Shown piece after piece: positions 1 through 64,000 of a stretch of 64,000 bases of DNA. Origin of the DNA: Clostridiales bacterium (GTDB lineage Bacteria; Bacillota; Clostridia; Christensenellales; Aristaeellaceae). The stretch lies in assembly GCA_015056315.1 (NCBI GenBank), contig SVGN01000010.1, positions 1,051 through 65,050 of the forward strand, given 5' to 3'. Position numbers and translations under genes: made by a program. The notes below the pieces were generated by a model. It worked only from the letters and a program-made list of their open reading frames with translations. It was not told the DNA's origin and did no database searches. Position 1 is the stretch's first letter. Each line of letters starts with the position of its first letter.

Positions 1-1014
1 GGAAATGATACGGTGGATGAGGCCTTCTTCGTAAGCCTTGTTGAAGGCATCCAGACCGTTGGTGAACAGTGCAAAGGTGACGGAAGCATAAATGCGGTTG
101 GCCTTGCGCTTCTTCAGCTCGGTAGCCAGATCCAGAATGCTGTCGCCGGAGGAGAGGATGTCGTCGCTGACGAGCACATCCTTGCCCTCTACATCGTCGC
201 CCAGGTATTCGTGAGCAATGATGGGGTTGCGGCCTTCCACGATGCGGGTATAGTCGCGGCGCTTGTAGAACATACCCATATCGATGCCCAGCACGGAGCT
301 GTAGAAAATATTGCGGTCGATCGCGCCTTCATCGGGGCTGATGATCATCATATGATCGCGGTCGATCTGAAGATCCTGCTCCTTGCGGAACAGGGCCTTG
401 AGGATCTGGTAGGAGGGCTTTACGCTGTCGAAGCCCATCAGGGGCACAGCGTTCTGTACGCGGGGGTCGTGAGCATCAAAGGTGATGAAGTTGGATACGC
501 CCAGCCCCTGCAGCTCCTGCAGTGCCAGTGCGCAGTCCATGCTCTCGCGGGTGGTGCGGCGATGCTGACGGCCTTCGTACAGCATAGGCATGACCACATT
601 GATGCGCTTGGCGCGGCCGCCGATGGCAGCGATCACGCGCTTCAGATCCTGGTAATGATCATCGGGAGACATGGGCACTTCACGGCCGTACATCTTGTAG
701 GTCTTGTTGTAGGCGAAGCAATCGGAGAGGATGTAGATATCGTAACCACGAACACTGCCCTTGAGGACAGCCTTGCCTTCACCGGTGCCAAAACGGGGAA
801 GCATCGCATCGATAAGGAAGTCGGAACGGTTGTAACCCATCAGGGAGTACAGGGGGGTGTTGCCTTCCAGATCGGCCTGCTGCTCGTGCCACTTCATCAG
901 CCAATCGTTGACCTTCTGGCCCAGTTCTTCGCAGCCGGGCATTGCAATGAGCCCCAGAGGCGCATAGGGCTGAGTCAGAAGTTCATTGTTCCAAGTGCTC
1001 ACAAAATCCGTCAT
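1..1014 (-). CDS. prs: Ribose-phosphate pyrophosphokinase (PRPP synthetase family), 3' end runs off the window
   Basis: Hand translation of the minus strand from ATG at 1014 gives MTDFVSTWNNELLTQPYAPLGLIAMPGCEELGQKV...MPMLYEGRQHRR...ITFDAHDPRVQNA...VLVSDDILSSGDSILDLATELKKR. These are Prs-like motifs, including a PRPP-loop-like DDILSSGDS. The frame is open to position 1. The listed + ORF 13..1059 is its antisense shadow. Confidence 0.8.
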   Translation of the reverse strand, partial: MTDFVSTWNNELLTQPYAPLGLIAMPGCEELGQKVNDWLMKWHEQQADLEGNTPLYSLMGYNRSDFLIDAMLPRFGTGEGKAVLKGSVRGYDIYILSDCFAYNKTYKMYGREVPMSPDDHYQDLKRVIAAIGGRAKRINVVMPMLYEGRQHRRTTRESMDCALALQELQGLGVSNFITFDAHDPRVQNAVPLMGFDSVKPSYQILKALFRKEQDLQIDRDHMMIISPDEGAIDRNIFYSSVLGIDMGMFYKRRDYTRIVEGRNPIIAHEYLGDDVEGKDVLVSDDILSSGDSILDLATELKKRKANRIYASVTFALFTNGLDAFNKAYEEGLIHRIIS

Positions 1015-1194
1015 TTTGCATGCTCCTTCTCGGTCGTACAATCAGAGAGACGGGTATAGTATATCGTAAATGATGCAATCTGAAAAGCTACTTTTGCGAA
1101 AATACCAAACATTTTCTCTGCGTTTGTCGATAATGTGCGAACGTTTGCCGTATTGCACATGAAACGGGCATAAACTGCTGCGAGGTGGTCAAAA

Positions 1195-2250
1195 ATGCAC
1201 AGAATGTGGTTGGTTCTGGCAGGGATGCTGCTGGTTTTCTCCCGGGAGGCGATGGAGGCTGCCCAAAAAGCGGCCCACATATACGTTACCGCCGTGCTGC
1301 CGGCCCTGTTCCCCATGATGGTGCTGGGTGGGCTGGCAGGGCGAAGCGATGGGCAGCAGCGGGGCCGGGGGCTGTTTCTGGTGCTGTTCGGCTTTTGTGC
1401 AGGCTCGCCGGCAGCCGCACGGCAGACGGCGCTGCTGCACGAATGTTCGCCTTTCGGTTCCAAACAGCTGAAGCCCCTGCTGTGCATGTGCGGCGTGATG
1501 AGCCCCATGTTCTTTACCGGCTCGCTGGCCTCCAGGCTGGGCAGCAAAGCGGGCTTTCTCATGCTGCTTGCCCACTGGGCCGGGGCGCTCGGCACAGGTG
1601 CTCTCTGCCGCCTATGGCTGGCCAGGCCCCGGCCCGCCAAAAGCCACCACCCGGCTCCGCCGCAAGCGGGGCAGGCCCCAGCCGCACAGATCACCCCATC
1701 GCCAAAGCCACAGCAGCAACCTCTGACCGGGCTGCTGGCCCAGAGCATCTCGTCTGCTGCCGGTGCGCTGCTGTCGGTACTGGGGGCTATGATGCTCTTC
1801 AGCATACTGGCCGCCCTCCCCCATGCGCTCCTCCGCCGCTTCTGCCCCGCCCTGACAGAGGCAGCGCGGCCTGCGCTTGCGCTGGTGCAGGGGCTGCTGG
1901 AGGTGGGCAGCGGCTGCTTTGCCCTGCTGGAAAGCGGTGCGCCGCCCTGGCTGCTGTGTGCGCTGTGCAGCTTCGGCGGGCTGAGCATCTGGCTGCAGAA
2001 CCTGCTGTTTCTCGGCAAAATGATACGCCCCGCAGAGCTGCTGTGCTGGCGCACGCTCCACGGGGGCATAAGCGGTGTATTCTGTTATGGGCTGCTGCGG
2101 CTCTTGCCTGCAGCAGAGACCGCAGGGGCGTGGCAAGCCGCATCGGCGGCAGGCTCCCCATCGCTTTGGGTCATTCTGCTGCTTATTCCGCTTGCTTTGC
2201 CCCATCTGTGGGCTTGCGGAAGATCCAGAACTTGCTGGCCACATAGTTGA
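1195..2250 (+). CDS. Polytopic membrane protein, YlbJ-like / nucleoside-recognition (Gate) domain family (tentative)
   Basis: The 351-aa ORF is hydrophobic throughout. The N-terminus (AAQKAAHIYVTAVLPALFPMMVLGGL) resembles the YlbJ family. Three overlapping ORFs in other frames look like shadows. The 3' end overlaps the convergent GtrA gene by 68 bp. Confidence 0.45.
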   Translation: MHRMWLVLAGMLLVFSREAMEAAQKAAHIYVTAVLPALFPMMVLGGLAGRSDGQQRGRGLFLVLFGFCAGSPAAARQTALLHECSPFGSKQLKPLLCMCGVMSPMFFTGSLASRLGSKAGFLMLLAHWAGALGTGALCRLWLARPRPAKSHHPAPPQAGQAPAAQITPSPKPQQQPLTGLLAQSISSAAGALLSVLGAMMLFSILAALPHALLRRFCPALTEAARPALALVQGLLEVGSGCFALLESGAPPWLLCALCSFGGLSIWLQNLLFLGKMIRPAELLCWRTLHGGISGVFCYGLLRLLPAAETAGAWQAASAAGSPSLWVILLLIPLALPHLWACGRSRTCWPHS

Positions 2251-2701
2251 AGACCATTACAAACACCAGCACGATGAGGCGGTTGGCCACATTGGTCACG
2301 CCCATCAGCTTGAGCAGGTGCATCAGGCCCTGTTCAAAGAGCAGAAAGCTGATGATGCGGCTGCCCGCAAACTGCACCAGCTCCATCAGGATCCTGCCGG
2401 TTGTGGCCTTACCGGCCTGAAACACCATCCAGCGGTTGATCCAGAAGGCGAACAGCACCGAGATGATCCAGCTGACGGTGGAAGCGACAGTCAGCTGCAT
2501 GGGGGTGGCCCGGTTGATGGCATCCACCACCCAGGCGATCAGGCTGCCGCCGATAAAGGTCTCCTTCTCCACCATCAGGAAGCACAGCCCGTAATGGATC
2601 ACCATGCTGAGCAGGGTGGTCAGGCCGCCGGCGATCACATACCGCAGCAGCTCCGCCTGCTTGGGATGGGCCTCCAGATAGGCTCCGATCTTCTTGAACA
2701 C
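2183..2701 (-). CDS. GtrA family membrane protein (polyisoprenol-sugar flippase-like)
   Basis: 172 aa, 4 predicted TM segments, and a typical GtrA N-terminus (LLRYVIAGGLTTLLSMVIHYGL...NRWMVF...FNYVASKFWIF). RBS AAGGAGGA lies upstream. Confidence 0.8.
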   Translation of the reverse strand: MFKKIGAYLEAHPKQAELLRYVIAGGLTTLLSMVIHYGLCFLMVEKETFIGGSLIAWVVDAINRATPMQLTVASTVSWIISVLFAFWINRWMVFQAGKATTGRILMELVQFAGSRIISFLLFEQGLMHLLKLMGVTNVANRLIVLVFVMVFNYVASKFWIFRKPTDGAKQAE

Positions 2702-2715
2702 GTTTCGTTTCCTCC

Positions 2716-2931
2716 TTATTCCTCGCCGTGGTCGCCCCGGGCATAATCGCAGCTGAGGATATCCTCCAAAGGAATACTGCGGGGCCTCTTGCCGGAGCCC
2801 ACCAGTGCGGTGATCTCCGTGCCGCTTTCCTCCAGCACCAGCAGGGTGCGCTGCACCATCTGCCCGTCCAGCATCAGCACCGCGCGGATCTTGCGCCCGT
2901 GCTCCAGCGAGTATTGCAAAAAGCGCTTCAT
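2716..2931 (-). CDS. Small hypothetical protein (71 aa), translationally coupled to the upstream GT-C-like gene
   Basis: ATGA start/stop overlap with the 2928..4985 gene. It lies 14 nt upstream of GtrA. No family recognised. Confidence 0.45.
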   Translation of the reverse strand: MKRFLQYSLEHGRKIRAVLMLDGQMVQRTLLVLEESGTEITALVGSGKRPRSIPLEDILSCDYARGDHGEE

Positions 2932-4985
2932 TGCTTCATTTCCTCCGGCACCTGAAAGATGCGGTGCTCCCGGCCCTGGCTCTCATATACCACCGGAAAC
3001 AGCTCCTCCAGCGCATTCTCATTGAGGGTGAACCAGTTGGCGTTGCGCTCGTAGGAGCTGATGTAGATATAGTCCACATCGTATTTTTCCAGCAGCCACA
3101 GGTTCTCCGCCGGGTCCTCGTAGAAGGCGGCGATCTCGTAGCGGCGGCCGGAGGTATCAAAGCCGTGGTAGTACAGGTAGCTGTCGGTGGAGCAAAGAAT
3201 GGTGCGGCCTGCCAGCGAGCTGACCGGGTTGAGGTGCTGGTTGCCGGTGACGAACACGCTGTGCTCCGGGGTGTTCTCCCGGATGTATTCGCCCACGGCC
3301 ACATCCTTGGCACTGTAGGCCTGGTAATCGCTGCGGCATTCCCGGATCACCGTGAGCCCGGCAGAGAGGAAGCATACCACAAGGAACAGAGCGGCGATCA
3401 CCCTGCGGCCTGCCAGACCGCTGAGGCGCTCGTACAGTTCCATGGCATAATCGGCAGCCATGGGCAGGCACAGCAGGAACCATACATAGAACAGCTTGTT
3501 GTTATCGTACTCGTTGGGCTGGAAGATGATCAGCTCCGCAATGAGGTAGATCAGGAATGCACCGCTGGCGATGAGCCGGTTCTGGCGTACATCGTCAGGC
3601 ATGGGCGCATCCTTGGGCTTACGCTTCAGCAGCGCCAGCAGGATGAGCAGATAGGGCGCACCGATGTTCTTGATGTAGAACCACAGGTAGGGATCCACAA
3701 GCCCGTACCCGCCACGGTTGTTGCACCAGTTGAACTGGAAGCGTAAAAAATGCTTGCTCTCCGTGGCCTGCACAAAGGTGAAGCCAAACAGCTGGGGCAG
3801 CGACAGCGCCGCCGCCGTGGCACCGAAGATGAGCCAGGGCAGGAAGGCCCGCAGCGCAGGGCTCTTCACCTTGCCCGCAAAGGGCAGGAAGGGGGCCTCT
3901 TCCTCACAGAGGGCGTACACATCATCCCGATGGGCGGTGCAGACGCAATAGATGCACGCCCCCAGAGAGGTGATCGCCAGCGCCAGAAAGCTGTGGGTGT
4001 GCAGCAGCGGCATGCCGCCCGCCATGGTGCCCAGCAGCAGCATCTCCCGCAGGGTGTGGCGCTGCTTCTTGCACAGCGGGGGCAGCAGCAGGTTGAGGCA
4101 GGGCATCAGCATGGTCCAGCCACCCAGAATGCCCCGCTGAGGAATGAGCATATCGCAGATGATGTTCACCCAGCGCAGGTTGTTGGGGTCGGGCTGGTTG
4201 GTGGGGGTCTGGTAGTAGCCGTTGAACACATTGCTCAGGTTGGCCCAGAGAGTGGTCACCTGGCCGTTTTCCACACGGCCGCTGAGGGTGTAGAAAAAGC
4301 CCAGACCGCCGTTCAGAAACAGCAGGAAGAAGGCCAGGAAGCGGGCACCCCGCTTACGGCACAGTTGGGAGACCAGCAGGCCGTAGCCCATGTAGACAAG
4401 AGTCATCATCACGGTGCCGGTAAAGGCCATGGCCGTGGGCAGCGACATGCCCAGCATATACATGCTGGTGGCAAAGCTGTCCGCCAGGTAGGGGTAGGCC
4501 ATGGTGGCACCCAGCATCAGGCTGTTTTCCAGCGGGAAGGCGGCGTTGACGATGCTGGTGGTCACCGCCAGGTGCAGAGACAGGTCGCCGTAGGTGCTCT
4601 GGCCCACATGGTACGCCCCCGTGGCCGTAGGCCGGATGGAATGGGTGTACTGCAAAAAGCCGCCGAGGATCGCCAGCGGCACCACCATCCAGAGCAGATC
4701 CAACGCAAGACGCTCTTCCTTTGCATCGAAGGGACGGGCGGGGCGCTTCTCCCGAAGGAGCCAGGCAAGGGCGCACAGCACCAGCAGCGTGGCGGCGGAG
4801 AGCCAGTGCGCCGCATAGCTGAAGCGCACCGCATGGGCCCAGAGGGCGGGCAGCCACATCAGCATCAGCACACCGAAGGACATACCCACATACAGCTGCA
4901 CCAGCGGTCTGCGGCCCGGCAGCAGCATGCGGGCGATGAATGCGCCGCCCGCAAAGAACAAAAGCAAAAACAAAATACCCAACAA
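2928..4985 (-). CDS. Large integral membrane protein, probable GT-C fold glycosyltransferase (PMT_2/ArnT/YfhO-like)
   Basis: 685 aa with about 12 N-terminal TM segments followed by a soluble C-terminal domain. Operon context with GtrA and pgsA. The family assignment rests on architecture only. Confidence 0.5.
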   Translation of the reverse strand: MLGILFLLLFFAGGAFIARMLLPGRRPLVQLYVGMSFGVLMLMWLPALWAHAVRFSYAAHWLSAATLLVLCALAWLLREKRPARPFDAKEERLALDLLWMVVPLAILGGFLQYTHSIRPTATGAYHVGQSTYGDLSLHLAVTTSIVNAAFPLENSLMLGATMAYPYLADSFATSMYMLGMSLPTAMAFTGTVMMTLVYMGYGLLVSQLCRKRGARFLAFFLLFLNGGLGFFYTLSGRVENGQVTTLWANLSNVFNGYYQTPTNQPDPNNLRWVNIICDMLIPQRGILGGWTMLMPCLNLLLPPLCKKQRHTLREMLLLGTMAGGMPLLHTHSFLALAITSLGACIYCVCTAHRDDVYALCEEEAPFLPFAGKVKSPALRAFLPWLIFGATAAALSLPQLFGFTFVQATESKHFLRFQFNWCNNRGGYGLVDPYLWFYIKNIGAPYLLILLALLKRKPKDAPMPDDVRQNRLIASGAFLIYLIAELIIFQPNEYDNNKLFYVWFLLCLPMAADYAMELYERLSGLAGRRVIAALFLVVCFLSAGLTVIRECRSDYQAYSAKDVAVGEYIRENTPEHSVFVTGNQHLNPVSSLAGRTILCSTDSYLYYHGFDTSGRRYEIAAFYEDPAENLWLLEKYDVDYIYISSYERNANWFTLNENALEELFPVVYESQGREHRIFQVPEEMKQ

Positions 4986-5021
4986 AGCAAAGCCCTCCTG
5001 TTACGGCTGCATGGTTGCCCC

Positions 5022-6272
5022 TTATACCGACAGCATGGAGCGGAAAAACTGCACCGCTGTCTGCAAAATACCGTCTGTAATGGTGCAGCGCCCCTCCAGT
5101 GCCTCGTCGCCGGTCACCATAAAGGGCGAAAAACGGTAGACCCTGCCGCCCGGCAGGTCGTAGAAGCGGGCATCGGTCACCTGCGGGCAAAGGCAGGGCA
5201 CAATGGCCGTGTGCTCGAACTGGATCTCGATGGCGGTCTCCAGCGCATCCAGCGCCTCGCCCGCTCCATCGCTTTCGGTGCCGTGGGCGTAGTTGTTCTC
5301 CACCGTCATGGCAAGGCCGTGGCGCTTGCAATAGCGCTCCAACCCCTCCAGCGAGGCAGCCGCACCCGGCACCAGCAGCCGCCTCAGCCGCAGCACGGCC
5401 TCTTTGGCGGGCTCATCCCGGCTGCCGGAGGCCTCCACCGAGGCCACCATCTGCCGGGAGACGAAGAATTGCTGCATCACTGAACGGTTGCGCCATTTGA
5501 GCCGGAGCAGCGGAAAAGCGATGCCCGGGTTTCTCAGCAGCAGCGAATACAGCCCGGAGGCATGGCTGCCCAGCTTTTTGAGCATCCGGCTGCTGGCGTT
5601 GCAGAGCCCGGTGCGCAGCGGGTGCTGCTTCAGCTGGGCCGCCAGACGGAACAGGGCGCACATGCCCAGCCTGTCCCGGGCGGTAAGGGTAACATCCTGC
5701 ATGGTTTTTTCATCGATGCCCACCAACGCCAGCGCAGCGCCCTTGGGCAGAAAGTTGCGGAAGGCATCCATCGTTACATAGCCGCCAAAATCCAGCACAT
5801 AGCAGGGGGTAACGCCCCTTGCCCTCAGGTGGGCGGCCATGCTTTGGGCACCCCTGCCGCCGCTGAGGCCATCCATGCTCAGGGCAAGGATCAGGTCGCC
5901 GCCGGGACAGTAGCCATCCCGCAGCAGCTCCTCCAGCGCCTCCAGCAGCGCTACCACATGGGCGCGGCTCAAGGGCACATGCAGCGGCATCTGCTCCGAT
6001 TGCCAGCCCGGCTCGCCATGCTGGCCCTCGGGCACATCCAGCCGGGCGGTGAACACCAGCGGATCGGTCACGCTGGCACCCCGCAGCTCCAAAAGCACCG
6101 CACCCCGCTCAAAGGTCTGCTGCTCCGCACGGGAAAAGACCAGCGGGTAGCATTCCCGGAGCACCTCCAGCGCAGCGGCTGCCCCCTCCGGGGTATAGCC
6201 GGTGTAGGCATCCAGCCGGTGCAGGGCCTCCCGGGCACGGCTGTAGTTGAGGGGAGCCAGATATTCGGTCAT
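5022..6272 (-). CDS. M20/M25/M40 peptidase-like protein, apparently with degenerate metal-binding motifs
   Basis: 416 aa. The layout resembles M20 metallohydrolases, but where active enzymes carry DEE.GG and DEGG motifs this protein has SMDGLSGGRGA and LDFGG. Confidence 0.45.
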   Translation of the reverse strand: MTEYLAPLNYSRAREALHRLDAYTGYTPEGAAAALEVLRECYPLVFSRAEQQTFERGAVLLELRGASVTDPLVFTARLDVPEGQHGEPGWQSEQMPLHVPLSRAHVVALLEALEELLRDGYCPGGDLILALSMDGLSGGRGAQSMAAHLRARGVTPCYVLDFGGYVTMDAFRNFLPKGAALALVGIDEKTMQDVTLTARDRLGMCALFRLAAQLKQHPLRTGLCNASSRMLKKLGSHASGLYSLLLRNPGIAFPLLRLKWRNRSVMQQFFVSRQMVASVEASGSRDEPAKEAVLRLRRLLVPGAAASLEGLERYCKRHGLAMTVENNYAHGTESDGAGEALDALETAIEIQFEHTAIVPCLCPQVTDARFYDLPGGRVYRFSPFMVTGDEALEGRCTITDGILQTAVQFFRSMLSV

Positions 6273-6296
6273 GGCGGTTTCCTTTCCCGGGCTTGC

Positions 6297-6899
6297 TCAG
6301 CGGGGCTGGGCAGCCTCGTATTCCTTCAGCTTCTGCAGGCTGTCTCGGGTGTAAAAGACCATGGCATACAGCGCGATGGCCACCGCCAGCCAGATGATGA
6401 TCACATCGATGCCGACGGGCAGCCAGGGCAGCGCCTCTGCCAGCTGATCGTGGAAGTAGCTGAGCACCAGGCCCAGAATGAAGGCGCAGTGGGCTACCTT
6501 GCCGGACATCTGGCTGTGCACCACCAGGCCGCGCTTCAAGAGCCGGTAGCTGCCGTACATCAGGTAGGCCTCCTTGGCAAAGAGCACCAGCACCGCCGCC
6601 AGCGGGATCACCCCGGGAATGTGGCGGTTGCCAAACACCATGGAGAACATGGCGGTAAGCACCATCACCTTATCGGCAAGGGGATCCATCAGCTTGCCGA
6701 AATCGGTGATCAGGTTATACTTGCGGGCAATGTAGCCATCCAGCAGATCGGTAAAGCTGGCCACCATAAAGGTAAGCAGCGCCGCGTACTTGCGCCCCTT
6801 AACAAACAGCACCACGTACACCGGCACCAGCAGCAGGCGCAGCAGCGTGAGGGCATTGGGAACATTGGCATTCTTTTTGATATATTCACGTGCGGTCAA
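6297..6899 (-). CDS. pgsA: CDP-diacylglycerol--glycerol-3-phosphate 3-phosphatidyltransferase
   Basis: CDP-alcohol phosphotransferase motif DLLDGYIARKYNLITDFGKLMDPLADK. Probable TTG start at 6899 preceded by AAGGAGG. The listed 893-aa ORF 6297..8978 is this gene plus an antisense extension over the GH13 gene. Confidence 0.85.
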   Translation of the reverse strand: MTAREYIKKNANVPNALTLLRLLLVPVYVVLFVKGRKYAALLTFMVASFTDLLDGYIARKYNLITDFGKLMDPLADKVMVLTAMFSMVFGNRHIPGVIPLAAVLVLFAKEAYLMYGSYRLLKRGLVVHSQMSGKVAHCAFILGLVLSYFHDQLAEALPWLPVGIDVIIIWLAVAIALYAMVFYTRDSLQKLKEYEAAQPR

Positions 6900-7133
6900 G
6901 GTAAAGGCCTCCTTAGTTATGGGAGCCGGGCAGGCCGTACCGGCGGTGCAAAAGGCCGCAGCAGCAACATTACCTGCAAGGCTACCTTTTATTATAGCAT
7001 TTCCATAAATGGCACGCAAGGTATACCTTTTTGCATCGGTCGGGAATTGCGCCAAAGCCTGCTTCGTGGTATGATAGGCGGGATAACAAAAGAAAAAATG
7101 GAAAGCAAGTTCCATCGATCGGAGGAAGAACCA

Positions 7134-8918
7134 ATGCTGCACCACGACTCTCATCTTCTGCGCTACCGTGAGCCGCTGGGCCCCATTCCCGCAGGCGGAA
7201 AGGTGAGCATCCGCTTTCTGTGCAACGAGAGCAGCTCCGTCACCCTGCGTACCTGGGATGGCAGTGAACACCTGTACCCCATGAAGCCCCTGGGGGAGCA
7301 CCTCTTCGAGGCTGCCGTTACCATGCCGGAAGTGCCCATGCTTTTCTGGTATTATTTCATCATTCACGGCAAGGATGGCGATCTGTACTACGGCAACTCC
7401 GGCGATCAGCTGGGCGGCGAGGGCTTTCCCTGCTCCTGGGAGCCTGCCAGCTACCAAATCACCGTTTACGACCCGGCGTACCGCACACCGGAATACATCC
7501 GCCACGGTGTGGTATACCAGATCTTCCCCGACCGTTTCCACAAGGATGCAAACGGCATCGCCGGGCGGGAGGAGCAGGTAAAGAAGGCGCACCCGGAGGC
7601 CGCCTTCCACGCCGAATGGCAGGAGCGCCCCACGCTGGATCTGGATCCCGAGACTGGCGACAACCGCGCCCTGGACTTCTTTGGCGGCACGCTGAAGGGC
7701 ATCGTGGAAAAGCTGGATCATTTGCAGAAGCTGGGCATCACCATCCTGTACATCAACCCCATGTTCCGGGCCCGCACCAACCACCGATACGATACCGGCA
7801 GCTATGAGGAGATCGACCCCATTCTGGGCAGCGAGCAGGATTTCGACCTGCTGATCGCCGAGGCGGAGAAGCGGGGCATGCGCGTGATGCTGGACGGCGT
7901 TTTCAGCCACACCGGCTCCGACAGTAAATACTTTAACCGTTTTGGCCGCTACGATACCCTCGGTGCCTACCAGAGCCAGGGTTCCCCCTACTACCCCTGG
8001 TACAGCTTTGAAGAGTTCCCCCACCGCTACCGCACCTGGTGGGGCTTCCAGACCCTGCCCACCGTCAACAAGGATCACCCCGCCTACCGCAAGTATCTGC
8101 TGGATGCAGAAAGCGGCATCCTGCCCCGCTGGGTGCGCAGGGGTGCCTGCGGCTGGCGGCTGGATGTAGCCGACGAGCTGCCCATGACCATGCTCCGGGA
8201 GATGCGCACCGCCATCCGCTCTGTGCGTGAGGATGCGGTGCTGCTGGGCGAGGTGTGGGAGGATGCCAGCAACAAGGTGGCCTACAATCAGCAGCGCTGC
8301 TATTGCCTTGGCGATACGCTGGACAGCGTGATGAACTACCCCCTGCGCCGTGCCGTGATCGATTTCTTTACCGGCGTTTGCGATGCCCACCACCTGCGCC
8401 GGGTGATCCTGCACCAGCAGGAGGTATACCCCGCCCCCTTCTTCTACTCCCTGATGAACCTGCTGGGCAGCCACGACCGTGTACGCATCCTCAATGCCAT
8501 GGCGGGGCTGGATCGGGAGGGTGCTGCCCAGATGGACCGCACCGAGGCCAGCAGGATCTATCTGGATAAGGAGACCCGCGCCAGCGCACAGAAAAAGGTG
8601 CTGGAGGCCATCCGGCTGCTGTGCGCCCTGCCCGGCGCCCCCACCATCTACTACGGCGACGAGATCGGCATGCAGGGCATGGCTGACCCGTGGAACCGCG
8701 CCCCCATGGATTGGGCCCACGCCGATACCGCCGTGCAGGAGGCCGTCAGCGCTATGCTGAACCGCCGCCTGAATACCCCCATGCTGCAGACCGGCTGGCT
8801 GAGCGTGGAAGCCGACGGCCCCGATGCCCTCATCATCAAGCGCTATGCCGTGGAGGGCAAGGATGTTTTCGGCCAGCCCCTCAAGGGCGACGAGATCTTT
8901 GTAAGGATCAGCCGGTAA
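7134..8918 (+). CDS. GH13 alpha-amylase family enzyme (neopullulanase/cyclomaltodextrinase/maltogenic-amylase type), no signal peptide
   Basis: Motifs YQIFPDRF, GGTLKGIVEKLDHLQKLGITILYINP, DGVFSHTG, WRLDVADEL, LLGEVWED and LLGSHDRVR, so all three catalytic acidic residues are present. ATG at 7134 is preceded by GGAGGA. An alternative ATG lies at 7098. Confidence 0.85.
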   Translation: MLHHDSHLLRYREPLGPIPAGGKVSIRFLCNESSSVTLRTWDGSEHLYPMKPLGEHLFEAAVTMPEVPMLFWYYFIIHGKDGDLYYGNSGDQLGGEGFPCSWEPASYQITVYDPAYRTPEYIRHGVVYQIFPDRFHKDANGIAGREEQVKKAHPEAAFHAEWQERPTLDLDPETGDNRALDFFGGTLKGIVEKLDHLQKLGITILYINPMFRARTNHRYDTGSYEEIDPILGSEQDFDLLIAEAEKRGMRVMLDGVFSHTGSDSKYFNRFGRYDTLGAYQSQGSPYYPWYSFEEFPHRYRTWWGFQTLPTVNKDHPAYRKYLLDAESGILPRWVRRGACGWRLDVADELPMTMLREMRTAIRSVREDAVLLGEVWEDASNKVAYNQQRCYCLGDTLDSVMNYPLRRAVIDFFTGVCDAHHLRRVILHQQEVYPAPFFYSLMNLLGSHDRVRILNAMAGLDREGAAQMDRTEASRIYLDKETRASAQKKVLEAIRLLCALPGAPTIYYGDEIGMQGMADPWNRAPMDWAHADTAVQEAVSAMLNRRLNTPMLQTGWLSVEADGPDALIIKRYAVEGKDVFGQPLKGDEIFVRISR

Positions 8919-8919
8919 C

Positions 8920-9253
8920 GGAGGGGGAGGCGGCGGGGCGCTGCCCCGCACCCCGGCAGGAGGTAGTGCCTCCTGCACCTCCGCATCGTGCCGTTACACG
9001 GCACGAAATGGGTATGATCGTTTCGGGGCAGAGCGACGCAGGCGGGCAGACCGGGCTTCTTTGGCTGCATCGATGGTTTCGGCTGCCGCCAAGGTTTTCT
9101 CTGCCCCGTCGCTCCAACCATCCTTTACCCCATTTCCCCACCCACCCGACCAAGCGCCACCCCTTTGCTCCGTGAAACGGAGCAATGAGCGGGTGCAGGG
9201 GGACTTTCCCCCTGCCGGGGTGTGGGGCAGCGCCCCACCGTCCCCCCGCCCTC
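8920..9253. repeat. Inverted pair of a GC-rich intergenic repeat (arms about 8920-8982 and 9191-9253) flanking about 210 bp
   Basis: The reverse complement of ggggcgctgccccgcaccccggcagg (first arm) matches cctgccggggtgtggggcagcgcccc (second arm) with one mismatch. Each arm also contains a gcagg..N..cctgc hairpin. Confidence 0.75.
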
Positions 9254-9290
9254 GCCCCCCACACACTACAGAAAGGGAGGAAAATTGCAT

Positions 9291-10412
9291 ATGAAGTTTA
9301 CCTCCCTGCGTTTGCAGCAGTTCCGGAACTATCCGTTTCTGGAGCTGCACCCGGGCGAGGGCGTTACGGTGCTCTACGGCCCCAACGGCAGCGGCAAGAC
9401 CAACCTGCTGGAGGCCATGCACCTGCTGTCCCTTGGCCGCAGCCACCGCACAGCACAGGATCAGGAAATGATCGCCACCGGGCAGCATGTAGCCATCGTG
9501 CACGGGCAGACCGAGCGGCTGGATGGCAACCACGAGGTGGAGGTGCGCCTCTACCCCTTTGAGAAGCCCCGCAAGCGGGTGCTGCTCTGGGGCAAGCCCG
9601 CCTCCCGCATCGCCGACCTGATGGGCCATGCCACGGTGGTAATGTTTTCGCCGGAGGATCTGCGCATCGTGCGGGACGGCCCCGCTGCCCGCCGCCGCTT
9701 TGTGGATATGCAGCTGAGCCAGATCCGGCCCAGCTATGTAAAGGCATTAAAGACCTACCTGACCACCCTGGAGAACCGCAACGCCCTTTTGAAGCAGGCC
9801 AAATACGGCAGCGCCGCCGATCTGGAAAACGAGCTGGCCGCCTGGGATGAGCAGCTGGCCGCTGCCGCCGCCCCCATCGTGAACGCCCGCCGCTGGTTTC
9901 TTTCGGAGCTTTCGGGCTACGCCTCCCGGCAGTATGCGGACATCTCCGAAAACAGCGCCGAGCCCTTCGCCATCCGCTACACCGGGCCTTTGGCCGAGAC
10001 CGACACCCCCTACCGGGATATGCTGGCGGGCCTGACCCGCACCCGCAAGGAGGATATGCAGCGGCTTTTCACCCACTTCGGCCCCCACCGGGATGATGTG
10101 GCCATGACCCTCTGCGGCAAGGAGCTTCGGGCCTTTGGTAGCCAGGGCCAGCTGCGCACCGCCGTGCTGAGCCTGAAGCTGGGCGAGATCAGCCTGATCG
10201 AGAACGAAATGGGCGAGCTGCCCACCCTGCTTTTGGATGATGTGTTCAGCGAGCTGGACATCCGCCGCCGCAGCGCACTTTTACGGGCGACCGAGCACCT
10301 GCAGACCTTCCTTTCCTGCACCGACAAGCAGGATGCAGCAGGCGCACACGCGGAGCGCTTCCTGCGCGTAGGGCAGGACAGCGACGGCTTTGCCAACGTA
10401 ACGGAGGGATGA
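9291..10412 (+). CDS. recF: DNA replication/repair protein RecF
   Basis: MKFTSLRLQQFRNYPFLEL...GPNGSGKTNLLEAM (Walker A)...LLLDDVFSELD (Walker B). ATG at 9291 follows GGGAGG. Confidence 0.95.
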   Translation: MKFTSLRLQQFRNYPFLELHPGEGVTVLYGPNGSGKTNLLEAMHLLSLGRSHRTAQDQEMIATGQHVAIVHGQTERLDGNHEVEVRLYPFEKPRKRVLLWGKPASRIADLMGHATVVMFSPEDLRIVRDGPAARRRFVDMQLSQIRPSYVKALKTYLTTLENRNALLKQAKYGSAADLENELAAWDEQLAAAAAPIVNARRWFLSELSGYASRQYADISENSAEPFAIRYTGPLAETDTPYRDMLAGLTRTRKEDMQRLFTHFGPHRDDVAMTLCGKELRAFGSQGQLRTAVLSLKLGEISLIENEMGELPTLLLDDVFSELDIRRRSALLRATEHLQTFLSCTDKQDAAGAHAERFLRVGQDSDGFANVTEG

Positions 10413-10414
10413 GG

Positions 10415-11182
10415 ATGCAGTATCGGCCGATCATCGACCGTTTTACCCAACTGTGCCGGGAGACTTTCTCCACTAGGCTCACCGGCGTATACCTGCACGG
10501 CTCGCTGGCCATGGGCTGCTTTAACCCGGCAAAGAGCGACCTGGATCTGCTGGTGGTGGTCAAAAGCGAGCCCACCGACGGGCAGAAGCTGGCCTTTATG
10601 CAGGCACTGCTCCCGCTGAATGCGGAGGCACCCGCCAAGGGAATTGAGATGAGCATCGTTACCGAAGCCGCCGTGAAGCCCTTTCAATACCCCACGCCCT
10701 TTGTGCTGCACTTCTCCCCCATGCACCTTGACCGGTTCCGGCAGGATCCGATCGGGTATGTGCAGCAGATGAAGGGCACCGATCCGGATCTGGCTGCCCA
10801 CTGCACGGTGCTTCGGCAGCGGGGCATCCGGCTGCTGGGCGCGCCCATCCCGGAGGTATTCGGAGAGGTGCCCCGGGCCGCCTATCTGGACAGCATCCTA
10901 CAGGATGTTTCGGGCGCGGAGGCGGATATCCTGACCGACCCTGTGTACATGACCCTGAACCTGTGCCGGGTGCTGGCCTATGCCCGGGAGGGGCTTGTAC
11001 TTTCCAAACAGGAGGGTGCTCAGTGGGCGCTCCGGACGCTGCCGGAGGATGAGCGCACCCCGGTGCAGCAGGCGCTGGAGGCCTACACCACCGACCGGCC
11101 CATGCAGCCGGAGGCAGCCTCCGCCACCGCCTTTGCCCGGTATATGCTCGGGCAGATCCGGCAGAAAGCCGCCGATAACTGA
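10415..11182 (+). CDS. Aminoglycoside nucleotidyltransferase family protein (ANT(3'')/ANT(9)-like: NTP-transferase domain plus DUF4111-like C-terminal domain)
   Basis: LHGSLAMGCFNPAKSDLDLLVVV nucleotidyltransferase motif and a C-terminal helical domain as in AadA-type enzymes. An ATGA overlap is possible at 10409, but ATG 10415 has better RBS spacing. Confidence 0.7.
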   Translation: MQYRPIIDRFTQLCRETFSTRLTGVYLHGSLAMGCFNPAKSDLDLLVVVKSEPTDGQKLAFMQALLPLNAEAPAKGIEMSIVTEAAVKPFQYPTPFVLHFSPMHLDRFRQDPIGYVQQMKGTDPDLAAHCTVLRQRGIRLLGAPIPEVFGEVPRAAYLDSILQDVSGAEADILTDPVYMTLNLCRVLAYAREGLVLSKQEGAQWALRTLPEDERTPVQQALEAYTTDRPMQPEAASATAFARYMLGQIRQKAADN

Positions 11183-11188
11183 AACAGC

Positions 11189-11225
11189 GAACCCCCGCCG
11201 CGTGGCTGCGACGGGGGTTTTTTCT
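11189..11225 (+). terminator. Intrinsic terminator after the ANT-like gene
   Basis: aacccccg...cgggggtt stem followed by a T-run. Confidence 0.7.
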
Positions 11226-11269
11226 ATGCAAAAAGCAGCCCGTTGACGGGGATACCGTCAACGGGCTGC
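11226..11269 (-). terminator. Intrinsic terminator of gdhA
   Basis: gcagcccgttgacgg...ccgtcaacgggctgc stem followed, on the minus strand, by TTTTT. Confidence 0.75.
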
Positions 11270-11290
11270 CGGTGAAACATTTGGTCTGTA

Positions 11291-12637
11291 TTACACAGCA
11301 CCCTGGGCCAGCATGGCATCGGCGACCTTGATGAAACCGGCAATGTTGGCACCGGCGATCAGATCGCCCTCCATGCCGTATTCCTTGGCAGCCTTGTAGG
11401 ACTCTTCGTAGATGCCCTTCATGATCTGCTGCAGCTTGGCATCCACCTCTTCGGCGGTCCAGCTGTAGCGCATGGAGTTCTGGCTCATTTCCAGACCGGA
11501 TACGGAAACGCCGCCGGCGTTAACGGCCTTGGAGGGAGCGATCACGACGCCATTCTGCTTGAAGTACTCAACAGCCTCGGCGGTGGTGGGCATGTTGGCA
11601 ACTTCCACATAGAACTTGGTGCCGTTGGCAACGATGTTCTTGGCATCCTCGATGCGGACTTCGTTCTGGGTAGCGCAGGGCATGGCTACATCCACCTTGA
11701 CTTCCCAGGGCTTCTTGCCTGCAAAGAAGGGCACGCCGAACTTGTCGGCATAATCCTGCACCTTGTCGCGGCAGGAGGCGCGCATCTCCAGCATGTAGTT
11801 GATCTTCTCGGGGGTGTTGATGCCGTCCTCGTCGTACACATAGCCGTCGGGGCCGGAGATAGTGACCACCTTGCCGCCCAGCTCGGTAACCTTCAGCGCG
11901 GTGCCCCAGGCAACGTTGCCGAAGCCGGAAACAGCAAAGGTCTTGCCCTTGATGTCTTCGCCGAAGGTCTTGAGCATTTCAACGGTGTAGTACACAGCGC
12001 CGAAGCCGGTGGCCTCGGGGCGGATCAGGGAACCGCCGTAGGCGCGGCCCTTACCGGTGAGCACGCCGGTAAACTCGTTGCGCAGGCGCTTGTACTGGCC
12101 GAACAGGTAGCCGATCTCGCGGGCACCGACGCCGATATCACCGGCGGGAACGTCGGTATCGGGGCCGATGTGCTTGCTGAGCTCGGTCATAAAGCTCTGG
12201 CAGAAGCGCATTACTTCCATATCAGACTTGCCCTTGGGGTCGAAGTCGGAGCCGCCCTTGCCGCCGCCCATGGGCAGACCGGTCAGGCTGTTCTTGAAGG
12301 TCTGCTCAAAGCCCAGGAACTTGATAACAGACTCGTTTACAGAGGGGTGGAAGCGCAGGCCGCCCTTGTAGGGGCCGATGGCGCTGTTGAACTGGATGCG
12401 GAAGCCGCGGTTCACCTGCACCTTGCCGTTATCATCGATCCACGGCACGCGGAACTTGATGATGCGCTCGGGCTCAACGATGCTCTCCAGCACACCGGCT
12501 TCAACATACTTGGGGCTCTGCTCGATCACGGGCTCGAGGGATTCCAGAACCTCGGTAACGGCCTGAATGAACTCGGGCTCGTTGGGATTTCTCTTTTCAA
12601 CTCTTTCAAGGAGACCGATCAGATACTGATTCTTCAT
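11291..12637 (-). CDS. gdhA: NADP-specific glutamate dehydrogenase
   Basis: 448 aa with classical Glu/Leu/Phe/Val dehydrogenase motifs (KGGLRFHPSVN, GLPMGGGKGGSDFDPKGKS, GFGNVAWG). Confidence 0.95.
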   Translation of the reverse strand: MKNQYLIGLLERVEKRNPNEPEFIQAVTEVLESLEPVIEQSPKYVEAGVLESIVEPERIIKFRVPWIDDNGKVQVNRGFRIQFNSAIGPYKGGLRFHPSVNESVIKFLGFEQTFKNSLTGLPMGGGKGGSDFDPKGKSDMEVMRFCQSFMTELSKHIGPDTDVPAGDIGVGAREIGYLFGQYKRLRNEFTGVLTGKGRAYGGSLIRPEATGFGAVYYTVEMLKTFGEDIKGKTFAVSGFGNVAWGTALKVTELGGKVVTISGPDGYVYDEDGINTPEKINYMLEMRASCRDKVQDYADKFGVPFFAGKKPWEVKVDVAMPCATQNEVRIEDAKNIVANGTKFYVEVANMPTTAEAVEYFKQNGVVIAPSKAVNAGGVSVSGLEMSQNSMRYSWTAEEVDAKLQQIMKGIYEESYKAAKEYGMEGDLIAGANIAGFIKVADAMLAQGAV

Positions 12638-12837
12638 AATAAAGTACGCTCCTGTCTGAATGGATTAGCGTTCCTTCTGCAACATGCGACATCAGGTACG
12701 GAAAACGGGCAGGAACGCTTTGAAATCGACTCCGTCAACCGAAACTGATTTTACATTATACGTTTTTCAATGTCAAGAAAATGCAAGGCAAAATAAGGGT
12801 TTGAACAGTTTTTCTATTGTATTTCCACGATAGGTGA

Positions 12838-12960
12838 CGGCCAAAAGGCCTTCCCTTCGGGAAGCCCGCCCAAGAAGCTCCGCCCCTTGGGAAACCGCTT
12901 GCTGTGCCCGCTTTGCGGGTGCAGGGAGGAGGGAGCACGGCCGTTTGACTTGCAAAACGG
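12838..12960. repeat. Possible degenerate member of the GC-rich intergenic repeat family
   Basis: Contains gcgggtgcaggg and gcacagcaagcg-type segments resembling copies at 37978-38085 and 52828-53056 (reverse orientation). The similarity is partial. Confidence 0.35.
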
Positions 12961-13170
12961 AAGGAATATATAAAAGAAGAATCCTATTCCCGCAGGAGCC
13001 ACCTACAAGCTTCGGGCAACGCCCTTTTACTGGGGCGATATCCGGGTGATGCCTTACTACATTATGACAGGCAGAAACCTCCTGATCGAAAAATCCAAGG
13101 TCGCCATGGCTGCGGAGGACATCGGGGTAATGGCGGGGATCATCGGGGAGTAAGGCGGCAAAAATGCATA

Positions 13171-13205
13171 CAGAAAAGGAGCCTGCTTTCGCAGGCTCCT
13201 TCTTC
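13171..13205 (-). terminator. Intrinsic terminator of thrS
   Basis: Minus strand reads aaggagcctgcgaaagcaggctcctttt. Confidence 0.75.
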
Positions 13206-13212
13206 ACGCGCC

Positions 13213-15120
<1,908 letters not shown>

Positions 15121-15124
15121 GGTT

Positions 15125-15395
15125 TGTGTCTCCTTTCTGCATTCGGGGGACAAGAAAACGCCCGTCCCCACATGGTTCATGCGGGGACGGGCGATGATCT
15201 GTTCATTCGCTCGCGGTTCCACCCTGCTTGAAAGCAAGCTGCTTCCACTCATTTAGGCGCAGTATCGCTCGCCGTGCGTCCTTGTCGGTGGGTGGTATCC
15301 TGCCGGGTCTGCATCCGCTGCTTTCAGCCGGTGGCGGCGGTCTCTGGTAATGCAAGGGGTTCGGCGGCGTATCCCACGTCATTCTCGGATGCTGC
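15125..15395 (-). promoter_or_regulatory. T-box leader (tRNA-Thr responsive) with terminator/antiterminator
   Basis: Minus strand carries the T-box sequence AGCAGGGTGGAACCGCGAG directly followed by terminator gcccgtccccgc...gtggggacgggcgTTTTC (about 15158-15192). The AGAGA element and a candidate specifier GGAT-ACC-A (Thr codon ACC) lie upstream. Confidence 0.85.
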
Positions 15396-15396
15396 G

Positions 15397-15425
15397 ATGA
15401 TAGCACGGAAAGGGGCGAATGTCAA
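15397..15425 (-). promoter_or_regulatory. Sigma-A type promoter for the thrS leader
   Basis: Minus strand TTGACA-17 nt-TATCAT. Confidence 0.6.
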
Positions 15426-15461
15426 TAGGTACAGGCGATTTCGGTAGGGCGGGGCCGTGGT

Positions 15462-15662
15462 TCACTCCACAGCCTCATCCTCTGCCGGTTTGAACTCCGG
15501 CACAGGCCTTCCGCTCTTCCTGCGCTGCTTCACGCACTCGGTGAGCAGCCACTCGATCTGCCCGTTCACGGAGCGGAAATCCTCCTCCGCCCAGGCAGCA
15601 AGCTCGGTGTACAGCTTGGCGCTCAGGCGCAGGGGCACCTGCTTCTTTGCTGCATCGGCCAT
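15462..15662 (-). CDS. Small ribbon-helix-helix (Arc/MetJ-like) protein
   Basis: 66 aa. KKQVPLRLSAKLYTELAAWAEEDFRSVNGQIEWLL is typical of an RHH fold. It lies 3 nt downstream of the SPFH gene. Confidence 0.6.
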   Translation of the reverse strand: MADAAKKQVPLRLSAKLYTELAAWAEEDFRSVNGQIEWLLTECVKQRRKSGRPVPEFKPAEDEAVE

Positions 15663-15665
15663 GGC

Positions 15666-16676
15666 TCAGTAGAGGCTGCCGGAGTTGACCACCGGCTGGG
15701 CATCCCGGTTGCCGCAGAGCACCACCAGCAGATTGGAGACCATAGCGGCCTTGCGCTCCTCATCCAGCTCCACAACGCCATTCTGGTTGAGGCGTTCCAG
15801 CGCCATTTCCACCATGCCCACGGCACCGTCCACGATCATCTTGCGGGCATCAATGATGGCAGAGGCCTGCTGGCGCTGCAGCATCACCGCGGCGATCTCG
15901 GTGGCATAGGCCAGGTAGGTGATACGGGCTTCCACGATCTCGATACCGGCCTCATCGACCCGCTGCTGGATCTCCTCACGGATGCGCTGGGCCACCACCT
16001 CGCTGGAGCCCCGCAGGCTGCCTTCGTCGGCAATGCCGTCGCCGGTGGTATCCACGTTGGGGGCCACGTCGTAGGGGTAGATGCGCACGATGTTGCGCAG
16101 GGCGCTGTCGCACTGCAGGGAGAGGAACTCCTTGTAGTTATCCACATTGAATACAGCCTTGGCGGTATCCACGATGCGCCAGGTGACCGCAATACCGATC
16201 TCCACCGGGTTGCCCAGGCAATCGTTGATCTTCTGGCGGTTGTTGTTCAGCGTCATGATCTTCAGGGAGATCTTGTTGCTGGGCGCGGATACGGCCACGG
16301 TGCTTTCGCTGGTCTGCAGCACCATGCCGGCGCTGCTCACATCGCCGCTCTGGTTGAGGCGGGTCTTGGCAGCCGGGTTCACAGAGGAGCAGAAGGGGTT
16401 TACCCAGTAGAAGCCATCGCCCTTCAGGGTGCCGATGTACTTACCGAACAGGGTGAGCACCAGGGCCTCCTGGGGCTTGAGCACCCGCAGGCCGCACAGG
16501 GGGATCCAGCCAAAGCACAGCAGCACCAGGCCAATGACCAGCAGCCAGGCGCTGCCGCCGTTTTCCAGCTCTACAGCACCCATGATGGTGCCGACTACAG
16601 CCGCTGCCAGCACCAGCAGCGTAAGAAGAAGCGCAATCATACCGTTCTTTTTCCGGGAGAGAATGATCTCAGTCAT
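15666..16676 (-). CDS. SPFH/Band 7 (stomatin/prohibitin-like) domain membrane protein
   Basis: 336 aa with two N-terminal TM helices, then an SPFH-like core ([16 protein letters not shown]...[26 protein letters not shown]...) and a coiled-coil tail. Confidence 0.8.
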
Positions 16677-16803
16677 CAGGGTAACCTCCTTTGTTGATAT
16701 CAGAATGATATCATTAAGGTTTCAAACTGTCAAGTTTTACCGCCCAGAATGTCGGGATCGGAGCCCGAAGCAGGCGGGAAGGATGCCCGAAACCCGCTTT
16801 TCC

Positions 16804-16832
16804 TTGACTGTAGCGCCATTATGGGCTATAAT
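16804..16832 (+). promoter_or_regulatory. Promoter of the CorC/CNNM gene leader
   Basis: TTGACT-17 nt-TATAAT. Confidence 0.6.
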
Positions 16833-16936
16833 GAGCTATGCCTGTTTTCAGGCAGAAGGAGTATGATCCGCCCAATGGACGGCGACAGTTGTTATCAACG
16901 CGTCATTCTGCAAGGTTTCCACGCAATCGCATACAG

Positions 16937-16977
16937 GGCATATCCGGGTGCAGCAGCATAGCGGGTATGCCTTTTTG
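16937..16977 (+). terminator. Terminator-like hairpin inside the 5' leader of the CorC/CNNM gene (candidate attenuator/riboswitch expression platform)
   Basis: ggcatatccg...cgggtatgcc stem (9 of 10 pairs) followed by TTTTT, about 50 nt upstream of the start codon. Confidence 0.5.
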
Positions 16978-17027
16978 TGTCCAAAAACGACCCTCATCCC
17001 AAACCGATAAAGGAGCTATGAAAGAAA

Positions 17028-18287
17028 ATGTTGGCTGAGATCCTTCCTTATTTATTGATCATGGTGCTGTGCCTTCTGCTCAGCTGGTTTTTCTCTGCGG
17101 CCGAGGTGGCTTATGAGCAGCTGAACAAGAACCGCATCCGTCTGCTGGCCGAAAAAGGCGGTCGCCGTGCCGGTATGGCCCTGCGGCTCTCCGAAGATGA
17201 GGATCGGCTGGCCACCGTGATCCTCATCGGCGATACCGCTGCCGATGTGGTGCTCACCGCCCTTACCGCCCTGGTGCTGATCCGCCTGCTGGGCGGCATC
17301 GGTGCGCTGTGGGCAGTGCTGGCCTGCGGTGCTGCCATCCTGCTGCTGGGCGAGACCGTGCCCAAGCACATCGCCGCCGCCCGCCCGGAGCGCACCGCGC
17401 TGCTCACCGCCCCTATCCTGCAAAGCTTCGTGTGGCTGTTCGCCCCGGTCACGGCGCTGCTGGGGCTCATCAAAAAGCTGCTGGATAAGGTGGTAAAGCC
17501 CGAGGATGACGACCGCATGTCTCAGGAGGAGCTGCTGCTGCTGGTGGATGAAGCCCAGCAGGAGGGCGGCATCGACGAGGACGAGGGCGATCTGCTGAAA
17601 AACGTGATCGAGTTTACCGACCTGCACGCCGAAGAGATCCTCACCCACCGGGTGGATCTGGTGGGCGTGGAGGTGGAGAGCACCAAGGCCGATATCGCCC
17701 GGGTGTTCACCGAGACCCAGTACTCCCGCCTGCTGGTGTACGAAGAGAGCATGGATAACATCATCGGCGTGGTGCACCAGAAGGATTTCTACAAGAATAT
17801 CGGCGTTACGGACAAAGGCCTGCGCGAGATCATGACCCAGCCGCTGTTCATTCAGCCGGGCATCAAGATCAGCGATCTGCTCAAGCTGCTGCAGACCCAG
17901 AAGGCCCACATCGCCGTGGTGCTGGATGAGTACGGCGGCACCCTTGGCATCGTTACCATGGAGGATATCCTGGAGGAGCTGGTGGGCGAGATCTGGGATG
18001 AGCACGACGAGGTGGTGGAGGACTTCAAGCCCGCCGGCGAAAACTGCTGGATCTGCGATTGCTCCGCCAAGCTGGATGATTTCTGCGAGTTCTTCGGCAT
18101 CGAGCCGGAGGCTGCCAGCGTATCGCTGGGCGGCTGGGTCATGGAGCAGCTGGGCAAGGTGGCCCAGGTGGGCGACAGCTTCACCTATCAGGAGTTGGAT
18201 ATTACCGTTACCGAGACGGATCACCCCCGCGTTACCCGCATCCGCGTGGAAAAGCACAGCGCCCCTGCTGAGGCTGCCGAGGCCTGA
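17028..18287 (+). CDS. HlyC/CorC family transporter (CNNM: DUF21 + CBS pair + CorC_HlyC domains)
   Basis: 419 aa. N-terminal 4-TM DUF21, CBS region (VGVVHQKDF...) and C-terminal CorC_HlyC ([33 protein letters not shown]). Confidence 0.9.
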
Positions 18288-18304
18288 TGCCGGAAAGGGT
18301 ACCC

Positions 18305-18466
18305 ATGAAGCGGAAAAAGAAGAAGCCCCGCCCCACCCTCCGGGAGATCATCGACAGTTCCCCCTATATACAGCTGCACCTGGGCGAGGCTGTCGCAGCC
18401 CTTGTGCTGATCCTGCCGGCCTTCCTCGGCCTGGCGGTCTACGGCATCGTCAATGCGCTGCGGTAA
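18305..18466 (+). CDS. Possible small membrane protein (53 aa)
   Basis: Hand-found ORF MKRKKKKPRPTLREIIDSSPYIQLHLGEAVAALVLILPAFLGLAVYGIVNALR: a basic N-terminus plus one TM helix. It is below the ORF-track size cutoff and has a weak RBS. Confidence 0.35.
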   Translation: MKRKKKKPRPTLREIIDSSPYIQLHLGEAVAALVLILPAFLGLAVYGIVNALR

Positions 18467-18493
18467 GTTTTGCCACCCACAAAGGAGTATATA

Positions 18494-19048
18494 ATGAAAG
18501 AATTTCTCAAGGAGACCTTCCGCCCCAATACCGAGAGCGAATGGCAGGCCATTCGCCGCTACCACCGCCGCCGTGCCGTGATCGGGCTGATCGGCATGGC
18601 AGTGGCGCTGGCGCTGGTGGGCATGATCGCCCTGACCAAAACCGTTGCCCAAAGCGCCTACCGGGGCACCTGGGTCGCCTATGACGACTACCAGGACGGC
18701 TTCCACCCGGAGGATGTGTATCTGGAGCTGCGGGAGGGCACCTTCTACCGTAACGATAACCACTGGGGCGAGCTGGAGCGGGCAGAGGGCCGGGATGTGA
18801 TCCCCGTCCGCGCTCCCGCCGGTTTCTACTACCGGTACCTGACCGTTCACGGCGATGAGCTGACCATCGAATACCGGCTGCCAAGCACCGCTTATACGAA
18901 CCCCGCCACCGCCGCCACCTTCAACTATGCCACCGACATCGCCAAGCTGGTGCAGGAGCAGGAGGAAAAGCGGAATGTGGTGGAGATGTATGTGCGCATC
19001 TCCGAAGAGTGCCGCCTGACCGACGAACAGCGGGATGCCCTGTACTGA
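18494..19048 (+). CDS. Hypothetical membrane-anchored protein
   Basis: ATG at 18494 follows AAAGGAG. One TM helix (VIGLIGMAVALALVGMIAL). No family recognised. Confidence 0.55.
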   Translation: MKEFLKETFRPNTESEWQAIRRYHRRRAVIGLIGMAVALALVGMIALTKTVAQSAYRGTWVAYDDYQDGFHPEDVYLELREGTFYRNDNHWGELERAEGRDVIPVRAPAGFYYRYLTVHGDELTIEYRLPSTAYTNPATAATFNYATDIAKLVQEQEEKRNVVEMYVRISEECRLTDEQRDALY

Positions 19049-19251
19049 GGCACCCTTTTCCGCCTGTTTCGATATGCCCATAAACACAGAACGCACAACC
19101 GCATGTAACCATTGCCAACAGAGCGCCGCCATATTCCCCATGGCGGCGCTCCCGCATATGGCACAGGTGTCTCTCACTGGGAAAGCCCTTGCAGGATACA
19201 AGATTTTTCCTTGCAGCACAGCAGTGGTGCAGGCCTTGCCATGCCTTGGTT

Positions 19252-19267
19252 TGTGAAAAACTTCACA
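19252..19267. promoter_or_regulatory. CRP/FNR-type palindrome TGTGA-N6-TCACA upstream of the peptide ABC operon
   Basis: tgtgaaaaacttcaca is an exact match to both consensus half-sites. A second related half-site (ttgtgaaaac) starts 8 nt downstream. Confidence 0.4.
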
Positions 19268-19471
19268 CATTTTTGTGAAAACTGTGGTTACACCTCTTGC
19301 ATTTTTCTTGTTTCTGTGCAATAGTTATATACGTATTTTTGTCGCTATCGGCTGGCAGAGATACCGGCGCACGACCGCTGCCCAAGGGCTGCGGCAAAAA
19401 CAAACAGAAACAGACCCTGCCGTTGTGCTGCGCCAGGGCGGGGGTCCGGTTCTGTATAAGGTGGATTGACA

Positions 19472-20401
19472 ATGAGCTCGAAAATGTTGTTCTACATCCT
19501 CAAGCGTGTTCTGCTGGCGATCCTGACCGTATGGATCGTTATCACGGTCACGTTCTTTGTGATGCACTCGGTGCCCGGCGGCCCCTTCGTGGGCGAAAAA
19601 GCCATCTCCAAAGAGGCACAGGCTGCTCTGGAAGCCAAGTACGGCTTGGATAAGCCCCTGTTTGAGCAGTACGTGACCTATCTGAAGGATATCTTTACCA
19701 AGTTCGACTTCGGCCCCTCGCTGAAGCAGCGCGGCCGTATGGTCATCGACATCATCATGGACGGTATGAAGACCTCCGCCAAGCTGGGCCTGATCGCCGC
19801 TGCCTATGCGGCTGTGTGCGGCATCGTGCTGGGCGCTGTGGCTGCCCTCCGCCGCAATACGCTGCTGGATAAGACCATCATGGTCATCACCACGGCGTTC
19901 GTTTCCATGCCATCCTTTATCATGGGCTCGTTCCTGCTCATTGTGTTCTCAACAAAGTTAGGATGGCTGCCCGCCAACGGTGCCTCCGAGGGCGGCCTCA
20001 TCCTGCCCATCATCACCCTGGGCCTCTACCCCATGGCCTACATCACCCGCCTTACCCGTTCCTCCATGCTGGATGTGCTGGGCCAGGACTACATCCGCAC
20101 TGCCCGCGCCAAGGGCGTTTCCGGTGCCAAGATCATCTTCGGCCATGCGCTGAAGAACTCCCTCATCCCGGTCATCACGTATGTGGGCCCCATGCTGGCC
20201 TTCATCGTTACCGGTTCCATGGTGGTGGAGCAGATCTTTGCCGTGCCCGGCATCGGCAGGCAGTTCGTCTCCAGCATCACCAACCGCGACTATACCATGA
20301 TCATGGGCACCACCATTTTCCTTGCTACCCTGATCGTGATCATGAACCTGATCAGCGACCTGCTCTACAAGGCTGTTGATCCCCGCATCGAATTCGACTA
20401 A
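19472..20401 (+). CDS. Peptide/nickel ABC transporter permease (Opp/Dpp B-type)
   Basis: MSSKMLFYILKRVLLAILTVWIVITVTFFVMH N-terminus and the BPD_transp_1 motif region. Confidence 0.9.
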   Translation: MSSKMLFYILKRVLLAILTVWIVITVTFFVMHSVPGGPFVGEKAISKEAQAALEAKYGLDKPLFEQYVTYLKDIFTKFDFGPSLKQRGRMVIDIIMDGMKTSAKLGLIAAAYAAVCGIVLGAVAALRRNTLLDKTIMVITTAFVSMPSFIMGSFLLIVFSTKLGWLPANGASEGGLILPIITLGLYPMAYITRLTRSSMLDVLGQDYIRTARAKGVSGAKIIFGHALKNSLIPVITYVGPMLAFIVTGSMVVEQIFAVPGIGRQFVSSITNRDYTMIMGTTIFLATLIVIMNLISDLLYKAVDPRIEFD

Positions 20402-20415
20402 GGAGGACGCTAGGC

Positions 20416-21474
20416 ATGCTGAACAAGAACAAGCCCTTCAGCCTGCATCTGGATCCGGATATGTTTGCCCCGGCCACCGATGCGGAGAAGGAATACATTA
20501 CCACGATGCGCCCCTCTTCCACCTTCTTTAAGGATGGTGTGAAGCGGCTGCTCAAAAACAAGGTGGCTACCTTCAGCCTGATCCTGATCGTTGTGATCAC
20601 GCTGGCCTCCATCATCCTGCCCTACTTCTGGCCCTACAGCTACGACGAGATGCTGGGCGTGCGCCCCCGCCGCCCCGTGGATGCCTCCTACAACGACCTG
20701 GCTCCCTTCACCTACGGCAAGACCGAGCTGAAGAAGATCGAAGCCGGTGAGAAGGTATTCCCCCACATCTTCGGTACCGATGCCCACGGGCGCGATTACT
20801 TCATCCGCGTGGTGTACGGCACCCGTATCTCGCTGGCGGTCGGCTTCTTTGCCAGCATCATCGTGCTGATCATCGGCCTTACCATCGGCTCCATTGCCGG
20901 TTATGTGGGCGGCAAGGTAGACTTGGTCATCATGCGCATCGTCGATATCATCTACTCCCTGCCGGATATGCTGGTCATCATCCTGCTGTCGGTGGTGCTG
21001 GGCAGGGTGCTCAATGTAGAAGGCACCATCCTGGAGAAGATCGGATCCAACGTGATCAGTATGTTCATCGTGTTCGGTCTGCTCTACTGGGTGAGCATGG
21101 CCCGTATGATCCGCGGCCAGATCCTGTCCCTTCGCGAGCAGGAGTACGTGCTCTCCGCTCAGGCCACCGGCGCCAAGGGCAGCTGGATCATCCGCAAGCA
21201 TCTGCTGCCCAACTGCATCAGCGTGCTGATCATCTCCACCGCGCTGCAGATCCCCAATGCCATCTTTACCGAGAGCTTCCTCAGCTTCCTGGGTCTGGGC
21301 GTTAACGCTCCCATGCCCTCTCTGGGCTCTCTGGCCTCCGATGCCCTCAACGGCATCAATTCCTACACCTACCGTCTGGTGATCCCCGCTGTGGTGATCT
21401 GTCTGATCGTGCTCAGCCTGAACCTGTTCGGCGACGGTCTGCGCGATGCATTCGATCCCAAGCTCAACGCCTGA
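20416..21474 (+). CDS. Peptide/nickel ABC transporter permease (Opp/Dpp C-type)
   Basis: 352 aa. Typical OppC features ([38 protein letters not shown]). Confidence 0.9.
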
Positions 21475-21493
21475 TGAAAGGAGCGAGACTGTA

Positions 21494-22514
<1,021 letters not shown>

Positions 22515-22522
<8 letters not shown>

Positions 22523-23501
22523 GATCAAGACCCCCAACCTGCTTGAGGTAAAGAACCTGAAGCAGTATTTCGACATCAACATGGGTTTCTTCCGCTCCAA
22601 GCCCCTCAAGGCGGTGGATGATGTATCCTTCGCCATCAAGAAGGGCGAAACGCTGGGTCTGGTAGGCGAATCCGGCTGCGGCAAGACCACCGTGGGCCGC
22701 ACCATCCTGCACCTGTACAAGCCCACCGCCGGTGAGGTCTGGTACAACGGCAAGAAGCTGGAGACCAAGGAGGATATCCACGAGTTCCGCAAGAAGGCCA
22801 CCATGGTGTTCCAGGATCCCTACTCCTCCCTCAACCCCCGCATGACAGTCTCCGACATCGTGGGCGAGCCGCTGGATGTGCACCAGCTCTACAGCAGCAA
22901 GCAGGAGCGCGAGGAGCGCATCCTGGAGCTGATGGGCTATGTGGGCCTCAACAGCGAGCATGCCTCCCGCTACGCCCACGAGTTCTCCGGCGGCCAGCGC
23001 CAGCGCATCGGCATCGCCCGCGCGCTGGCGGTGAACCCCGAGTTCATCGTCTGCGACGAGCCCGTATCCGCACTGGACGTATCCATCCAGGCCCAGGTCA
23101 TCAACATGTTCGACGACCTGCAGGACAAGCTGGGCCTCACCTACCTGTTCATCGCCCACGACCTGCTGGTGGTGCGCCACATCTCCGACCGTATTGCCGT
23201 TATGTACCTTGGCAAGATGGTGGAGCTGGCCGATGCGGACGAGATCTACAACCACCCCCTGCACCCCTACAGCCAGAGCCTGCTCAGCGCCGTGCCCCTG
23301 CCCGACCCCAAGGCTGCCCGCGCCAACAAGCGCATCGCCCTTACCGGCGACATTCCCAGCCCGCTGAACGCTCCCTCCGGCTGCCCCTTCCGCACCCGCT
23401 GCCGTTACGCCACGGAGCAGTGCGCCCAGTCCATGCCCGCCTTCGAAGAGGTGGAGCCCGGTCACTTTGTGGCCTGCCACCGCCTCAAGGAGATCGGCTG
23501 A
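22515..23501 (+). CDS. Peptide ABC transporter ATP-binding protein (OppF-type)
   Basis: Walker [10 protein letters not shown], signature FSGGQRQR, Walker [13 protein letters not shown]. Overlaps the preceding gene by 8 nt. Confidence 0.9.
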
Positions 23502-23565
23502 CCCAAACCCCGATTCAACGGTGCGGCTACGCACCTTGAAAAATAAAAACAGGAGGAAACTAACT

Positions 23566-25320
23566 ATGAAAAAGCTTTTGGCTCTCGTGCTGGCTCTGGT
23601 CATGGCCATGTCCTGCGTGGTCTTCGCCTCTGCCGAGGAAGGCAGCTCCATCGCTGTCTGCCTCTCTTCCGAGCCGGACACCCTGGATCCCGCCCTCAAC
23701 TCTGCTGTTGACGGCGCTACCATGCTGGCTCACCTGTTCTCCGGTCTCGCTACCTGGAGCACCGATGAGAACGGCAAGCTGGTCATCGTTGCCGAGTGCG
23801 CTCAGGAACTGACTGAGGGCGTTGCCAACGACGACGGCACCATCACCTACACCTACACCCTGAAGGATGGCCTGACCTGGTCCGACGGCAAGGCTCTGAC
23901 CGCCAACGACTTCGTCTTTGCCTGGAAGCGCGCCGCTTCTACCGCTCTGGGTGCCGACTACGGCTACATGTTCGAGGTCGTGAAGGGCTACCCCGATGAG
24001 CTGGCTGTGGAAGCCACCGACGACAAGACCATCGTTGTTACCCTGAACAACTCCGTGGCTTACTGGAACGAGCTGCTGGCCTTCCCCACCTACTTCCCCG
24101 TACGCGAGGACGTGGTCGCCAGCGAAGCCTGGGCCACCGAGGCTGCCACCTATGTGTGCAACGGCCCCTACACCATGGCTGATTGGGCTCACAACAGCGT
24201 GATCACCCTGCAGAAGAACCCCAACTACTTCGCCGCCGACACCGTCACCATGGATAAGATCGAGTGCTACCTGAGCGACGATGCCAACAACATGCTGGCC
24301 AACTTCGAGAACGGCGACTGGCTGCTCATCGACGATGTGCCCACCGCTGAGATCGCCAACCTGAAGGTCGAGTATCCCGAAGAGTTCGTGATCGCCGGCC
24401 AGATCGGTACCTACTATGTATGCTGGAACGTGAACGAAGAGATCCTGCCCGAAGGCTGCGAGCTGACCGGTGTGGAAGCCGAGGCTGCCCGTCAGGAGAT
24501 CCGTAACGCTCTGGGCCTGCTGCTGGACCGTAACTACATCTGCGAAGAGATCGGCCAGGCCGGTCAGGTTCCCGCCTCCAGCTTCGTCGCCATGGGTCTG
24601 ACCGATGCCGACGGCAGCGAGTTCTACAAGAACTGCGGCGTGTCCGAGGAATACCTGGGCTACTACAACACCTCCGTGGATGCCATCGACGCCAACTGGG
24701 AAGCTGCTCTGGCTGTGCTGGAGAAGTACTACACCGTTGACGAGAACGGCATGTTCACCAACTTCCCCTCCATGGAGTACCTGTACAACACCTCCGAAGG
24801 CCACAAGGCCATCGGTGAATACCTGCAGAGCGCTTTCGCCGCTGTGGGCATCAACATGACCCTGGTCAACCAGGAGTGGAACACCTTCCTGAACACCCGT
24901 AAGAACGGCGAATACTCCATCGCCCGCAACGGCTGGCTGGCTGACTACAACGATCCCATCTGCTTCCTGGATATGTGGACCTCCATCTCCGGCAACAACG
25001 ACGTGCAGTACGGCAAGGGCGCTCACACCGAGCTGGCCATGTACAACCTGGATCTGACCGCTTTCGGTTACGACATCAAGGTTGAGAACGGCACCTGGGC
25101 CCAGACCTACGATGTGCTCATCAACACCATCAAGAGCTGCACCGACAACACCAACCGCTACGCCATGATGCACATCGCCGAGGATATGCTGATGGCTACC
25201 GGCTGCATCGTGCCCCTGTACTTCTACACCGACATCTACATGCTGGATGATTCCGTGCAGGGCTTCTACTCCAACCCCCTGGGCTACAAGTACTTCATGA
25301 ACTGCACCGTTTCCGAGTAA
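23566..25320 (+). CDS. Peptide ABC transporter substrate-binding protein (family 5, OppA/DppA-like), probable lipoprotein
   Basis: MKKLLALVLALVMAMSCVVF signal/lipobox-like N-terminus and an SBP_bac_5-like body. ATG follows AGGAGGA. Confidence 0.85.
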   Translation: MKKLLALVLALVMAMSCVVFASAEEGSSIAVCLSSEPDTLDPALNSAVDGATMLAHLFSGLATWSTDENGKLVIVAECAQELTEGVANDDGTITYTYTLKDGLTWSDGKALTANDFVFAWKRAASTALGADYGYMFEVVKGYPDELAVEATDDKTIVVTLNNSVAYWNELLAFPTYFPVREDVVASEAWATEAATYVCNGPYTMADWAHNSVITLQKNPNYFAADTVTMDKIECYLSDDANNMLANFENGDWLLIDDVPTAEIANLKVEYPEEFVIAGQIGTYYVCWNVNEEILPEGCELTGVEAEAARQEIRNALGLLLDRNYICEEIGQAGQVPASSFVAMGLTDADGSEFYKNCGVSEEYLGYYNTSVDAIDANWEAALAVLEKYYTVDENGMFTNFPSMEYLYNTSEGHKAIGEYLQSAFAAVGINMTLVNQEWNTFLNTRKNGEYSIARNGWLADYNDPICFLDMWTSISGNNDVQYGKGAHTELAMYNLDLTAFGYDIKVENGTWAQTYDVLINTIKSCTDNTNRYAMMHIAEDMLMATGCIVPLYFYTDIYMLDDSVQGFYSNPLGYKYFMNCTVSE

Positions 25321-25357
25321 GGAGCGGGCAGCACATAAGGCTGCTTTGTAAAACCCG

Positions 25358-25396
25358 CGGAGGATACCCGGTCAAACGGGTATCCTCCGTTTTTTC
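25358..25396 (+). terminator. Intrinsic terminator of the peptide ABC operon
   Basis: cggaggatacccg...cgggtatcctccg followed by TTTTTT. Confidence 0.8.
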
Positions 25397-25425
25397 TTGA
25401 CAGTACCCCACCTCTGTGGTATGAT
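25397..25425 (+). promoter_or_regulatory. Promoter (TTGACA-17 nt-TATGAT, with TG extension)
   Basis: ttgacagtaccccacctctgtggtatgat lies immediately after the opp terminator. Confidence 0.65.
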
Positions 25426-25458
25426 CTCTCCATTCTGATCCGGAAGGAGGTACCCACC

Positions 25459-25548
25459 ATGAAGGCTTACACTCTGTATACCAATGCTGCGTTCCGCTGG
25501 TATTGGCGCTGTGGCAGGCTTTCATTGCGGTACCCATATCCGGGGTGA
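25459..25548 (+). CDS. Candidate 29-aa leader peptide MKAYTLYTNAAFRWYWRCGRLSLRYPYPG
   Basis: Strong RBS GGAAGGAGG 7 nt upstream of ATG. Short ORF rich in aromatic residues and Arg. A terminator follows before the methyltransferase gene. Confidence 0.4.
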   Translation: MKAYTLYTNAAFRWYWRCGRLSLRYPYPG

Positions 25549-25575
25549 CAGATCCCCCGATGCAGACGGGGAAAA

Positions 25576-25626
25576 GCAGTGCAGGCTTGCCTTCTTTGGC
25601 ATACGCCCGCACTGCTTTTTTATTTT
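25576..25626 (+). terminator. Leader terminator (attenuator) upstream of the SAM methyltransferase gene
   Basis: gcagtgcaggc...gcccgcactgc stem (10 of 11 pairs) followed by TTTTTTATTTT, 22 nt before the next ATG. Confidence 0.65.
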
Positions 25627-25648
25627 ACCAAAAGGAGGAAGAACCACC

Positions 25649-26437
25649 ATGAACGCTACCGAACACCTGAGGCTTTTCTACGAAAACTACGATGAGGATG
25701 CCCGCCTGCTGGGCCGTGCCGGGCAGGTGGAGTACCTGACCACCATGCGCTATATCGAAAAATACCTTCGGCCCGGCATGCGGATCCTGGAGATCGGTGC
25801 AGGCACGGGGCGCTACAGCCATGCGCTGGCAAGAATGGGCTACAGGGTGGATGCCATCGAGCTGCTGGAGTGCAACATCGCAGTCTTTCAGAAGAATACC
25901 CTGCCCGGGGAGAAGATCACCATCCGGCAGGGCAACGCGGTGGATCTCGCGCCCATCGCTTCGGAAAGCTACGATATGACCCTGCTGCTGGGCCCCATGT
26001 ACCACCTGTTCACCCCCGACGAGCAGCGCGCCGCCCTCACCGAAGCCCTTCGGGTCACCCGGCACGGCGGGCTGCTGATGACCGCCTACTGCAACAACGA
26101 GGCCACCATGCTCCGCTTCTGCTTCATGCAGGGCGGCATCACGGATCCGCATTTCGACCCGCTGATCGACAAGGAGACCTACAAATGCACCTCCAACCCG
26201 GAGGATCGGTTCGTGCTGCACCGGCCCCAGGAGATCGATGCGCTGATGGAGGGCCTGCCCGCAGAGCATCTCCACCTGATCGGCACAGATATGATGACCC
26301 ATTACATGAAGGATGCCATCGAAGCCATGACCGATGAGGTGTACGAGCATTACCTCAGGTACCATTTCCTTATCTGTGAGCGGCCGGATATGACCGGCAT
26401 CACCAACCACTATCTGGATATTTGCAGGAAATCTTAA
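25649..26437 (+). CDS. Class I SAM-dependent methyltransferase
   Basis: ILEIGAGTGRYS motif I, a DAIE acidic loop and LLLGPMYHL. ATG follows AAAGGAGGA. Substrate unknown. Confidence 0.8.
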   Translation: MNATEHLRLFYENYDEDARLLGRAGQVEYLTTMRYIEKYLRPGMRILEIGAGTGRYSHALARMGYRVDAIELLECNIAVFQKNTLPGEKITIRQGNAVDLAPIASESYDMTLLLGPMYHLFTPDEQRAALTEALRVTRHGGLLMTAYCNNEATMLRFCFMQGGITDPHFDPLIDKETYKCTSNPEDRFVLHRPQEIDALMEGLPAEHLHLIGTDMMTHYMKDAIEAMTDEVYEHYLRYHFLICERPDMTGITNHYLDICRKS

Positions 26438-26514
26438 TCTTCTTATCCTTGTTTCCTCATCTGTATAGTGGTACCATCATACCGTACCCTTTTCAAACAA
26501 GAGCGGAGGCAGCT

Positions 26515-27159
26515 ATGGAACATTGCCATTGTGAAGAGACCTACGAAGCCCACCAGCTGGTGGAGTGCATCGCCAATGCACTGGATGCCCGAGACCCCTA
26601 TACCGGCAACCATTCCCGCCGTGTGAGCGATATGGCCTGCCTTATGTGCCGCTATCTGGGCCTGAGCGCAGAGGAGACCCAGACCATCCACATTGCCGCC
26701 CACCTGCACGACATCGGTAAGATCGGCATTCCGGATGCGGTGCTGCGCAAGCCGGGCCGCCTGGATGACCGGGAGTGGGCCATCATGAAGGATCACCCCA
26801 AGATCGGCGCAGAGATCCTCTGCCAGGCGGACGGGTTTCAGGAGATCGCACAGATCATCCTCCACCACCACGAGCGGTACGACGGCAAGGGCTACCCCAA
26901 CAATGCCGAGCTGGAGTACATCCCGCTGGGAGCGAGGATCATCGCCGTTTGCGACTCCATTGATGCCATGGCCTCTGCCCGCGCCTACCGCAAGGCCCTG
27001 CCCATGGATACCTGCCGCACCGAGATCGAAAAAAACATCGGCACCATGTACGAGCCCCGCATCGCCATGACCGCTCTGGCCCATTGGGAGGAGCTTACCC
27101 GGTTCTATACAGAAGAAAACGAAAAAGCTTACAGAACGATGATCGATCTAACGCCGTAA
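26515..27159 (+). CDS. HD-GYP/HD domain phosphohydrolase, single-domain
   Basis: HSRRVS...AAHLHDIGKIGIPD...HHHERYDGKGYP motifs (HD...HHExxDGxGYP). Confidence 0.85.
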   Translation: MEHCHCEETYEAHQLVECIANALDARDPYTGNHSRRVSDMACLMCRYLGLSAEETQTIHIAAHLHDIGKIGIPDAVLRKPGRLDDREWAIMKDHPKIGAEILCQADGFQEIAQIILHHHERYDGKGYPNNAELEYIPLGARIIAVCDSIDAMASARAYRKALPMDTCRTEIEKNIGTMYEPRIAMTALAHWEELTRFYTEENEKAYRTMIDLTP

Positions 27160-27166
27160 ACCCATC

Positions 27167-27207
27167 GGAAGCGCCGGTTTTCAATGAAAATACCGGCGCT
27201 TCTGTTT
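27167..27207 (+). terminator. Intrinsic terminator after the HD-GYP gene
   Basis: ggaagcgccggt...accggcgcttc followed by TGTTTT. Confidence 0.7.
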
Positions 27208-27638
27208 TGTAAGCTCCCACAATTCAACAGATGACAAAGCCGCTTTTTTCTGCTATAATGAGAAAAAACAGACGGATAGCACGCATATTCGACCACAGAC
27301 AGGGCAAATACGCTCTTTCTGGCATGCTGCCGGCCCGGTCGACCGCTGTTTTTCCCTTGTATATTTCAGAAAGCGCTTACAGACTGAATTCTCCATAACC
27401 ACTGTTCTGGAAGCCTTGATTTATAAGGGTTTCAGAAAACTACCCGAACACTTCCGTCCCTCCAAAAGTCGAAATTGTACATAAAGCAACTGATTTTGTT
27501 TATGTACGAGACGGGGAAACATATGTACAATACTATTGTAAACCTTCCCAAAAAGTACTTACACCGATCGGGAAGCAAAGGGCGGCTGCTCCGAATGGGC
27601 GCAAAACGCCGCCAACGAACCGGGCTGGAGGCCGAAAA

Positions 27639-28229
27639 ATGAAGCAACAGATCACCTTTCGGCAATACCGGGCGATGGATGTTTTCTTCTTCACCGCTCT
27701 TGGCTGCCTTTGCGAAACGCTGATCACTCTGGGTGCCACCCGGTGGTTCCCGGGAGAGCCGTATACGTTATCGCTTACACCGGCGGTTACCGCCATCGTG
27801 ATGGTACGCTGGGGCGCATGGGCCGCGATCCCCGCAGTGCTGGGCGCATTTGTTTTCTGCGCTGCATCTGCCGCAGCGCCCGCACAGTTTCTGGTGTACT
27901 GTCTGGGCAACCTTCTGGCCATGCTGCTGCTCCTGCTCCGGCAGAGATGGCACTGGCGCAGGCTCCATGAAAGCGTTTTACTGGCCATGGGCTATGCAGC
28001 CCTGTGCGCCGTGCTGATGCAGCTGGGCCGCATACTGGTGGCACTGGTGCTGGGCTACGCCCCCGCCACCTGCGTCGGCTTTATCACCACCGATGTTCTT
28101 TCCGTCATCTTCGCTGTTCTTCTTGTCTGGATCAGCGGTCGGCTGGACGGTATTCTGGAAGATCAAAAGGACTACCTGAAACGGATCCAGGAGGAACAAG
28201 AAAAAGAGGCTAGGAGGATGTATCCATGA
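27639..28229 (+). CDS. Uncharacterised polytopic membrane protein (about 6 TM), first gene of the sugar ABC operon
   Basis: 196 aa, hydrophobic throughout, with a charged C-terminal tail. ATGA overlap with the following permease gene. RBS GGAGG. Confidence 0.6.
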   Translation: MKQQITFRQYRAMDVFFFTALGCLCETLITLGATRWFPGEPYTLSLTPAVTAIVMVRWGAWAAIPAVLGAFVFCAASAAAPAQFLVYCLGNLLAMLLLLLRQRWHWRRLHESVLLAMGYAALCAVLMQLGRILVALVLGYAPATCVGFITTDVLSVIFAVLLVWISGRLDGILEDQKDYLKRIQEEQEKEARRMYP

Positions 28230-29284
28230 GTGCGAAAGCAGCGGACTTTCTCGTCTGGGACGAGCAAGCCAAAGTATATCGCGAAAATCCTGAACAGGCC
28301 GTAAGAGACGATGTGGAGAAGCACAACTGGCGGCACATCGGCCTTACCATTCTCAAGGACTGGCGGCTCTACCTGATGCTGGTGCCCATGCTGCTGGTAT
28401 TCCTGCTCTGGCGCTACCTGCCCATGTACGAGCTGCTGGGCTGCTTCAAGGTGCCGGACGAGGTAAAGCCCGTGGCAGAGCAGCTCTTCAGCGGCTTCAG
28501 CTATTTTAAGCGGCTGCTGGTGGGCGGCGTGGGCGACAGTATGTCTACCGAATTCTGGCGCGCTCTGCGCAACACCTTCCTGCTCAGCTTCTACGGTCTG
28601 TGCTTCGGCTTCCCCATGCCGATCCTGCTGGCGCTGTTCTTTAACGAGATCCGCTCCAACATCGTGCGCAGCACCTGCCAGGTACTCACCTACCTGCCCA
28701 AGTTCATGTCCACCGTTGTTATGACCTCCCTGGTCACCATGCTGGTAAAGCAGGGCTCCCTCACCTCCAGCATGGGCATCATCAGCCAGGCGCTCAGCTC
28801 CCTGGGGCTGATCTCCGAGGAGGTGGCCACGAAGGGCCTGCTCAACAACCCGGCATTCTTCCGCGCCATCTACCAGATCTCCGGCGTGTGGGAGGGCGCA
28901 GGCTACGACAGCATCGTGTACTTCGCAGCCATCATCGCCATCTCCCCCACCAGCTACGAGGCCGCCCAGATCGACGGTGCAGGCAAGATGAGCCAGATGC
29001 GCTACGTGGTGCTGCCCAGTATCCTTTCCACGATCGTTATCATGCTCATCACCCGTATCGGCTCGCTGCTGAACGTTGGCTACGAAAAGGTGCTGCTGCT
29101 CTACAACACCAACACCTACATGACCGCCGATGTGGTCTCCACCTTCGCCCAGCGCTACGGTCTGGAGGGCGCCCAGAAGGGCCTGGCCGCCGCCGCCGAA
29201 ATGATGAACAACGTTATCGGCATGCTGCTGGTCATCAGTGCAAACACCATTGCCCGCAAGGCATCCGATACTTCGCTGTACTAA
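28226..29284 (+). CDS. Carbohydrate ABC transporter permease (LplB/YtcP-type, long N-terminal extension)
   Basis: FWRALRNTFLLSFYGLCFGFPMPILLALFFNE...YEAAQIDGAGKMSQMRYVVLP (EAA loop). Confidence 0.85.
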   Translation: MSAKAADFLVWDEQAKVYRENPEQAVRDDVEKHNWRHIGLTILKDWRLYLMLVPMLLVFLLWRYLPMYELLGCFKVPDEVKPVAEQLFSGFSYFKRLLVGGVGDSMSTEFWRALRNTFLLSFYGLCFGFPMPILLALFFNEIRSNIVRSTCQVLTYLPKFMSTVVMTSLVTMLVKQGSLTSSMGIISQALSSLGLISEEVATKGLLNNPAFFRAIYQISGVWEGAGYDSIVYFAAIIAISPTSYEAAQIDGAGKMSQMRYVVLPSILSTIVIMLITRIGSLLNVGYEKVLLLYNTNTYMTADVVSTFAQRYGLEGAQKGLAAAAEMMNNVIGMLLVISANTIARKASDTSLY

Positions 29285-29296
29285 GGGGTGAGACGT

Positions 29297-30187
29297 ATGA
29301 AAAGAAAGCTTGAAACCTCCGAGCTGATCTTCAAGGTCATCAGCTACACGCTTTTGTGCGTATTCTCCCTCGCCTGCCTCTACCCCTTCGTGTATGCCAT
29401 TTCCGCCTCCATCAGCGGCGCGGACGCGGTAGACTACGGCAAGGTGGTGCTCTTCCCCAAGGATATCCAGTTCCAGGCCTTTGCCCAGATGTTTAACGAC
29501 AACATGTTCTGGAACTCCTACTCCAACACGCTGTTCCTTACCTTCTACGGCACCATCTGGGCCCTGTTCGTTGCCATTCTGGGCGCATACGCCCTCTCCA
29601 AGCGCAGGCTGCTCTTCCGCCGTTTCTTCAACTTCTTCCTGGTGTTTACGATGCTGTTCTCTGCCGGTATCGTGCCCCAGTACCTGAACTACCTGGATAC
29701 CAAGGCGGTCTTCAACGCCGCCGGCATCACCGACGATAAGTGGCTGGTGGTCATCGCCATGGGTATGGCGGCCATGAACATCATCCTGCTGCGCAACGCC
29801 TTCGAGGGCGTGCCCAGCGAGATCGAAGAAGCAGCTGTGGTAGACGGTGCCACCGAGTTCCAGGTGCTCAGCAAGGTGTACATCCCCATGAGCAAGTCCA
29901 CCATCGCTACGGTGGCGCTGTTCTTCGCCATCTCCCGCTGGAACGGCTACTTCTGGGCCAGACAGATGATCTCCAACTCCAACGAACACCCCCTGCAGGT
30001 GTTCATCCGCCTCAAGCTGGAGTACTACACCGACCCGGAGGCCATGGCGGGCTGGAACGCGGTCTACTCTTCCGATTCCGTGATCTACGCCCTCATCGTG
30101 TGCTCCATCGTACCCATTCTCATCATTTACCCCTTCATTCAGAAGTACTTTGCCAAGGGCGTTAACGCCGGCGGCGTGAAGGAGTAA
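29297..30187 (+). CDS. Carbohydrate ABC transporter permease (LplC-type)
   Basis: NSYSNTLFLTFYGTIWALFVAILGAYALSK...EEAAVVDGATEFQVLSKVYIPMSK (EAA loop). Confidence 0.85.
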   Translation: MKRKLETSELIFKVISYTLLCVFSLACLYPFVYAISASISGADAVDYGKVVLFPKDIQFQAFAQMFNDNMFWNSYSNTLFLTFYGTIWALFVAILGAYALSKRRLLFRRFFNFFLVFTMLFSAGIVPQYLNYLDTKAVFNAAGITDDKWLVVIAMGMAAMNIILLRNAFEGVPSEIEEAAVVDGATEFQVLSKVYIPMSKSTIATVALFFAISRWNGYFWARQMISNSNEHPLQVFIRLKLEYYTDPEAMAGWNAVYSSDSVIYALIVCSIVPILIIYPFIQKYFAKGVNAGGVKE

Positions 30188-30250
30188 ACCAAACCAGTAG
30201 TTTTCCGGGATGGATACCCGGCAAACATAAAAAACAGGAGGGAACTTACT

Positions 30251-32335
30251 ATGAAGCGTACTGTATCTTTGCTGATGGCACTGGCCCTGATCGTGACCAT
30301 GCTGTTCAGCACCGCTATGGCCGAAACGGCTGAGCTGACCTACGCCGAGGGCACCGTGCTGCGCATGGCCACCGGCTACAACAGTGCCAAGACCGGTCTG
30401 TTCTTCGACGCCGAAGTGGCGGGCGAAGGCGTTACCCTGGCCGACGGCATCACCTACCACACCGGCGACCTGAAGCCCACCTGGGTTGAGGTCCAGAACG
30501 ATCTGAAGGTCGTTTTCGAGAACCTGTACCAGGGCAACAGCGCTACCAAGGAATTCGACTTCTGGAAGGAACGCCTCAACGAAGTTGATATGGTCAGCGG
30601 CACCGCCTCCAAGCTCACCGAGTACGGCGAAGCCGGCAGCATCGTGAACATTGCCGAGTATCTGGACATGATGCCCAACTTCAAGGCCTACCTGGAAGCG
30701 AACCCCATCGTTCGTCTGTCCATTACCGGTAACACCTCTACCGGCGCTATCTACTTCTCCCCCTACTTCGATGGCGTTAACGACATCGAGCGTATGCCCC
30801 TGATGCGTGTTGACTGGGTGCAGAAGCTGCTGGACGGCGAAGGCGAATTCACTGCCGAGGCTTCCAACAAGCTGGCTGCTGCTGTGTACCAGCCCTACAT
30901 GCCCACCACCGGCACCGTGGAAGTGGACGTTGTGACCCTGGACGGCACCGCCGTTGAGAAGGTTACCAAGAACTACGACGCCGCCGGCAACATCGTGGCC
31001 ACCATGAACGCTGCCGCCGACCTGGATGGCGTTGCCGCCGTCAACATGCTCCGTACCTACATCGACACCGCCTACAACGGCTACTACGGCACCGAGCGCT
31101 CCAACCTGTTCATCGGCCAGAACGCTGCCTGGGATGCCGACGAAATGGTAGCTCTGCTCCGCTGCGTGGTCGCTAACCCCCAGACCCTCAACGGCACCGA
31201 TTCCGTGCAGGGCCTGTTCAGCCGCGAAGACAACAACAACCAGCGCCGCGTTGACATGAAGCGCTTTGCCGGTGTTCTCTTCGGCGTGCGTGGTCTGGAA
31301 TCCCGTCAGGATTCTCTGTGGATCGACTCCGAAGGCAAGCTCCGCGATGCCCGTATGGAAGCCGATTCCTACATCGCCATGGAGCGCCTGAACGCCATGG
31401 CTCAGGAAGGCCTCATTTCCAAGGCTTTCCTGGAGACCGCTGAGGAATCCACCAAGACCTACCTGGAGAACGACCTGGGCTTCATGCACTACGACTACAA
31501 CCAGACCCAGACCGTGTACAACCAGACTGCTCTGCAGGAAGGCGAGAAGTACATGGCCGTGATGGTTCCCGTTGCCCGCTGGTTCGACGGCACCTCCGAG
31601 GATGGCGTGTTCATGCGCTTTACCGAGAGCTGGCGCTCCGTTAAGGTTGACGGCTGGGGCATCTCCGTTGCCGGCGTTGAAGGCAACCAGGATAAGCTCT
31701 ACGCTGCCCTGAAGCTGATCGACTACGCTTACAGCCCCGAAGGCATGATCCTGATGAGCTACGGCCCCGATGCCTTCATCAAGACCAACGACGACGGTTC
31801 CTACGTCACCTTCAACTTCAACGGTCAGGAAATGCCCGTTATCGCCGATGCCACCTTCGAAGAGCTGTGGGCCAAGGCCTCCGGCAACTACACCAACTAC
31901 GCCCGTCAGTTCCTGGGCTCCACTCTGAGCTTTGCCAAGAGCCAGGCTTTTGAGTACCAGTGCACTCACGCCGTTGGTAAGGAAGGCGCCGGCAAGATCT
32001 CCGTTGCTATCGGCCTGGGCACCATCAAGCACCCCGAGCTGGCTGTGACCGAGAACCCCTGGTACACCTCCGTGCCCACCGTTCTCCCCAACACCACCGT
32101 TGAGAACAACATGATCAACGAGTTTGCTGATCTGTCCACCAAGTACAACGAGGGCAAGGGCGGCCAGAACCTGTTCATCGACCAGATCGTGAACGGCTAC
32201 GCTGTGGAAGGCATGTCCAGTGCCGACGAGTCCGCTGCCACCGTTAAGGACACCATGGGCGGCACCCAGTACCTGGCCCTCAAGCAGCGCGCTTGGGATC
32301 GTCTCACCGAGTACTACGCCAACCTGACCAAGTAA
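30251..32335 (+). CDS. Extracellular solute-binding protein, unusually large (694 aa, LplA-like family 1 SBP)
   Basis: Signal peptide MKRTVSLLMALALIVTMLFSTAMA, an SBP-like body and operon context. Confidence 0.75.
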   Translation: MKRTVSLLMALALIVTMLFSTAMAETAELTYAEGTVLRMATGYNSAKTGLFFDAEVAGEGVTLADGITYHTGDLKPTWVEVQNDLKVVFENLYQGNSATKEFDFWKERLNEVDMVSGTASKLTEYGEAGSIVNIAEYLDMMPNFKAYLEANPIVRLSITGNTSTGAIYFSPYFDGVNDIERMPLMRVDWVQKLLDGEGEFTAEASNKLAAAVYQPYMPTTGTVEVDVVTLDGTAVEKVTKNYDAAGNIVATMNAAADLDGVAAVNMLRTYIDTAYNGYYGTERSNLFIGQNAAWDADEMVALLRCVVANPQTLNGTDSVQGLFSREDNNNQRRVDMKRFAGVLFGVRGLESRQDSLWIDSEGKLRDARMEADSYIAMERLNAMAQEGLISKAFLETAEESTKTYLENDLGFMHYDYNQTQTVYNQTALQEGEKYMAVMVPVARWFDGTSEDGVFMRFTESWRSVKVDGWGISVAGVEGNQDKLYAALKLIDYAYSPEGMILMSYGPDAFIKTNDDGSYVTFNFNGQEMPVIADATFEELWAKASGNYTNYARQFLGSTLSFAKSQAFEYQCTHAVGKEGAGKISVAIGLGTIKHPELAVTENPWYTSVPTVLPNTTVENNMINEFADLSTKYNEGKGGQNLFIDQIVNGYAVEGMSSADESAATVKDTMGGTQYLALKQRAWDRLTEYYANLTK

Positions 32336-32344
32336 GACTACTTA

Positions 32345-32374
32345 CCTTGGCGGGAGCTTCGGCTCCCGCCAAGG
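32345..32374 (+). other. Perfect 13-bp stem-loop after the SBP gene (partial terminator/RNA-stabilising hairpin)
   Basis: ccttggcgggagc-ttcg-gctcccgccaagg with no strong T-run. A second imperfect GC-rich hairpin follows. Confidence 0.55.
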
Positions 32375-32498
32375 GTTTCCGTCAGTCCCCCTCTCCCCCG
32401 GGGGGCGGGAGATTGACGGAAGCCTGAATGTTTTTCCCGAACCAAGGCTGAAACGAAATTCCTTGCAAACGAATGCAATGTGTTAATGGGAGGCCGTT

Positions 32499-33086
32499 AT
32501 GTACCGGAAACAGTTGACCTGGCAGAAAATTCTCTGCTTTGCCGCCATCGCGGTAAGCGCGATCGTCTTCCTCTATGCCCTTGGGCTGATGACCGACCTG
32601 TACGACAGCCTCTACTACACCATGATGGATCCCAGCAACCCGGATGATACCTGGGTGCCCGGCTCCCAGATCTACTACCACATGCAGCCCTACAACAAGC
32701 AGCTGCTCACCGCCTCTATCGTACTGATCCTGCTGAGCTGCTCGCTGTTCCTGACCAGCACCCACAGCCGCCGCCGCTACTATGTGGGCAACATCCTCAC
32801 CTCTGTGGCTTGGACCGGTGCCGGTGTGTACTACAGCATCTGGGCTCACGGCCAGAGCGAAGCCTTCAAGGCCGAGTTCCTCAAGATCAGCTTTGCAGAT
32901 CTCGAGTTCTTTTCCGAAATGATGGACACCCCCTACATCGACTCCACCTTCTGGTTCGATGCCCACTATGTGGTGTTTGCCCTTGTGCTGCTGGTCGGCG
33001 TATTGCTGATCGCCAATCTGTGCTGGAAGTTCTCCCTGATGAGCGCCGAAAAGCGCCTGATCGAAGAAGGAAAGAAGGTGGCCTGA
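32499..33086 (+). CDS. Uncharacterised membrane protein (about 4 TM)
   Basis: 195 aa, RBS GGGAGG, with the stop overlapping the next start (TGATG). Confidence 0.6.
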   Translation: MYRKQLTWQKILCFAAIAVSAIVFLYALGLMTDLYDSLYYTMMDPSNPDDTWVPGSQIYYHMQPYNKQLLTASIVLILLSCSLFLTSTHSRRRYYVGNILTSVAWTGAGVYYSIWAHGQSEAFKAEFLKISFADLEFFSEMMDTPYIDSTFWFDAHYVVFALVLLVGVLLIANLCWKFSLMSAEKRLIEEGKKVA

Positions 33087-33592
33087 TGAGCACGTTGATG
33101 TCTCCCGCCGAGCAGAAGCAGATCCAGCTGGATCGTATGCGCTACACCAAGAACACCCTTTCCTCCCGGCTTACGCTGCTGGCGATCGTTTTTGATGTGC
33201 TTTACTTCGTAAGCATCTACTCCACCGACGTCGGCTCCTGGTACTACTCCATTCTGATCGGTGCCTCCATCGTGTACAATCTGGTCTTTATGCTGATGGC
33301 CTTCCTTTCTTCCGAGGGCGTAAAGAGCTACCACATCGGCTATGCATGGCTGCTGCTGGTGCTGGGCGTTGGCCAGATCGTGCGCATCTTCATTCTGCCG
33401 ATGCAGGCATTCAAAGCCACCGTTACCATCAGCAAGGTCACCTACCCTGTGATGCAGATGCCTCAGTTCACCTATGTGGTCGTCATGCTCATTCTGTCTG
33501 CGATCTGCTGCCTCATCGCCGGTCTGGCCGGTATCAAACGGAGCCGCACGCTGGAAGCCTATAAGGCTTCCCTCAGCGAAAAGGCCGCGTAA
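33086..33592 (+). CDS. Uncharacterised membrane protein (about 4 TM)
   Basis: 168 aa starting MSTLMSPAEQKQ. Translationally coupled to the previous gene and 12 nt before the ATPase gene. Confidence 0.55.
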   Translation: MSTLMSPAEQKQIQLDRMRYTKNTLSSRLTLLAIVFDVLYFVSIYSTDVGSWYYSILIGASIVYNLVFMLMAFLSSEGVKSYHIGYAWLLLVLGVGQIVRIFILPMQAFKATVTISKVTYPVMQMPQFTYVVVMLILSAICCLIAGLAGIKRSRTLEAYKASLSEKAA

Positions 33593-33604
33593 AGGAGATG
33601 CCCC

Positions 33605-34669
33605 ATGGCAAACATCAGCTTACAGCATCTGGATAAGATCTACGACAACAACGTACAGGCTGTGTACGACTTTAATCTGGAAGTAAAAGACGGCGAGTTC
33701 ATCGTGCTGGTCGGCCCCTCCGGCTGCGGCAAGAGCACCACCCTGCGCATGATCGCCGGTCTGGAGGATATCTCCGGCGGCAAGCTGCTGCTGGATGGGC
33801 AGGACATTACCACCGCCCCCGCCAAAGACCGCGATATGGCCATGGTTTTCCAGAACTACGCCCTCTACGCCCACATGACCGTGTACGAGAACATGGCCTT
33901 CTCCCTTACCCTGCGTAAGGAAGACCCCAATGTGATCCACAAAAAGGTACTGGCCGCAGCGGAGATCCTGGGCCTGACCGACCAGCTGAACAAGAAGCCC
34001 AAGCAGCTTTCCGGCGGCCAGCGCCAGCGCGTAGCCATGGGCCGTGCCATCGTGCGCAGCCCCAAGGTGTTCCTGTTCGACGAGCCGCTCTCCAACCTGG
34101 ATGCCAAGCTGCGCGGCGCTACCCGTCGCGAGATCCTGCTGCTGCACAAGCGGATGAACGCCACCATGCTCTACGTGACCCACGACCAGACCGAGGCCCT
34201 CACCCTGGCCGATCGCATCGTGTGCATGAGCATGGGCCATGTGCAGCAGATCGGCACCCCGCTGGAGCTGTACGACACCCCCGCCAACCTGTTCGTGGCC
34301 AGCTTCATCGGCCTGCCGCCCATGAACTTCTTCGATGTAGAGGTGCAGGGAGACAAGCTGGTAAGCCCCTACTTTACCGTTACCGCTACCGCCGAAGAGC
34401 AGCAGCTGCTCGCCGGCTACCAGGGCAAGACCATCGTGCTGGGCGTGCGCCCCGAGAATATCGAAGTGGGCAACGATGTAGCGGTGAAGGTCTTCTCCAA
34501 CGAGAACCTGGGCATGAACACCCTGGTGCACGGTTATCTGGGCGGCGATGCACAGACCATCACCTGCAAGCTGCGCGGCTGGTGCGATTACAAGCGCGGC
34601 GACGAAGTGAACGTCTCCTTCGTAAAGCGCCACTTCTTCGATAAGGAAACCACCAACGCGATCCGCTGA
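33605..34669 (+). CDS. Sugar ABC transporter ATP-binding protein (MsmK/MalK/UgpC-type), copy 1
   Basis: Walker A GPSGCGKST, LSGGQRQRVAMGRA, LFDEPLSNLD, and a C-terminal TOBE-like regulatory domain. Confidence 0.9.
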   Translation: MANISLQHLDKIYDNNVQAVYDFNLEVKDGEFIVLVGPSGCGKSTTLRMIAGLEDISGGKLLLDGQDITTAPAKDRDMAMVFQNYALYAHMTVYENMAFSLTLRKEDPNVIHKKVLAAAEILGLTDQLNKKPKQLSGGQRQRVAMGRAIVRSPKVFLFDEPLSNLDAKLRGATRREILLLHKRMNATMLYVTHDQTEALTLADRIVCMSMGHVQQIGTPLELYDTPANLFVASFIGLPPMNFFDVEVQGDKLVSPYFTVTATAEEQQLLAGYQGKTIVLGVRPENIEVGNDVAVKVFSNENLGMNTLVHGYLGGDAQTITCKLRGWCDYKRGDEVNVSFVKRHFFDKETTNAIR

Positions 34670-34683
34670 AAGGAGGCTGGAGC

Positions 34684-35247
34684 ATGAGCAAGAAGAACAA
34701 CCGCGGGCTGAAGGAAGCCCTGCGCAAGACCATCGTATCCCTCAAGCGCAAGCCCCAGACCATCCCCATGCTGGTGCTGGCGGTGGCTTTCGTTTACTAC
34801 TCCCTGAACCTGACCCACGTTTCCGATACCACGGCCAAGATCCAGTCCCAGGGCATGGGCCTGAGCGGCTTCTGCACCATGCTGTTCAGCATGCTTTCCT
34901 TCGTCTGCTTTATGAATGCCTACCCCCACCGCAAGAAGACCAACATCCCTATGCTGGTGCTCATGTTCGTCATGCTCATCGGCCTCATCTTCTGCGATAG
35001 CTACTACATGGGCTGCATCTCCCGCGCCATGACCCGCGCTGACCACCCCATCGTAGTGGATCAGAACACCATCTACATCCAACAGGCCTTTGATATGCTG
35101 GGCGTACACCGCATCATTCTGATCGTGGGCTTCGTGCTCACCCTGCTGGTGCCCGTGCTGCGCAAGCTGCTCAAGAAGATCGATACCTCCCTGCCGGTGG
35201 AGGAAGGCAGCGAGATGGTCTCTCTACACCTTTCCCAAGAGGATTGA
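34684..35247 (+). CDS. Uncharacterised membrane protein (about 4 TM)
   Basis: 187 aa with a basic N-terminus. 14 nt after the ATPase gene. Confidence 0.55.
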   Translation: MSKKNNRGLKEALRKTIVSLKRKPQTIPMLVLAVAFVYYSLNLTHVSDTTAKIQSQGMGLSGFCTMLFSMLSFVCFMNAYPHRKKTNIPMLVLMFVMLIGLIFCDSYYMGCISRAMTRADHPIVVDQNTIYIQQAFDMLGVHRIILIVGFVLTLLVPVLRKLLKKIDTSLPVEEGSEMVSLHLSQED

Positions 35248-35250
35248 TCC

Positions 35251-35889
35251 ATGAAAAAGTCCCCTGTACAGCCCTCGGCTGAACAGCCCCCCAAGGCGGA
35301 AGCCACCCCCTACTACCAGCTGCACACACAGGCGGTGGAAGATCTGGTAACCGCCAGCACCGAAAACACCCCCAAGTACTCCAAAGAAGAGCTGGACAAA
35401 TACCGTTCCGGCAAGACCAGCAAATTCCGCCTGCCAGAGTGGCTCAAGGTGGTGCTGATCAAGTTCTGGTTCTACGGAGCCATCTGCTTCTTCGTGTTCT
35501 GGGGGCTTGGGCTGTATGTGGCCGACCAGCTGGATCTCTACTTTGTGGCAGCCATCATCATGGGCATGGTGACCGATCTGCTCATCAAGCACTTTCTGCG
35601 CTTTACCGAGAAGCTACCCGGCGGCAGCGCCCGCTGGATGATGGTGACCAAAGACGGTGCCACTGGTTTTTTCCTCAACCTGCTGTATGCCTTCCCCATC
35701 CTGTTTGTGGTGGTTACCCTCTACAGCCTCATCAACATGGGGCTGGCAACGGTAAGCACCGGCAGCGAGCCCCTGTTCCTTGGCGTGGAGCCGCTGCTGT
35801 TCGGCCTCTTTGCCACCGGTACGGATCATTTCTTCCTGTTCTGCAAGCAAACGATCGGGAAGATCTTCCGGGAGGCCAAGGCAAGATAA
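35251..35889 (+). CDS. Uncharacterised membrane protein with a soluble N-terminal segment of about 55 aa
   Basis: 212 aa. 3 nt after the previous gene. WLKVVLIKFWFYGAICFFVFWGLGLYV begins the TM region. Confidence 0.55.
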   Translation: MKKSPVQPSAEQPPKAEATPYYQLHTQAVEDLVTASTENTPKYSKEELDKYRSGKTSKFRLPEWLKVVLIKFWFYGAICFFVFWGLGLYVADQLDLYFVAAIIMGMVTDLLIKHFLRFTEKLPGGSARWMMVTKDGATGFFLNLLYAFPILFVVVTLYSLINMGLATVSTGSEPLFLGVEPLLFGLFATGTDHFFLFCKQTIGKIFREAKAR

Positions 35890-35930
35890 ACAAAAGCCGC
35901 CCGGCTTGACCGGACGGCGGGGATGCGCGC

Positions 35931-36698
35931 TTAGTTTTCCTGCTGGCCCTGCCTTTCGGCCAGGCGCTGGCGGTAGTACTCCTTGGGCGATACGTTATAC
36001 TTCTTCTTGAACATGCGGGAGAAATACAGCGGATCGCGGAAGCCGCACAAATGGGCAATATCGGTGATGCTGCCCTCGTTATGCCCGGAGGAGAGCATTT
36101 CGGCGGCGGTCTGCATGCGGATGTTGGCAAGGTAACGGTTGGGCGTCATGCCTACCTCCTTGCGGAACAGCTTGCACAGATAGTCGTAGGAGTAAGGCAT
36201 GCCGCGCAGAAGCTCATCCAGCTCGTAATTGGCGTTGGCATAGTTCTGCACGATGCTCTGCTCGATATCCTCCACGATACGGTTCTGAGGGTGCACCGCC
36301 GACTGGTAAGCGGTCATGTACCGCACGATCAGGTTGCCGTAGGCAGAGAGCAGCATATCCTTCCGCTCCGGGTCGCCGCAGTAGATGAAGTAGGCATCGG
36401 AGAACAGGTGAAGGATGGACTGGTTGGCATCATCCCGGATGAGCGTAGGCGTGCGGAACGCCAGCGTGGCATCATCCACATGGAGATGGATGTTGGTAAA
36501 CCCGCTCTCGCTGATGTTCTCGTGCGGCGTATCCGGCGGGATGACCACGATATCGCCCTCGCTGTAGCCCAGCTCCTGATCCTTGAACAGGAAGCGGCCG
36601 TTATCGCTGGTGCAGTAGACCAGCTCCCACCCCTTATGCTGATGCCGGTTGACCACATAGGTCAAAAAATGCTTACCGGCAAAGATGATATCATTCAT
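35931..36698 (-). CDS. AraC family transcriptional regulator (cupin sensor + HTH_18)
   Basis: MNDIIFAGKHF... cupin-like N-terminus and a C-terminal AraC HTH (ITDIAHLCGFRDPLYFSRMFKKKYNVSPKEY). The listed 1128-aa ORF is this gene plus an antisense extension. Confidence 0.85.
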   Translation of the reverse strand: MNDIIFAGKHFLTYVVNRHQHKGWELVYCTSDNGRFLFKDQELGYSEGDIVVIPPDTPHENISESGFTNIHLHVDDATLAFRTPTLIRDDANQSILHLFSDAYFIYCGDPERKDMLLSAYGNLIVRYMTAYQSAVHPQNRIVEDIEQSIVQNYANANYELDELLRGMPYSYDYLCKLFRKEVGMTPNRYLANIRMQTAAEMLSSGHNEGSITDIAHLCGFRDPLYFSRMFKKKYNVSPKEYYRQRLAERQGQQEN

Positions 36699-36812
36699 CG
36701 CTCTGCCCCCTCTGAATGGTTCCAACCTCATTGTACCAAACAATGTCGGTTTTGTCCATGCCCAACGTTTCAATGTCCATATCCCCGAATTCAAGCAAAG
36801 GAGCGTACTTAC

Positions 36813-37889
36813 ATGGCTTATCTCACGCTCAAAAACATCAACAAGATCTACCCCAATGGTTTCCACGCTGTGCACGACTTTAACCTGGAGGCGGAGAAGG
36901 GCGAGTTCATCGTCTTTGTTGGCCCCTCCGGCTGCGGCAAATCCACCACGCTGCGCATGATCGCCGGTCTGGAGGATATCAGCAAGGGCGAGTTCCTCAT
37001 CAACGGCGAGCTTGCCAACCAGTGGGGCCCCCGCGAGCGGGAGGTGGCGATGGTTTTCCAGAGCTACGCCCTCTACCCCCACATGACCGTGTACGATAAC
37101 CTGGCCTTCGGCCTCAGCCTGCAGGGCGTGGATGAGGACATCATCGACGAGCGCGTCAAGAAGACCGCTGCCATCCTGGGCCTGACCGATTACCTGGATC
37201 GTATGCCCCGTGCCCTCTCCGGCGGTCAGCGGCAGCGCGTGGCGGTGGGACGCTCCATCATCCGTAAGGTGGGCGTGTTCCTGATGGACGAGCCTCTCTC
37301 CAACCTGGATGCCAAGCAGCGCGTTACCATGCGCTCGGAGATCACCCAGATCCACAACGAGACCGGTGCCACCACCATCTACGTTACCCACGACCAGACC
37401 GAGGCCATGACCATGGCCGACCGCATCGTGGTCATGAAGGATGGCTATGTGCAGCAGATCGGCACCCCCAAGGATGTGTACTTTGAGCCGGTGAATATGT
37501 TCGTTGCGGGCTTCATCGGTGAGCCGCCCATGAACTTTGTGCGCCGCACCGTGGAGAACGGCTGCATCACCGTTGGCGGCCACAGCATCGACCTTGCCCC
37601 CAAGCTGGGCGACAAGGCTGCCCAGTACGAGGGCAAGCCCATCGTGTTCGGCTTCCGCCCCGAGGCCATCGTGCTGGGCGAGGTTGACGGTGCCTGCCAC
37701 ATCACCGGCCAGGTGGAGCTGACCGAGATGCTGGGCGACAACGCCAACGTGTATATGAACATCGACGAGGATCACTCCATCCTGAAGGTGACCCCCTTCG
37801 AGATCCCCGAAATGGACAGCGAGGTTACCTTCTCCGTGCCCTACGAGAGCGTGTATCTCTTTGATGCAGAGACCGAAAAGGTGATCTGA
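36813..37889 (+). CDS. Sugar ABC transporter ATP-binding protein (MsmK/MalK-type), copy 2
   Basis: MAYLTLKNINKIYPNG..., GPSGCGKST, LSGGQRQRVAVGRS, LMDEPLSNLD. RBS AAAGGAG. Confidence 0.9.
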   Translation: MAYLTLKNINKIYPNGFHAVHDFNLEAEKGEFIVFVGPSGCGKSTTLRMIAGLEDISKGEFLINGELANQWGPREREVAMVFQSYALYPHMTVYDNLAFGLSLQGVDEDIIDERVKKTAAILGLTDYLDRMPRALSGGQRQRVAVGRSIIRKVGVFLMDEPLSNLDAKQRVTMRSEITQIHNETGATTIYVTHDQTEAMTMADRIVVMKDGYVQQIGTPKDVYFEPVNMFVAGFIGEPPMNFVRRTVENGCITVGGHSIDLAPKLGDKAAQYEGKPIVFGFRPEAIVLGEVDGACHITGQVELTEMLGDNANVYMNIDEDHSILKVTPFEIPEMDSEVTFSVPYESVYLFDAETEKVI

Positions 37890-37908
37890 GCATAAACGAA
37901 TAGCCCCT

Positions 37909-37941
37909 GAAGCGCCTGCCGTACAAAACGGCAGGCGCTTC
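37909..37941 (+). other. Terminator-type hairpin, first copy (no T-run)
   Basis: gaagcgcctgccgtacaaaacggcaggcgcttc. All but its first base recurs at 38102-38133. Confidence 0.6.
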
Positions 37942-37977
37942 AGACTGCTGAAAAAACCATGCTTTTCGATCAAAGCC

Positions 37978-38085
37978 GCACATCTTGCACCTTCGGTGCT
38001 CGCTGTGCTTACAGAAAAACGCTGCGGCGCAAGGTTTGTGGGCTCTGCCCACACCCGGCAGGGGGATGATCCCCCTGCACCCCGC
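37978..38085. repeat. GC-rich intergenic repeat, copy in reverse orientation relative to the 52970-53056 copy
   Basis: The reverse complement reads ggggtgcagggggatcatccccctgccgggtgtgggcagagcccacaaaccttgcgccgcag..., near-identical over about 45 nt to the 52.97 kb copy and clearly related to 9191-9253. Confidence 0.8.
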
Positions 38086-38101
38086 ACTTTGTCGACAATC
38101 T

Positions 38102-38133
38102 GAGCGCCTGCCGTACAAAACGGCAGGCGCTTC
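38102..38133 (+). terminator. Intrinsic terminator (second copy of the hairpin, with a T-rich tail)
   Basis: gagcgcctgccgtacaaaacggcaggcgcttc followed by GTTTTCTCTCTT. Confidence 0.65.
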
Positions 38134-38318
38134 GTTTTCTCTCTTGAGGCAGGCCAGCCACGCAGCTGCGCCCACTCCCCCGCATTCTTTTTTCCAAACC
38201 CGGAAGGACATTCCACCCCCGCACAGAATACTATGGCTGAAGCCGGAGAACGGTCGCATGCCACCGGCTGCCAAACAAATGATCGTGCGGTGATACCGCA
38301 GGAAAGGAACACGATCCT

Positions 38319-39278
38319 ATGTTCATCAAAGGCTTTACCTACGGCTGGGACGGTCGCAGAGGCGCTTACCGTACCCCCGAAGCCGCCGCCTCCATGGAGC
38401 GGCTGGCAGCCCTGGGCGGCGATTGGGCCGCCATCGCATTTTCTGTGGTGCAGGACAGCTACAACGCCACCCTGATCCGGCCCGATTACCGCTATACCGT
38501 TACCGATAAGGATCTCGTCACCGCTGCAGACAAGCTGCACGCCCTGGGCCTGAAGGTATGCATGAAGCCCGTGGTCAACTGTGCCGACGGCCTGTGGCGC
38601 GCCCGCATCACCTTCCCGGATGATGCCTATGCCCGCCGGGATTACTGGAAGGAATGGTTCGACTCCTACACCGCCTTCCTGTGCCACTATGCGGAGATCG
38701 CCGAGGAGACCGGCTGCGAGATGTTCTGCGTGGGCTGCGAGATGCTGGGCACCGAGCACAAGGAGGAGCACTGGCGCAACGCCATCGCTGCCGTGCGGCA
38801 GGTATACCACGGCCCCATCGTTTACAATACCAACCACGGCAGCGAATCCACCGTCAAGTGGTGGGATGCGGTGGATCTGATCGGCACCTCCGCCTACTAC
38901 AAGGTGGCCCAGCAGCCCGGCGAGACCATGGAGAACATGAAGGCCGCCTGGGATGCCCGCCGTGAGCAGCTCCGGGAGCTTTCCCAAAAGAACGGCGGCA
39001 AGCAGATCCTCTTTATGGAGGTGGGCTGCCGCAGCGCAAAGGGCTGCGCCATGATGCCCTACGATTTCTCTCACCGGGAATTCCCCTACGACGAGGATGA
39101 GCAGGCCAACTTCTACGAATCCTGCTTCCGCTCCATGTGGGAGGAGGAATGGTTCGCCGGTTGGTTCTGGTGGGATTGGTACACCAAGCTGCCCCAGCGG
39201 GAGCCGGAGATGGGTTTCTCCATCGTAGGCAAGAAGGCCGAGGGCATCGTAAAGGAATGGTACGCCAAAACGCGCTGA
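38319..39278 (+). CDS. Clan GH-A (TIM-barrel) glycoside hydrolase, GH113-like, no signal peptide
   Basis: 319 aa. MFIKGFTYGWDG N-terminus. Candidate acid/base in VGCEMLG and nucleophile in LFMEVGC. Trp-rich C-terminus (WFAGWFWWDWY). Family assignment is from memory of GH113-type proteins and is not verified. Confidence 0.55.
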   Translation: MFIKGFTYGWDGRRGAYRTPEAAASMERLAALGGDWAAIAFSVVQDSYNATLIRPDYRYTVTDKDLVTAADKLHALGLKVCMKPVVNCADGLWRARITFPDDAYARRDYWKEWFDSYTAFLCHYAEIAEETGCEMFCVGCEMLGTEHKEEHWRNAIAAVRQVYHGPIVYNTNHGSESTVKWWDAVDLIGTSAYYKVAQQPGETMENMKAAWDARREQLRELSQKNGGKQILFMEVGCRSAKGCAMMPYDFSHREFPYDEDEQANFYESCFRSMWEEEWFAGWFWWDWYTKLPQREPEMGFSIVGKKAEGIVKEWYAKTR

Positions 39279-39300
39279 GAAAGCAGAAAGGAGCCCGCCC

Positions 39301-40581
39301 GTGAGCAGACTGATCACCGATGGGCGCTGGCTGCGCCGGGAGAGCGGCGAGCCCTTCTTCTACCTGGGTGATACCGCCTGGGAGCTATTCCACCGGCTGG
39401 ACCGGGAGGAAATGGCGCTGTACTTTGAGACCCGTTCAAAACAGGGCTTTACCGTGGTGCAATGCGTGCTGCTGGCCGAGTTTGAGGGCGTTACCACCCC
39501 CAATGCCTACGGGCGGCTGCCGCTCTACACGACCGATGGTCTGCCCGACCCCACCCGGCCCGATACCGATGGTGAATATTCCTACTGGGCCCATGTGGAC
39601 TACGCCATCCGGCTGGCGGCGGAGCACGGGCTCATGCTGGCCCTGCTGCCCACCTGGGGCGATAAGTTCAACCTGTGCTGGGGCAAGGGGCCGGTCATCT
39701 TTACTCCGGAGAACGCCCTCATCTACGCCCGCTGGCTGGGCAGCCGCTATGCCGCCTGCTCCAACCTGATCTGGATGCTGGGCGGCGACAGGCCCATCGA
39801 GCCGGAGCACCGCCCCATCATCGATGCGATGGCAAAGGGGCTGCTGGAGACCGCACCGGGGCACCTGATCACCTTTCACCCAAGGGGCTGGGGCTCCTCG
39901 CTGGAAAGCTTGCCCGGAGCGGATTACATCGATCTTCATACGGTGCAGAGCGGCCACGATGCTGCCCCCGGCTACGCAAGCGAGCAGTTCCTGCTGCCGC
40001 TGGCAGAGGGTTCCCATAAGCCCTATATGGATGCAGAGCCCCGCTATGAGGATCACCCCGCCTGCTTTAACGCAGAGTTGGGGTATTTCTGGTCGGCAGC
40101 AGATGTGCGCCAGAATGCCTACCGTTCGGTGCTGGCGGGTGCCTGCGGGCACACCTACGGCAATCACTGCGTGTGGAGCATGAACCGGGAGCCCGGCAGC
40201 TACTTTCCCTACCGGTGGCAGGAGGCGCTCAACCACCCGGGCGCGGAGCAGATGCGCCATGTAAAGGCACTGCGGCTGAGCCACGATTACTTCTCCCTGC
40301 GCCCTGCCAATGAGCTGGTAGTGAGCGCCAACCGGGGCATGGGGCAGGAATGCGCCGCCACAGGCAACGGCTATGCCTACGTGTACGCTCCGCTGGGGCT
40401 GCCCTTTACCGTGGAGCTGGATCTGCTGAAGGCGCAGAAGGCCATCCGTGCCTGCTGGTTCGACCCCCGCAGCGGCGAAAGCCGCCTCTTTGGCATTCTG
40501 CCGCCCGGCGGCCAGACCACCCTCGTACCGCCCACCCAGGGGCAGGGCTGCGATTGGGTGCTGGTGCTGGAAAACGTATGA
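39301..40581 (+). CDS. DUF4038/GH140-like glycoside hydrolase with a C-terminal beta-sandwich (collagenase-binding-like) domain
   Basis: 426 aa. GEPFFYLGDTAWELFHRL..., QGFTVVQCVLLAEFEG, WMLGGD, DAEPRYEDHP and YGNHCVWS are typical of the DUF4038 (apiosidase-like) family. GTG start follows AAAGGAG. Confidence 0.65.
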   Translation: MSRLITDGRWLRRESGEPFFYLGDTAWELFHRLDREEMALYFETRSKQGFTVVQCVLLAEFEGVTTPNAYGRLPLYTTDGLPDPTRPDTDGEYSYWAHVDYAIRLAAEHGLMLALLPTWGDKFNLCWGKGPVIFTPENALIYARWLGSRYAACSNLIWMLGGDRPIEPEHRPIIDAMAKGLLETAPGHLITFHPRGWGSSLESLPGADYIDLHTVQSGHDAAPGYASEQFLLPLAEGSHKPYMDAEPRYEDHPACFNAELGYFWSAADVRQNAYRSVLAGACGHTYGNHCVWSMNREPGSYFPYRWQEALNHPGAEQMRHVKALRLSHDYFSLRPANELVVSANRGMGQECAATGNGYAYVYAPLGLPFTVELDLLKAQKAIRACWFDPRSGESRLFGILPPGGQTTLVPPTQGQGCDWVLVLENV

Positions 40582-40621
40582 CCGCCCCTCACCAAAGCAC
40601 GACCACGGAGGAATACTGACC

Positions 40622-41788
40622 GTGAAAAAGAATGACCGACTCTGGGTGACCGCCTTTCTGCTGCTGAGCATGGTATTTCTCTCTGCGGTGTTTGCGGTAC
40701 AGGGCTCGCTGCTCAGCACCATGATCGAGGCCTACCGGCTGGATGCAGCCCGGCAGGGGCTTGCCAACACCATGGCCTTTGCAGGCGGCGTGCTGGCTCT
40801 GTTCTGCGCCTTTCTGGTGCAGGGCCGCTGCCGCAAGCGCACGCTTTTGAAGGTGGCGCTCACCATCTGCGCTGCCGGGCTGGTGCTCATGTGGCTGGCC
40901 CCGGGCTACGGGCTGTACACCGCCGCATGGTTCATTACCGGCTTTGGCCTGGGTCTGATGGATACTCTGCTCTCCGCCTGCATGGCAGACCTGTACACCG
41001 GGCGGCAGGCGGTTACCATGATGTGCATCCTGCACACTGCCTACGGCCTCTCCAGCGTATTCAGCCCCATGGGCTATGCTGCGCTGCTGGGGGCCGGGCT
41101 TTTCTGGAAGCGGGTCTACCTGATCATTGCCGCGGTGGGGCTTCTGCTGGTCTTTGGCGCGCTGCTGGTTCGCAGGCTGCTGCGCATGGAGGATCCCGAG
41201 CCCATCTGCCCCACCGCCGCCGACCCCCGGCGCATCCTGCCCGCCTTGCGGGAGGGGCATCTGCTCTGGCTGGTGGCAGCCATCTTCTTTCACGGCATCT
41301 TTCTTTCCGGCCTCAATACATGGATCAACCGCTATGCGGATACCCTGCCCGGCACCATTGCCCTGCCTGCCCAGAGCTGCGTGTTCCTCGGGCTGATGCT
41401 CTCCCGGCTGGGCATGCCCTTTTTGCCCATCAAGCCGGAGAAATATGTGGCTGTGGGCGGCCTGCTGGGCGGAGCGGTGCTGTGCATCGGGCTGCTGATC
41501 CCCAACGGGTGGGTGCTGCGGGCGCTGCTGATGGTATCCAGCCTGCTGTTTGGCGCACTGATCCCCTGTGTGCTCACGCTGGGCTGCGGGCGGCAGCCCC
41601 AGAACACCCTGTTGGCCACCACCGGCATCATGCTGGCGCTGTATCTGGGGCAGGCGGTCTCCGCGCCGGTGATCGCTGCGCTGGAGGCTGCCATCAGCCT
41701 CAAGGCAGGCATGCTGCTGTGCGCCCTGTGTATGGCCCTGTGCAGCCTGTGCTGCGCTGCGGATGCCAGCCGGGAGCGCAGAGCCTGA
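40622..41788 (+). CDS. MFS transporter
   Basis: About 12 TM segments. GTG at 40622 follows GGAGGA. Typical MFS loop (GRCRKRTLL). Confidence 0.75.
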   Translation: MKKNDRLWVTAFLLLSMVFLSAVFAVQGSLLSTMIEAYRLDAARQGLANTMAFAGGVLALFCAFLVQGRCRKRTLLKVALTICAAGLVLMWLAPGYGLYTAAWFITGFGLGLMDTLLSACMADLYTGRQAVTMMCILHTAYGLSSVFSPMGYAALLGAGLFWKRVYLIIAAVGLLLVFGALLVRRLLRMEDPEPICPTAADPRRILPALREGHLLWLVAAIFFHGIFLSGLNTWINRYADTLPGTIALPAQSCVFLGLMLSRLGMPFLPIKPEKYVAVGGLLGGAVLCIGLLIPNGWVLRALLMVSSLLFGALIPCVLTLGCGRQPQNTLLATTGIMLALYLGQAVSAPVIAALEAAISLKAGMLLCALCMALCSLCCAADASRERRA

Positions 41789-41844
41789 TCCGCTGCGCTG
41801 TGCCCCGTGCAGCGCGGAGACACTCTTCACCGAAAGGATGCACC

Positions 41845-42432
41845 ATGAAAAAACTGCTGATCACCGGCTTTGACCCCTTTGGCGGCGAGCGCACCAACCC
41901 TTCCTGGGAGGCGGTGCGGCGGCTGCCGGATGCCCTTCACGGCTGGCAGCTGACCAAGCTGCAGCTGCCCACGGTGTTCACCGCGGCTGCCCACAGGCTC
42001 CTGGAAAACGTGGACGAGCTGGAGCCGGAGGCGGTCATCTGTGTGGGGCAGGCAGGCGGGCGCAGTGCCATTACCCCGGAGGTGATCGGCATCAACCTGC
42101 AGGAAGCCCGCATCCCGGATAATGCCGGGCAGCAGCCGGTCAACGAGCCGGTGCTCCCCGGCGGCCCGGCAGCGTACTTTGCCACCCTGCCCGTGCGGGA
42201 GCTGGTGGCCGCCATACAGGCTGCGGGAGTGCCCGCCGCCCTCAGCTACACCGCAGGCACCTTCGTATGCAACAATGTGCTTTACAGTCTTCTGCACCAT
42301 ACGCAATCGAGCCGCATCCGGGCCGGGTTCATCCATGTGCCCTGGCTGCCGGAACAGGCAAAGGAGGGGCAGCCCTCCCTGCCGCTTGCAGAGATCGTAC
42401 GGGGGCTGGAGGCCGCCATCGCCGTGCTTTGA
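41845..42432 (+). CDS. pcp: Pyroglutamyl-peptidase I
   Basis: MKKLLITGFDPFGGERTNPSWE..., VICVGQAGGR, SYTAGTFVCNNVLY (catalytic Cys), GFIHVP (His). Confidence 0.95.
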   Translation: MKKLLITGFDPFGGERTNPSWEAVRRLPDALHGWQLTKLQLPTVFTAAAHRLLENVDELEPEAVICVGQAGGRSAITPEVIGINLQEARIPDNAGQQPVNEPVLPGGPAAYFATLPVRELVAAIQAAGVPAALSYTAGTFVCNNVLYSLLHHTQSSRIRAGFIHVPWLPEQAKEGQPSLPLAEIVRGLEAAIAVL

Positions 42433-42442
42433 AGCGTAGAAA

Positions 42443-42496
42443 AAGCCGCAGCAGCAGACCGTTTCCCATGTCTGCCGCTGCGGCTTCTGCTTTTTT
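42443..42496. terminator. Bidirectional intrinsic terminator between pcp and the convergent gene
   Basis: AAAAAgccgcagcagcaga...tctgccgctgcggcTTCTGCTTTTTT. Confidence 0.75.
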
Positions 42497-42929
42497 ACAG
42501 ATAACCCCGTATATCCACCGCCAGCTTCTGCTCCAGATCCACCAGCTTTTTGGCGATCTCCTTGGAGCTTTCGTCGGCAGCCTTGTACTCATTCAGGTAC
42601 TTGTGGAGCGATTTCACGCCCATGTTGCAGCCATCGGTCATCAGATCGGCGATGGTCTGGTCGCTGGGCTTCATCATCAGCATGGCGTTGGTCTTCATCC
42701 AGGACATGCCCTTGGCCATCGGGTCGGGTGCCTTGCCCTCATCCTGATAGCGGTCAAGCAGTTGCTGAAGCTCCCGATCCAGCTCGTCGTGCTTTTGGCG
42801 GCTCTCCACCAGCACCTGCCGGAAGGCCTCCGATTGGATCCGCTCCACCACGCTCTCGATGGAATCCACGCCCATTTTCACTCCGGCATCGCACTCTCTC
42901 AAAAGCCGGATGGTATCCTGTTCCACCAC
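42495..42929 (-). CDS. Hypothetical all-helical protein (four-helix-bundle-like)
   Basis: 144 aa, heptad-rich and acidic. GTG start follows AAGGAGGGGG. No family assigned with confidence. Confidence 0.55.
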   Translation of the reverse strand: MVEQDTIRLLRECDAGVKMGVDSIESVVERIQSEAFRQVLVESRQKHDELDRELQQLLDRYQDEGKAPDPMAKGMSWMKTNAMLMMKPSDQTIADLMTDGCNMGVKSLHKYLNEYKAADESSKEIAKKLVDLEQKLAVDIRGYL

Positions 42930-42989
42930 GTTGCATCCCCCTCCTTACAGGTGAGGAGTATGCACCGAAGAGCGGCAGGGTATGCGGCC

Positions 42990-43298
42990 TCAGGGCAGCA
43001 TATCCAGGATCTGCTCCTTGCTCAGCGCCCCCACCACCCGGTGCAGGATCTCGCCATTCTCCACCACCATCAGCGTGGGGATGGACATGATGCGGAACTG
43101 CTGCGCCAGGTCGGGCTCTTCGTCGATATTGATCTTGCCCACCTTGATATCGCTGCGTTCCAGCGCGATCTCCTCCACCACAGGCACCACCATGCGGCAG
43201 GGTGCGCACCAGGGGGCCCAGAAATCCAGCAGAACGGGCTTGTCCGACCGGACGACCTCCTGCTCAAAATTGTCTTTCGTAATATGCATTGCTGACAT
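42990..43298 (-). CDS. trxA: Thioredoxin with a WCAPC active site
   Basis: VLLDFWAPWCAPCRMVVPVVEE...IMSIPTLMVVENGE. ATG at 43298 has the best spacing to AAGGAGG. Confidence 0.9.
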   Translation of the reverse strand: MSAMHITKDNFEQEVVRSDKPVLLDFWAPWCAPCRMVVPVVEEIALERSDIKVGKINIDEEPDLAQQFRIMSIPTLMVVENGEILHRVVGALSKEQILDMLP

Positions 43299-43455
43299 TG
43301 CTGCCAACCTCCTTCTGTTTCTTTACACCCAGAGGATACCCGACAGAACGGAAAACGAAACCGATTTTTCCTGTTTCAAAACTGAGAAAAAAAGTGTATG
43401 CTAAAAGCAAGCAACACACATGCCAATAATGCCACAAGAGAAGGGAGAAAACCAC

Positions 43456-44712
43456 ATGGCTGCAAAGAGCATCAACGAACAACAGCTGCATGGGCTGGTA
43501 GAGAGCGGAGAAATGATCCTGGCGGATTTCTGGGCCCCTTGGTGCGGCGATTGCAGGCGCATCGAGGGCGCATACGACCGCATCGCGGACGATTATGCCG
43601 GCCATTTGAAGGTGGTCAAGCTGAATGTGGATGAGCTGGAGGGCATCCGGCAGCGGGAGGAGATCCGCCGTATTCCCACGATCAGGCTCTACAAGGGCGG
43701 CAAGGCGCTGGGGCAGATCGTGGAGCCGCCTGCCGGAGCGGATATCGAAGCCTTTCTTTCGGAGCATCTGCCCAAACGGCAGACAGTGGCAGACGAAGCC
43801 ATCCACGATATGGTCATCATCGGCGGCGGGCCGGGTGGTTATACCGCTTCGCTGTACGCTGCCCGCGCCGGGCTGGATGTGCTGCTGCTGGAGCGGCTCT
43901 CCGCAGGCGGGCAGATGGCGCTGACCCATCAGATCGACAACTACCCGGGCTTCCCGGAGGGCGTCGAGGGCTTCGCTTTGGGCCAGCAGATGCAGAAGCA
44001 GGCTGAGCGCTTCGGTGCCAAGACCCGCCTGGCGGATGTGCAGCGGGTGGAGCTGACCGCCAGCCCCAAAAAGATCGAAACCAGCGAGGGCACCTTCTAT
44101 GCCCGCACCGTGGTCATCGCCACCGGCGCAGACCCCCGCAGGCTGGGCCTGCCCGGCGAGGATGCGCTGCTGGGGCGGGGGCTGGCCTACTGCGCTGCCT
44201 GCGACGGCATGTTTTACCGGGGCAAGACCGTGGCGGTGGTTGGCGGCGGCAATTCCGCAGCCGCAGATGCGCTGCTGCTGAGCCGCATCGTGGAAAAAGT
44301 GATCCTGATCCACCGGCGGGATACGCTCCGGGCCACCAGGATCTATCATGAGCCATTGATGCAGGCCGGGAATGTGGAATTCCGCTGGAACAGCGTGGTC
44401 ACAGAGGTCCTCAGCGAGGATACGGTCACCGGGGTGCGCATCCGGGATGTGCTCACCGGCACAGAGGAAGTGATCCCCCTTGGCGGGGTGTTCGTCAGCA
44501 TCGGCAGAAAGCCCGCCACCGCTCTGGTGGAGGGGCAGCTGGCTCTGGAGGATGGCTACATCCTTGCCGGAGAGTCCACGGAGACCTCCCTGCCCGGCGT
44601 GTATGCGGTGGGCGATGTACGCACCAAGCCCCTGCGGCAGGTGGTGACCGCCGTGGCCGACGGGGCGACCGCCGTACACATGGCCGAAGCCTATCTGGCG
44701 CAGCTCCGTTGA
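43456..44712 (+). CDS. trxB: Fusion protein: N-terminal thioredoxin-like domain (WCGDC) + thioredoxin-disulfide reductase
   Basis: ILADFWAPWCGDCRRI...IPTIRLYKGG (Trx fold), then IIGGGPGGYTASLYAARAG (FAD), AYCAACDG (redox CxxC), VVGGGNSAAADA plus HRRDTLRA (NADPH), and GVYAVGDV. Confidence 0.85.
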   Translation: MAAKSINEQQLHGLVESGEMILADFWAPWCGDCRRIEGAYDRIADDYAGHLKVVKLNVDELEGIRQREEIRRIPTIRLYKGGKALGQIVEPPAGADIEAFLSEHLPKRQTVADEAIHDMVIIGGGPGGYTASLYAARAGLDVLLLERLSAGGQMALTHQIDNYPGFPEGVEGFALGQQMQKQAERFGAKTRLADVQRVELTASPKKIETSEGTFYARTVVIATGADPRRLGLPGEDALLGRGLAYCAACDGMFYRGKTVAVVGGGNSAAADALLLSRIVEKVILIHRRDTLRATRIYHEPLMQAGNVEFRWNSVVTEVLSEDTVTGVRIRDVLTGTEEVIPLGGVFVSIGRKPATALVEGQLALEDGYILAGESTETSLPGVYAVGDVRTKPLRQVVTAVADGATAVHMAEAYLAQLR

Positions 44713-44740
44713 GCCGCCAATACCAAAGGAGGTTTGCTGC

Positions 44741-46174
44741 ATGGAACGCTTTCTCACCTATGAAATGTTCGGGGCCGTTGGCGATGGCCGCACCGACGAT
44801 CTGCCTGCCATCGCACAGGCCCACCGGGAGGCCAACCGGCAGCAGTTGCCCGTCAAGGCCCGGGAGGGAGCGGTGTACTATCTTTCGCCCAAGGCATTGA
44901 CCGCCCCTGTGGAGACCGATACCGACTGGACGGGCGCGCGCTTCATCATCGATGATGTAGGCTGCGAAGACCACACCGCGCCTGTGTTCCATGTGCGCTC
45001 CCGCAAGGAGCCTTTGCCCCTGCAGGCAGCCTCCATGGTCTATGGGCAGACCACGCTGGAAAACCCCTTCGGCTGCGATCTGTTCGTGGCGGTGGAGAAC
45101 CAAAACCACCGGGATTACATCCGCAAGGGGCTCAATCAGGACAATGGGCACACCCGCACCGATGTATTCGTGCTGGGGGCCGACGGCAGGCTGTCCTCTC
45201 CCCTGTCGTTCGATTTTGAGGAGATCACCTCCCTGCTGGCCTGCCCCATCGATGAAGAGACCCTTACCCTGAAGGGCGGCAGCTTCACCACCGTTGCCAA
45301 TCAGGCGGAATCCAAGTACAACTACCACTACCGGAACATCCACATTACCCGCTCCAATGTGGAGGTAAGCGGCATCACCCATCTGATCACCGGGGAAGGC
45401 GACCACGGCGCGCCCTACAACGGCTTCATCCGCCTGTCGGATTGCGCCCGGGTCTGCATCCGGGATTGCCTCTTCACCGGGCATTTCATCTACCACACCA
45501 TCGGCAGCGCAGGGCTGCCCGTGCCTATGGGCAGCTACGACATCCGGCTGGATCGCACGGCAGAGATCCGCATCCTGCGGTGCAACCAGACCACCGACAT
45601 CCACGACAGCCGCTACTGGGGGCTGATCGCCACCAATTTCTGCCGGGATCTCTGCTTTGAGGACTGCACCTTCTCCCGCTTCGATGCCCACATGGGCGTG
45701 ACCAACTGCACCCTGCGCCGCTGCCGCCTGGGGTGGCAGTGCCTCAACGCCATCGGCAACGGCACCTTCCTGATCGAAGAGACCGAAGCCCACGGCAACG
45801 CCTTTGTGAACCTGCGGGAGGATTACGGCTGCACCTGGCGGGGCGAGATCATCATCCGCAACTGTACCTGGGTGCCCCGCAGCACCCAGCGGGCGGTGTT
45901 CAGCGGGCACAACGACGGCACCCACGATTTCGGCTACACTTGCCACATGCCCAACGTGGTCATCGACGTGCTGACGGTGGCAGAGGAAGCCAGCGACGGC
46001 TCGCCGCTGTATGTGTTCAACAACTATCTGGGCAGCACAGAGGTGACCGGGGAGCGCAGGCATATGCCCCTGCCGCCGGAGCGTGTCTCGGTGCGGGGCA
46101 TCCGTACAAGCAGGCCGGTTGCGCTGTGCGAGGAACCCGGGCTCATGGTGGGGACGGAATGGCGCAAGGGATAA
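44741..46174 (+). CDS. Right-handed parallel beta-helix protein (pectate-lyase superfamily), Cys-rich, no signal peptide
   Basis: N-terminal FGAVGDGRTDDLPAIAQA motif typical of Pectate_lyase_3-type beta-helix proteins. Repetitive CxxxC-like turns. About 17 Cys by hand count. Confidence 0.65.
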   Translation: MERFLTYEMFGAVGDGRTDDLPAIAQAHREANRQQLPVKAREGAVYYLSPKALTAPVETDTDWTGARFIIDDVGCEDHTAPVFHVRSRKEPLPLQAASMVYGQTTLENPFGCDLFVAVENQNHRDYIRKGLNQDNGHTRTDVFVLGADGRLSSPLSFDFEEITSLLACPIDEETLTLKGGSFTTVANQAESKYNYHYRNIHITRSNVEVSGITHLITGEGDHGAPYNGFIRLSDCARVCIRDCLFTGHFIYHTIGSAGLPVPMGSYDIRLDRTAEIRILRCNQTTDIHDSRYWGLIATNFCRDLCFEDCTFSRFDAHMGVTNCTLRRCRLGWQCLNAIGNGTFLIEETEAHGNAFVNLREDYGCTWRGEIIIRNCTWVPRSTQRAVFSGHNDGTHDFGYTCHMPNVVIDVLTVAEEASDGSPLYVFNNYLGSTEVTGERRHMPLPPERVSVRGIRTSRPVALCEEPGLMVGTEWRKG

Positions 46175-46191
46175 CTCCATCACAAGGCATC

Positions 46192-46243
46192 AAAAAAGCT
46201 GCCGTTCCTCTTTATACAGGTAGGAACGGCAGCTATCTTTTTT
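46192..46243. terminator. Bidirectional terminator between convergent genes
   Basis: AAAAAAgctgccgttcct...aggaacggcagcTATCTTTTTT. Confidence 0.75.
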
Positions 46244-46246
46244 CTT

Positions 46247-47803
46247 TTACTCAGCCTTGCAGCCCTCAAAGAGTTCGTCCACACGCTGGGCCTCCTGCTG
46301 GCTGTTCTTGGTAAGCGCGCTTACCAGCGGCACCACGATCAGGGAGATGGCCATGGCGGCTACGCCCATTTCGGGAGACCTGGCCGCAGCGGCGGAGAAG
46401 CCGGAGTTCAGCGAGATGACCAGAGTGGCGCCGCCAACAGTGAGCAGGCCGGACAGGATGCCCGCGTATGCGCCGATCTTGGTGATCTTCCTGGAGAACA
46501 GGCCCCAGATGTACGGGCCGATGAAGCAGCCGGAAACAACGCCCCAGGAGAAGGACATCAGGCTGACGATGATCGGGATGTTCTGGGTGGCAAAGATGAA
46601 GGAACAGGCCACGAATGCCAGGCACAGAAGGCGGGTGAGCAGCATTTGACTCTCCGGCTTGGTCTCCTTCTTGCGCACAGCGGGGATCAGGTCAACGGCA
46701 ACGGCAGAGGCAGAGGTGAGCACTACTGCCTGCAGCGTGGACATGGACGCCGACAGCAACAGGATCATGATCACAGCCAGAAGGATGATGCCAAGGGTGC
46801 CACCGCTCAGCACCTCCATCAACAAAGTGGGGATGACCGAATCGATACCGCCTTCGGGAAGCTGACCGCCCAGCACCAGGCGGGAGGTACTGCCGATCAG
46901 GTAAGCGCCGCAACCGATAACCACACAGAAAATGGTGGAGATGATGGTGCCGCGCTTGATGGCTGCGGTATCCTTAATGGCATAAAACTTGCCGATCATC
47001 TGGGGCAGGCCCCAGGTACCAAAACTGGTGAGCATGATGTTGAAGCAAAGGAATCTGAAGGAAGAACCGCCGAAAAGGCTGGTCAACTGGCTGCCGGTAA
47101 CAGGGTTGGGGTCGCCGGGCAAGGATTGGAAGTTGGACAGGTTCTGGATCAGACCGCTGAGGCCTCCCACGTTCTTATGGCCAAGCACAGCTGCCACCAG
47201 GCAGATCACACCAACGATCATGATGATGCCCTGCACCAGATCGGTGTAGGAGGTAGCAAGATAACCACCGGCCACCAGATAGACCGCCGTCAGCACAGCG
47301 ATCAGGAGCATCCAGACCCAGGTCTCCACCCCGGGGAATACCGAGCTGAAGAGAGAGCCCAGACCCTTGTAGACCGCTGCGGAGTAGGGAACCAGGAACA
47401 CGAAGATGATCACCGCCGCCAAGATCTTCATGCCCTTGGAGGCATAGCGCTTCTCAAAGAAGTCGGGCATGGTTCTGGCGTTGAGGAACTTGGTCATCTT
47501 GCGGGTACGATTGGCAAACAGCAGCCAGGAAAGCAGGCAGCCCAGCACCGCATTACCAATACCGATCCACACTGCGCCGATGCCGATGTTCCAGCCGTGC
47601 TGCCCGGCATAGCCCACGAACACGACTGCCGAAAAATACGTAGTACCGTAAGCAAACGCCGTTGCCCACGCGCCGATCTTTCTGCCACCGATCAGGAAAT
47701 GATCCAGCGTTTTGGATCTGCCATAGCTGATGCAGCCGATGAGCACCATGATAAAGGCATATATTGCCAGTGCCACGACCGTGTAGAGCTGTGCATTCGT
47801 CAT
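46247..47803 (-). CDS. Sodium:solute symporter family transporter (SSS; PutP/PanF-like)
   Basis: About 13 TM segments. N-terminus MTNAQLYTVVALAIYAFIMVLIGCISYGRSKTLDHFLIGGRKIGAW is typical of SSS. ATG at 47803 follows GAGGTGA. Confidence 0.85.
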   Translation of the reverse strand: MTNAQLYTVVALAIYAFIMVLIGCISYGRSKTLDHFLIGGRKIGAWATAFAYGTTYFSAVVFVGYAGQHGWNIGIGAVWIGIGNAVLGCLLSWLLFANRTRKMTKFLNARTMPDFFEKRYASKGMKILAAVIIFVFLVPYSAAVYKGLGSLFSSVFPGVETWVWMLLIAVLTAVYLVAGGYLATSYTDLVQGIIMIVGVICLVAAVLGHKNVGGLSGLIQNLSNFQSLPGDPNPVTGSQLTSLFGGSSFRFLCFNIMLTSFGTWGLPQMIGKFYAIKDTAAIKRGTIISTIFCVVIGCGAYLIGSTSRLVLGGQLPEGGIDSVIPTLLMEVLSGGTLGIILLAVIMILLLSASMSTLQAVVLTSASAVAVDLIPAVRKKETKPESQMLLTRLLCLAFVACSFIFATQNIPIIVSLMSFSWGVVSGCFIGPYIWGLFSRKITKIGAYAGILSGLLTVGGATLVISLNSGFSAAAARSPEMGVAAMAISLIVVPLVSALTKNSQQEAQRVDELFEGCKAE

Positions 47804-47962
47804 TTGTTTCACCTCGTTGTTTTTCCGTTGGGCCAAGGCAGCCTGTTTTCGCCTGTACACCTTGCCCTTGAGTCTTGTGTATTATATAATGGATCTGTCC
47901 ATTAGTAAAACGGATAGTATAGATGTAAACGTTCAATTTTTTCGATACAAAAGGAGAAAAGC

Positions 47963-48871
47963 ATGGAATTACGAAATCTGACCACATTTATCCACGTTAC
48001 AGAGCTTGGCAGTTTTTCCAAAACGGCAGAAATGCTGGAGTACTCACAATCCACGATCTCCTTCCAGATCAAGCAGCTGGAGGAGGAACTGGGCTGCCTG
48101 CTCTTTGAACGCATCAACCACACCATCAAGCTCACCGAGCGGGGCCACCAGCTGCTCTCCTATGCTCACGGGGTGCTGGCCCTTACAGAGGAGTTCAAAG
48201 ACAGCCTTTCCGGCGACAGCGCATGCAGCGGGCGCATCCACATCGTAGCGCCCGACTCGGTGTGCGAGGAGCTGATCAACGCCCATTACATCGATTTCCA
48301 CAACCGCTACCCGGGCATATCGCTGAAGTTCACCCCGGCGGATACCTCCGTAATGATGGAGATGCTGGACCGTAACGAAGCCGACCTGATCATAACACTG
48401 GACAGCCACACATACCGCAACGACTATGTGATCGCCAAGGAAGAGCCGCTGAGCCTGCACTTTGTGGCAAGCCCCCGCTCCCCCTATGCGGGCAAAAAGC
48501 ACCTGTCTGTGCAGGATATTGCAGGTGAGCCCTTTGTGCTTACCGAATACGGCCAGGGCTACCGCCGCGTGCTGGATAAGGAGCTGGCCAAGCGCTCGCT
48601 GGAGATCGTGCCCGTGCTGGAGATCGGCCGTACGGATATGATCACCTCGGTGCTTTCGCAAAGCAACATGATCTCCTTCCTGCCGGATTTCGTTACCGCC
48701 GCCCGGGTGGCCGCCGGAGAGCTGTGCTACCTGGATGTGCAGGATATGGAGCTGACCATTTACAAACAGCTGATCTACCATAAAAACAAATGGCTCTCCC
48801 GGAGCATGAAGGCCTGCATCGATTACCTGAAGCAGACGCAGTTTTCCAACGGGCAAAGCGTGGTTCAATAA
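47963..48871 (+). CDS. LysR family transcriptional regulator
   Basis: MELRNLTTFIHVTELGSFSKTAEMLEYSQSTISFQIKQLEEELG HTH plus a LysR substrate-binding domain. Divergent from the SSS transporter. Confidence 0.9.
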   Translation: MELRNLTTFIHVTELGSFSKTAEMLEYSQSTISFQIKQLEEELGCLLFERINHTIKLTERGHQLLSYAHGVLALTEEFKDSLSGDSACSGRIHIVAPDSVCEELINAHYIDFHNRYPGISLKFTPADTSVMMEMLDRNEADLIITLDSHTYRNDYVIAKEEPLSLHFVASPRSPYAGKKHLSVQDIAGEPFVLTEYGQGYRRVLDKELAKRSLEIVPVLEIGRTDMITSVLSQSNMISFLPDFVTAARVAAGELCYLDVQDMELTIYKQLIYHKNKWLSRSMKACIDYLKQTQFSNGQSVVQ

Positions 48872-48928
48872 ACGGGCTGATCGGAACAGGCACAGAGCTG
48901 TCGGCACAAAATACGGAGGTGAACATCT

Positions 48929-49591
48929 ATGGCAAAGGTCTCTCCCCTGCAATTTGAATTTGTTCACGAAAGTGAATACGACCTGTCGGAATGGGAGCGC
49001 ATCGTCGGGAAGCTGGCGGATGATCTGGATATGCTCTTGGCCGGGCAGGCAACGGAAACCGATGTGCAGACCTACATCGGCGCGATGCTTGATGCACTGC
49101 GCCCGGTAGAGAACACACGGCATCAGGACATGCTTTTTTTGATGTTTGACCATCCCGCATCTTTGGACGCCCACGACCGTGTGGATTATGTTTACCGCCC
49201 AACCTACCTTGCCGCTGCCTTCATGATGACCGCAGTCTGCAGATACCGTTCTTTACAGCGAAACGGAAGCCTTCTGCGAGCACTTCGGCCTGTTCTGAAC
49301 GCTGCCATGGGGCGGGATTTCTACGGAGCAGGCAGCGAACACTATACCGGCTTTCTGGACACATTGCAGATTTTCGCCACAGGCGATGCCCTGCGATTTA
49401 TCAATGAATACCCATGGATCAACGAAGACTTCGCCAAGAAGCTGCGCTCTGCCATCGCCTTTGTACAGACAGACATCTGCACCGGCAAGATAACGGATGG
49501 ATGGAGCGGCAAGGATTACAGCGAGCGCGGGAAAAAGCTGCTGAAGCGGTTCGGCATGATTGGAGACGGTTCTCCGGCTGTGCCGCAGTAA
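48929..49591 (+). CDS. Hypothetical protein (220 aa)
   Basis: The ORF has coding-like codon usage and is followed by a strong terminator. No family recognised. Confidence 0.5.
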   Translation: MAKVSPLQFEFVHESEYDLSEWERIVGKLADDLDMLLAGQATETDVQTYIGAMLDALRPVENTRHQDMLFLMFDHPASLDAHDRVDYVYRPTYLAAAFMMTAVCRYRSLQRNGSLLRALRPVLNAAMGRDFYGAGSEHYTGFLDTLQIFATGDALRFINEYPWINEDFAKKLRSAIAFVQTDICTGKITDGWSGKDYSERGKKLLKRFGMIGDGSPAVPQ

Positions 49592-49594
49592 CAG

Positions 49595-49642
49595 AAAACA
49601 CCTCCCGCTGCCGCCTTCGGGCGTAACGGGAGGTGTTTTTTC
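49595..49642 (+). terminator. Intrinsic terminator
   Basis: aaaacacctcccg...cgggaggtgTTTTTT. Confidence 0.8.
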
Positions 49643-49680
49643 AACTTTTCGGGCGGCAGAGCAGCTCTGCCGCAAATGCC

Positions 49681-50115
49681 TTACAGTTCGGCTACCGCAT
49701 CCTGACCGATGCAGGTGATGCCCTGAGCGGCCAAAGCAGCCGCAGCGGCGGCGTTATCCTTGGCGTGGAAGATCATATAGGCCTTCTTGGCATCCTTACC
49801 GCCAAGGAAGGCATACATGTATTCCATGTTGATGTCGCTGCCGGAGAGGGCATGCAGCACATGGTTGAGCCCGCCCGGCTCATCGGGGATGGCAACACCC
49901 AGCACCTGGGTGATGGTGTGGATGAAGCCCTCCGCCGTAAGCACAGCGGTAGCCGCAGCGGTATCATCCACAATGATGCGCACGATGCCGAACTCGACAG
50001 TCTCGGCCAGAGAAAGGGCGCGCATGTTGATCTTGTTTTGGGCCAATACATCGGTCAGCTGCTGCAGCTTGCCGGGCTTGTTTTCCACGAATACGGAGAT
50101 CTGGTTCAAAGTCAT
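49681..50115 (-). CDS. ACT domain-containing protein (tandem ACT, amino-acid-binding)
   Basis: MTLNQISVFVENKPGKLQQLTDVLAQNKINMRALSLAET... and a second ACT repeat (LGVAIPDEPGGLNHVLHAL). 18 nt downstream of paaK. Confidence 0.8.
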   Translation of the reverse strand: MTLNQISVFVENKPGKLQQLTDVLAQNKINMRALSLAETVEFGIVRIIVDDTAAATAVLTAEGFIHTITQVLGVAIPDEPGGLNHVLHALSGSDINMEYMYAFLGGKDAKKAYMIFHAKDNAAAAAALAAQGITCIGQDAVAEL

Positions 50116-50133
50116 TGCGGTATCCTCCTTCTA

Positions 50134-51435
50134 TTAGATCTTACGCTTGTCGATCACGCGGACGGCCTTGCCCTCGCTGCGGGCAATGGTCTTGGGAGCC
50201 ACCAGCACCACCCGGGCGGAGATGCCCAGCATGGAGCGCAGACCGGCCTCCAGCGAAGCCTGGCGCTTCTGGATCTCGCCCATGTTATCGGTGAACATTT
50301 CGGGCGTCATTTCCACCTGTACATCGAAGGTATCGGTATTGCGTACACGGTCGACGATGATCTGGTAGTTGGCGGGGTAGCCTGCATTCAGCAGCACGGC
50401 CTCGATCTGGGAGGGGAATACATTCACACCGCGGATGATGAGCATATCATCGCTGCGGCCCATGGGCTTGGCCATCTTGATGAAGGTACGGCCGCAGGAG
50501 CACTTTTTGCGGCTCAGCACGCAGATATCGCGGGTGCGGTACCGCAGCAGGGGGAAGGCTTCCTTGGTGAGGGAGGTGAAGACCAGCTCGCCCTTGGTGC
50601 CCTCGGGCAGCACCTCGCCGGTGTTGGGGTCGATGATCTCGGCAATGAAGTGGTCCTCGTTGATGTGCATACCGGACTGCTCGGAGCACTCGAAGGATAC
50701 GCCGGGGCCGGAAAGCTCGGTGAGGCCGTAAATATCGTAGGCCTTGATGCCCAGCGTGTTCTGGATATCCTGCCGCATTTCCTCGCTCCAGGCCTCAGCG
50801 CCGAAGATACCGGCCTTCAGCGGGATCTGGTCGGGGGTCATGCCCATTTCCTTCATGGTCTCGCCCAGGTAGGCGGCGTAGGAGGGGGTACAGCACAGAA
50901 TGGTGGATTCCAGATCCTTGATGAACATGATCTGGCGCTCGGTGTTGCCGGAGGAGGTGGGCACGGTGAGGCAGCCCACCTTATGGCTGCCGCCGTTGAG
51001 GCCGGGGCCGCCGGTGAACAGGCCGTAGCCGTAGGAGACCTGGCACACATCCTCTTTGGTGCCACCGGCAGCCATGATGGCGCGGGCGCAGCAATCCTCC
51101 CACAGGTCGATATCGTGCTGGGTGTAGAAGGCCACCACACGCTTGCCCGTGGTGCCGGAGGTGGACTGGATGCGGACGCACTCTTCCTTGGGCTTGCCCA
51201 TCAGGCCGTAGGGATAGGCCAGACGAAGGTCATCCTTGGTGAGGAAGGGCAGCTTGTGCAGGTCTTCGGTGCCCTTGATATCCTCGGGGGTAACGCCCTT
51301 TTCTTCCATCTTCTTGCGGTAGTAGGGTACGTTGTCCCACACATGCTTTACCTGCTTTACCAAGCGCTCATCCTGCATGGCTTTGAGCTGCTCAACGGGT
51401 GCGCATTCGATCTCCGGCTGGTAATAACGTTCCAT
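50134..51435 (-). CDS. paaK: Phenylacetate--CoA ligase family protein
   Basis: 433 aa. AMP-binding motif SSGTTGKRVV, YGLTE, and a C-terminal AMP-binding_C_2-like region. N-terminal QDERLVKQVKHVWDNVPYYRKKMEEKG is typical of PaaK. Confidence 0.85.
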   Translation of the reverse strand: MERYYQPEIECAPVEQLKAMQDERLVKQVKHVWDNVPYYRKKMEEKGVTPEDIKGTEDLHKLPFLTKDDLRLAYPYGLMGKPKEECVRIQSTSGTTGKRVVAFYTQHDIDLWEDCCARAIMAAGGTKEDVCQVSYGYGLFTGGPGLNGGSHKVGCLTVPTSSGNTERQIMFIKDLESTILCCTPSYAAYLGETMKEMGMTPDQIPLKAGIFGAEAWSEEMRQDIQNTLGIKAYDIYGLTELSGPGVSFECSEQSGMHINEDHFIAEIIDPNTGEVLPEGTKGELVFTSLTKEAFPLLRYRTRDICVLSRKKCSCGRTFIKMAKPMGRSDDMLIIRGVNVFPSQIEAVLLNAGYPANYQIIVDRVRNTDTFDVQVEMTPEMFTDNMGEIQKRQASLEAGLRSMLGISARVVLVAPKTIARSEGKAVRVIDKRKI

Positions 51436-51439
51436 AAGT

Positions 51440-51815
51440 ATTTCTCCTCCCTGATGATGATCGTTTTTGGTTTGGGGTAAAGGAAAAGTCCCTGTATGTT
51501 GTATACAGGGACGAATCGACTCGTGGTACCACTCTGCTTTACACAGACCTTACGGGCTGTGCCTTATCAGGCTTCGCACCTGCCGGAGAACTGGCCCCGG
51601 AGGCTGAAAAGTCTTGGCGATGTAACGGTCGCACCCGTTGTGCCTACTCTTTTTTCAACACACCGCTCGCAGAATGAACTTCGCTGGTTTCCCGCTGATG
51701 CCTTGCACCCACCGGCATCTCTCTGGAGCGTTCCGCCCAGGTACTCTTTCTGCTCAAACGCATTTGCAAGGGTTCGGTTGACCTCAGAGAAGCGCGCAAG
51801 CCGTTTCTCTAAGAT
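51440..51815 (-). promoter_or_regulatory. T-box leader upstream of paaK; candidate specifier TTC (Phe)
   Basis: Minus strand carries the T-box sequence CAGAGTGGTACCACGAG followed by terminator gtccctgtatacaacatacagggacTTTTCC. Stem I elements CCAGAGAG and GGTGGGTGCAAGG are present. The specifier-loop-like segment GCGAAG-TTC-A was read by eye. Confidence 0.75.
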
Positions 51816-51821
51816 GCGCTT

Positions 51822-51850
51822 ATTATAACCCGTGTTTTTCAGGATTGCAA
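51822..51850 (-). promoter_or_regulatory. Promoter of the paaK T-box leader
   Basis: Minus strand TTGCAA-17 nt-TATAAT. Confidence 0.6.
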
Positions 51851-51910
51851 ATACACAGTCTGCATATTATAATAAGTAAAACTTATTATTCGAGCAGGAG
51901 GCATTGCTCC

Positions 51911-52807
51911 ATGAACCTGAACCAGCTGCGCTATTTTGTATCGGTGGCCGAAAACGGCAGCTTTACCAAGGCTGCTGCCAGCCACTTTATATCCCAAACA
52001 GCCATTACCCAGCAGATCCATGCGCTGGAGGAGAACGTGGGCACCAGGCTGCTGGACCGGAACAGCCGCCCCGTATCGCTGACCCCCGCAGGCCGTGTGC
52101 TGCTGAAGGAGGCCAGGGAGATCCTGAGCCGGATGGAGGCTGCGCTGACCCGCACCCGGGAGGCCTCCACAGGGCTGGAGGGCGAATTGCGGCTGGGCTA
52201 CACCAAGGGCTACGAGCACAGCGACCTGCCCCGGCACCTGCGCGATTTTCACCGGGAGTACCCCAATGTGCTGGTCTCCTGCTACCGCTGCGATACCGAT
52301 ACGTTGGCTGCCGGGGTGATCAACGGCGAATATGACGTGATCTTTACCTGGGACAGCACCAACCTGCTCAAGGAGGAAGCCCTCTGCCTGCGGGTGATGG
52401 AGCAGGTGCCCCTCCGTGTGGCGCTGTATGCGAACCATCCGTTGGCCGGCCGCAGCGTGCTGACCCGAAAGGATCTGAAGCAGGAGAACATCCTCTTCAT
52501 GTCCCCCTCCGGCACGGGTGATTCCTTCGGCGATGCGTTCTATATCCGGTTGTACCAGCAGGCGGGCTACCAGCCGAATATCCTGATCCGCTCAAATGAT
52601 ATGGAGAGCATTCTGATGATGGTGGCGGCAGAGGAGGGGATCTCCATCGTGCCGGAGTATTCGCACCCGTGGGATATCGGCACGGAGAATGTGGTGTTTG
52701 TGCCGCTGGCGGGTGAGGGTGAGATGGAAGAGATCCTGATCGCCTGGCGGAAAGAGGATGATAACCCGGCGCTGCTGCATTTTCTGGAGAAGCTGGGCGG
52801 GGAGTGA
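51911..52807 (+). CDS. LysR family transcriptional regulator
   Basis: MNLNQLRYFVSVAENGSFTKAAASHFISQTAITQQIHALEENVG. ATG follows GGAGG. Divergent from paaK. Confidence 0.9.
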   Translation: MNLNQLRYFVSVAENGSFTKAAASHFISQTAITQQIHALEENVGTRLLDRNSRPVSLTPAGRVLLKEAREILSRMEAALTRTREASTGLEGELRLGYTKGYEHSDLPRHLRDFHREYPNVLVSCYRCDTDTLAAGVINGEYDVIFTWDSTNLLKEEALCLRVMEQVPLRVALYANHPLAGRSVLTRKDLKQENILFMSPSGTGDSFGDAFYIRLYQQAGYQPNILIRSNDMESILMMVAAEEGISIVPEYSHPWDIGTENVVFVPLAGEGEMEEILIAWRKEDDNPALLHFLEKLGGE

Positions 52808-52827
52808 AGGATCAAGGGGAAAGAAAT

Positions 52828-53056
52828 GTGCAGGGGTGCAGGGGGCTCTCTTCCGCAACCTCAATCGTCGTACAGCCCACTACCGTGGTCTGTACTCGTT
52901 TCGGTTGACGACTGCGGGTCGCTAACGCCTTCGGCGTTGTGCCCACCGGGCACGCGCTTCCCTTCGTCTCCTGCCGGGTGTGGGCAGAGCCCACAAACCC
53001 CGCGCCGCAGTGACCGGCTGCAAGCACAGTGAGCGCCAAAGGCGCAAGATGCGCGG
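52828..53056. repeat. GC-rich intergenic repeat copy with an internal expansion of about 120 nt
   Basis: Begins ggggtgcagggggctctcttcc and resumes ttcgtctcctgccgggtgtgggcagagcccacaaaccccgcgccgcag... The two ends match the contiguous copies at 38 kb and 9.2 kb. Confidence 0.75.
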
Positions 53057-53088
53057 AGGAGTCGGCAAGTGCAGTTTCTTCAACAACC

Positions 53089-53129
53089 AAAGCCGTTCCT
53101 TGGCAAAGTGCAAAGGAACGGCTTTTTTA
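53089..53129 (+). terminator. Intrinsic terminator
   Basis: aaagccgttcctt...aaggaacggcTTTTTT. Confidence 0.7.
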
Positions 53130-53222
53130 TGTGCTGTTATTGCGGTGCTTCTGTTACCCCGTGCATCCCCGGCGCATCCGGCCTGCCGTGAGCGGGCTTA
53201 CGCAAACGCTCCCGGCATCGCT

Positions 53223-54200
53223 CTACGCTCTTGCCTCCCTCACCCGGCGGGCGATCTCATCCAGCGCTGCCTGATAAAACGCATCAAACGCCACGGCCTC
53301 GGTACAGCCTGCGCTGCACAGCCGGATGCCGTTGGCCTGCATCAGCAGGTGCTTGGGGCGGGTGAAACCATCCACCGGCTCCCGCTCGTAATAGTAGATG
53401 CGGCCCGTGGCATAGCGCTCCCGCTGCTTGCGGCGGATGAGCCACCGCAGATCCAGCTCGTTGGTCTCAAGGCCCAGGCCCAGCACGTACACATCGCCGT
53501 GCAGAAACAGCTCCGGCCAGGAGGTGTAGCGCTTCGTGGGGGCCTCCCTTTCGGTCTTATTGTATTTCTGGCTTGCGCAGATATCTGCGATCCTTTGCAG
53601 GAGCCTGCCGTAGCGGTCGTGCCCCAGCACGATGCCCTTGGGCGTGAAGCATTCGCCGTGGATATGCCAGATGCCGGTCTGCCGGTTGACGGACTTGGCC
53701 AGATAGCCGGTATGCAGCCGGTAGTCCCGCTCCCGGAACGGCTCGTTGGTGCCAGGCTTTTTGGCCAGATAGAAGCGCTTCTGCCCCCGCACCCGGCTGC
53801 TGCCGAAATCCGCTTTGGGGTAGAAGGCTTTTTCGATGCAGTAGGAGTAGTTGGTGGTCAAAATGTGATCCACATCCAGCCCGGGCAGCCGGTCCAGATG
53901 CTCGTTGGATGAGTGGATCATCATCTGCATCGCCTTTGCCAGACGGTCTTCCTCCTGCTTGATATCCTCCGTGCTCAGCTGTGCGGGCATGGGGAGCCGC
54001 GCGGCCAGGAGCTGGTACAGCAGTGGGAAGGGGATGCTGTTTTTCACATCCTCCGGGATAGTGAGGGCGGGGTCGGCCTTCAGGGAATCCAGCAGCTTGT
54101 TCCAGCTTTTCTGGCCGCTTTTGTGCTCCAGGCCGTTGCCCAGCAGCAGGATCTGGGGGCGCGGGGCGGGGTTGGGGTATTCGAAAAGAGGCGTTTGCAT
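53223..54200 (-). CDS. Stand-alone SIR2-like (SIR2_2 / DHS-like NAD-binding fold) protein
   Basis: 325 aa from ATG 54200 (RBS AGGAGA). Motifs ILLLGNGLE, HILTTNYSYCIEKAF and IWHIHGE match the glycine loop, TTNYD-like motif and catalytic-His region of SIR2_2-type proteins. The longer listed ORF (to 54521) runs into AT-rich non-coding sequence. Confidence 0.65.
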   Translation of the reverse strand: MQTPLFEYPNPAPRPQILLLGNGLEHKSGQKSWNKLLDSLKADPALTIPEDVKNSIPFPLLYQLLAARLPMPAQLSTEDIKQEEDRLAKAMQMMIHSSNEHLDRLPGLDVDHILTTNYSYCIEKAFYPKADFGSSRVRGQKRFYLAKKPGTNEPFRERDYRLHTGYLAKSVNRQTGIWHIHGECFTPKGIVLGHDRYGRLLQRIADICASQKYNKTEREAPTKRYTSWPELFLHGDVYVLGLGLETNELDLRWLIRRKQRERYATGRIYYYEREPVDGFTRPKHLLMQANGIRLCSAGCTEAVAFDAFYQAALDEIARRVREARA

Positions 54201-54554
54201 GGTGGGTCTCCTGTGTGGGGTGAGTGGGTGTGGGGAGAGGTATGCGGCGGGTAACTTGGTAGGTCTATTATAGCATTGGGGGCGGGGATGGGGCAAGGCG
54301 AGGGGGTATCCTGAACGGTCGGTATACGATAATGAATGATACATATTACTATTGTTCATTATCTTGTTGTATCGTTCATTTTCACAGATACCATTGTTCC
54401 ATTTGACATCGTTTTGTTCAGATGCAGGGACGCTGTATATCCGATGCGTGTTGTTGATCTGCAACGATCGGACACAATGCGTGTTTATCAACGGACGCAT
54501 GCGGAGCGAGCAAGCGATCACCGAGACTTATTTACGAGTGCCAAAGATCGCAGT

Positions 54555-54614
54555 GCAAGGTAACACGCAAGATAACACGTAAGATAACATTCAAGATAGC
54601 AGGCAAGACAACGA
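54555..54614. repeat. Five tandem 12-bp repeats (consensus gCAAGATAACAc), iteron-like
   Basis: gcaaggtaacac / gcaagataacac / gtaagataacat / tcaagatagcag / gcaagacaacga, read directly. Confidence 0.8.
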
Positions 54615-54642
54615 ACCAACACTACTCGCAGATCACCTATTT

Positions 54643-54675
54643 ACTAAATCACGATTATTATAATCGTGATTTAGT
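54643..54675. repeat. Perfect 15-bp inverted repeat with a 3-nt spacer
   Basis: actaaatcacgatta-tta-taatcgtgatttagt. Confidence 0.85.
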
Positions 54676-54870
54676 TTGAATAGGCTAACTGCTCTTATCA
54701 TCATCGTAAAGGCACCCCTCCCCCATCAACGCCCGTGACGATACGAAAACAGCCGCAGATCTAACGAGCCGCGGCTGTTCTTGGCAACCTTGACGGTTAT
54801 TGATACAATCACACGGGACGCAGTTGCTTGACTGTGGCATAGCGCTACCGTATAATCATCATGTTGTGAG

Positions 54871-55386
54871 GTGATTCATTTGAAAATCAATCCTGCTAAG
54901 ATGAAAAAAATGAAGTTCTATGTGATTGTCTTGCTTTGCATAGTACTCAGTATACTTGCTGTAAAAGCACTACAAAACCATACCGCTTGCGCGCGTATGC
55001 TTCATGCTGTTGGGCTTGACGATGGAGCAGGGCTACAACAAGTTGATTACGCCTACTGGCGGGACCCATTAAAGTATGTTGACGGCTATGAGATTATGGC
55101 ATTTGCAGTTGATGAAGCAGTATGGAATCCGCCGGACAGCTGGACCAAAGCAACCAAACTTACCAGCATTGACAGCATTGCAACAGAGTTGGGCATCGAC
55201 CTGAATATGAAAGCTATTCTCAACCTCAGTTTAGGTGGAGAAAACTGCGGAGTGTGGTTCTTTGCAGATCACAGAGTTGACCGCCCGTTTGATCAGCAAG
55301 ATTTCTACTTTGCTTATTGCGATGAAACATATAGGAATAATGTGGTATTATTCGTTTATCGCGGACATAGTCTATATGGTATTTGA
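54871..55386 (+). CDS. Low-GC orphan protein with an N-terminal signal-anchor (hypothetical)
   Basis: Preceded by a canonical promoter TTGACT-17-TATAAT (54828-54856). Start ambiguous (GTG 54871, TTG 54880 after GAGGTGA, or ATG 54901 = MKKMKFYVIVLLCIVLSILAV). Composition differs strongly from the flanks. Confidence 0.55.
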   Translation: MIHLKINPAKMKKMKFYVIVLLCIVLSILAVKALQNHTACARMLHAVGLDDGAGLQQVDYAYWRDPLKYVDGYEIMAFAVDEAVWNPPDSWTKATKLTSIDSIATELGIDLNMKAILNLSLGGENCGVWFFADHRVDRPFDQQDFYFAYCDETYRNNVVLFVYRGHSLYGI

Positions 55387-55682
55387 CATAATTCGCTCAT
55401 CAGGTGAAAATACAAATACCCCGTGTGATTGTTTGTGATAGTAAGCGTTTGTGTTTGCCTGTGAGTGCCTGTGTGTTATTGTTATTTCCCGTATAGGGGC
55501 AGGGGGTAAACCAAAACACGAGAAAATTCGTCCTTACGGCAGAAAAACGCGCCTGCCCGGCGTGTATTTTACCCCCTTACAGAAACAACAAAAGCCCGGA
55601 GGCCTTGACTTCTCAAGGTTTCCGAGCTTCTTTGAGAAAAAAGTCAAACCACGCAGATTGTATCAAATCCTACGTGGTTATC

Positions 55683-55759
55683 TGGCACGCCCGGCGGGAT
55701 TCGAACCCACGGCCTACCGCTTAGGAGGCGGTCGCTCTATCCTGCTGAGCTACGGGCGC
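55683..55759 (-). tRNA. tRNA-Arg (anticodon CCT), CCA encoded
   Basis: Minus strand GCGCCCGTAGCTCAGCAGGATAGAGCGACCGCCTCCTAAGCGGTAGGCCGTGGGTTCGAATCCCGCCGGGCGTGCCA folds as a cloverleaf with anticodon loop CT-CCT-AA. Own promoter TTGCAA-17-TATAAT about 40-70 nt upstream of the tRNA 5' end, at higher plus-strand coordinates. Confidence 0.9.
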
Positions 55760-55939
55760 ATACCGCTGCGCCATCCCGGCGCAGCAGGAGTATTATAGCA
55801 AGCTTTCCGCATCTTTGCAATGCCGAAAGAGCAACTTTTCCGGCGTATCCTCCGCCATACCTGTGCTCCGCAGCACGCCCCCGCGCCATCCGCAGGCCGG
55901 TCACACCGTGCAGCAGCACGCCCCCGCCCTCCCGGCGGC

Positions 55940-57031
55940 TCACCAGCCCCGGTTGGCCAGAACGTAGTTGGAGTAATCGTCATCCCCCGTAACTTCCTTG
56001 ATCACCTTGATGAACCCGGGGATCTGCAGCTCATCCTCCGCAGAGATATCCACCTCCGCCAGCGCCCTGTCCTGCCAGAAGGGGTACAGGTCGATCACGA
56101 AGGACTGGATGCCCCAGGTAAGGCAGTAGCGGGTCTTGCGGATGGGATGGCGGGTGGGGTCGGCCTCCATGAGCAGCTCCAGGTATTCATCCTGGGTCAG
56201 GCGGCGCTCGATCTCCACACGCTCGGTATCGCTCACCTTGCGCTTGATGGTCTGGTAGTAAATGTAGCTGCCGCCCATGCCCCGCTGGCGCACACGGATC
56301 TCATCCCCGCCGGTAGACTTCAGGTACGTCTGGCTGATCTCGATGCGGCGGCAGTTGGGCAGCTTCTCCAGCGCCTCCACATCCGGGTACTCGATCAGGA
56401 AGCGGCGCTCCTCCCTGCAGGGCATGGGTGCGCCCAGAAAGATGGAGATCTCGCTGATCAGGCGGCGCATCTTCTGGCTGAAGTCGGTGGTGTTGTCGAT
56501 GATGCGCAGATGGGGGTGCCCGGTCCAGGAGGCCAGCAGCTTGTCGTCGATGGCAACAGCTTCCTCCACGGTCTCGTAGCGGGCCTGATTGTTGGCGGTG
56601 GTGTAGAACTGCTCCGCACCCTTGGCGGCGGTCACCAGATGAAAGACCGCATCGTAACCATCCCTGAGGCGTACCTCGTCCAGGCCCAGAAAGCCCAGCA
56701 CATGGGCAAATTCCTCGTCGTTCATGTAGGCCTTGTTATCCATTGCGCCGCGGTCGCACACGATGAGGATGTTCTCCCCGGGCATGGTGGAGGCCGCCCG
56801 GTGGAACAGCCGCTCCTTGGTAAGCTGCAGCTCCATCTGACACTTCTGGTAATCCTCATTGGTGCCGCAGGTCCAGGGGCATACGCCGCCGGAGATGAAC
56901 TCGGTGGCGGTCTCCGGCACAAAAAGCACGGTGTAGCCCTTCTGGGTAAAGGCATTCTGGATCCAGCTCATGGCGGTGGATTTACCCGCACAGGGGCCGC
57001 CGGTAACCACGATCTTGGTGATCTTCTTCAT
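55940..57031 (-). CDS. Fusion protein: P-loop AAA_28/NadR-like kinase/ATPase domain + CYTH (triphosphate tunnel metalloenzyme) domain
   Basis: MKKITKIVVTGGPCAGKST (Walker A), FVPETATEFI, then a CYTH-like EERRFLIEY...RVRQRG...ERVEIERRL...IRKTRYCL...DLY...LAEVD. ATG 57031 follows AAGGAG. Confidence 0.7.
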   Translation of the reverse strand: MKKITKIVVTGGPCAGKSTAMSWIQNAFTQKGYTVLFVPETATEFISGGVCPWTCGTNEDYQKCQMELQLTKERLFHRAASTMPGENILIVCDRGAMDNKAYMNDEEFAHVLGFLGLDEVRLRDGYDAVFHLVTAAKGAEQFYTTANNQARYETVEEAVAIDDKLLASWTGHPHLRIIDNTTDFSQKMRRLISEISIFLGAPMPCREERRFLIEYPDVEALEKLPNCRRIEISQTYLKSTGGDEIRVRQRGMGGSYIYYQTIKRKVSDTERVEIERRLTQDEYLELLMEADPTRHPIRKTRYCLTWGIQSFVIDLYPFWQDRALAEVDISAEDELQIPGFIKVIKEVTGDDDYSNYVLANRGW

Positions 57032-57363
57032 CTGTTTCTTCCACTCCTTGCACGCGGCACAGGCCGCCGGTAGCGCTTCCCACACAGTATACCAAAGTTT
57101 CCGCAGGGTGGCAACGCACTTGTTGCAGGGAAGGGCTGTATGCAAGGTATTGCATCAGGGGCATATGCAAGGCAGCCGGGGCGCATGCAGCATTTGTACC
57201 GGCAGGGCCTTGCAGCAGGAGCCGCCCCGCCGCGCCGGGCCCCCCCATCCCTTGCTCCTCAAGCGCCAAAACGCTCCCTCCCCGGCCAATCTTTCGTTGC
57301 ATTGTGCGCAAAAAAGGTTTATCATAGGAGCAACAAAAAACGAAACAGGGAGGTTTTCCCGCC

Positions 57364-58272
57364 ATGGCTGAACCCTTGTACAAGCAAAACATCTGGAACC
57401 GTGATGAGGATCAATCCATACTGGAGATCTACAATGTGGAGACCGGCACCCGCACCGTGGTGGCCGAGATCGACGACTGCATCGAAGCCCCCAACTGGAC
57501 GCCCGATGGCAAAGCCCTCATCTACAACAGCAACGGCTGCATGTTCCGCATCGATCTGGAGACCAAAGAGACAAAAAAGATCGATACCGGCTACGCCATC
57601 GATTGCAACAACGACCATGTGCTCTCCTTCGACGGTAAACAGCTGGCCGTGAGCCACGCCACCAAGGAGGATGGCAAGAGCCGCATCTACACCCTGCCGG
57701 TGGAGGGCGGCACCCCCAGGCTCATCACGCCGCTGGCCCCCAGCTACCTGCACGGCTGGAGCCCGGATGGCAAGACCCTGTGCTACTGCGCCGAGCGTGG
57801 CGGCGAGTACGACATCTACACCATCCCCGCCGAGGGCGGCGTGGAGACCCGCCTGACCGATGCCCCCGGCCTGGACGATGGTGCCGAGTACGATTCCCAG
57901 GGCGAATACATCTGGTTCAACTCCGTACGCTCCGGCCTGATGCAGGCATGGCGCATGAAGGCCGACGGCAGCGAGCAGACCCAGATGACCTTCGACGAGA
58001 ACTGGAACACCTGGTTCCCCCACATCTCCCCCGACCGCAAGCTGGTGACCATGGTCTGCTATAAAAAGGGCGATGTGCAGCCCGGCGAGCATGTGCCCCA
58101 CAAGTTTGTGGAGCTGCGCATGATGAACGCCGATGGCAGCAATGTGCAGACGCTGGTCAAGCTGTTCGGCGGCCAGGGCACCATCAATGTAAACAGCTGG
58201 GCCCCGGATAGCAAGAGGTTCGCCTTCGTCACCTACCGTATTCGTGGCTTTGGCGTACCGGAGGAGGAATGA
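57364..58272 (+). CDS. TolB-like beta-propeller (PD40/WD40-like repeat) protein, no signal peptide
   Basis: Repeated W(T/S)PDGK motifs (NWTPDGKALIY, GWSPDGKTLCY, SWAPDSKRFAF). Confidence 0.75.
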   Translation: MAEPLYKQNIWNRDEDQSILEIYNVETGTRTVVAEIDDCIEAPNWTPDGKALIYNSNGCMFRIDLETKETKKIDTGYAIDCNNDHVLSFDGKQLAVSHATKEDGKSRIYTLPVEGGTPRLITPLAPSYLHGWSPDGKTLCYCAERGGEYDIYTIPAEGGVETRLTDAPGLDDGAEYDSQGEYIWFNSVRSGLMQAWRMKADGSEQTQMTFDENWNTWFPHISPDRKLVTMVCYKKGDVQPGEHVPHKFVELRMMNADGSNVQTLVKLFGGQGTINVNSWAPDSKRFAFVTYRIRGFGVPEEE

Positions 58273-58276
58273 GCCG

Positions 58277-58732
58277 ATGGAGCATCCCGTCAATAAGCAG
58301 GGCTTCTGCCAGATCTGCATCGTGGTAAAGGATATCGAGCTGGCTGCAAAGAAATGGGCAGAGCTGCTGGGCACCGAGGTGCCGCAGATCCGCATCAACC
58401 ACCTGGAGGGCAACGAGCATTACACCTACCGGGGCCAGCCGGTCAGCTGCGATCTCAAGGTATGCGACATCCCCATGAACGGGTTCGTCATCGAGCTGCA
58501 CCAGCCCATCGGCGGCCCTTCCTCCTTTCAGGAGTTTATCGAAAAGCACGGCAACGGCGTGCACCACATCGGCTTTGAGGTGGGCGATGCCCGCAATGCC
58601 GTGATCGCCGACCTGGCCGAAGCAGGCTACGATACAGACCGCACCCTGGGTATCTACCCCGGCAGCAGCTGGACCATCGTAGATGCTGAGGATACCCTGG
58701 GCGTAAACCTGAACATCAAACCCGTACGGTAA
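58277..58732 (+). CDS. VOC family protein (glyoxalase/bleomycin-resistance/dioxygenase fold)
   Basis: 151 aa. FCQICIVVKDIELAAKKWAELLG...IELHQP...FIEKHGNGVHHIGFEV. ATG follows GGAGGA. Confidence 0.75.
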   Translation: MEHPVNKQGFCQICIVVKDIELAAKKWAELLGTEVPQIRINHLEGNEHYTYRGQPVSCDLKVCDIPMNGFVIELHQPIGGPSSFQEFIEKHGNGVHHIGFEVGDARNAVIADLAEAGYDTDRTLGIYPGSSWTIVDAEDTLGVNLNIKPVR

Positions 58733-58752
58733 AAACCATAGACCCATCCCGC

Positions 58753-58792
58753 CTCCCGGCACCGCTCTCACGGCTGCCGGGAGCCTTTTTTG
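58753..58792 (+). terminator. Intrinsic terminator
   Basis: ctcccggc...gccgggag followed by CCTTTTTT. Confidence 0.7.
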
Positions 58793-58952
58793 CCCCTCTG
58801 CCGTGCACAACTATATTAATGAAGCAAAACACTTCCATTTTGCCGGAAAAAATGGTATAATAGTATACGTGGAAACATGGCTTAAATACTGATTTTTTCG
58901 TCCTTTTCCGCCATCAAAACCCCGTGCAAAACACGGTGCCAAGGGAGTGTAG

Positions 58953-60965
<2,013 letters not shown>

Positions 60966-61016
60966 CGCTTCTTCACAGCCCTCCCCCATCCCACCTTAAA
61001 GGAGTGAAACGCCACA

Positions 61017-63569
61017 ATGGCTTCCACCATCAACGATAAGCTTATCCCCATCGATCTGGAACACGAGATGAAGACCTCCTTCATCTCCTACGCCATGGCT
61101 GTTATCGTCAGCCGTGCGCTGCCGGATGTGCGAGACGGTCTCAAGCCCGTACACCGCCGCATCCTTTATGCCATGAACGAGCTGGGCATGACCCCCGACA
61201 AGCCCTTCCGTAAGAGCGCCCGTCTGGTGGGCGACGTACTGGGTAAGTACCACCCCCACGGCGACAGCAGCGTTTACGATGCCATGGTCCGTCTGGCGCA
61301 GGATTTCAACATCCGCTACCCGCTGGTAGAGGGCCAGGGCAACTTCGGCTCTGTGGACGGCGACGGCGCAGCCGCCATGCGTTACACCGAAGCCCGTATG
61401 GAAAAGCTGACCCTGCACCTGCTTGGCGAGATCGATAAGGACACCGTAGACTTCTACCCCAACTTCGACGAAACTTTGCTCCAGCCCGTGGTGCTGCCCG
61501 CCCGCTACCCCAACCTGCTGGTAAACGGCTCCAGCGGCATCGCCGTGGGTATGGCCACCAACGTGCCGCCCCACAACCTGCGGGAGGTCATCGACGGCTG
61601 CATCCACATGATCGATCACCCGGATTGCACCGTGGATGATCTGATGCAGTTCATCAAGGCCCCCGACTTCCCCACCGGCGGCATCATCCTCGGCCACAGC
61701 GGCGTGCGCGCTGCCTACCACACCGGCAGAGGCCGCATCGTGGTGCGCGCCCGTACCGAGATCGAAGCCATGGCAAACAACCGTAACCGCATCGTGGTCA
61801 CGGAGATCCCCTACATGGTCAACAAGGCCCGCCTGGTGGAAAAGATCGCCGAGCTGGTACACGAAAAGCGGCTGGAGGGCATCAGCGACATCCGCGACGA
61901 GAGCGACCGCAAGGGTATGCGTATCGTTATCGAGCTCAAGCGCGATGTGCACCCCACCGTGGTGCTCAACTACCTCTACAAGCACACCTCCATGCAGGAG
62001 ACCTTCGGTGCCAACATGCTGGCCCTGGTGGACGGCGTACCCAAGGTGCTCAACCTGCGGGAGATCCTCTACCACTACATCCGCCACCAGAAGGAAGTCG
62101 TTACCCGCCGCACCCAGTACGACCTCAACAAGGCCGAGGCCCGTGCCCACATTTTGGAGGGCCTCATCAAGGCGCTGGACCATATCGACGAGATCGTTCA
62201 GATCATCAAGACCAGCGCAGATACCCCCGCTGCCCGCGAGCGCCTGATGGAGACCTTCGGCTTCAGCGACAAGCAGGCCCAGGCCATTCTGGATATGCGC
62301 CTTGCCCGCCTCACCGGTCTGGAGCGGGACAAGCTGCTGGCAGAATACGACGAGCTGATGAAGACCATCGCCTACCTGCGCAGCCTGCTGGCAGACGAAG
62401 CCCTGCTGATGGGCGTCATCAAGGACGAGATGGCCGCCATCCGCGACAAGTTCAGCGACGACCGCCGCACCGAGCTGACCCACATGGAGGGCGAGATCGA
62501 TATCGAAGACCTGATCCAGGCCGACGATATGGTGGTCACCATGAGCCACATGGGCTATGTAAAGCGCCTGCCCAAGAGCACCTACCGTGCCCAGCACCGC
62601 GGCGGCAAGGGCGTTACCGGCATGGCTACCCGGGATGAAGACTTTGTGGAGCGCATGATCGTGGTCAACACCCACGACGAGATCATGTTCTTCACCAACC
62701 GGGGCCGTGTATACAACCTGAAGTGCTACCAGATCCCCGAGGCAGGGCGCACCGCCCGCGGCATGGCCATCGTCAACCTGCTGCAGGTGGCGGGCGATGA
62801 AAAGATCACCGCCATGATCCCCGTGCCCAAGGGCATGCAGGAGCACTACCTGGTGATGATGACCAAGAACGGCATGATCAAGCGCACCCCCTACAGCGAG
62901 TTTGCCAACCTGCGCAAGACGGGCCTCATCGCCATCACCCTGAAGGAGGATGACGAGCTCTGCGCCGTCAACCTGACCGACGGCAACATGAGCATGATCA
63001 TTGCCAGCCGTCTGGGCCGGGCGCTGCGCTTCCACGAGAGCGCTATCCGCGTCATCGGCCGTACCGGTATGGGCGTACACGCCATGCGCCTGAAGGAAGG
63101 CGACGAGCTGATGGATATGTCCATGCTGCTGGAAGGCCAGAAGGTGCTGGCCATTACCACAAACGGCTACGGCAAGCGCACCGATCCCGACCAGTACCGT
63201 GAGCAGGGCCGTAACGGCATGGGTATCCGCGCCATGAACCTGACCGACAAGACCGGCGAGATCGCCGCCCACCTGGCTGTTAACGATGATGAGGACATCC
63301 TCCTCATTACCGACGACGGTACGGTGATCCGTATGGCGGTGGCCGACATCCGCGAGAGCGGCCGTGCCACTCAGGGCGTGCGCCTGATGCGCATTGCCGA
63401 GGGAGCCAAGATCGTCTCCGTGGCCCGTGCCGAGCAGGAGCCCGAAGAAGAAGAGACCGTGCTGCCCGCAGAGCTGATGGATGGCGAGGAAGCCGCAGGC
63501 GCCAGCCTTGACTACGAGCCCGAGACCGCCGATGCGGATGCACCCATCGAGGATGGCTCCGACATCTGA
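61017..63569 (+). CDS. gyrA: DNA gyrase subunit A
   Basis: [52 protein letters not shown], catalytic [10 protein letters not shown], and an acidic C-terminal tail. Confidence 0.97.
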
Positions 63570-63621
63570 CAGCACCTGACCCATCCCACGGACGACCCGT
63601 CCTGAGGAACCCATACATACA

Positions 63622-63657
63622 GGCGGGGAGAGTGTCCACCACTCTCCCCGCCTTTTC
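63622..63657 (+). terminator. Intrinsic terminator of gyrA
   Basis: ggcggggagagtg...cactctccccgcc followed by TTTTC. Confidence 0.8.
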
Positions 63658-63692
63658 TACAAACCGGCTCCTTTGCCGGTGTAAGGAGTTCT

Positions 63693-64000
63693 ATGAAAGC
63701 ATTCTTCCGCAAGCATCCCAGTGCTTTGGCAGCGGGATGCCTCCTGGCTTTGTTCCTGCTGGGGCTCTTCTGCGCAGGCGACTACGGCATCTACATCGAT
63801 CAGCAATCGGAGATCGCCATCCTGCGCGAGAACCTGAAGGAGTACGCCGTACACCTTTCGGGCGAGGACAGCGAGGCCGTCCGGTACTACGACCGCATCG
63901 GTCTGCCCCGCATCACCGAGACCGCCGAGATCGACCACGGCATCTCCGCCTTTTACCCGCTGGCTCCCTTCATGACCCGCATGGATACCGCCCCCGCCAG
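63693..64000 (+). CDS. Membrane protein, 5' part only (runs off the window)
   Basis: ATG follows AAGGAG. MKAFFRKHPSALAAGCLLALFLLGLFCAG contains a TM helix. Too short to assign a family. Confidence 0.5.
   Translation, partial: MKAFFRKHPSALAAGCLLALFLLGLFCAGDYGIYIDQQSEIAILRENLKEYAVHLSGEDSEAVRYYDRIGLPRITETAEIDHGISAFYPLAPFMTRMDTAPA

Follow-up and report, generated by a model that had tools for sequence, protein, structure and literature searches.

A stand-alone SIR2_2 gene beside an apparently unrelated AT-rich cassette: a candidate one-gene NAD+-consuming defence effector in a Clostridiales genome

Few effectors are reused as widely in bacterial immunity as the SIR2 NADases, which also have relatives in humans. 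To our knowledge, every SIR2 NADase understood mechanistically has a fused or co-encoded sensor, and the one validated sensor-less case we know of is AbiH, whose mechanism is still not known. AbiH is a one-gene anti-phage system that stands alone, in the chromosome or on mobile elements (PMC13064643, PMC12322248). It is classed as a "sirim", and its action against phage has been demonstrated (PMC13064643, PMC12322248, bioRxiv 10.1101/2024.09.18.613514). In the Kongming system KomC and KomB work as a complex, for which dITP produced by way of KomA is the activator (PMC13454610); FAM118 activity depends on filament formation (PMC12700824). Here we compare these systems with a SIR2_2 gene found in a 64-kb stretch of Clostridiales DNA (the window), for which a preliminary description had proposed a candidate defence module at the edge of an AT-rich island.

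The gene occupies 53223-54200 on the minus strand and encodes a protein of 325 aa from an ATG, with the three motifs that had been read in it: LLLGNG (residues 18-23), TTNY (115-118) and HIHGE (179-183). A ribosome-binding site, AGGAGA, can be read 6 nt 5' of the ATG (54207-54212, minus strand), and a promoter-like site of the form TTGCCC-18-TATAAT with an extended TG lies at 54267-54296 on the same strand (10/12 in a consensus scan, as a pattern match only). The assignment to SIR2_2 holds: Pfam model PF13289 scores the protein at 34 bits (E = 3.9e-8), where 24.5 is the gathering cut-off, and it also recognises each of the 40 aligned relatives. Across these 40 (alignment A1), 55 columns are invariant, every one of them intact in the window protein. 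The glycine loop G21-N22-G23, N117 (TTNYS) and H181 (WHIHGE) are invariant both there and in the alignment of the wider family (A2), and D236 shows no variation in A1 and hardly any in A2. Position 119, the Asp of the xxNxD motif, is a Ser, at least 90% conserved in A1, with Thr in 2 of the 40 members; with Ser119 in place of the canonical N-x-D Asp, the chemistry could differ. The conserved blocks of the family are the catalytic ones, and its variable parts are residues 33-110, 127-173 and 204-226.

The AF2 model (pLDDT 89.8, pTM 0.90) finds its best PDB matches by Foldseek in the SIR2 domains of DSR2, BcThsA and KomC (E 1.6e-9 to 5e-8, probability 1.0), with moderate TM-scores of 0.5-0.65 against solved SIR2 domains. 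Model and matches together show a SIR2 fold that covers the entire 325-aa chain. DSSP counts 10 strands in the model (a count only; the subfamily criterion is a Rossmann sheet with at least 7), and no ligand-sensing domain (SLOG, Macro, CARF or SAVED) is recognisable in it.

A profile of the family matches at least 1735 representative clusters (50% identity) at E<=1e-3, and among the best 150 of these nearly all are 295-350 aa long, single-domain and matched end to end. The window gene is an intact member of a large, uncharacterised family of single-domain SIR2_2 proteins of about 300-340 aa. None of the PADLOC models covers this family; PADLOC run on the window protein returned a weak ThsA match over residues 19-127, and no match to the SIR2 models of SIR2-HerA or SPARSA. 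The family is abundant in gut Clostridia.

Within the 64-kb window the SIR2 gene is solo, lacking the partners of its closest relatives. It has no co-oriented neighbour. As the preliminary description had observed, no SLOG, HerA, Ago or TIR partner is fused to its product, and none is encoded within ~8 kb; domain searches of the neighbouring genes likewise found no APAZ, KomA or KomB. The closest relatives, P0002 (69% identity) and L004 (64%), carry a conserved gene for a Y4bO-like protein of ~630 aa only 16-19 bp downstream of SIR2, and the two Y4bO-like proteins share 58% identity. Four more relatives (P0005, P0006, P0008 and P0034) have longest contigs of the same size as those of the Y4bO-like proteins P0295, P0292, P0294 and P0298, which implies that both genes are on the same contigs. 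The Y4bO-like protein carries a PD-(D/E)xK-like motif and keeps varied company: SIR2 in gut Clostridia, an S8 peptidase in the rhizobial plasmid pNGR234a, and a fused DUF2235 hydrolase in P0376. In seven relatives' loci the SIR2 gene instead comes first in an operon with PDC-M62A and PDC-M62B, a Septu-like ATPase plus HNH pair (E values to 4e-49 and 6e-50). Wherever partner genes occur in relatives they are tightly linked to SIR2, across gaps of 13-24 bp. Neither kind of partner was found in the window, where tblastn with the Y4bO-like partner (PF27477-type) gave only E>1 and its profile HMM, run over six frames of the 64 kb, gave a best E of 1.6, and where tblastn with the PDC-M62 ATPase (AAA_15/21) and HNH proteins of L011 and L019 gave zero matches.

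The broader surroundings of the family bear on its role. Defence or mobile-element genes adjoin SIR2 in 13 of 20 informative species-representative loci (a raw count, with no background rate). Besides the partners above, the neighbours include a NACHT gene (two loci), an endonuclease-effector-like gene, a Cas6/DUF6602/RT-Cas1 group, and an integrase with HD-PRTase-CE; in Salmonella, an ICE carries a distant homologue as cargo. No neighbour is held in synteny across the relatives. In relatives the gene behaves like a portable effector cassette, changing its genomic position and often standing first in a small conflict operon.

From homology and this context we infer that the window gene is probably an NAD+-consuming defence effector, either self-sufficient, as AbiH is, or orphaned. 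Since the gene has a promoter-like site and a ribosome-binding site of its own and no partner beside it, it is most likely a one-gene system. To the fuller reading, in which the protein is a one-gene, AbiH-like, NAD+-consuming abortive-infection effector that happens to sit beside an unrelated AT-rich cassette, we give roughly even chances. The protein would be held inactive until a phage-derived cue appears, and that cue would switch on its NAD+ cleavage. Activation would probably proceed via self-assembly into oligomers, and infection would probably be sensed by the variable surface segments of the SIR2 protein itself.

The alternative that survives best is that the gene is an orphaned effector, the remnant of a SIR2 plus Y4bO-like or SIR2 plus PDC-M62 system, and is by itself inactive or without a trigger. 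The tight coupling of the ~630-aa partner in the closest relatives suggests that the ancestral unit had two genes, and that partner is readily lost or gained: P0003 lacks it despite 89% identity to P0002. The window has no trace of it. The solo copy could be defective, or it could rely on a partner encoded at another site in the genome. Against decay, none of the 55 family-invariant residues has been lost, although the nearest relative with a partner is 31% divergent, and the gene has its promoter-like site and a good ribosome-binding site. Solo copies are moreover common and conserved among relatives (P0003, P0015/L005, P0021 and P0037), nearly all of the best 150 family representatives are single-domain proteins, and stand-alone AbiH works alone (PMC13064643, PMC12322248). 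We consider an orphaned effector rather unlikely.

A signal or protein from an unlinked system (say a nucleotide messenger, or a sensor of the Y4bO-like or Septu-like kind) might instead activate the SIR2 protein in trans. KomC, a SIR2-only structural match, needs both KomB and dITP (PMC13454610), the SIR2 family pairs with several different partners, and just 64 kb of this genome is visible. The window protein, however, offers such a signal no recognisable ligand-sensing domain, its whole chain being filled by the SIR2 fold, and the partners known from relatives are always close neighbours of their SIR2 genes; activation in trans is decidedly unlikely.

Another possibility is that the gene plays no part in conflict and that its product is an NAD+-dependent enzyme of housekeeping or regulation, such as a deacylase or ADP-ribosyltransferase. 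Several features of the locus speak for it. The SIR2 gene has a GC content of 61.7% and a GC3 of 82.5%, the latter host-like (host genes, 81-86%). Around it lie genes for LysR-type regulators and for metabolism as well as a tRNA gene, and the domains encoded by the neighbours are LysR, AAA_28, PD40, Glyoxalase, GyrB, AMP-binding and ACT. Between the SIR2 gene and a LysR-type gene convergent with it is a G+C-rich hairpin (I3, 53089-53125; 17-nt arms, 94% complementary), followed on the plus strand by a run of T; the two genes likely share it as a terminator. The SIR2 protein recurs, identical and with identical neighbours, in about 24 contigs from many samples, and the ~23 contigs read for each look-up with an exact protein all show one arrangement; among the sampled contigs of the species the gene is fixed. 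Host-like composition, housekeeping neighbours and fixation are all atypical for a defence island. The protein, on the other hand, is a SIR2_2 member and not a classical sirtuin. Its only Cys residues are 121, 184, 208, 295 and 299, with no CxxC pairs, and the Zn-binding Cys tetrad of protein-deacylating sirtuins is absent. Across the relatives, moreover, no neighbour stays in synteny with the SIR2 gene, and the context is patchy and variable, with recurrent defence and mobile-element neighbours. We regard a housekeeping role as very unlikely.

The AT-rich DNA next to the gene is a different matter. The G+C counts given for it in the preliminary description, 22/60 for the line at 54301 and 20/60 for the line at 54361, are exact, and the contrast behind them is genuine: GC falls to 44.6% over 54240-55682, compared with 59.5% for the window as a whole (z = -4.6), and no other 1.4-kb stretch of the 64 kb is as low. 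This segment is compositionally foreign and composite; it had no match among phage records. All of the contigs with identical flanking proteins contain it (~23 read per look-up), and the next-nearest AAA_28 orthologues (61-69% identity) show no synteny with this locus. The iteron-like repeats and perfect palindrome described in it are there, the former as a 12-nt tandem repeat of 4.8 copies (GCAAGATAACAC; 54555-54612, TRF score 67, 78% matches), the latter (I4, 54643-54675) with 16-nt arms, 100% complementary, and a 1-nt spacer; the palindrome could be an operator or a terminator.

Farther along lies the orphan gene (54871-55386, plus strand; 171 aa from a GTG), which does have a promoter of its own, as had been claimed: a near-consensus, sigma-70-type TTGACT-17-TATAAT at 54828-54856 on the plus strand (11/12 in the consensus scan). 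Its start is more likely the TTG at 54880, giving 168 aa and agreeing with public gene calls. A terminator-like hairpin with a 12-pair stem and a T-rich tail follows the gene (55597-55624, plus strand, from the consensus scan). The product, predicted to be a small membrane-anchored or exported protein with an N-terminal anchor or signal helix, has no match in Pfam, PADLOC or NCBIfam; its 18 homologous clusters (54-98% identity) share 36 invariant columns, and in its AF2 model, with a pLDDT of just 68.7, a long helix at the N terminus leads into a beta-rich domain. Promoter, gene and hairpin form a cassette (54782-55624, plus strand) that recurs at 96% DNA identity in another locus, L132 (positions 509-1354), where the left flank is unrelated and there is no SIR2 gene; 54782-55386 is also 81% identical in DNA to L130 and L131. 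The AT-rich DNA is a separate, recently acquired and independently mobile one-gene cassette, not functionally linked to SIR2.

The low-GC stretch does end at a tRNA gene, as described: ARAGORN and Rfam (tRNA model, 67.6 bits) agree on a tRNA-Arg(CCT) at 55683-55759 on the minus strand, with its 3' end abutting the segment. The suggestion that the tRNA bounds an integration island found no support. The interval 54.2-55.7 kb contains a single gene, the orphan of 168-171 aa, and encodes no integrase or recombinase; no direct repeat of the tRNA 3' end (14-20 nt, <=2 mismatches) occurs in 50,001-55,682, nor did the repeat scan show one; and the tRNA adjacency is not conserved, a single tRNA, 3 kb from the SIR2 gene, being found across the 21 relatives' loci scanned. 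Deviant base composition, the mark of an island, belongs to 54240-55682 only and not to the SIR2 gene, whose GC3 contrasts with 41% in the orphan gene. The preliminary reading of a defence module keeps the part that rests on the recurrence of the family beside defence and mobile genes, and loses the part that placed the SIR2 gene in the AT-rich island. The orphan had also been named as the only nearby candidate for a partner, and here relatives point elsewhere, to the Y4bO-like protein and the PDC-M62 pair.

A sensor-effector pair of SIR2 and the membrane-anchored orphan on a tRNA-integrated island has in its favour that the genes are neighbours transcribed away from each other across a 670-bp gap, with repeats and a palindrome between them that could be shared regulatory sites and with low-GC DNA against the tRNA 3' end, but it is scarcely credible and largely refuted, given that orphan relatives sit in small-gene arrays with no SIR2 gene nearby and SIR2 relatives never adjoin an orphan, that the two genes differ sharply in composition, that the cassette recurs without SIR2, and that integrase and att duplication are missing. 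The SIR2 gene is unrelated to the low-GC island and only happens to lie next to it.

For the family at large, one possible if tentative view is that it forms a class of minimal, sensor-less SIR2 immune effectors that work solo or with interchangeable partners, and that would include a SIR2 plus Y4bO-like two-gene system and a SIR2-headed variant of PDC-M62. The former, with its ~630-aa partner, may be an undescribed system and the clearest case of an interchangeable partner. If this view is right, the window copy offers a natural "effector-only" state in which silencing and triggering can be studied. An active solo copy would be a minimal system for learning how a SIR2 domain senses infection and stays off, and an inactive one would, by contrast with its 64-69% identical partnered relatives, define what the Y4bO-like protein contributes.

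Set against the described systems, the window protein resembles several in its fold and differs in what surrounds it. The best structural match is the N-terminal SIR2 NADase domain of DSR2 (8wyc_D, E 1.6e-9, TM 0.56 and 0.65); DSR2 and DSR1 share the catalytic Asn and His with the window protein at a sequence identity of 12-13%, but DSR proteins reach ~1000 aa, and their large C-terminal sensor, which binds the tail tube of the phage, has no counterpart in the 325-aa window protein. Thoeris ThsA matches in its SIR2 fold (8bto_A, E 2.2e-9); the window protein differs in having no SLOG or Macro domain, and no ThsB/TIR gene lies within ~8 kb. SIR2-HerA (Nezha) and the short pAgo system SIR2-APAZ (SPARSA) likewise use a SIR2 NADase effector, with HerA, APAZ and pAgo all absent here. 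PDC-M62, a PADLOC candidate, has no SIR2 component as defined, in contrast to the relatives' operons that SIR2 heads. Kongming KomC is a structurally similar, small, SIR2-only protein of 264-277 aa (8zsf_A, 9v0g_E), but the KomA deaminase and KomB NTP pyrophosphatase are absent near the window gene. The human noncanonical sirtuins FAM118B and FAM118A (SIRanc), members of a vertebrate-specific clade, likewise belong to SIR2_2 and stand alone. Among PDB sequences the family profile finds FAM118B only, marginally (E 0.34) and over the HIHG block, which aligns with the FAM118B region around the catalytic His (PMC12700824). The FAM118 proteins, too, have an Asn and a His with an Asp farther on: N163, H206 and D255 in FAM118B, and N117, H181 and D236 in the window protein, where D236 is a putative counterpart of D255.

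A parallel in architecture is AbiH of Lactococcus lactis (PF14253). In sequence the SIR2 family is only weakly related to it: weak PF14253 matches occur in 10 of 40 close and 12 of 37 distant relatives, two relatives scored individually give partial matches of 22.6-24.3 bits, below the cut-off of 30.9 bits, and the window protein gives none at E<=0.1. As the mechanism of AbiH is itself unexplained, the analogy is architectural only; at that level AbiH, like the window protein, is a stand-alone, sensor-less "sirim" of similar size.

The SIR2 gene of the window stands alone, and it belongs to a mobile family whose members are found recurrently beside defence or mobile-element genes. Its product, 325 aa counted from the ATG of the ORF at 53223-54200 (minus strand), is a complete, single-domain SIR2_2 enzyme fold with an NAD-pocket loop and catalytic-type Asn and His; its motifs are LLLGNG (residues 18-23), TTNY (115-118) and HIHGE (179-183). 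The preliminary description had assigned the protein to SIR2_2, and the assignment is borne out by a Pfam score of 34 bits (curated threshold 24.5) and by the invariance of the GNG, Asn and His in an alignment of 40 relatives with 45-68% identity. The 55 invariant columns of that alignment include the blocks G21-N22-G23, D111-H112, T116-N117-Y118, W178-H179-x-H181-G182-E183, D195-R-Y-G-R-L200, S227-W-P and D236, and a helix, L251-x-W253-L254-x-x-R257-K-Q-R-E261. In an alignment of 37 distant relatives the GNG, TTN and WHxHG motifs and a later E..D..WW block are invariant or nearly so. Conservation clusters in the catalytic blocks; the variable stretches (residues 33-110, 127-173 and 204-226) may be sensing or assembly surfaces.

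A word-indexed search yields 358 homologues; among the best 120 of these, most are of about 310-370 aa, and the few with a named source all come from Oscillospiraceae or Lachnospiraceae. An exhaustive profile search yields 1735 representative clusters at E<=1e-3 (314 at E<=1e-30), and the best 150 of the 1735 are nearly all 295-350 aa long and match end to end, two of them (548 and 1090 aa) being longer and apparently extended at the C-terminus. PADLOC gives the window protein weak partial matches to ThsA (E 3.7e-4, residues 19-127), LmuA and PDC-S25, and NCBIfam has no match to it or to the product of the neighboring low-GC gene, the orphan (54871-55386, plus strand). An AlphaFold model built from the 40-sequence alignment is confident (pLDDT 89.8, pTM 0.90). 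Its top PDB match is the SIR2 domain of DSR2 (8wyc_D, E 1.6e-9, TM 0.56/0.65), and the other top matches are the SIR2 domains of B. cereus ThsA (8bto_A) and KomC (8zsf_A, 9v0g_E), all with probability 1.0 at 12-16% identity. At the sequence level the link to solved structures is human FAM118B alone, through the HIHG block, with a marginal E of 0.34. The "sirim" group is defined by a GxG loop, xxNxD, a catalytic His, the lack of a Zn-binding Cys tetrad, and at least seven strands (bioRxiv 10.1101/2024.09.18.613514; PMC12700824). All of these describe the window protein, bar the Asp of N-x-D, whose position is Ser119 in its family; Glu123 and Asp236, close in sequence to Ser119, are invariant and might stand in for the missing Asp.

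In composition the SIR2 gene resembles its host neighbors (GC 61.7%; GC3 82.5%, vs. 81-86% in those neighbors and 41% in the orphan). A ribosome-binding site, AGGAGA, lies 6 nt 5' of its start on the minus strand, and a promoter-like TTGCCC-18-TATAAT was found by pattern match on the SIR2 side (54296-54267). The spacer between the SIR2 gene and a convergent LysR-type gene (52808-53222; 415 bp, 61% GC) contains no called gene and has a strong hairpin at its end (53089-53125). The flanking genes, out to about 8 kb in each direction, are two LysR-type regulators, a 220-aa protein without assignment, the orphan, a tRNA, a PaaK-like ligase under T-box control with an ACT protein, an AAA_28 protein, a PD40 beta-propeller, a glyoxalase-fold protein, gyrB and gyrA. 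That no known partner type adjoins the SIR2 gene, as first described, holds across this whole interval, with no HerA, Ago, TIR, SLOG, KomA, KomB or ATPase+HNH pair among these genes. The 23-24 contigs read for each of the exact SIR2, AAA_28 and LysR proteins, from different samples, share one identical arrangement throughout. The AAA_28 P-loop protein (55940-57031, minus strand) weakly resembles CYTH at its C-terminus (E 0.009) and has 262 confirmed relatives in metagenome contigs; among the loci of the best 80 of the 262, orthologues of 61-69% identity show no synteny with the window, and the sole 95% locus is incomplete. An Rfam scan of 51.3-56.0 kb, which takes in the AT-rich DNA and the spacer, finds no RNA element besides the tRNA and an unrelated T-box. 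The T-box leader (RF00230, 51504-51767, minus strand; 94 bits, gathering score 93) precedes the PaaK-like AMP-binding ligase gene (50134-51435) and the ACT-domain gene (49681-50115), an unusual cargo for a T-box.

We put at about even the chance that the SIR2 protein is an abortive-infection effector that cleaves NAD+, perhaps solo and perhaps under the control of assembly. It may act alone, with AbiH as precedent: AbiH is a stand-alone sirim, demonstrated to be anti-phage in Lactococcus and Streptococcus thermophilus (PMC13064643, PMC12322248). The window protein may also be controlled by assembly: ThsA, Avs5, FAM118B and KomBC all have to form filaments or higher-order assemblies to be active (PMC12700824, PMC11897194, PMC13454610).

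The closest relatives carry a partner. A gene for a Y4bO-like protein of about 630 aa starts 16-19 bp past the SIR2 stop beside homologue P0002 (69% identity; loci L133-L136) and in the Faecousia locus L004 (64%), and identity between the two partner proteins is 58%; their sole Pfam match is PF27477 (Y4bO_3rd). Genes of this family lie at L133 3941-5857, L004 3044-4930, L138 4974-6794 and L137 4974-6939. The longest contigs listed for SIR2 homologues P0005, P0006, P0008 and P0034 are the same size as those listed for partner proteins P0295, P0292, P0294 and P0298, which implies that the two genes share a contig in each case. At least 213 proteins of about 635 aa make up the partner family; it has no PADLOC match and no PDB sequence match, and no mention of its name was found in the literature searched. 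Its consensus includes ...IQPDY...ECKQYKK..., which, read by eye, is a putative PD-(D/E)xK nuclease-type motif. On the Sinorhizobium plasmid pNGR234a an S8 peptidase gene precedes the Y4bO gene, which has a 1197-aa SIR2-family gene beside it on the opposite strand; on a Bacillus plasmid a Y4bO-like gene sits in a defence-type neighborhood of AAA-ATPase, UvrD-helicase and HEPN genes; and one relative, P0376, is fused to a DUF2235 hydrolase domain. These varied neighbors and fusions suggest that the Y4bO-like protein is a sensor or scaffold whose effectors can be exchanged. Upstream of the pair at the P0002 locus, a divergent gene for a protein of 578-651 aa (L133 946-2901, minus strand) has no recorded Pfam match; the N-terminus of its product (…GGAVSQRGFHYQ…) may resemble that of DUF4297/Cap4-type nucleases.

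Partner presence is labile, since P0003, which is 89% identical to P0002, lacks the Y4bO-like gene. (At the P0003 locus, a 119-aa ORF, L027 1522-1881, overlaps the start codon of SIR2 by 4 nt; to the eye its product looks like the C-terminus of type I restriction R subunits, and the ORF is possibly a gene remnant.) Neither the Y4bO-like nor the PDC-M62 partner of other relatives is encoded in the window (tblastn; profile HMM in six frames, best E 1.6). The main alternative, that the window gene is an effector orphaned by loss of its Y4bO-like partner, appears rather unlikely: none of the invariant residues has been lost, the gene carries expression signals of its own, and the family has many solo copies, which are conserved. 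No remnant of the partner gene was found in the 415-bp spacer, the whole window or the other solo loci.

Contexts were compared across 23 loci from species-representative genomes and five further relatives from metagenome assemblies. Defence or mobile-element genes are neighbors in 13 of the 20 informative genome loci. At seven loci (relatives of 40-50% identity) the SIR2 gene heads an operon with the PADLOC candidate PDC-M62A/B, a Septu-like AAA_15/21 ATPase and an HNH nuclease (E down to 4e-49 and 6e-50). The two Pseudoflavonifractor loci (L007, L011) have this three-gene core with no ATP-grasp gene; in the five from Lachnospiraceae an ATP-grasp gene is inserted and a pentapeptide-repeat gene follows, giving a conserved five-gene operon (L019 9926-18424; also L021, L022, L025 and L026) in the order SIR2, ATP-grasp, PDC-M62A (ATPase), PDC-M62B (HNH), 959-aa pentapeptide-repeat protein. 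Elsewhere among these relatives of 40-50% identity, a 1375-aa NACHT protein is encoded 24 bp upstream of the SIR2 relative (two loci, one MAG), an endonuclease-effector-like gene adjoins it (one locus), a tyrosine integrase and an HD/PRTase-CE protein lie beside it (one locus), or, in Ruminococcaceae bacterium P7 (L012 8363-13946), it is flanked by Cas6 with a DUF6602 protein and by an RT-Cas1 fusion. In Salmonella Infantis a PFGI-1-type ICE carries as cargo a homologue of 27% identity, which adjoins a ResIII helicase and has dnd genes near it. A phage or plasmid origin was considered and set aside: IMG/VR holds no family members, BFVD gives no meaningful structural match, and phage and plasmid records give distant matches only, at 25-27% identity. 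None of the neighbors of the window gene recurs beside any relative, nor does the tRNA adjacency, so the SIR2 gene moves as a single unit.

Other, solo relatives lie among housekeeping genes (DctM transporter, glycogen synthesis, xanthine permease, and a hexapeptide transferase with an IS200-type transposase). That the solo protein depends on a trans-acting partner encoded elsewhere in the genome we regard as improbable, and that it is a housekeeping NAD-dependent enzyme as slightly more so.

The AT-rich segment is a separate thing from the SIR2 gene. The ORF, motifs, repeats, palindrome, promoter and tRNA listed in the preliminary description are all present where it placed them, and its G+C counts of 22/60 and 20/60 are exact. 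No other 1.4-kb stretch of the 64 kb is as low in GC as 54240-55682 (44.6%, vs. 59.5% for the window; z = -4.6). A 12-nt tandem repeat (4.8 copies, 54555-54612) and a perfect palindrome with 16-nt arms (54643-54675) lie where the SIR2 promoter region gives way to the orphan cassette; the 580-bp piece that holds them, 54201-54781, has no match in any database searched. Then come a near-consensus promoter (11/12, 54828-54856) 5' of the orphan and tRNA-Arg(CCT) (55683-55759, minus strand), whose 3' end faces the low-GC DNA. The orphan is a real gene, with 18 homologous clusters (54-98% identity); a hydrophobic N-terminal helix is followed by 36 invariant columns. Judged from the sequence, its start is likely TTG 54880, after a GAGGTG ribosome-binding site, giving 168 aa and matching public gene calls; the confidence of its structure model (pLDDT 68.7) is too low for a fold search. 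Its relatives belong to dense arrays of small uncharacterized genes, all on one strand, in genomes whose GC is about 45%; the arrays resemble cassettes for exported or immunity-type proteins. Arrays of this sort lie at L116 264-4898 and L117 4658-8732, with DUF5071, SF0329, DUF5412 and DUF2695 genes close by.

Metagenome contig L132 matches 54782-55624 at 96% identity, through promoter, gene and downstream hairpin, with another, high-GC gene carrying its own terminator as left flank, so the orphan cassette has been mobile of late, and independently of SIR2; two more contigs match 54782-55386 alone, at 81%. The proposal of an island integrated at the tRNA together with SIR2 is not supported, given that there is no integrase and, in 50.0-55.7 kb, no duplicated tRNA 3' end or other att repeat, that the SIR2 gene is host-like in composition, and that relatives lack the tRNA adjacency; phage records contain nothing that matches the AT-rich DNA. 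Its companion, the orphan as partner of SIR2, is highly improbable: no SIR2 gene lies near orphan relatives in their fetched loci and the two co-occur in neither direction, their compositions differ, and elsewhere the cassette occurs with no SIR2 gene.

The window protein stands outside ThsA, DSR, SIR2-HerA, SPARSA and Kongming, because the defining partner or domain of each was tested for and is absent. In architecture its closest likeness is to AbiH. It falls short of the AbiH Pfam threshold, and its relatives give weak, mostly sub-threshold AbiH matches (10 of 40 close, 12 of 37 distant). In fold the closest likeness is to the SIR2 domains of DSR2 and ThsA, and by the sirim definition the protein is a SIR2_2 member that departs at one motif residue. 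More novel are two arrangements in its relatives, the SIR2 and Y4bO-like pair, which is undescribed and has apparently swappable effectors, and the SIR2-headed PDC-M62 operon; these partnered systems make the solo copy of the window a useful natural comparison.
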